Part shown: piece after piece, positions 1-20,000 of the stretch
Layout: every line of letters starts with the position of its first letter
Numbering within the stretch: position 1 is the stretch's first letter
IMG/VR virus record: IMGVR_UViG_3300042945_002143
Strand: one strand, 5' to 3'
Origin: an uncultured virus (IMG/VR IMGVR_UViG_3300042945_002143)
Taxonomy: Duplodnaviria; Heunggongvirae; Uroviricota; Caudoviricetes
DNA: 20,000 nucleotides
Made by a program: the position numbers and the translations under genes
The notes under the pieces: generated by a model
The model's input: the letters and a program-made list of their open reading frames with translations, nothing else
Told to the model about the DNA's origin: nothing
Database searches by the model: none

Positions 1-528
1 GATGAATTAATCGATGATATTGGAATAAAAGGTTTTAATCAAAGTTTTGTTGAAGATTATATTGATGTTGAAGAACTTAAGGAAACTTTCAGAGAAGATG
101 AAGAAAGTAATGTTAGAGAAAACCTTGAAGATTTTTTTAATGAGGAAGATTTTGAATATTCAGACCCAGCAGTTCAAGAAAGAATTGATGAGATTAATAA
201 AATGTTGGAAGATTCTGAGAACTTATCACAAGAACAATATGACGAATTAAATGAAGAGTTGGATGAATTAAAAGATAGTGATAAAACTATTCCTGAAGAT
301 TTAATTGAGGATAAGGTTGAAGATTTAGTTAATGATTTGGTTGATGACCCTATGACCACAATTCAAAATTATGGTTTGGAAATTGAGAATTATATAGACA
401 CACAAGGATTCAAAGAAGGATTACTTCGTTCTGATGGTATCGGTCACACATTGAACACTTACGATGGTGAATACGATACTATTGAATTTAATGATGAAAC
501 ATATTACATTTTACAAATAGAAGGGTAA
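1..528 (+). CDS. Highly acidic hypothetical protein, 5'-truncated by the window edge
   Basis: Frame 1 is open from base 1 (DELIDDIGIKGFNQSF...) through the listed 202..528 ORF; very D/E-rich. Confidence 0.85.
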   Translation, partial: DELIDDIGIKGFNQSFVEDYIDVEELKETFREDEESNVRENLEDFFNEEDFEYSDPAVQERIDEINKMLEDSENLSQEQYDELNEELDELKDSDKTIPEDLIEDKVEDLVNDLVDDPMTTIQNYGLEIENYIDTQGFKEGLLRSDGIGHTLNTYDGEYDTIEFNDETYYILQIEG

Positions 529-529
529 A

Positions 530-1291
530 ATGGAAACCAAACCAAGAAAAAGAAGAACAAAAAAAAATAATCATTTCAGATTAACGACAGACTGGTTATT
601 AACAGAACCAATTGACTACGAACACAAATATTATATGTTGATGGACTTTTTAAAGTTCTGTGACGATAAGATTGAGAAGTTTGAGTTATACCCCTTATTT
701 AGTGAAATGTCATTACACTTGGCTAATCTACAAGTGATGTCTTCGGAATTCAAATACATCATAGTTAACAAAAAATTTGAAGTCATTGATGATGAAATAC
801 TAATCAATGAACTTAAATTTACACCAATCCCAAAGTTAGGTGATGATGAGTTGGAGGAACTAAATAAGGTTCTAAAATATGCCGGACCAAAGTTTTTTGA
901 ATACTTTAATGTCATCAAAGCTCTTTGGACATTAACATACGATTCAGTTTCAATCAAACATACCAACGAAAACAAGAAACAGGATTTAGAAAGAGGTTAC
1001 TTTTTTACACTTAATGGGAACAACAAAAGGATTTGGAAGTATACAACTGGTGGTATTGATACGGTTAAACACGACAGTAAATTTGCGGTTCAGTTAATAT
1101 TTGATGGGGAAAGTAAAAAGGTAATCAGAACAATATTAAATGAATTAACTCAAGATATAAGTTTACCTATTTTTGAATTAATGTCTTCCAACGACCTACC
1201 ATTTGAAAATACACTCCTACCAATCTTTAAAAGAAAGGTATTAAGTTACATAGTTCAGAAAAAAACAATTGTAAATCTAAAGAAAAATTAA
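530..1291 (+). CDS. Hypothetical phage protein (253 aa)
   Basis: Long ORF 1 nt after the upstream stop; no recognised motif. Confidence 0.85.
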   Translation: METKPRKRRTKKNNHFRLTTDWLLTEPIDYEHKYYMLMDFLKFCDDKIEKFELYPLFSEMSLHLANLQVMSSEFKYIIVNKKFEVIDDEILINELKFTPIPKLGDDELEELNKVLKYAGPKFFEYFNVIKALWTLTYDSVSIKHTNENKKQDLERGYFFTLNGNNKRIWKYTTGGIDTVKHDSKFAVQLIFDGESKKVIRTILNELTQDISLPIFELMSSNDLPFENTLLPIFKRKVLSYIVQKKTIVNLKKN

Positions 1292-1299
1292 TACTTTTG
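1292..1299 (+). promoter_or_regulatory. Bacteroidota-type -7 promoter element (TACTTTTG), 4 nt before ATG 1304
   Basis: Matches the TAnnTTTG consensus; intergenic. Confidence 0.6.
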
Positions 1300-1303
1300 T
1301 AAT

Positions 1304-1465
1304 ATGGGATTCAACAAAAAAATAATAGGGGAAGAACAAATTAAAAATTTAGAAAAAGATTTAACTATTATTAATCACTATCTCAAAGCTGATTCCATCA
1401 TTTTCACAAATAACGACGTTGCTAAAAAATTTAAAGAGTATGAGAAACAATATAGACCTGAATGA
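1304..1465 (+). CDS. Small hypothetical protein (53 aa, MGFNKKIIGEEQIKNLEK...), not in the ORF track
   Basis: Manual translation ATG 1304 to TGA 1465; fills the gap after a promoter element. Confidence 0.7.
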   Translation: MGFNKKIIGEEQIKNLEKDLTIINHYLKADSIIFTNNDVAKKFKEYEKQYRPE

Positions 1466-1640
1466 AGTTCTGTTAAGAAAACTTGAAAAACCAGTTCATA
1501 TCAATTACATTTGTGATTATATCCTACGAGTTGGAATCGATGAAACAAGAAAACGAATTGAAAAACTTGTAAGTGAGGGTATACTTGAAGAAAGTAAATA
1601 TGGAAAAGAATATTATGTCAGAACAAAAAGAAATGGTTAA
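1440..1640 (+). CDS. Small protein, possible winged-helix DNA-binding domain
   Basis: ATG 1440 (MRNNIDL...). The pattern HINYIC...ETRKRIEKLVSEGILEES..GKEYY resembles a wHTH. Confidence 0.6.
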   Translation: MRNNIDLNEVLLRKLEKPVHINYICDYILRVGIDETRKRIEKLVSEGILEESKYGKEYYVRTKRNG

Positions 1641-1842
1641 TCATCCATCACACTATGGTGGTGAGGATAATCCATATGAAGCAATCAAGGTCATTGATGC
1701 TTGGGGTTTAGATAAAGATTTTTATTTGGGTAATGCGGTCAAATACCTATCACGAGCTGGTAAGAAAGACAACGTAGTTCAGGACTTGAAGAAAGCGATA
1801 TGGTATATTGAAAAAAAGATAGAAAAATTACAGAATGATTGA
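1615..1842 (+). CDS. DUF3310 family phage protein (T7 gp1.7-like)
   Basis: VNHPSHY...EAIKVI...FYLGNAVKYLSRAGKK...DLKKAIWY signature; likely start MSEQKEM at 1615. Confidence 0.85.
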   Translation: MSEQKEMVNHPSHYGGEDNPYEAIKVIDAWGLDKDFYLGNAVKYLSRAGKKDNVVQDLKKAIWYIEKKIEKLQND

Positions 1843-2692
1843 GAATTATATTAACAGAGTCCTGAATGGTGATACCATTGAGGTGATGAGTGAGATGCCT
1901 GAAGGTTGGGTTGACTTGATTGTAACATCACCACCTTATAATGTAGGTATCCAATACGACACACATAACGATGAGATTGTTATGGATGAATATTGGGTGT
2001 GGTCTGAAAAATGGTTAACGGAAGCGTATCGTTTACTTAAAGACGATGGAAGAATGGCTATTAACATACCATATGAAGTTAATGTACAAGCTCGTGGTGG
2101 TAGAGTATTCTTCGCTTCAGAATTATATCAGGTAATGAAGAAAGTTGGGTTTAAGTTCTACGGTATTGTGGACCTTGAAGAAGACTCACCACATAGAAGT
2201 AAAACAACTGCTTGGGGTTCTTGGATGAGTCCATCCGCACCTTATATCTACAACCCAAAAGAATGTGTCATCTTGGCTTATAAAAAAGTTCATATCAAGA
2301 AGGTTAAAGGTGAACCACAATGGAAGGGTGAACCTTATCTAACTGAAGAAGGAAAGAACAAAGTTGCTTATTCCGAACAAGATAAAAAAGAGTTTATGGA
2401 ATTGGTATTTGGACAATGGAAATACTTTGCCGATACTCGTTCATTAACAAAGGCAACGTTCTCTATGGATATTCCTGAAAAGGCAATTAAGATATTATCA
2501 TATAGAAACGATGTAGTGTTAGACCCGTTCAATGGTTCAGGAACCAGTTGTGTAGCCGCAGTTGTTCATGATAGACGATGGGTTGGTATTGAATTGAGTG
2601 AAAAATATTGTGAAATTGCAAAACAACGAATACAAAGTTTTGTAGACCAAAAGAGTCAACAAAAATTAGAATTTGAAAATGGGGGTCAATGA
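1835..2692 (+). CDS. DNA methyltransferase, N4-C/N6-A beta class
   Basis: Catalytic DLIVTSPPYN precedes SAM-binding VLDPFNGSGT..VAA...R.WVGIE. Confidence 0.92.
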   Translation: MIENYINRVLNGDTIEVMSEMPEGWVDLIVTSPPYNVGIQYDTHNDEIVMDEYWVWSEKWLTEAYRLLKDDGRMAINIPYEVNVQARGGRVFFASELYQVMKKVGFKFYGIVDLEEDSPHRSKTTAWGSWMSPSAPYIYNPKECVILAYKKVHIKKVKGEPQWKGEPYLTEEGKNKVAYSEQDKKEFMELVFGQWKYFADTRSLTKATFSMDIPEKAIKILSYRNDVVLDPFNGSGTSCVAAVVHDRRWVGIELSEKYCEIAKQRIQSFVDQKSQQKLEFENGGQ

Positions 2693-2703
2693 CCTCCATT
2701 TTT
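2676..2703 (+). terminator. Hairpin/intrinsic terminator at the end of the MTase gene
   Basis: AAAATGGGGGTCA-A-TGACCTCCATTTT inverted repeat with T-run. Confidence 0.6.
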
Positions 2704-2736
2704 CATTTATTGATATATTTATTATAAAATATTGTT

Positions 2737-3108
2737 ATGAAAAATTCGGAAGTTGTTAAATTTTTATTAGAAACCCAAACTCAGTTCAGAGTGTTACACT
2801 GGCAAACAAAATCACTATCAAGACATAAGGCGTATGGTAAAACATATAGTTCACTTGATGATTTAATTGATAAGTTTGTTGAAGTTTGTATGGGTAAACA
2901 CGGAAGACCTAGTTTTACAGGTGGTTATAGTTTAGGTGGTAGTGATATTGAAGAACTTGATTTAACTGGTTTTATTAATTCAGTATGTGAATATCTTATT
3001 GGACTTTCAGAAGTTTATGACCCAAAGATGGACTCAGATTTATTAAACATTAGAGACGAAATGTTAGCGGAAATTAACAAGTTGAAATACTTGTTAACTT
3101 TAAAATAA
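2737..3108 (+). CDS. Ferritin/Dps-like four-helix protein (DUF5856-like)
   Basis: LHWQT...HKAYG..Y..LDDLIDKFVE...G; C-terminal DEML..INKLKYLLTL. Confidence 0.75.
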   Translation: MKNSEVVKFLLETQTQFRVLHWQTKSLSRHKAYGKTYSSLDDLIDKFVEVCMGKHGRPSFTGGYSLGGSDIEELDLTGFINSVCEYLIGLSEVYDPKMDSDLLNIRDEMLAEINKLKYLLTLK

Positions 3109-3131
3109 GAGGTATATTACTTTTTTACTTT

Positions 3132-3164
3132 AAAAGGTTCATCGTAATGATGAACTTTTTTTTT
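3132..3164 (+). terminator. Intrinsic terminator
   Basis: AAAAGGTTCATC-GTAAT-GATGAACTTTT followed by a T-run. Confidence 0.7.
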
Positions 3165-3183
3165 GTTACAATATTTATTATTA

Positions 3184-4587
3184 ATGAAAAAGATAATTTC
3201 CGAAGGTGGTATCAGAAACATAAGAGAACTTTCTGATAGATACAAAAAAGCAAAGATATACTTCCACCAAGATTTAGATGGTGTTGCAACTGCATTAGCG
3301 ATGAAAAAGTATTTGGAAGACAACGGAATCAAAGTTGTTGATGTTGAAGTAATCCAATACGGAGATAAGGAATTCGCGGTTAAGAAAGCAGATGCTGAAG
3401 GTGAAATCATGCCAGTTCTTGTTGACTTTGCTCACGGAAAACCAATGTTCGTGGTTCATACTGACCACCACGATAGACAAGCCGGAGCTGACGAAACTAA
3501 GTCAACTCAGTTCAGAGGGGCTCGTTCAAATGTTGAAACTCTTTCACAGATTGTCCCGGCTTCTGAAATTTTCACACCAGAAGATGTTGCGACAATATCT
3601 ATGGTTGATAGTGCTGATTATGCTTCAAAAAACATTACACCTGAAATGGTGATGAATTATGTGTATGGGACATCAAAAGAAAAGAGTGCTAAAGAAAATA
3701 GAATGTTATTAGGTTTGGTTACCAACAAATTATTGTTGGCTTTCAAAAGTAAACCAGGATTTTTAGAGACATTAGTATTAGATTGTAAACCTTCACTTCT
3801 TTCAATCTTCAATAAGATTAAGGAATTAATGAAGACAAACAGATATGCTGATATATCTTCATTAGAGAAAAACAAAGAAGATTACGTTCAGACAATGAAA
3901 GGACATAAGAATGTTCAGGTTAAAGATAATATCATCGTTCAGTATGGTGGTGGTAGTATGATGAGACCTGGTTCGTATGACAGATACACCCCATTTAGAA
4001 ACAACCCTGAAGCTGACTTTTTAGTTATTGCTTGGCCACTTGGTTTATTACAGGCATCATGTAACCCTTTTAAAAAAGAAAGAGAACTTAAAGGTGTTAA
4101 CTTGGGAGAAATTGCTCAAGAAGTATTGGGACATTGGGAATCACAATTAAAAGAAAAACAAGTCCCATTATCAACAATCAAGTGGGTTTCTGAAACTGCT
4201 GCGAAAGAAGAATCAGTTGGATTTACCTTTAAGGATTTTGCTGCAATATACGGAGACAAATACTTGGATGAGAAAGATGGTGTTAAAACACTTATGGATA
4301 TTAAATCTTTGATGGAAAAAAAATCATCTGAATTGACCGAAGAAGAATGGAGTGTGTTAGATGGTGTTACTGTTCCAGTATGGGAAGTTATCCAAGCTAA
4401 TTCAGGTGGACACAAGTGTATTACAAATGTATCTGGTTTAAATTATATTGGAAGAAGTAAGAGACCACCACAAGGTAAGTACAAGTACGATTCTGAAAAA
4501 GAAGATTCACCTTATATTAAGTTCTTAAAGATGTTACAGAATAGATTTGTGAATGTTTTACAACAGAAGATTGAGGAAAGTAAGTAA
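3184..4587 (+). CDS. DHH-superfamily phosphoesterase
   Basis: Motifs HQDLDG, LVDF, TDHHD, DSAD and C-terminal SGGH; likely start MKKIISEGG at 3184. Confidence 0.8.
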   Translation: MKKIISEGGIRNIRELSDRYKKAKIYFHQDLDGVATALAMKKYLEDNGIKVVDVEVIQYGDKEFAVKKADAEGEIMPVLVDFAHGKPMFVVHTDHHDRQAGADETKSTQFRGARSNVETLSQIVPASEIFTPEDVATISMVDSADYASKNITPEMVMNYVYGTSKEKSAKENRMLLGLVTNKLLLAFKSKPGFLETLVLDCKPSLLSIFNKIKELMKTNRYADISSLEKNKEDYVQTMKGHKNVQVKDNIIVQYGGGSMMRPGSYDRYTPFRNNPEADFLVIAWPLGLLQASCNPFKKERELKGVNLGEIAQEVLGHWESQLKEKQVPLSTIKWVSETAAKEESVGFTFKDFAAIYGDKYLDEKDGVKTLMDIKSLMEKKSSELTEEEWSVLDGVTVPVWEVIQANSGGHKCITNVSGLNYIGRSKRPPQGKYKYDSEKEDSPYIKFLKMLQNRFVNVLQQKIEESK

Positions 4588-4588
4588 T

Positions 4589-4936
4589 TTATTTAAAGAA
4601 CTCACAAACTTGTCCTTCTCTGATACCTAAATCTTCACAGGTACCACCTTCAAGTTCTAATACATACATTCCTTTACCTACAAACCTTTCACAAGGTTGA
4701 ACCTTACATGGTTCACAGTAGTGATGTATTTTATTGATTTTAAAGTTCTTATCAATAAAGATAATGTCTAAAGGGATGATACAATTCATCATCCAAAAAC
4801 TATGTGAACCATCACCCATGATGAACAACATACCGTCAAAATCGTCAAAAGTCTTGTTCATCATACCTTGACTGGTCTCAGAACTTTCAATTAACACTTT
4901 GACATTGAAACTATTTTTATTTATTTTTAACAACAT
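4589..4936 (-). CDS. DUF192 family protein
   Basis: GMM...DGMLF...SFWMMNCIIPLDIIFID...YVLELEGG. Confidence 0.85.
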   Translation of the reverse strand: MLLKINKNSFNVKVLIESSETSQGMMNKTFDDFDGMLFIMGDGSHSFWMMNCIIPLDIIFIDKNFKINKIHHYCEPCKVQPCERFVGKGMYVLELEGGTCEDLGIREGQVCEFFK

Positions 4937-4956
4937 ACTTATTAATAAATATTTCT

Positions 4957-5367
4957 ATGAAACAAAGTGCAGGAATTATTGTGAAAGTAAATGATAAATG
5001 TTTGGTTTGTAAGAGAACTGCTGAGATTAATGAACCATCAAAGTGGGCAATACCTATGGGTGGAATAGAAGAAGGTGAAGACCCAAAGGATGCTGCGTAT
5101 AGAGAGTTCTATGAGGAGATGGGTGTTCCAGTTGAAGAAGATATTAAACCTTTGGGTAAAATTAATCGTTATAACAAATTAGGTGGAATAAAAACTATTC
5201 TACATGTGTTCCTTTTAAAGACTGATACCAAAATCATTCCTGATTTAGAGAATGCTATGGACGGTTTTGAACACACAGAATGTGCGTACATGACTTTAGA
5301 AGAAATTAAAAAACTTAATATGTCATCAGGTATTAAGGAAGTTTTAACTGATGTGTTAAATTTTTGA
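4957..5367 (+). CDS. NUDIX hydrolase
   Basis: Nudix box GGIEEGEDPKDAAYREFYEEMG. Confidence 0.92.
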   Translation: MKQSAGIIVKVNDKCLVCKRTAEINEPSKWAIPMGGIEEGEDPKDAAYREFYEEMGVPVEEDIKPLGKINRYNKLGGIKTILHVFLLKTDTKIIPDLENAMDGFEHTECAYMTLEEIKKLNMSSGIKEVLTDVLNF

Positions 5368-5385
5368 TTTTTTTGATATATTTAT

Positions 5386-5416
5386 TTGACACTACGGAAT
5401 ATTCGCTGTAAGTTTG
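5386..5416 (+). promoter_or_regulatory. Promoter P1 of the large ncRNA
   Basis: TTGACA (5386-5391)-N17-TAAGTTTG (5409-5416), followed by TAAAA. Confidence 0.75.
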
Positions 5417-5487
5417 TAAAAGATTTAACACTTATAGGAAATGAAAGATACTCGGTAGTTAAATCAAAAAAAAAGTTCACAAACTAC

Positions 5488-5518
5488 TTGACAGAAAGAA
5501 AAAAAAGTCGTAAGTTTG
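5488..5518 (+). promoter_or_regulatory. Promoter P2 of the large ncRNA
   Basis: TTGACA (5488-5493)-N17-TAAGTTTG (5511-5518), followed by TAAAACAA; A-tract upstream. Confidence 0.8.
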
Positions 5519-5527
5519 TAAAACAAA

Positions 5528-5554
5528 TCGGAAATGTCCGAGACGTTCTTTGAA
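5528..5554 (+). promoter_or_regulatory. boxB-like hairpin plus boxA-like antitermination element
   Basis: TCGGA-AATG-TCCGA hairpin, then GTTCTTTGAA, similar to rrn boxA; the same 9-mer recurs at 15996. Confidence 0.55.
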
Positions 5555-6440
5555 ACAAAAAGATTATCCATTCTCTGAGTAAGTCGTATTCCCGCCTTCG
5601 TGTGACGAATATGAGCACTGAAAAGAGATAAACGATAATGGGCCGTGTATGGTCCTTAAATAAACTACGAAAGTAGGATAAAGTGGTCTCCCCCGTGTTG
5701 AGGAGACTGCGGTTTGAAACCCCGTAAGGGGAATTGAACTCAAGTACACAAGTGGGGTATCACCAAACCTTTAGTACCGAGGATAACTTCGTAGGGAGAA
5801 TGGTAGGGTGACCTGGCAAAGTAGATTGTCAGGTTGAGTTCGGAAGAACGATAAGAATAACCCATAGGAACTCTGTAAGAAATGTGACCATCCAGTTACA
5901 CAATTGCGGGTCCCAATATGATAGAGGACTTAAAACCGAAAGGTAAGATGGAGAACGAGTGGTGTCGCTACTATCCTTAGAGATAACCTGCCAAGGGTCT
6001 TTATGAAGTAATCTTGAAATATGGAGGTGGGGACACTTCACGGAGTAGTTTAGTATTCTGTCGCTCAAAAGGAGACAGAGCTTATGTTGGACCACTACTC
6101 TGACACATCTACTACACAAACCTAACATTATTACAAAATAACAAAGGAAAAGTGTCCATCAGGTTTGAGTGAAAGGTGACTACATAGTAATGAGCCGTTC
6201 ATTGCATACAGAGACCCCAAGTCAATGTGTATTGTTAAGAAAAACCTTTAGTCCCGCAAGGACGAACTGGGGTGGCAACCTCGGAAAGAGTTAAGTATTG
6301 ATAGAGTAATTCAAACCTCAAGGAGTGGTACACCTAAAATACCGTCACTAAGAAATACTACCCAAAAGGTGGTGGATACGAAGGGAAACAATAATCCTTC
6401 AAAAGTTTCTTAACATAAGCTGTAATCTCAGGCTTTTCTA
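5555..6440 (+). ncRNA. Large structured non-coding RNA (~0.9 kb), GOLLD-like
   Basis: No credible ORF; visibly more GC-rich than the flanks. Many GNRA-capped hairpins (CTAC-GAAA-GTAG, CCC-GTAA-GGG, ACC-GAAA-GGT, GTCC-CGCAA-GGAC) and TCTGTC..GACAGA. Bounded by dedicated promoters and a terminator. Family is inferred from size and context only; ends are approximate. Confidence 0.75.
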
Positions 6441-6444
6441 ATTT

Positions 6445-6469
6445 GACCTGTCAATTGACTGGTTTTTTT
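6445..6469 (+). terminator. Probable terminator of the large ncRNA
   Basis: ACCTGTCA-AT-TGACTGGT followed by a T-run (one mismatch). Confidence 0.55.
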
Positions 6470-6490
6470 ATTTATAGACAATTATAAACT

Positions 6491-6715
6491 ATGACAATAT
6501 TAGAAAATCTTAAAGAGGTATTACCATCATGGGCGGTGGTAAAACAAAAGGAACTACCATATAAGATGGAGTATGAGATTAGACTTCAACCTACTTTGGA
6601 TGAGGATGAACATTTTGCTTTAACACCAAAACTTAAGGAAGCTTGTCAGGGTAAGTTTATGGAAAGATACACTGTAGATATTGGTGAACACTTTTATATT
6701 TATACAAAAAAGTAA
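6491..6715 (+). CDS. Hypothetical protein (74 aa)
   Basis: ORF preceded by the TATTTAT motif. Confidence 0.7.
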   Translation: MTILENLKEVLPSWAVVKQKELPYKMEYEIRLQPTLDEDEHFALTPKLKEACQGKFMERYTVDIGEHFYIYTKK

Positions 6716-6717
6716 TC

Positions 6718-6903
6718 ATGATACCTAAAGAGATTAAAGAATTAGTTAACAAATACCCAAACAATTATGAATTGGGTGAGGAAGTTAGAAAATATTATCA
6801 CAAAAATAAACAGAAAGAAAATTTTAATTCTGGTGTTCTGTGGATAGGAATTTTATTCTTTTTTATATTTGCTTCACTCTTGACTTGGATTATAACCGTT
6901 TAA
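6718..6903 (+). CDS. Small protein with a C-terminal transmembrane helix
   Basis: GVLWIGILFFFIFASLLTWIITV; lies directly upstream of the endolysin. Confidence 0.65.
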   Translation: MIPKEIKELVNKYPNNYELGEEVRKYYHKNKQKENFNSGVLWIGILFFFIFASLLTWIITV

Positions 6904-6943
6904 TTTCCTGACTTTAAACATATTTATAATAAAATTATAAATT

Positions 6944-7777
6944 ATGTTACTAAAAGTTGGGTCTAAAGGAGAAGACGTTAAAAAACTCCAAGCAAAATTA
7001 GGTACCACCGCTGATGGAAGTTTCGGTCCTGGTACAGAAAAACTGGTTAAAGAATGGCAATCGGATAACGGACTAACAGCTGACGGTATCGTTGGTGATG
7101 GTACTTGGTCTAAGATGTTCCCAACAACTCAACCAGTTCAAGTGGTTAAAGAAGATGTTGTTATCCCGACAAGTTCTGAGTTTAAATTACAAAATCTAAA
7201 AGGACATGTTCCTGACGCAGTAATTGCTCAAATCCCTGAAACTGCTAAAAAATTCAATATTACTAACCCATTAAGATTAGCTCATTTCTTGGCTCAGTGT
7301 GGACACGAGTCAGGTGGGTTTAAAGCTGTTTCTGAGAACCTTAACTATTCTGCTGACGGACTTAAGAAAATCTTTGGTAAGTATTTCCCTGGTAACTTAA
7401 ATGAGTCATACGCTCGTCAACCTGAAAAGATTGCTTCACGTGTTTATGGAAGTAGAATGGGTAATGGTGATGAGTCAACAGGTGAAGGTTTCAAGTTCCG
7501 TGGAAGAGGTTACATCCAATTAACTGGTAAGAATAACTATACAAACTTCGCTAAGTTCATTGGTGAAGATACTGTGTCTAATCCTGATTTAGTTGCAACC
7601 AAATATCCTTTGGCATCTGCGGCGTTCTTCTTTGATTCAAATAAACTTTGGTCAATCTGTGATAAGGGTGCAGATGTTGCAACGGTCACGGCAGTTACCA
7701 AGAGAGTTAATGGTGGTACGATAGGTCTACCAGATAGAATAAAACACTTCAACGAGTATTATAACCTACTTAAATAA
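6944..7777 (+). CDS. Endolysin: N-terminal peptidoglycan-binding domain plus GH19 catalytic domain
   Basis: LLKVGSKGEDVKKLQ..L...ADG.FG..T...WQ...GL.ADGIVG; HFLAQCGHESGGF, FRGRGYIQLTGKNNY, TKRVNGG. Confidence 0.93.
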   Translation: MLLKVGSKGEDVKKLQAKLGTTADGSFGPGTEKLVKEWQSDNGLTADGIVGDGTWSKMFPTTQPVQVVKEDVVIPTSSEFKLQNLKGHVPDAVIAQIPETAKKFNITNPLRLAHFLAQCGHESGGFKAVSENLNYSADGLKKIFGKYFPGNLNESYARQPEKIASRVYGSRMGNGDESTGEGFKFRGRGYIQLTGKNNYTNFAKFIGEDTVSNPDLVATKYPLASAAFFFDSNKLWSICDKGADVATVTAVTKRVNGGTIGLPDRIKHFNEYYNLLK

Positions 7778-7780
7778 TCT

Positions 7781-7806
7781 AAAACCCCTTGAAAAAGGGG
7801 TTTTTT
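7781..7806 (+). terminator. Intrinsic terminator
   Basis: AAAACCCCTT-GAAA-AAGGGGTTTTTT. Confidence 0.85.
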
Positions 7807-7831
7807 ATTTTACAATAAAGAAATTATTCAC

Positions 7832-7839
7832 TATATTTG
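7832..7839 (+). promoter_or_regulatory. Bacteroidota-type -7 element (TATATTTG)
   Basis: TAnnTTTG between the terminator and ATG 7866. Confidence 0.6.
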
Positions 7840-7865
7840 TATCACTAATTAAAAAATAAAAAAAT

Positions 7866-8918
7866 ATGAAAAAAATCAAATTATTTCTCTTAACTCTTTT
7901 TGCATTCATTGGAATGAGTGCATCATCACAAGTATTAACGTCTTTTAACGTTGATATAATTAACCTCGGAGGATGTCCATACACATTGTTCGGAAACTAT
8001 TATGGAGGTGGTATTCAAGGTAGTATTACTTTAACACAACAACCTACAGGAAGTTATGTTGCAGTTGTACCAGCAATTGATAGTCTAAATGTTAGTATCT
8101 GTGCAATTTATACTTCACCATGTTTAGGTGAGACTTGTATAAATGAAACAATATATCTTGGGTCAGGACAAGGTGTTCAGACATTTACGATAGTACTTCA
8201 AAACCAAGACTCAGATTTTGATGGGTTCATGGATAACATTGACTGTAATCCATTTGACCCATATATCTATCCAGGTGCACCTGAACTATGTTATGACGGT
8301 ATTGATAACAACTGTGATGGTTTAATTGAGGCAATGCCGACAATTGATACTCTGTACTTTGTTCCTGATTCACTTGTATCTGAACCAAACACTATTTACG
8401 TGGTTTACCAAGGTTCAAATACTGTAGAATGGGAATGGTTTTTTGGAAATGGAGGAAATGGGACGAGTTCAAACGAACAATACCCAACCATTACATTCCC
8501 TACCTCAACGTTTACTTCACAAATGCTCCCGATTAACTTATACGCAATTTCCATTAATGGTTGTCAGGTTTATACTTCAATAAACTTTTCAATTGATAGT
8601 AATGGAGTTTGGACACCGGGTGGAATTTTAAATGATTATACCTTAAACGTTGTTCCTGAATTTATAATTGGGGTTGAAGAAACAATGACTAATAACGTTA
8701 AAGTTTGGCCAAACCCTGTGTTAGGTGTTGTTAATATTAATACACCTTCAAATAGTGGGATGTTAAGAATTATGTCTATCGACGGAAGATGTGTCTATCA
8801 AGAAAAATATTTAACTAACAACATTCAGTTTGATTCTGAAATATTAAGTGACGGAACCTACGTTATTACTCTTACTGACGATAGTGGTAAGTTTTATACA
8901 ACAAGAATTATTAAATAA
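7866..8918 (+). CDS. Secreted protein with signal peptide, Cys/Asp metal-binding (MopE-like) motif, PKD-like domain and T9SS type-A C-terminal sorting domain
   Basis: [29 protein letters not shown]...DC...[27 protein letters not shown]...PTITF; VKVWPNP...I.IMSIDGR.V...[10 protein letters not shown]...TTRIIK. Confidence 0.85.
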
Positions 8919-8921
8919 TAA

Positions 8922-8945
8922 AATCCCCCTGAAACATGGGGGATT
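8922..8945 (+). terminator. Probable terminator hairpin
   Basis: AATCCCCC-TGAAACAT-GGGGGATT directly after the stop codon. Confidence 0.6.
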
Positions 8946-8963
8946 ATAATTTTTATATCGGAT

Positions 8964-9227
8964 ATGAAAATTAAAATGGGGGTGGTTGAAAAACACCAAT
9001 ACGAAGGTGTTAGAGAATTTGAGGAAATTGACTTGGATAAGTTTCCGATTATTAAACAGTTTATGGATGTTAATCCAGATTGTACCGAACAGGAATTACT
9101 TTCTTATATTAAGAAGATTAAAGACGAAGAGTTCAAAAAATTCATAACAGAACTAAGTTGGAACTCTATCATTAAAGAAAACTTCAGTAAAAATAAAACT
9201 GAATTTAAAATAGAAATAGAGAAATGA
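8964..9227 (+). CDS. Hypothetical protein (87 aa)
   Basis: ORF with an ATGA overlap to the next gene. Confidence 0.7.
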   Translation: MKIKMGVVEKHQYEGVREFEEIDLDKFPIIKQFMDVNPDCTEQELLSYIKKIKDEEFKKFITELSWNSIIKENFSKNKTEFKIEIEK

Positions 9228-10192
9228 ATATATTAATAACTGGTGGATTAGGTTTTATTGGTTCTAATTTTTATAACACCTTTAAAAAGAAATATCCTGA
9301 CTATAATTTAGTTATCCTTGATAGTGGGACATATGCTGCTGATGAAAATAACATTGAAAATTTTAGAAGTTCTAGAATAATCAAATTCAGTATTACTGAA
9401 CGAGAAAGATTATTTAAGTTATTTGAAAATTACAAGTTTGACTCGGTAATACACTTTGCCGCTGAATCACATGTTGATAACTCAATATTAAATCCGATGG
9501 AGTTTGTTCAAACAAATATTATTGGAACGTTGAATCTGTTGGATGCTTCAATTAAGTATGGTATTAAATTGTTCTATCATATATCGACTGATGAGGTTTT
9601 CGGACATTTAGGTGCGGTGGGTTCTTTTGATGAGAAAACTGCTTATGACCCAAGAAGTCCTTATTCCGCATCGAAGGCATCATCCGACCACTTTGTTAGA
9701 GCGTACTACCACACTTATGGATTACCTGTTGTTATATCAAACTGTTCAAACAATTTTGGACCGAACCAACACCAAGAAAAATTAATTCCGACAATCATTA
9801 AAAGTATCCTCAATGGTGAACCAATACCAGTTTATGGTAACGGACAGAATGTTAGAGATTGGTTATATGTTCAGGACCATGTGGATGCGATTGATATGAT
9901 ATTCCACAAAGGTAAGGTAGGTGAAACCTATTGTATCGGTGGACGTAATGAATTAAACAATTTAAGACTTGTTAGGTTGATTTGTGATAAGATTGATAAT
10001 ATTAAACAATGGGAACAGAACTCACAGGATTTAATTACATTTGTTGAAGATAGAAAAGGACATGACTTTAGATACTCTATTGATTCAACCAAAGTAAAAG
10101 AACAAATTGGGTGGGAACCTAAAGTTAATTTTGATGAAGGGTTAGACAGAACTATCGATTTTTATTTTAAAAAGTTTGGAAGTCAGGAATAG
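9224..10192 (+). CDS. rfbB: dTDP-glucose 4,6-dehydratase
   Basis: ILITGGLGFIGSN, HFAAESHVD, ISTDEVFG, SPYSASKASSDH, SNCSNNFGP, GNGQNVRDWLYV.DH, DRKGHDFRY. Confidence 0.95.
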   Translation: MNILITGGLGFIGSNFYNTFKKKYPDYNLVILDSGTYAADENNIENFRSSRIIKFSITERERLFKLFENYKFDSVIHFAAESHVDNSILNPMEFVQTNIIGTLNLLDASIKYGIKLFYHISTDEVFGHLGAVGSFDEKTAYDPRSPYSASKASSDHFVRAYYHTYGLPVVISNCSNNFGPNQHQEKLIPTIIKSILNGEPIPVYGNGQNVRDWLYVQDHVDAIDMIFHKGKVGETYCIGGRNELNNLRLVRLICDKIDNIKQWEQNSQDLITFVEDRKGHDFRYSIDSTKVKEQIGWEPKVNFDEGLDRTIDFYFKKFGSQE

Positions 10193-10198
10193 TTTATC

Positions 10199-10206
10199 TA
10201 TATTTG
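10199..10206 (+). promoter_or_regulatory. Bacteroidota-type -7 element (TATATTTG), 4 nt before ATG 10211
   Basis: TAnnTTTG, intergenic. Confidence 0.6.
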
Positions 10207-10210
10207 TGTT

Positions 10211-10471
10211 ATGAAAGTAACATTAAACATCCAACACGAAAAATTCGGTAAAGTTTTAACAATGTCTTTTGTGGACGCAATACAGACAAAGTTATTTTTA
10301 AAACTTGTGAATGACGCTATTGATAACGGAGTCGCGTTCAGATACTTCAACGTGACTGACACATTAGTACATATTCCTAACAAGATTTTAGTTGAATCTT
10401 TAATCACAACTGAAATGGAGTTTGTGACATTTTCTGAACAAGTATTGGCTAAAGTAGGTGAGGTTAAATAG
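10211..10471 (+). CDS. Hypothetical protein (86 aa)
   Basis: ORF between a promoter element and a terminator. Confidence 0.75.
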   Translation: MKVTLNIQHEKFGKVLTMSFVDAIQTKLFLKLVNDAIDNGVAFRYFNVTDTLVHIPNKILVESLITTEMEFVTFSEQVLAKVGEVK

Positions 10472-10514
10472 TCTTTGTTAGACAAAGTGGTGGACCAACT
10501 TCCGGGTTGGGCTC

Positions 10515-10542
10515 AAAAGGGAACATTAGTGTTCCCTTTTTT
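10515..10542 (+). terminator. Intrinsic terminator
   Basis: AAAAGGGAACA-TTAG-TGTTCCCTTTTTT. Confidence 0.85.
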
Positions 10543-10576
10543 CTTTTTATTTGTATTTATATATAAAACTATAGTT

Positions 10577-10894
10577 ATGTCAAAAATTATAATCACAGAA
10601 GAACAACTTCAAAAATTAAAAAAAGCTTTATCTGAAAATACTGAGACTATTAAAGAAGATAAAGATGGTAATTATATGGCTAAGCAACAACTTTTTACCA
10701 TTGGTACTTTAGCATTACAAATGTGGGAGATTTTAGAAGATGACGAACAGTTGGATGACTGGATGGAATCTAAAATTGCGCAATCTGAACAATCAATCGT
10801 TTCAGTGGTTAAAGCTTACATGTATGACGAAGTAGTTGATGATATGAAAGGTATGGAAACTTTAAACTACAATGATATTGTAATTGGTAAGTAA
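10577..10894 (+). CDS. Hypothetical protein with N-terminal KIIITEEQL motif (possible virion protein)
   Basis: Start reassigned to ATG 10577, downstream of the terminator and the TATTTAT motif. Confidence 0.75.
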   Translation: MSKIIITEEQLQKLKKALSENTETIKEDKDGNYMAKQQLFTIGTLALQMWEILEDDEQLDDWMESKIAQSEQSIVSVVKAYMYDEVVDDMKGMETLNYNDIVIGK

Positions 10895-11775
10895 TGAAAA
10901 AGAAAAAACTTATAACTGAAGAGGTCAAAAATAAATTTTACCTATATAATCCTATACCTATTGTTAAGCAGGAGGCGGTTATTGTTATTCAAGACATTCT
11001 AAAAAGTCGCAATTTGAATTTTGAATGGGGGGAAAATGTTGATTTAAATACTTTTGATGTAGTTAACCGAATGAGGTTTAAAGATTATATCAATCGTGTT
11101 ATTAAGTATAAAGAGATTAGAGGACATGCGATTGAAGGATTGATGGCTGGTTTATTTGGAGGAATTCTTAATGAAAGTAAAAGTGGGGTATGGGATTATG
11201 AAATCAGACAAGGACAAGTTGAACAGAAATTTTTAAATAGTAGTGAAGAAAGTCCGTCAATAGGTGGTTTTACAAATGCTTTAAATAGTTTAGGGTCAGA
11301 CGCAGTTATAGATATTAAAAATACTATATCAAAATATGATATGACAGGAACCAATTTATTTTTGATAAATGACGATAGTTTGACTGAATATAAGAAAGAA
11401 ATTTTAAGAAAGATACTTGTTGATATTACATGTATTACATTTGATTCTAATGATAGATTAAAGACATATTATTTAACAAAAGAAAACGCTGTCGAATTAT
11501 TTTCAGATGCTAATAACATAAGAAAACCAAGAAAATTAAGTTCCAATGAGTTAAGGGCTTCTTCTGATGTTTTTATTAATGGAGGAAATTCTTTTGATAT
11601 TATTAAAGCGAAAGTAAAACCGGAAGAATATAAAGAATATATTGAGGTGACCCAAAGAGATATAGAAGTTGCAAAGATTTTTGGACCTTATGGTGGAAAA
11701 ATTAGACCTGATATTTTAAATTGGATACAACAAAATAAAGATGAATTTAAAAATTTGGTTAATACATTGTTATAA
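10894..11775 (+). CDS. Hypothetical protein, possible PD-(D/E)XK nuclease fold
   Basis: GHAIEGLMAGLFGG...WDYEI...VEQK (E..D..ExK spacing); N-terminal LITEE. Confidence 0.6.
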   Translation: MKKKKLITEEVKNKFYLYNPIPIVKQEAVIVIQDILKSRNLNFEWGENVDLNTFDVVNRMRFKDYINRVIKYKEIRGHAIEGLMAGLFGGILNESKSGVWDYEIRQGQVEQKFLNSSEESPSIGGFTNALNSLGSDAVIDIKNTISKYDMTGTNLFLINDDSLTEYKKEILRKILVDITCITFDSNDRLKTYYLTKENAVELFSDANNIRKPRKLSSNELRASSDVFINGGNSFDIIKAKVKPEEYKEYIEVTQRDIEVAKIFGPYGGKIRPDILNWIQQNKDEFKNLVNTLL

Positions 11776-12824
11776 TGAAAATTATTATTACAGAAGAACA
11801 ATATAAACGATTATTAACAGAATCACTTGGTGTTAATGAACCTGCAATTGAATATACTAATTTTATATATAATTTATTAGAACCAATTGCTATTGAAATG
11901 ATTGATTTGGGTAAAAAAAAGATTGAAGAAATTGATATCACAGTAAAAGAGTTACTTAACTTTATTAAGAGTGACCCTGAAACATTCCAAGAATTACCAA
12001 TTGAAGAGTTAGAACTTGATTTAGTATTTATACCTACAAAAAATGAATTAATCGGTGATAAACCATTTGCAGTTGGTGGTGGTTATTATGATTTGTTGGA
12101 TGAGGAAAATGGGGGTTCATATATAATTGACTCATCATTTAGAATACCAAAAGACATACTTCAGGATGTACCAAAGACCATTCATGCTAAATTACAATTT
12201 GAAATATATGTTAATCCATCATTTGACGAGACAATGATGGATGATTTGTTGTTTGATTTAAGAGATACAATTACTCACGAAGTTAATCATCTATATGAAT
12301 CTTATAAAAGATGGGAAAACACTGGTAGAGGTAGTAACAACTTAGTTAAATCTTTTGCTGGAACAAAGAATGTCAATACGCCAAAAGTTATTTTCCAAGT
12401 GTATAGTAAATTTTTAAACTTTTTGTATTATTCAGAGCCTTGGGAAATTAATGCAAACGTACAGGAAGCGTTTTCAAAGATTAGTAGAATGAGTTTTGAT
12501 GACTTTAAAAAAACTAGTCAATGGGAGATTGCTAACGATATGGAAAATTACTCGGCTGACGGACTATTTGAAGAATTAATTAAGACTGCTGAAAGTAAAG
12601 ACCCTGACACAGTAGATTATCATATTAGAAATTTACATAAGTTTTATCTTAAACAATATAAAAAATATGACGAATCATATAGAGAAGCTAATGATATTAA
12701 AGATACTGTTTATAAGACCAAAAACTTACTTGATTTATTTAGAAAATATGAAAAAAGAATTAATTTAGCGGGTAAAAAACTAAAAAAGAATTACACTAGA
12801 TTATATGCAATTGAAAAATCTTAA
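11775..12824 (+). CDS. HExxH zincin-like protein with N-terminal MKIIITEEQ motif
   Basis: ITHEVNHLYE and downstream YY..PWEINA. Confidence 0.7.
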   Translation: MKIIITEEQYKRLLTESLGVNEPAIEYTNFIYNLLEPIAIEMIDLGKKKIEEIDITVKELLNFIKSDPETFQELPIEELELDLVFIPTKNELIGDKPFAVGGGYYDLLDEENGGSYIIDSSFRIPKDILQDVPKTIHAKLQFEIYVNPSFDETMMDDLLFDLRDTITHEVNHLYESYKRWENTGRGSNNLVKSFAGTKNVNTPKVIFQVYSKFLNFLYYSEPWEINANVQEAFSKISRMSFDDFKKTSQWEIANDMENYSADGLFEELIKTAESKDPDTVDYHIRNLHKFYLKQYKKYDESYREANDIKDTVYKTKNLLDLFRKYEKRINLAGKKLKKNYTRLYAIEKS

Positions 12825-13236
12825 CATATTATTATTTATTTTACTATTCACATCTTGTGCTAGTTTTGAAAACCTAACAGACGACAGAACAAGACCTGAA
12901 GATGATGAAATGTATTGGAACAGGACTGAAGAGTTTTGGGTGACACATCACGAACCAAAGGAAAGACCGGTATCAAGTGAGGATTACTATGGTAACAGAG
13001 TTGTATTACCCCCAACTTATTACAACAACTATCCTGATTATAACTACTATAATAGAAACAACAATTATTACCCAACGTATAACTATCAACAGACTACACT
13101 ACCATTACCACCACCTCCACCACCACAACACAACAACCCTTCACCGACTATTAATACTCCTAAACCAAATGTAACTCATTATAAAAGAAATAATGAACCG
13201 CAAAGAGGTAATTCTAAACCTGGTGTTAGACGATGA
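12805..13236 (+). CDS. Putative lipoprotein with Y/N-rich and proline-rich low-complexity region
   Basis: Lipobox-like ILLFILLFTSC; YYNNY repeats; PPPPPP. Confidence 0.7.
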   Translation: MQLKNLNILLFILLFTSCASFENLTDDRTRPEDDEMYWNRTEEFWVTHHEPKERPVSSEDYYGNRVVLPPTYYNNYPDYNYYNRNNNYYPTYNYQQTTLPLPPPPPPQHNNPSPTINTPKPNVTHYKRNNEPQRGNSKPGVRR

Positions 13237-13640
13237 ATAAAGAACTTAACGGGATAAATAAATTTCTTGATGGTAAAACTTTTGTTTACGACCATCGTGT
13301 TAGTTTCAGTGAAAAACCTGTAAAGGGTTATTATCAATTCCATATAGATAAAGTTGGTCAGTTAATAAGTATTGGTGAAATGAAAGACCACCTTTTTGTA
13401 TCGGTTAAGTTGGTTAATGGTGAAGGTATGGTTAATTTTTATTTATCCGCTTTTGGCAATAAACAAAAGATAACTGGAAGAGACCTTGTTAATAAACAAT
13501 GGTATGAGTTTTCAGTTCAAATAGGTCATGACATTGAGGAATTCCTTAAATTCTTTAGTATTGATATGCCTGTCGTTGTTGATAACTTAGAATTTACCCC
13601 ATCAAAAGATTTTGTTCCATTAATTATTTTGCCAAGTTAG
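13233..13640 (+). CDS. Hypothetical protein (135 aa)
   Basis: ATGA overlap with the upstream gene. Confidence 0.75.
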   Translation: MNKELNGINKFLDGKTFVYDHRVSFSEKPVKGYYQFHIDKVGQLISIGEMKDHLFVSVKLVNGEGMVNFYLSAFGNKQKITGRDLVNKQWYEFSVQIGHDIEEFLKFFSIDMPVVVDNLEFTPSKDFVPLIILPS

Positions 13641-13665
13641 AATAATTTCGTATCTTAGCTCCCTT

Positions 13666-13836
13666 ATGAGCGACAAAACTAAATTTACAAGAACCTACGA
13701 AACGGACGAGACCATTGCTGTTTGGACTTATGATTTGGATAAGTTCAAGAACGGTCCGATTTCTGTTGACATCAAATACAAATACGACCCTGACAGGAAA
13801 CTTTCCAACAGGGAAAAATACTCAAAGAAAAAATGA
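13666..13836 (+). CDS. Small hypothetical protein (56 aa, MSDKTKFTRTYETDE...), not in the ORF track
   Basis: Manual translation; the TGA overlaps the ATG of the HAD gene. Confidence 0.7.
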   Translation: MSDKTKFTRTYETDETIAVWTYDLDKFKNGPISVDIKYKYDPDRKLSNREKYSKKK

Positions 13837-14405
13837 AAGTAATCTTTTTAGACCACGATGGAGTTATCTGTTTATCTGATAACTGGGGGTCACGATTTAA
13901 GAAACAAAAAAAGGCTAGACGAAAGTTAAGTCAATCAGTAATGACAATGCCTCTTGATGCTCGTTTTGATAACTTTGATAAGAAAGCAATCAAGGTATTG
14001 AATGAAATCTTGGAACAGACTGGCGCTGAAATTGTTGTCTCTTCTGACTGGAAAGTTTGGTGTTCAGTTGAAGAGATGGGTGATTACTATGAGAAACAAG
14101 GTATCATCAAACGACCAATTGATTTTACAACCAATACGATTGATGGGGAAAAAGTTACCTGGCACCGAAATTGGGATTTGGAAGGAACAAGAAGTGTACA
14201 AATCCAAGAATGGTTAAAGGAACATCCCGAAGTTACACATTGGGTGGCGATTGATGATTTGGAGATGGGAAAGACTGGACTACGTTACTCAATGGAATAT
14301 GAACACGAATGGGGACTTGATAACTTTGTCTTAACACCTTTGAACAATGAGGGTATCAAACAACTTGGGGTTAAAGAAAAGGTATTATCCTTTTTGGAAG
14401 GGTAA
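13833..14405 (+). CDS. HAD-superfamily protein (HAD_SAK / RNA-repair-associated type)
   Basis: VIFLDHDGVI, IVVSSDWK, WVAIDD. Confidence 0.8.
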   Translation: MKVIFLDHDGVICLSDNWGSRFKKQKKARRKLSQSVMTMPLDARFDNFDKKAIKVLNEILEQTGAEIVVSSDWKVWCSVEEMGDYYEKQGIIKRPIDFTTNTIDGEKVTWHRNWDLEGTRSVQIQEWLKEHPEVTHWVAIDDLEMGKTGLRYSMEYEHEWGLDNFVLTPLNNEGIKQLGVKEKVLSFLEG

Positions 14406-14417
14406 TATTTATTTAAT

Positions 14418-14975
14418 ATGAAATACCTAATATCAGAGGAACAAAATAAATTTTTGAAGGAAGAGTTGGATAAACCAAATTTTAAAAATTTGATTAAGAA
14501 ATTGTTTGAGAAACAAGTTAGTAAAGGTGAACAACCACATATTAATGATATGATTATGGATTTCTTTGAAGTTGATGTGTGGGAAAGAGACTTTAATATC
14601 CTGATTGAATTGTTAAGGGATTTCTTGGGTAGGGAACAATCGGTTAAATTGACTGAAGAACTATTACAGAAAACCTTTAAAACAGACCGATATAACTTTT
14701 CAGGTGGATACAGTTTTGATTTCAGAGCTAAAATAATAGACCAAGAAGATGAAGAATATTTTAAAGTAGATGTTTATATTTTACCGGGTAGTGAGGTGGA
14801 TTTAATAATGACAGGTGACGGAGTTCGTGATTTAAAACAAGCTCTTAACGACCAATCTATTGGATTTGAAATTGAAAGTGAAGTGAAAGAAATTATTGAT
14901 GAAATTTTTACAGAAGAAATTACCTATAAGACTGGTGTTGTTGTGGATTTAGAAACACTTATTATTCAGGAGTAA
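14418..14975 (+). CDS. Hypothetical protein with N-terminal YLISEEQ motif
   Basis: ORF after the TATTTAT motif. Confidence 0.8.
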   Translation: MKYLISEEQNKFLKEELDKPNFKNLIKKLFEKQVSKGEQPHINDMIMDFFEVDVWERDFNILIELLRDFLGREQSVKLTEELLQKTFKTDRYNFSGGYSFDFRAKIIDQEDEEYFKVDVYILPGSEVDLIMTGDGVRDLKQALNDQSIGFEIESEVKEIIDEIFTEEITYKTGVVVDLETLIIQE

Positions 14976-15631
14976 GGTAACATATAATTAGTATTCACAT
15001 GCCAACCCATCCAGTTAAAATCAACAAAAGATTTGTTGTTTGTTATATCCTCAGTTAGACATCCCCATATTAGCTCATCAATATGGTGGTCAAACTTATC
15101 GTGAAGTATGTCAAGTATTTCATCTTCATCAAATCCATAGTAAACTTCACCATCTAATGTTATTTCCATAGATTTAACTAATAAATTAACGTCTATGACA
15201 ATCATTTCGGCATCAACTTCAATATAAAAGTCTTTAGAAAAACGACCTTCAAGAGTTATTTTTTTACGTTCATATTGGGAATCTAATTTAAATGGTTTTC
15301 CCACAAGACAACTATTAATTTCATTTAAACTTTTTTGTGGGATATATAAATTATCGCAATCTAAATAATATAAAAATTGTGGAGCGATGTTAACCTCAGG
15401 AAAAAATTTTCTTAACGAATGTATTTCTTCATCAATGTAACCTGAGAGAGCTTCATGGGTGTATGGTAAGTTTTTAGGGTTTTCTATTGTATAGACAGGT
15501 ACTTTTTTGTAATGAAATGATTTTTTTTCTTCACCTGTTAAATGCAATGTTATACCATCTGCGTTAATTACAGAAAACATTTTAACAACAGTGTCCATTA
15601 ATCTTTTTAGTTGTAATTCACTAGTGTTCAT
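14966..15631 (-). CDS. Hypothetical protein (221 aa)
   Basis: Long minus-strand ORF; convergent 10-nt overlap with the previous gene. Confidence 0.8.
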   Translation of the reverse strand: MNTSELQLKRLMDTVVKMFSVINADGITLHLTGEEKKSFHYKKVPVYTIENPKNLPYTHEALSGYIDEEIHSLRKFFPEVNIAPQFLYYLDCDNLYIPQKSLNEINSCLVGKPFKLDSQYERKKITLEGRFSKDFYIEVDAEMIVIDVNLLVKSMEITLDGEVYYGFDEDEILDILHDKFDHHIDELIWGCLTEDITNNKSFVDFNWMGWHVNTNYMLPYS

Positions 15632-15686
15632 ATTATGTAAATAGTAATAATTTTATTTAAAATTTGAAACTAAAATGAAAAAAAAC

Positions 15687-15717
15687 TTGACATAAGAAGA
15701 AATTTATAGTACTTTTG
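15687..15717 (+). promoter_or_regulatory. Promoter of the tRNA operon
   Basis: TTGACA-N17-TACTTTTG-TAAAACAA; same layout as the ncRNA promoters. Confidence 0.8.
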
Positions 15718-15745
15718 TAAAACAATTGATATTTAATTAGAAACA

Positions 15746-15859
15746 ATGAAACAGAACTCAACACATAACGTAAGTAATCTCCCGACAAACGTGGGCCAAT
15801 CGTGGTTTACGATTAAGGGGCAGGATTGCCGTAAGTTCAGGGTTCTTAATAAGATGTAA
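15746..15859 (+). CDS. Putative attenuator leader peptide (37 aa, MKQNSTHNVSNLPTNVGQSWFTIKGQDCRKFRVLNKM)
   Basis: Short ORF between promoter and terminator; contains AAGTTCAGGGTT (15833-15844), complementary to the terminator's 5' arm. Confidence 0.7.
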   Translation: MKQNSTHNVSNLPTNVGQSWFTIKGQDCRKFRVLNKM

Positions 15860-15881
15860 TCGTATCATCAAATATATAAGG

Positions 15882-15919
15882 AAACCCTGGACTACAAAAA
15901 AGTTCAGGGTTTTTTTTTT
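15882..15919 (+). terminator. Intrinsic terminator (attenuator) upstream of the tRNA array
   Basis: AAACCCTGGACT-ACAAAAA-AGTTCAGGGTTT (12 bp, one G-U) with a T-run to 15919. Confidence 0.9.
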
Positions 15920-15990
15920 GGGATAAAAGCACATAAGGATGTGCGGCTGCTAGACGGCAGAGGGCTTGGGTTCGAATCCCAGATATTCCA
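15920..15990 (+). pseudogene. tRNA-like element with a 6-nt anticodon loop (identity undetermined)
   Basis: Acceptor GGGATA/TATTCC, D arm GCAC/GTGC, CTGC-TAGACG-GCAG, T arm TTGGG-TTCGAAT-CCCAG. Confidence 0.65.
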
Positions 15991-16018
15991 CAGTGGTTCT
16001 TTGACGTATTGGGAAAAT

Positions 16019-16090
16019 GGTGATGTAGCTCAGAGGGAGAGCATCTGATTGTTAATCAGAGGGTCGGGATTTCGAAATTCCCCATCACCG
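16019..16090 (+). tRNA. tRNA-Asn(GTT)
   Basis: Cloverleaf; TCTGA-TTGTTAA-TCAGA. Confidence 0.9.
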
Positions 16091-16100
16091 CAAAAATAAT

Positions 16101-16175
16101 GACTTCGTAGCTCAGCTGGTTTAGAGCACCTCACTTTTAATGAGGGAGTCGTGGGTTCGAGTCCCACCGGGGTCA
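16101..16175 (+). tRNA. tRNA-Lys(TTT)
   Basis: Cloverleaf; CCTCA-CTTTTAA-TGAGG. Confidence 0.95.
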
Positions 16176-16251
16176 CTTTTTTAATTAGGTGGTAAAACAT
16201 ACGTTCAGGTGAACTTTACTAATTTTTCTGATATTTATTAATAAATGAATT

Positions 16252-16710
16252 ATGAAATTATCAGGAGTAACAAAAGAACAAATGTTTGAAGTATTATCTT
16301 CATCAAAATCAATGAGAGAAGTTATTCTTTCATTTGGATTACAACCTAATGGTTCCGGGGGATATCGGAACATTAAACGAAAAATAATGGAACTTGGGTT
16401 AGAAATCCCAAAGTATAATTACTTTGGTGAGGGTTCTAAAAAAAGAAGACATAATGATGAAAATGTTTTTTGTGAGAATTCTCAGTTTCCAAGACAACAT
16501 CTTAAAAAAAGAATTATTAATAATAAAATAATTGATTATATATGCGAAAAATGTAATAATAGTGGGCAATGGGAGGGAAATGATTTATCATTACATTTAG
16601 ACCATAAGAATGGTATAAATGACGATAATAGAATTGAAAATCTGAGATTTCTTTGTCCTAATTGTCATTCACAAACCCCGACATATGCGGGTAAATCAAG
16701 GAAAAAATAA
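16252..16710 (+). CDS. HNH homing endonuclease
   Basis: CEKC...LHLDHKNGINDDNRIENLRFLCPNCHSQT; free-standing within the tRNA array. Confidence 0.9.
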   Translation: MKLSGVTKEQMFEVLSSSKSMREVILSFGLQPNGSGGYRNIKRKIMELGLEIPKYNYFGEGSKKRRHNDENVFCENSQFPRQHLKKRIINNKIIDYICEKCNNSGQWEGNDLSLHLDHKNGINDDNRIENLRFLCPNCHSQTPTYAGKSRKK

Positions 16711-16714
16711 ACAC

Positions 16715-16786
16715 ACGTCTGTAGCTCAGGGGCAGAGCACTTCTCTCCAAAAGAAGGTGTCGGGATTTCGAAATTCTCCAGACGTG
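16715..16786 (+). tRNA. tRNA-Trp(CCA)
   Basis: Cloverleaf; CTTCT-CTCCAAA-AGAAG. Confidence 0.9.
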
Positions 16787-16792
16787 CAACAA

Positions 16793-16866
16793 GCCTCCAT
16801 AGCTCAGCAGGTCAGAGCGACTGATTTGTAATCAGTAGGTCGTTGGTTCGATTCCGACTGGAGGCT
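16793..16866 (+). tRNA. tRNA-Thr(TGT)
   Basis: Cloverleaf; ACTGA-TTTGTAA-TCAGT. Confidence 0.95.
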
Positions 16867-16873
16867 CTAACAT

Positions 16874-16948
16874 TCTCACGTAGCTCAGTTGGTTTAGAGT
16901 TTTTGACTGATATTCAAAAGGTCGTTGGTTCGATTCCAACCGTGAGAA
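16874..16948 (+). tRNA. tRNA-Ile(GAT)
   Basis: Cloverleaf; TTTGA-CTGATAT-TCAAA. Confidence 0.9.
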
Positions 16949-16956
16949 CTTAAAAA

Positions 16957-17033
16957 CGAGTAGTTGGGGAGTCCGGTTACCCCGCTTGCTTTGGGAGCAA
17001 GAGAACTCGCAGGTTCGAATCCTGCCTACTCGA
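16957..17033 (+). tRNA. tRNA-Pro(TGG)
   Basis: Cloverleaf; CTTGC-TTTGGGA-GCAAG. Confidence 0.92.
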
Positions 17034-17040
17034 CTATGAT

Positions 17041-17115
17041 GGGGGTGCATGTACCAAGGCTTGGCGAGAAACACTTGCAATGTTTCTGAGGTCGTTTCGA
17101 TTACGACCATCTCCA
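17041..17115 (+). tRNA. tRNA-Ala(TGC), atypical D arm
   Basis: AAACA-CTTGCAA-TGTTT; G3:U70 and A73 alanine identity elements. Confidence 0.82.
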
Positions 17116-17121
17116 CAACTT

Positions 17122-17195
17122 AGCCCCTTAGCTCAGTGGTTTAGAGCGATTGTCTTACAAACAATAGGTCGTGTGTTCGATTCACACAGGGGCTA
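17122..17195 (+). tRNA. tRNA-Val(TAC)
   Basis: Cloverleaf; ATTGT-CTTACAA-ACAAT. Confidence 0.93.
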
Positions 17196-17268
17196 CATTA
17201 ATCCGGTATAAATCAGTATTATTTTTACCGGAACAACAAAAAAGTTTGTATATTAGCAAACGAAATAT

Positions 17269-17341
17269 GGAGCGGTTACCAACGTGGTCAAGGTGAACGA
17301 CTGAAAATCGTTTTATGAGAGTTCGATTCTCTCCCGCTCCA
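17269..17341 (+). tRNA. tRNA-Phe(GAA)
   Basis: Cloverleaf; AACGA-CTGAAAA-TCGTT. Confidence 0.9.
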
Positions 17342-17493
17342 CGAGGTCCTGAATTGACAGGACAACCCCCACCTCCGATATGGCAGTCGGTCCGTTAATC
17401 CGACGAAGATGGGGTTTTTAAAAAGTGTCTCGGTACGCTCTGACGAAAGTCAACGACGAGGTCTCGGTGGACAGAAGGCCTCTGATTCCACCC
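17342..17493 (+). ncRNA. Unidentified structured RNA element(s) between tRNA-Phe and tRNA-Gly
   Basis: GC-rich non-coding stretch with several hairpins and a possible H-type pseudoknot. Confidence 0.5.
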
Positions 17494-17498
17494 AAACT

Positions 17499-17574
17499 GC
17501 GGGTGTCGTATAACGGCTTATTATGACTGGCTTCCAACCAGTAGACGGGGTTTCGATTACCCCCACCCGCTCCA
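17499..17574 (+). tRNA. tRNA-Gly(TCC), CCA encoded
   Basis: Cloverleaf; ACTGG-CTTCCAA-CCAGT; U73-CCA. Confidence 0.9.
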
Positions 17575-17579
17575 TATAC

Positions 17580-17666
17580 GGTCACGGCGCATAACGGCTG
17601 TTGCGCTACCCTGTCACGGTAGTAAGTAGGTAAACGAAAAAGTGGGTTCGACTCCCATCGTGACCG
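17580..17666 (+). tRNA. tRNA-Asp(GTC) with a 19-nt variable region
   Basis: GGTCACG/CGTGACC acceptor; CTACC-CTGTCAC-GGTAG; G73. Confidence 0.82.
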
Positions 17667-17677
17667 CAGGAAAAAAG

Positions 17678-17715
17678 AATATCACGGGTTCGATTTTAAT
17701 GAAACCCGTGATATT
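17678..17715. repeat. Perfect 13-bp inverted repeat upstream of the endonuclease gene
   Basis: AATATCACGGGTT-N12-AACCCGTGATATT. Confidence 0.8.
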
Positions 17716-17733
17716 TATAATAAAAGGAATGAT

Positions 17734-18555
17734 ATGAACAAGTGTTTGAATTGTGGAAAACCAGTGAAAAATAAATACTGCAATGTTTCTTGTCAAAATA
17801 CTCATACTTGGACTGGAAAAAAACGGAAAAAAGAAAGTATTGAGAGACAAAAAGAATCTAATAAAAATCTATGGAAAGAATTTGATGTTGAATGTTCGGT
17901 TTGTGGTAAGGAGTTTAAAATAAAAGAATTTAATGTTGAGTCCCCCAAAAAAGAAAAATACTATTGTGGTAGGTCTTGTGCAAATAAAAGAGTTTGGGAT
18001 AGTCAACATAAAGAAAAATTAAGTAATATTTGTAAGAACTCTGATAAGGTAATTAGTGCTAATCGTGAAATTGGTAAAAAGAAAAAAGAAAAATCAATTA
18101 AAATTAAAAAAGGTGATTGTCTTTATTGTGGTGAGGCGTTGTATAAATCAAAAAAATATCATTCGGAATGTTGGTTGAAATGTTCAGGGGGTATTAAAGA
18201 AGGTACAAGTCGAGGTAAATCAGGATGGTATAAGGGATATTGGTGTGATAGTAGTTATGAGTTGGCTTGGATTATCTATCAGATAGATAACGGACAAAAA
18301 TTTGAAAGGAATAAAGAAGGGTTTGACTACACACACTCAAACAAAACTCGTAAATTTTATCCTGATTTTATATTACCTGATAAAACTTATGTTGAAATTA
18401 AAAATTATAAGTCAGAATTAACTGATGATAAAATAAAACACTTCCCACATAAAATTGAGGTGATTTATAAAGAAGAAATGAAAGAAAAATATTTACCATA
18501 CGTTACTTCAAAGTACGGTAAAAATTTTATATCATTATATCATAAAGAGGAGTAA
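17734..18555 (+). CDS. Putative homing endonuclease: Cys-rich zinc-finger repeats plus a PD-(D/E)XK domain
   Basis: CLNC..YCNVSC, CSVC..YCGRSC, CLYC; DSSYELAW...FYPDFIL...YVEIK. Confidence 0.82.
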   Translation: MNKCLNCGKPVKNKYCNVSCQNTHTWTGKKRKKESIERQKESNKNLWKEFDVECSVCGKEFKIKEFNVESPKKEKYYCGRSCANKRVWDSQHKEKLSNICKNSDKVISANREIGKKKKEKSIKIKKGDCLYCGEALYKSKKYHSECWLKCSGGIKEGTSRGKSGWYKGYWCDSSYELAWIIYQIDNGQKFERNKEGFDYTHSNKTRKFYPDFILPDKTYVEIKNYKSELTDDKIKHFPHKIEVIYKEEMKEKYLPYVTSKYGKNFISLYHKEE

Positions 18556-18601
18556 CTTGCGTAGGTGCCTCAGGGGACTGCAGCCCCACTACGCTCCATA
18601 T

Positions 18602-18672
18602 TGTCCTGTAGTGAAATGGCATCACACAACATTTTGGATGTTGTATTTCTGGTTCGAGTCCAGACGGGATAA
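18602..18672 (+). tRNA. tRNA-Gln(TTG)
   Basis: Cloverleaf; CAACA-TTTTGGA-TGTTG. Confidence 0.9.
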
Positions 18673-18702
18673 CTATTTTTTGTTTTATTAATAAACTTAC
18701 CT

Positions 18703-18710
18703 TATCTTTG
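18703..18710 (+). promoter_or_regulatory. Bacteroidota-type -7 element (TATCTTTG), 4 nt before ATG 18715
   Basis: TAnnTTTG, intergenic. Confidence 0.6.
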
Positions 18711-18714
18711 TATT

Positions 18715-19149
18715 ATGAAAAAAGAATTTGTTACATACGAAATTGCTTCGGAACTCAAGAAACTTGGATTTGATGAACCTTGTTTTGGCAGATATGACGG
18801 AAGAGGTAAAAACAAAGGTAAAATTTGGTATGAAATGCCAAATTCAGGACAAGATACTATTCCTGTTGGTGATGTATTAGCACCACTATACCAACAGGTA
18901 TTCAGATGGTTTGAAGAGAAGTATTCATACTTTGTGGATGTTAAAACTGACACCACACCAAATGAGATTTTGGGATTTGATTATTATATCAAGAGTTGGA
19001 AGTTTGGACCAAAATATTTTAATTTCTTCAAAGAAAAGGAAGAAGGTAACATTAAGGTTATCAAGATAATGATTGAGATGGTGAAGAAAGAGAAACAAAA
19101 GGAAGCTCTTATTGAGTTGATGGATAATGATAAAGATTTAGATAAATAA
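18715..19149 (+). CDS. Hypothetical phage protein (144 aa)
   Basis: EFVTYEIA.ELKKLGFDEPC...APLYQQVFRWF, a pattern I associate with Bacteroidota phage ORFs. Confidence 0.8.
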   Translation: MKKEFVTYEIASELKKLGFDEPCFGRYDGRGKNKGKIWYEMPNSGQDTIPVGDVLAPLYQQVFRWFEEKYSYFVDVKTDTTPNEILGFDYYIKSWKFGPKYFNFFKEKEEGNIKVIKIMIEMVKKEKQKEALIELMDNDKDLDK

Positions 19150-19150
19150 T

Positions 19151-19456
19151 ATGACACAGAAACAACAAGACGCAATTGATAACATAATGGACTACTTCAA
19201 GTTTGAACAAGTCCGAAAAGTAATGGAAGTGTTGAATTGGGAGTGGGCGGCTTCTGACGAAGGTATTCCAACGGTTCCTGAATTGAGACAAGAAGCAAGA
19301 CGATTATTAAAGATGGCGTTTAAAGAAAAAACAGATGTATCAACAGGTGGGTTCCACGTAAGATATGAATCGGACGCTGATGGTGGAGAGTTTATTCAAT
19401 TAATCTTCGCGGTTGAAGAATGGTACGAAGATGTGGAAAAAGATTTGGTTGAATAA
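19151..19456 (+). CDS. Hypothetical phage protein (101 aa)
   Basis: ORF 1 nt after the upstream stop. Confidence 0.8.
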   Translation: MTQKQQDAIDNIMDYFKFEQVRKVMEVLNWEWAASDEGIPTVPELRQEARRLLKMAFKEKTDVSTGGFHVRYESDADGGEFIQLIFAVEEWYEDVEKDLVE

Positions 19457-19463
19457 GAAAAAC

Positions 19464-19526
19464 ATGGCATCAGGTATTGTAATTGGAATCTTCATAGGAT
19501 GGTTAATATGGGGAAGAGAAGAATAA
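19464..19526 (+). CDS. Possible 20-aa membrane micropeptide (MASGIVIGIFIGWLIWGREE)
   Basis: Hydrophobic mini-ORF filling the space between two direct repeats. Confidence 0.45.
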   Translation: MASGIVIGIFIGWLIWGREE

Positions 19527-19533
19527 AAAAAGA

Positions 19534-19565
19534 TTTGGTGGAATAAGAAAGTTGTTATATCTTTG
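19534..19565 (+). promoter_or_regulatory. Canonical Bacteroidota -33/-7 promoter
   Basis: TTTG (19534-19537)-N20-TATCTTTG (19558-19565). Confidence 0.7.
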
Positions 19566-19602
19566 TTGAAGTTCATTAAGAGATAAATAAAATAATTAGT
19601 AT

Positions 19603-19809
19603 ATGCAACATTCGGTAAAAGAAATTGCCAAAAGATACTCAGAATTGTCTGACCTCAGAAAAGATAAAAAAAGATTTGTTGAATCTAATTTTATCCAATT
19701 TGCAAAGGACAATCAACGTAAGTATACCCTTACTGAAAATGGGGATGACTTGATGGTTAGCACTTGGCATTCAAATGACTTGATTGAAGATTACCGAAAA
19801 ACGTTGTAA
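19603..19809 (+). CDS. Hypothetical protein (68 aa)
   Basis: ORF downstream of a promoter. Confidence 0.7.
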   Translation: MQHSVKEIAKRYSELSDLRKDKKRFVESNFIQFAKDNQRKYTLTENGDDLMVSTWHSNDLIEDYRKTL

Positions 19810-19815
19810 AAAAAT

Positions 19816-19906
19816 AGTCAGGTGGACGTAATGAGGGAGGGACCCAAATCCGTAAGGTTGTCTAATCCGTCAAGAACGGTATCCGGTTCGAGTCCGGCCC
19901 TGACTA
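19816..19906 (+). pseudogene. Degenerate long-variable-arm tRNA-like element
   Basis: Acceptor AGTCAGG/CCTGACT-A, T arm CCGG-TTCGAGT-CCGG, variable arm CCGT-CAAGA-ACGG; no canonical D or anticodon arm. Confidence 0.6.
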
Positions 19907-20000
19907 CTAATATGGGTACACTTATGGAAGGTGGAAACAAAACTTGTTAAACAAGAAGTGGGGTTACCGTATGTCTGATGGCCCCGTCAGATGGTTTGGG

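What the first reader, a model, noticed from the sequence alone, without database searches (positions are those of the whole stretch)
15687..15919. Leader-peptide transcription attenuator gating the phage tRNA array: a candidate sensor of tRNA depletion
Seen in sequence: promoter (15687-15717), then a 37-codon ORF (15746-15859), then a strong terminator (15882-15919), then the tRNAs. The ORF's 3' end contains AAGTTCAGGGTT (15833-15844), identical to 15900-15911, which spans the terminator's 3' arm. It can therefore pair with the 5' arm AACCCTGGACT, extendable by CTTA/TAAG and GTA/TAC, giving two mutually exclusive helices. The first 29 codons use 25 different codons and the ORF covers 17 amino acids. 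It includes codons unusual for this AT-rich genome (CTC, CCG, GTG, GGC, TCG, ACG, GGG, TGC). Eleven of the 12 amino acids served by the array occur in it (all but Ala). Established: trp/his-type attenuation works by ribosome stalling selecting antiterminator versus terminator. Inference: a ribosome reaching the stop occludes the antiterminator strand, so transcription terminates. Stalling at almost any codon (starvation, or tRNA cleavage by host anticodon nucleases) frees that strand and induces phage tRNAs. I know of no described attenuator of this generalist kind controlling a phage tRNA operon.
Basis: partly seen in the sequence, partly recalled or inferred. Interest (0 to 1): 0.92.

Follow-up and report, generated by a model that had tools for sequence, protein, structure and literature searches.

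The report
Leader-ORF attenuator gating phage tRNA genes
A lake-water giant phage places a tiny translated reading frame, written mostly in the codons that its own tRNA genes read, in front of a switchable transcription stop, so it probably makes these tRNAs when ribosomes run short of them.

Summary
There is a Bacteroidota-type promoter (15687-15717), a 37-codon ORF (15746-15859) and a strong terminator (15880-19). A 12-nt copy of the terminator's 3' arm lies inside the ORF. A boxA-like 17-mer and the tRNA array follow.

The reading as a leader-ORF attenuator is supported by comparison, not by experiment.
- Thirty close relatives keep the module.
- All 35 non-redundant terminators found upstream of the same boxA in other phage contigs are preceded by a 22-37-codon ORF.
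- In 25 of these 35 an antiterminator strand lies at the ORF's end.
- Peptides evolve nearly neutrally (pN/pS 0.76), but the frame stays open.
- In 15 independent leader/array pairs, 90% of array anticodons have a cognate codon in their own leader. Permuted pairs give 70% (0 of 20000 reach 90%).
- This match exists only in the ORF's frame.
- In this phage 29 of 36 leader codons are cognate to the downstream tRNAs, and codons of separately promoted tRNAs are avoided.

So "any codon" becomes "the operon's own codons". I found no publication of this. This scan has noted the same kind of module before on other DNA.

The parts
15687..15717 (+). Promoter of Bacteroidota type: TTGACA (15687-15692), 17-nt spacer, TACTTTTG (15710-15717). 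The transcription start near 15723-15725 is inferred.
   Evidence: Read. Both boxes are kept in relatives while the spacer varies. The motif is enriched in the window, 12 against 2.4 +- 1.4 in shuffles. The consensus is recalled from the literature.
15746..15859 (+). Leader ORF of 37 codons plus TAA. Its upstream region is A-rich with no Shine-Dalgarno sequence.
   Evidence: It is intact at 37 codons in all 15 distinct variants. Its codon content matches the downstream tRNAs.
15753..15759 (+). Region 1 (AGAACUC), which can pair with 15840-15846 and so sequester part of the antiterminator strand.
   Evidence: Minimum-energy fold of the full leader. It is invariant in relatives, so it has no covariation support.
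15790..15811 (+). Nine-bp hairpin inside the ORF. Its 3' arm begins with the conserved Trp codon UGG (15803-15805). It is a possible pause or spacing element.
   Evidence: Its loop varies freely (AUCG, AUCA, AACU, AGCG, AUCU). Stem changes keep pairing (G.U to A-U, C-G to U.G); one G to C in L028 breaks a pair.
15834..15851 (+). Region 2, the antiterminator 5' strand, lying in codons 30-36 of the ORF. It contains the 12-mer copy of the terminator's 3' arm.
   Evidence: A ribosome with the stop codon in its A site would cover about 15842-15871 (footprint size recalled).
15873..15893 (+). Region 3. It pairs either with region 2 (antiterminator) or, through 15880-15893, with region 4 (terminator).
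   Evidence: In the L014, L018, L020, L030, L031 and L033 variants it changes (G to A) and remains complementary to both partners.
15880..15919 (+). Intrinsic terminator: stem of 12-14 bp, loop ACAAAAA, run of ten T.
   Evidence: It is conserved, with arm changes that keep pairing, in 29 of 29 relatives that reach it.
15920..15990 (+). tRNA-like insert with a 4-nt loop where the anticodon loop should be. It is present only in the window and four identical loci.
   Evidence: Rfam tRNA 27.4 bits, below the gathering score of 29. Absent from the other relatives, where the terminator abuts boxA. Relaxed ARAGORN finds no anticodon.
15996..16012 (+). boxA-like 17-mer (one mismatch to the common form). 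It is a probable loading site for the Nus antitermination complex, placed after the gate.
   Evidence: The 17-mer is in more than 117 viral contigs next to tRNAs. In bacterial contigs it lies between the spacer tRNA-Ala and the 23S 5' end. The boxA function is recalled, not tested.
16019..18673 (+). tRNA array: Asn, Lys, (HNH ORF), Trp, Thr, Ile, Pro, Ala, Val, Phe, Gly, Asp-like, (endonuclease-like ORF), Gln.
   Evidence: No promoter motif lies on the + strand between 15717 and 18680.

Best explanation
This is a ribosome-operated transcription attenuator at the head of the phage's tRNA operon.

Proposed sequence of events:
1. Host RNA polymerase starts at the 15687-15717 promoter.
2. A ribosome loads on the 37-codon leader ORF.
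3. If the ribosome runs quickly to the stop codon, it covers the antiterminator strand (15834-15851). The terminator (15880-15919) then forms and most transcripts end there.
4. If the ribosome lags or stalls, that strand pairs with 15873-15893 and the terminator cannot form.
5. Polymerase then reads on through the boxA-like site, which probably makes it termination-resistant, and transcribes the tRNAs.

The leader is written mainly in codons read by the tRNAs behind it. The signal is therefore most likely the supply of those very tRNAs, giving a feedback loop on tRNA supply.

Shown here: the anatomy, the competing helices, their conservation, the open frame, and the frame-specific leader/array codon match.
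Inferred: translation of the ORF, the direction of the switch, and what limits the ribosome in vivo.
For: 1. Anatomy and competing folds. The forced antiterminator state scores -47.8 kcal/mol and the terminator state -52.3. With the 3' arm not yet made, the minimum-energy fold is an 18-bp antiterminator. A ribosome on the stop codon leaves the terminator.

2. Close relatives.
- All 30 true relatives from two pattern scans keep the module. The 29 that extend far enough have boxA and a tRNA right behind it.
- The leader is 92-98% identical in L001, L002, L009 and L010, where alignable flanks are 82-91% or do not align.
- Changes in region 3 preserve pairing with both partners.

3. Family.
- Of 99 non-redundant boxA contexts, 35 have a terminator within 110 nt upstream. 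All 35 are preceded by an ATG ORF of 22-37 codons.
- The ORF frame holds 0 stops, against 88 and 123 in the other frames over 1087 codons.
- pN/pS is 0.76, and length differences come in multiples of three.
- In 25 of 35 the terminator's 5' arm pairs upstream. The partner ends from 4 nt after to 24 nt before the stop codon.

4. Codon census in 15 independent pairs.
- 59.9% of leader codons are read by their own array, against 45.2 +- 2.3% when permuted.
- 148 of 168 anticodons are represented in their own leader, a mean of 0.90 against 0.70 +- 0.04.
- 0 of 20000 permutations reach either value.
- Frames +1 and +2 show nothing (z -1.7 to -0.7).
- In 20 of 20 pairs the leader is richer in cognate codons than the same locus's long ORFs.
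- One contig with two modules splits its tRNAs between its two leaders as predicted.

5. This phage.
- 24 of 36 leader codons are cognate to the array (P 0.016).
- 29 of 36 are cognate when the next cluster is added (P 0.0014).
- Only 1 of 36 is cognate to tRNAs with their own promoters, against 7.3 +- 2.5 in gene windows (P 0.004).

6. No other promoter motif lies before the array.

7. Contigs from RNA libraries of two studies bridge the terminator in close relatives. One runs on into tRNA-Asn. This is weak evidence, because DNA in those libraries cannot be excluded.
Against: - There is no experiment. Translation of the ORF is inferred, and gene callers never called it (4 of 4 peptides tried are absent from the protein collection).
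- In 10 of 35 family members no antiterminator pairing was predicted. In the largest subfamily it is weak.
- By my reading, several members (for example L048, L111, L132 and L067) have a further promoter motif between terminator and boxA. In those, tRNAs need not depend on readthrough.
- The match is not exact here. Seven of 36 codons are not cognate, and tRNA-Ala has no codon in the leader.
- Close relatives keep almost the same leader while their arrays differ in Asn, Lys, Ala and Val.
- The 3' half of the ORF is almost invariant at the nucleotide level. His (CAT), Pro (always CCG) and Trp are nearly invariant across subfamilies. So constraints on the RNA or on the nascent peptide that I cannot explain are also at work.
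- Region 1 has no covariation. The untranslated truncated transcript already prefers the antiterminator, so the behaviour without translation is uncertain.
- The wobble rules I used are simplified.
Confidence: 0.74

Rival explanations
1. The leader is an RNA switch worked by a trans-acting factor: a small ligand, a phage or host protein, or a tRNA as in T-boxes. That factor stabilises or opens the 15753-15846 domain. The ORF would be incidental or only modulatory.
For: - The full-length fold closes a multi-stem domain with a P1-like helix whose 3' strand overlaps the antiterminator strand, as in riboswitches.
- Nucleotide conservation exceeds what codon identity needs.
- CAT, CCG and TGG are nearly invariant, and CC(G) and (U)GG could pair.
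- A small hairpin holding the stop codon covaries in one subfamily.
Against: - All 35 ORFs are open and their length differences preserve the frame.
- The antiterminator strand always sits at the ORF's end.
- The codon match with the array is seen only in frame 0.
- No Rfam family, T-box included, matches.
- The internal structure is not conserved between subfamilies.
Confidence: 0.1
2. The module is an independent small gene, coding for a microprotein or a small RNA of about 195 nt, with its own constitutive terminator. The tRNAs would be made by leak-through or from other promoters. The closeness to tRNAs would reflect shared ancestry or processing.
For: - Strong promoter and strong terminator.
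- Several family members carry another promoter motif between terminator and boxA.
- Small stable RNAs of unknown role lie in the T4 tRNA cluster (recalled).
Against: - pN/pS of 0.76 argues against a functional protein.
- An RNA-only gene would not keep a frame open or match codons in one frame only.
- The window has no promoter motif between 15717 and 18680.
- The internal copy of the terminator arm is unexplained by this reading.
Confidence: 0.08
3. Translation of the leader matters, but by another route than hairpin competition. Examples are shielding the RNA from Rho or from nucleases, or a nascent-peptide arrest involving the conserved His, Pro and Trp, as with TnaC.
For: - His7 and Trp20 are present in at least 90% of 23 aligned leaders.
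- The likeness to TnaC's His...Trp-Phe pattern is recalled and was not tested.
- boxA elements act against Rho (passages of PMC4807359 read).
Against: - The terminator is a canonical intrinsic one, and a precise competing helix is conserved.
- Subfamilies without Trp exist and go with arrays without tRNA-Trp: 0 of 6 such arrays have it, against 12 of 15 arrays behind Trp-containing leaders. That fits codon sensing better than a peptide motif.
Confidence: 0.08

Closest known systems
Leader-peptide transcription attenuators of amino-acid operons (E. coli/Salmonella trpL, hisL, pheL; the multivalent thrL and ilvL)
   Same: A short translated ORF, an intrinsic terminator, and a competing antiterminator whose upstream strand is masked by a ribosome at the end of the ORF. 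The regulatory codons are cognate to the pathway's end product. Multivalent leaders mix several codon kinds.
   Different: The controlled genes are tRNA genes, not enzymes. There are no runs of one codon; most codons occur once or twice and together cover nearly every tRNA of the operon. The element sits in a phage with Bacteroidota-type signals and has no Shine-Dalgarno sequence. It is followed by a boxA. No Rfam leader family matches.
pheM leader of pheST and T-box leaders of aminoacyl-tRNA synthetase genes
   Same: Translation-machinery genes are controlled by the state of the tRNA pool through a terminator/antiterminator choice.
   Different: pheM senses a single tRNA. T-boxes bind uncharged tRNA directly, without a ribosome. 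No T-box elements were detected here. In this element the product is the tRNA itself.
Leader ORFs that sense general translation inhibition (ermC, vmlR and related resistance leaders)
   Same: A stalled ribosome on a short leader ORF remodels downstream RNA and induces the genes behind it.
   Different: Those respond to drug-bound ribosomes at a defined peptide. Here the codon content tracks the downstream tRNA set.
boxA/Nus antitermination of rRNA and tRNA operons
   Same: The 17-mer after the terminator is the sequence found before 23S rRNA in Bacteroidota spacers and before many phage tRNAs.
   Different: It lies downstream of the gate. It cannot help polymerase through this terminator and acts, if at all, on what follows.

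Membership tests
Leader-peptide (ribosome-mediated) transcription attenuators | A short ORF in the leader, upstream of the regulated genes and on the same transcript | tested here: met
   The ORF is at 15746-15859. It is conserved and open in 15 of 15 variants and in 35 of 35 family members. No other promoter motif lies before the array. RNA-library contigs of relatives bridge leader and tRNA, which is weak evidence.
Leader-peptide (ribosome-mediated) transcription attenuators | An intrinsic terminator between the ORF and the genes | tested here: met
   Terminator at 15880-19, with a 12-14 bp stem and ten T.
Leader-peptide (ribosome-mediated) transcription attenuators | An antiterminator that excludes the terminator, placed so that a ribosome at the ORF's end masks it | tested here: met
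   15834-15851 pairs with 15873-15893. In 25 of 35 family members the partner strand ends from 4 nt after to 24 nt before the stop codon; 10 of 35 show no such pairing.
Leader-peptide (ribosome-mediated) transcription attenuators | Regulatory codons cognate to the product of the regulated genes | tested here: met
   This is met in a dispersed form. 24-29 of 36 codons are cognate. The family-wide match is frame-specific. There are no codon runs.
Leader-peptide (ribosome-mediated) transcription attenuators | Readthrough depends on translation and on charged-tRNA supply | not testable with these tools
   This needs reporter, Term-seq or Ribo-seq experiments.
Rfam leader families (Trp, His, Leu, Thr, rnk and others) | A score at or above the family's gathering threshold | tested here: not met
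   Best scores: rnk_leader 26.2 bits against 50; Leu_leader 24.4 and Thr_leader 24.1 on other members.
T-box riboswitch | Stem I with specifier loop, and the T-box sequence in the antiterminator | tested here: not met
   No T-box match up to E = 1 in 15500-18800.
boxA (NusB/NusE site) of rRNA/tRNA operons | Conserved sequence in rRNA operon leaders or spacers; binding of NusB-NusE | tested here: inconclusive
   The position before 23S and after the spacer tRNA-Ala is met in two bacterial contigs. Binding was not tested. The likeness to known boxA sequences is recalled.

The most novel reading that the evidence does not exclude
Each phage tRNA operon carries a leader ORF that acts as a one-codon-each census of the tRNAs behind it. 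A shortage of any single one of them stalls the ribosome and opens the operon. The shortage could come from a codon-usage mismatch with the host, from starvation, or from cleavage by host anticodon nucleases. This would be a self-tuning tRNA supply and a built-in detector of tRNA-targeting defence. It appears widespread in phages with Bacteroidota-type signals and modular: one leader per operon, as in the two-module contig.
Probability: 0.4. Interest if true: 0.9.

Novelty: new variant of a known kind. Interest (0 to 1): 0.8.

Why it matters
Phage tRNA genes are usually treated as passively expressed cargo. A ribosome-read gate whose codons mirror the operon's own tRNAs would show that phages measure tRNA supply and adjust it.

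It would also extend classical attenuation from amino-acid synthesis to the tRNAs themselves. It links to current work on tRNA depletion and anticodon nucleases as anti-phage defence.

It gives a testable rule: the leader's codon set predicts which tRNAs belong to one transcription unit. And it offers a compact, multi-input translation sensor for Bacteroidota, where few regulatory parts are known.

Four full-text searches found no description of it. Subscription-only papers were not searchable.

Tried and rejected
- **Rfam.** No family fits the leader.
- **GenBank phages.** blastn matched only the tRNAs, and no place covered more than 17% of the query.
- **Neighbour protein.** The 221-aa neighbour has 78 homologues, all unnamed. 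I did not use them further.
- **Largest subfamily in bacterial genomes.** The pattern search gave 31 hits. The five I read were chance matches inside unrelated sequence, and the rest lie in unrelated phyla.
- **Fixed-spacing T-run/boxA pattern.** It was too strict (6 hits) but did show the rRNA-spacer context.
- **T-run within 30 nt of the exact 17-mer.** Not found in 401 sampled Bacteroidota genomes. This does not show absence.
- **Leader peptides in the protein collection.** Four exact sequences are not there.
- **TnaC-like arrest peptide.** This is only a recalled likeness. My Pfam call failed on a too-short second entry and I did not repeat it, so the idea is untested.
- **Aligning L152 and L157 to the window's leader.** The alignment was unreliable around region 2.
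- **Antiterminator in the largest subfamily.** Duplex z-scores were near zero. The consensus fold instead pairs the start region with the ORF's end.
- **Codon diversity as a family trait.** It is only mild.
- **'11 of 12 amino acids'.** Not significant by itself.
- **RNA-library contigs.** They show no cover at 15502-15739 and 16182-16400. Missing cover in contigs proves nothing, so I do not use it.
- **Minus-strand promoter-like match at 15897-15869.** It is not kept in relatives.
- **boxA-like site before the second tRNA cluster.** None was found at up to 2 mismatches.

Full report
**1. What is there**

- TTGACA lies at 15687-15692 and TACTTTTG at 15710-15717.
- An A-rich untranslated stretch follows, then ATG at 15746 and TAA at 15857-15859. 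The ORF has 37 codons.
- The hairpin has its 5' arm at 15880-15893, loop at 15894-15900 and 3' arm at 15901-15914, and ends in ten T at 15919.
- The 12-mer AAGTTCAGGGTT occurs at 15833-15844 and again at 15900-15911.
- The promoter motif TTG-N17-21-TAnnTTTG is the Bacteroidota consensus as I recall it. It occurs 12 times in the window against 2.4 +- 1.4 in shuffles.
- On the + strand no further copy lies between 15717 and 18680. That span covers the whole array 16019-18673.
- The leader folds better than all 200 shuffles (z -4.3).

**2. The switch**

- In the full transcript the minimum-energy fold has the terminator plus a closing helix, 15753-15759 with 15840-15846, that ties up part of region 2.
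- If the transcript is cut at 15899, before the 3' arm exists, the best fold pairs 15834-15851 with 15873-15893. It does so with or without a ribosome stalled at codon 7, 13 or 20.
- With a ribosome on the stop codon (15842-15871 masked), the full transcript keeps only the terminator.
- The forced antiterminator state scores -47.8 kcal/mol and the terminator state -52.3.
- The geometry is that of classical attenuators. The role of region 1 is uncertain, because the antiterminator wins even without translation.

**3. Close relatives**

- A scan for the terminator gave 11 IMG/VR loci. A scan for an 18-mer inside the ORF gave 32, of which 2 were chance hits.
- Among the 30 true relatives and the window there are 15 distinct leaders, all with an intact 37-codon ORF. 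One locus is cut short.
- All 29 that reach far enough carry the boxA-like sequence and a tRNA directly behind the terminator.
- In L001, L002, L009 and L010 the leader is 92-98% identical, while alignable flanks are 82-91% or do not align. In L003, L006 and L011 the upstream 2 kb is as conserved as the leader. Four loci are identical to the window.
- In six variants region 3 changes (CTGGACT to CTGAACT) and region 4 changes (AGTTCAGGG to AGTTCGGGG) while region 2 stays. Region 3 thus remains complementary to both partners.
- In L033 a C to T change in region 2 gives a U.G pair.
- These are one-sided or wobble changes, not full compensatory pairs.

**4. A wider family**

- The 17-mer after the terminator is widespread. 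More than 117 viral contigs carry it, typically as promoter, 17-mer, tRNA.
- In a Mucilaginibacter contig it lies between the spacer tRNA-Ala and the 5' end of 23S rRNA. In a second contig it lies before 23S. That is where rRNA operons carry boxA, by my recall. Passages of PMC4807359 on boxA and Nus factors were read.
- Of 99 non-redundant contexts, 35 have a terminator within 110 nt upstream. All 35 are preceded by an ATG ORF of 22-37 codons.
- These ORFs have no stop in frame, against 88 and 123 in the other two frames over 1087 codons. A shuffled ORF stays open about one time in ten. I did pick the longest frame, so there is some ascertainment bias.
- The peptides are poorly conserved. In 12 related leaders pN/pS is 0.76, and variable columns number 13, 18 and 18 of 34 at codon positions 1, 2 and 3. 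Length differences are multiples of three.
- Met1, His7 and Trp20 are nearly invariant in 23 aligned leaders.
- Pro is always CCG, and His is CAT in all but one. I cannot explain these invariants.
- In truncated-transcript folds the terminator's 5' arm pairs upstream over at least 6 nt in 25 of 35. Its partner ends from 4 nt after to 24 nt before the stop codon.
- Fourteen of 35 beat 90% of shuffles. Ten of 35 show no such pairing.
- By my reading, several members have another promoter motif between terminator and boxA. The gate is therefore not the only route to tRNA expression everywhere.

**5. What the ORF is written in**

I refetched the boxA loci with 4-kb flanks. This gave 20 distinct leaders with their downstream same-strand tRNAs. 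I grouped them by eye into 14 clusters and added the window, making 15 pairs.

Under strict wobble rules:
- 59.9% of leader codons are read by their own array, against 45.2 +- 2.3% after permuting arrays. None of 20000 permutations reach the observed value.
- 148 of 168 array anticodons have at least one cognate codon in their own leader. The mean per pair is 0.90 against 0.70 +- 0.04, and again 0 of 20000 permutations reach it.
- Reading the same nucleotides in frames +1 or +2 abolishes the signal (z -1.7, -1.7, -0.7, -0.9, against +6.5 and +5.0 in frame 0).
- In 20 of 20 pairs the leader is richer in cognate codons than windows of the same locus's long ORFs (mean z 2.0; 9 of 20 at P<0.05).
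- If an array holds a tRNA for Trp, His, Glu, Asp, Phe, Tyr, Gln, Asn, Thr or Lys, the leader never lacks that amino acid (0 of 7 to 0 of 16 cases each). Exceptions occur for Pro, Gly, Cys, Val and Ala.
- One contig has two modules. The first leader lacks codons for exactly the three tRNAs (Leu-TAA, Arg-TCT, Pro-TGG) that sit behind the second leader, and the second leader has all three.

**6. This phage**

- The nearest held record is a 55-kb fragment, 19% complete by CheckV.
- Beyond the window's end the same strand carries three weak tRNA-like hits. Then come Ser-TGA, Leu-TAG, His-GTG, Arg-ACG and Cys-GCA.
- Further on lie Phe, Met plus Glu, Tyr, and Met plus Leu-TAA. The Met/Glu and Tyr genes have a promoter motif directly in front and no leader.
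- Of the 36 leader codons after the start, 24 are cognate to the 12 tRNAs of the window's array. Gene windows give 17.7 +- 2.8 (P 0.016).
- With the next cluster added, 29 are cognate, against 20.4 +- 2.8 (P 0.0014).
- Only 1 is cognate to the separately promoted Glu, Tyr, Leu-TAA and Met tRNAs, against 7.3 +- 2.5 (P 0.004).
- The leader lacks Ala, Glu and Tyr. tRNA-Ala is the one array member without a codon.
- The leader's odd codon usage fits an ORF chosen for which codons it holds and for RNA pairing, not for efficient expression.

**7. RNA libraries**

- No run holds the window as RNA in full.
- Contigs from four metatranscriptome runs of lake and river water match close relatives at 90-99%.
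- Two contigs bridge the terminator: X17 record 7 (69 and 33 letters on either side) and X18 record 12. The latter runs from 15749 through the terminator and boxA into tRNA-Asn, ending at 16081.
- Contigs cannot show ends or levels, and DNA in these libraries is not excluded. This is weak support for co-transcription.

**8. Comparison and novelty**

- The logic is that of trp/his-type attenuation, and nearest to the multivalent thr and ilv leaders.
- It differs in three ways. The regulated genes are tRNAs. The codons are dispersed, roughly one or two per tRNA, instead of in runs. A boxA follows the gate.
- No Rfam family fits.
- Four full-text searches gave nothing on attenuators of tRNA operons or phage tRNA arrays (search listings and abstracts only). 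In PMC9723704 I read passages that mention leader-peptide attenuation only for amino-acid operons in a Flavobacterium.
- Earlier notes of this scan describe the same kind of module in other phages, including a near-identical relative. They are unchecked AI notes and are not counted as evidence. I tested the codon-match idea independently here.

**9. Verdict**

- The attenuator reading is supported by several independent comparative tests. The strongest is the frame-specific match between each leader and its own tRNAs.
- The mechanism, the direction of the switch and the in-vivo signal remain inferred.

Noticed in passing
window 15920-15990; L281 19716-19798, 19395-19461, 18946-19026 (minus strand): These are tRNA-like elements with normal acceptor, D and T arms but a 4-nt loop or an insert where the anticodon loop should be. 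The three beyond the window share one acceptor stem. The one in the window is an insertion between terminator and boxA, found only in the window and four identical loci. They could be processing signals or decoys; their role is unknown.
   Followed up: partly
window 17580-17667: This tRNA-Asp(GTC)-like gene has a long insert in the variable region. It scores 41.9 bits in Rfam, is missed by default ARAGORN, and is called Asp only with relaxed settings. Relatives have a normal tRNA-Asp at this place.
   Followed up: partly
window 16252-16710 and 17734-18555: An HNH endonuclease ORF (PHROG E 2e-42) and a weak endonuclease-like ORF sit inside the tRNA array. They are absent from several relatives, as expected of mobile homing-type insertions.
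   Followed up: no
23 aligned leaders (A1); window codons 7, 13, 20: His (CAT), Pro (always CCG) and Trp are nearly invariant across otherwise drifting leader peptides. CC(G) and (U)GG could pair. It is unexplained whether this reflects codon sensing, RNA structure or a nascent-peptide effect.
   Followed up: partly
L045 1-144: The 3' part of a GOLLD RNA (Rfam 103 bits, cut by the locus start) lies directly upstream of another phage's leader module and tRNA array.
   Followed up: no
L160 77-269 (minus strand): A group I intron (Rfam 53.7 bits) lies next to a tRNA array that carries a leader module.
   Followed up: no
window 5386-5416 and 5488-5518: Two tandem promoter-like sites (TTGACA ... 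TAAGTTTG) lie 100 nt apart in an intergenic stretch.
   Followed up: no
L281 14526-14640 and 13256-13330 (minus strand): The tRNA-Met/Glu and tRNA-Tyr genes of the same phage have a promoter motif directly in front and no leader ORF. The leader at 15746 avoids their codons.
   Followed up: partly
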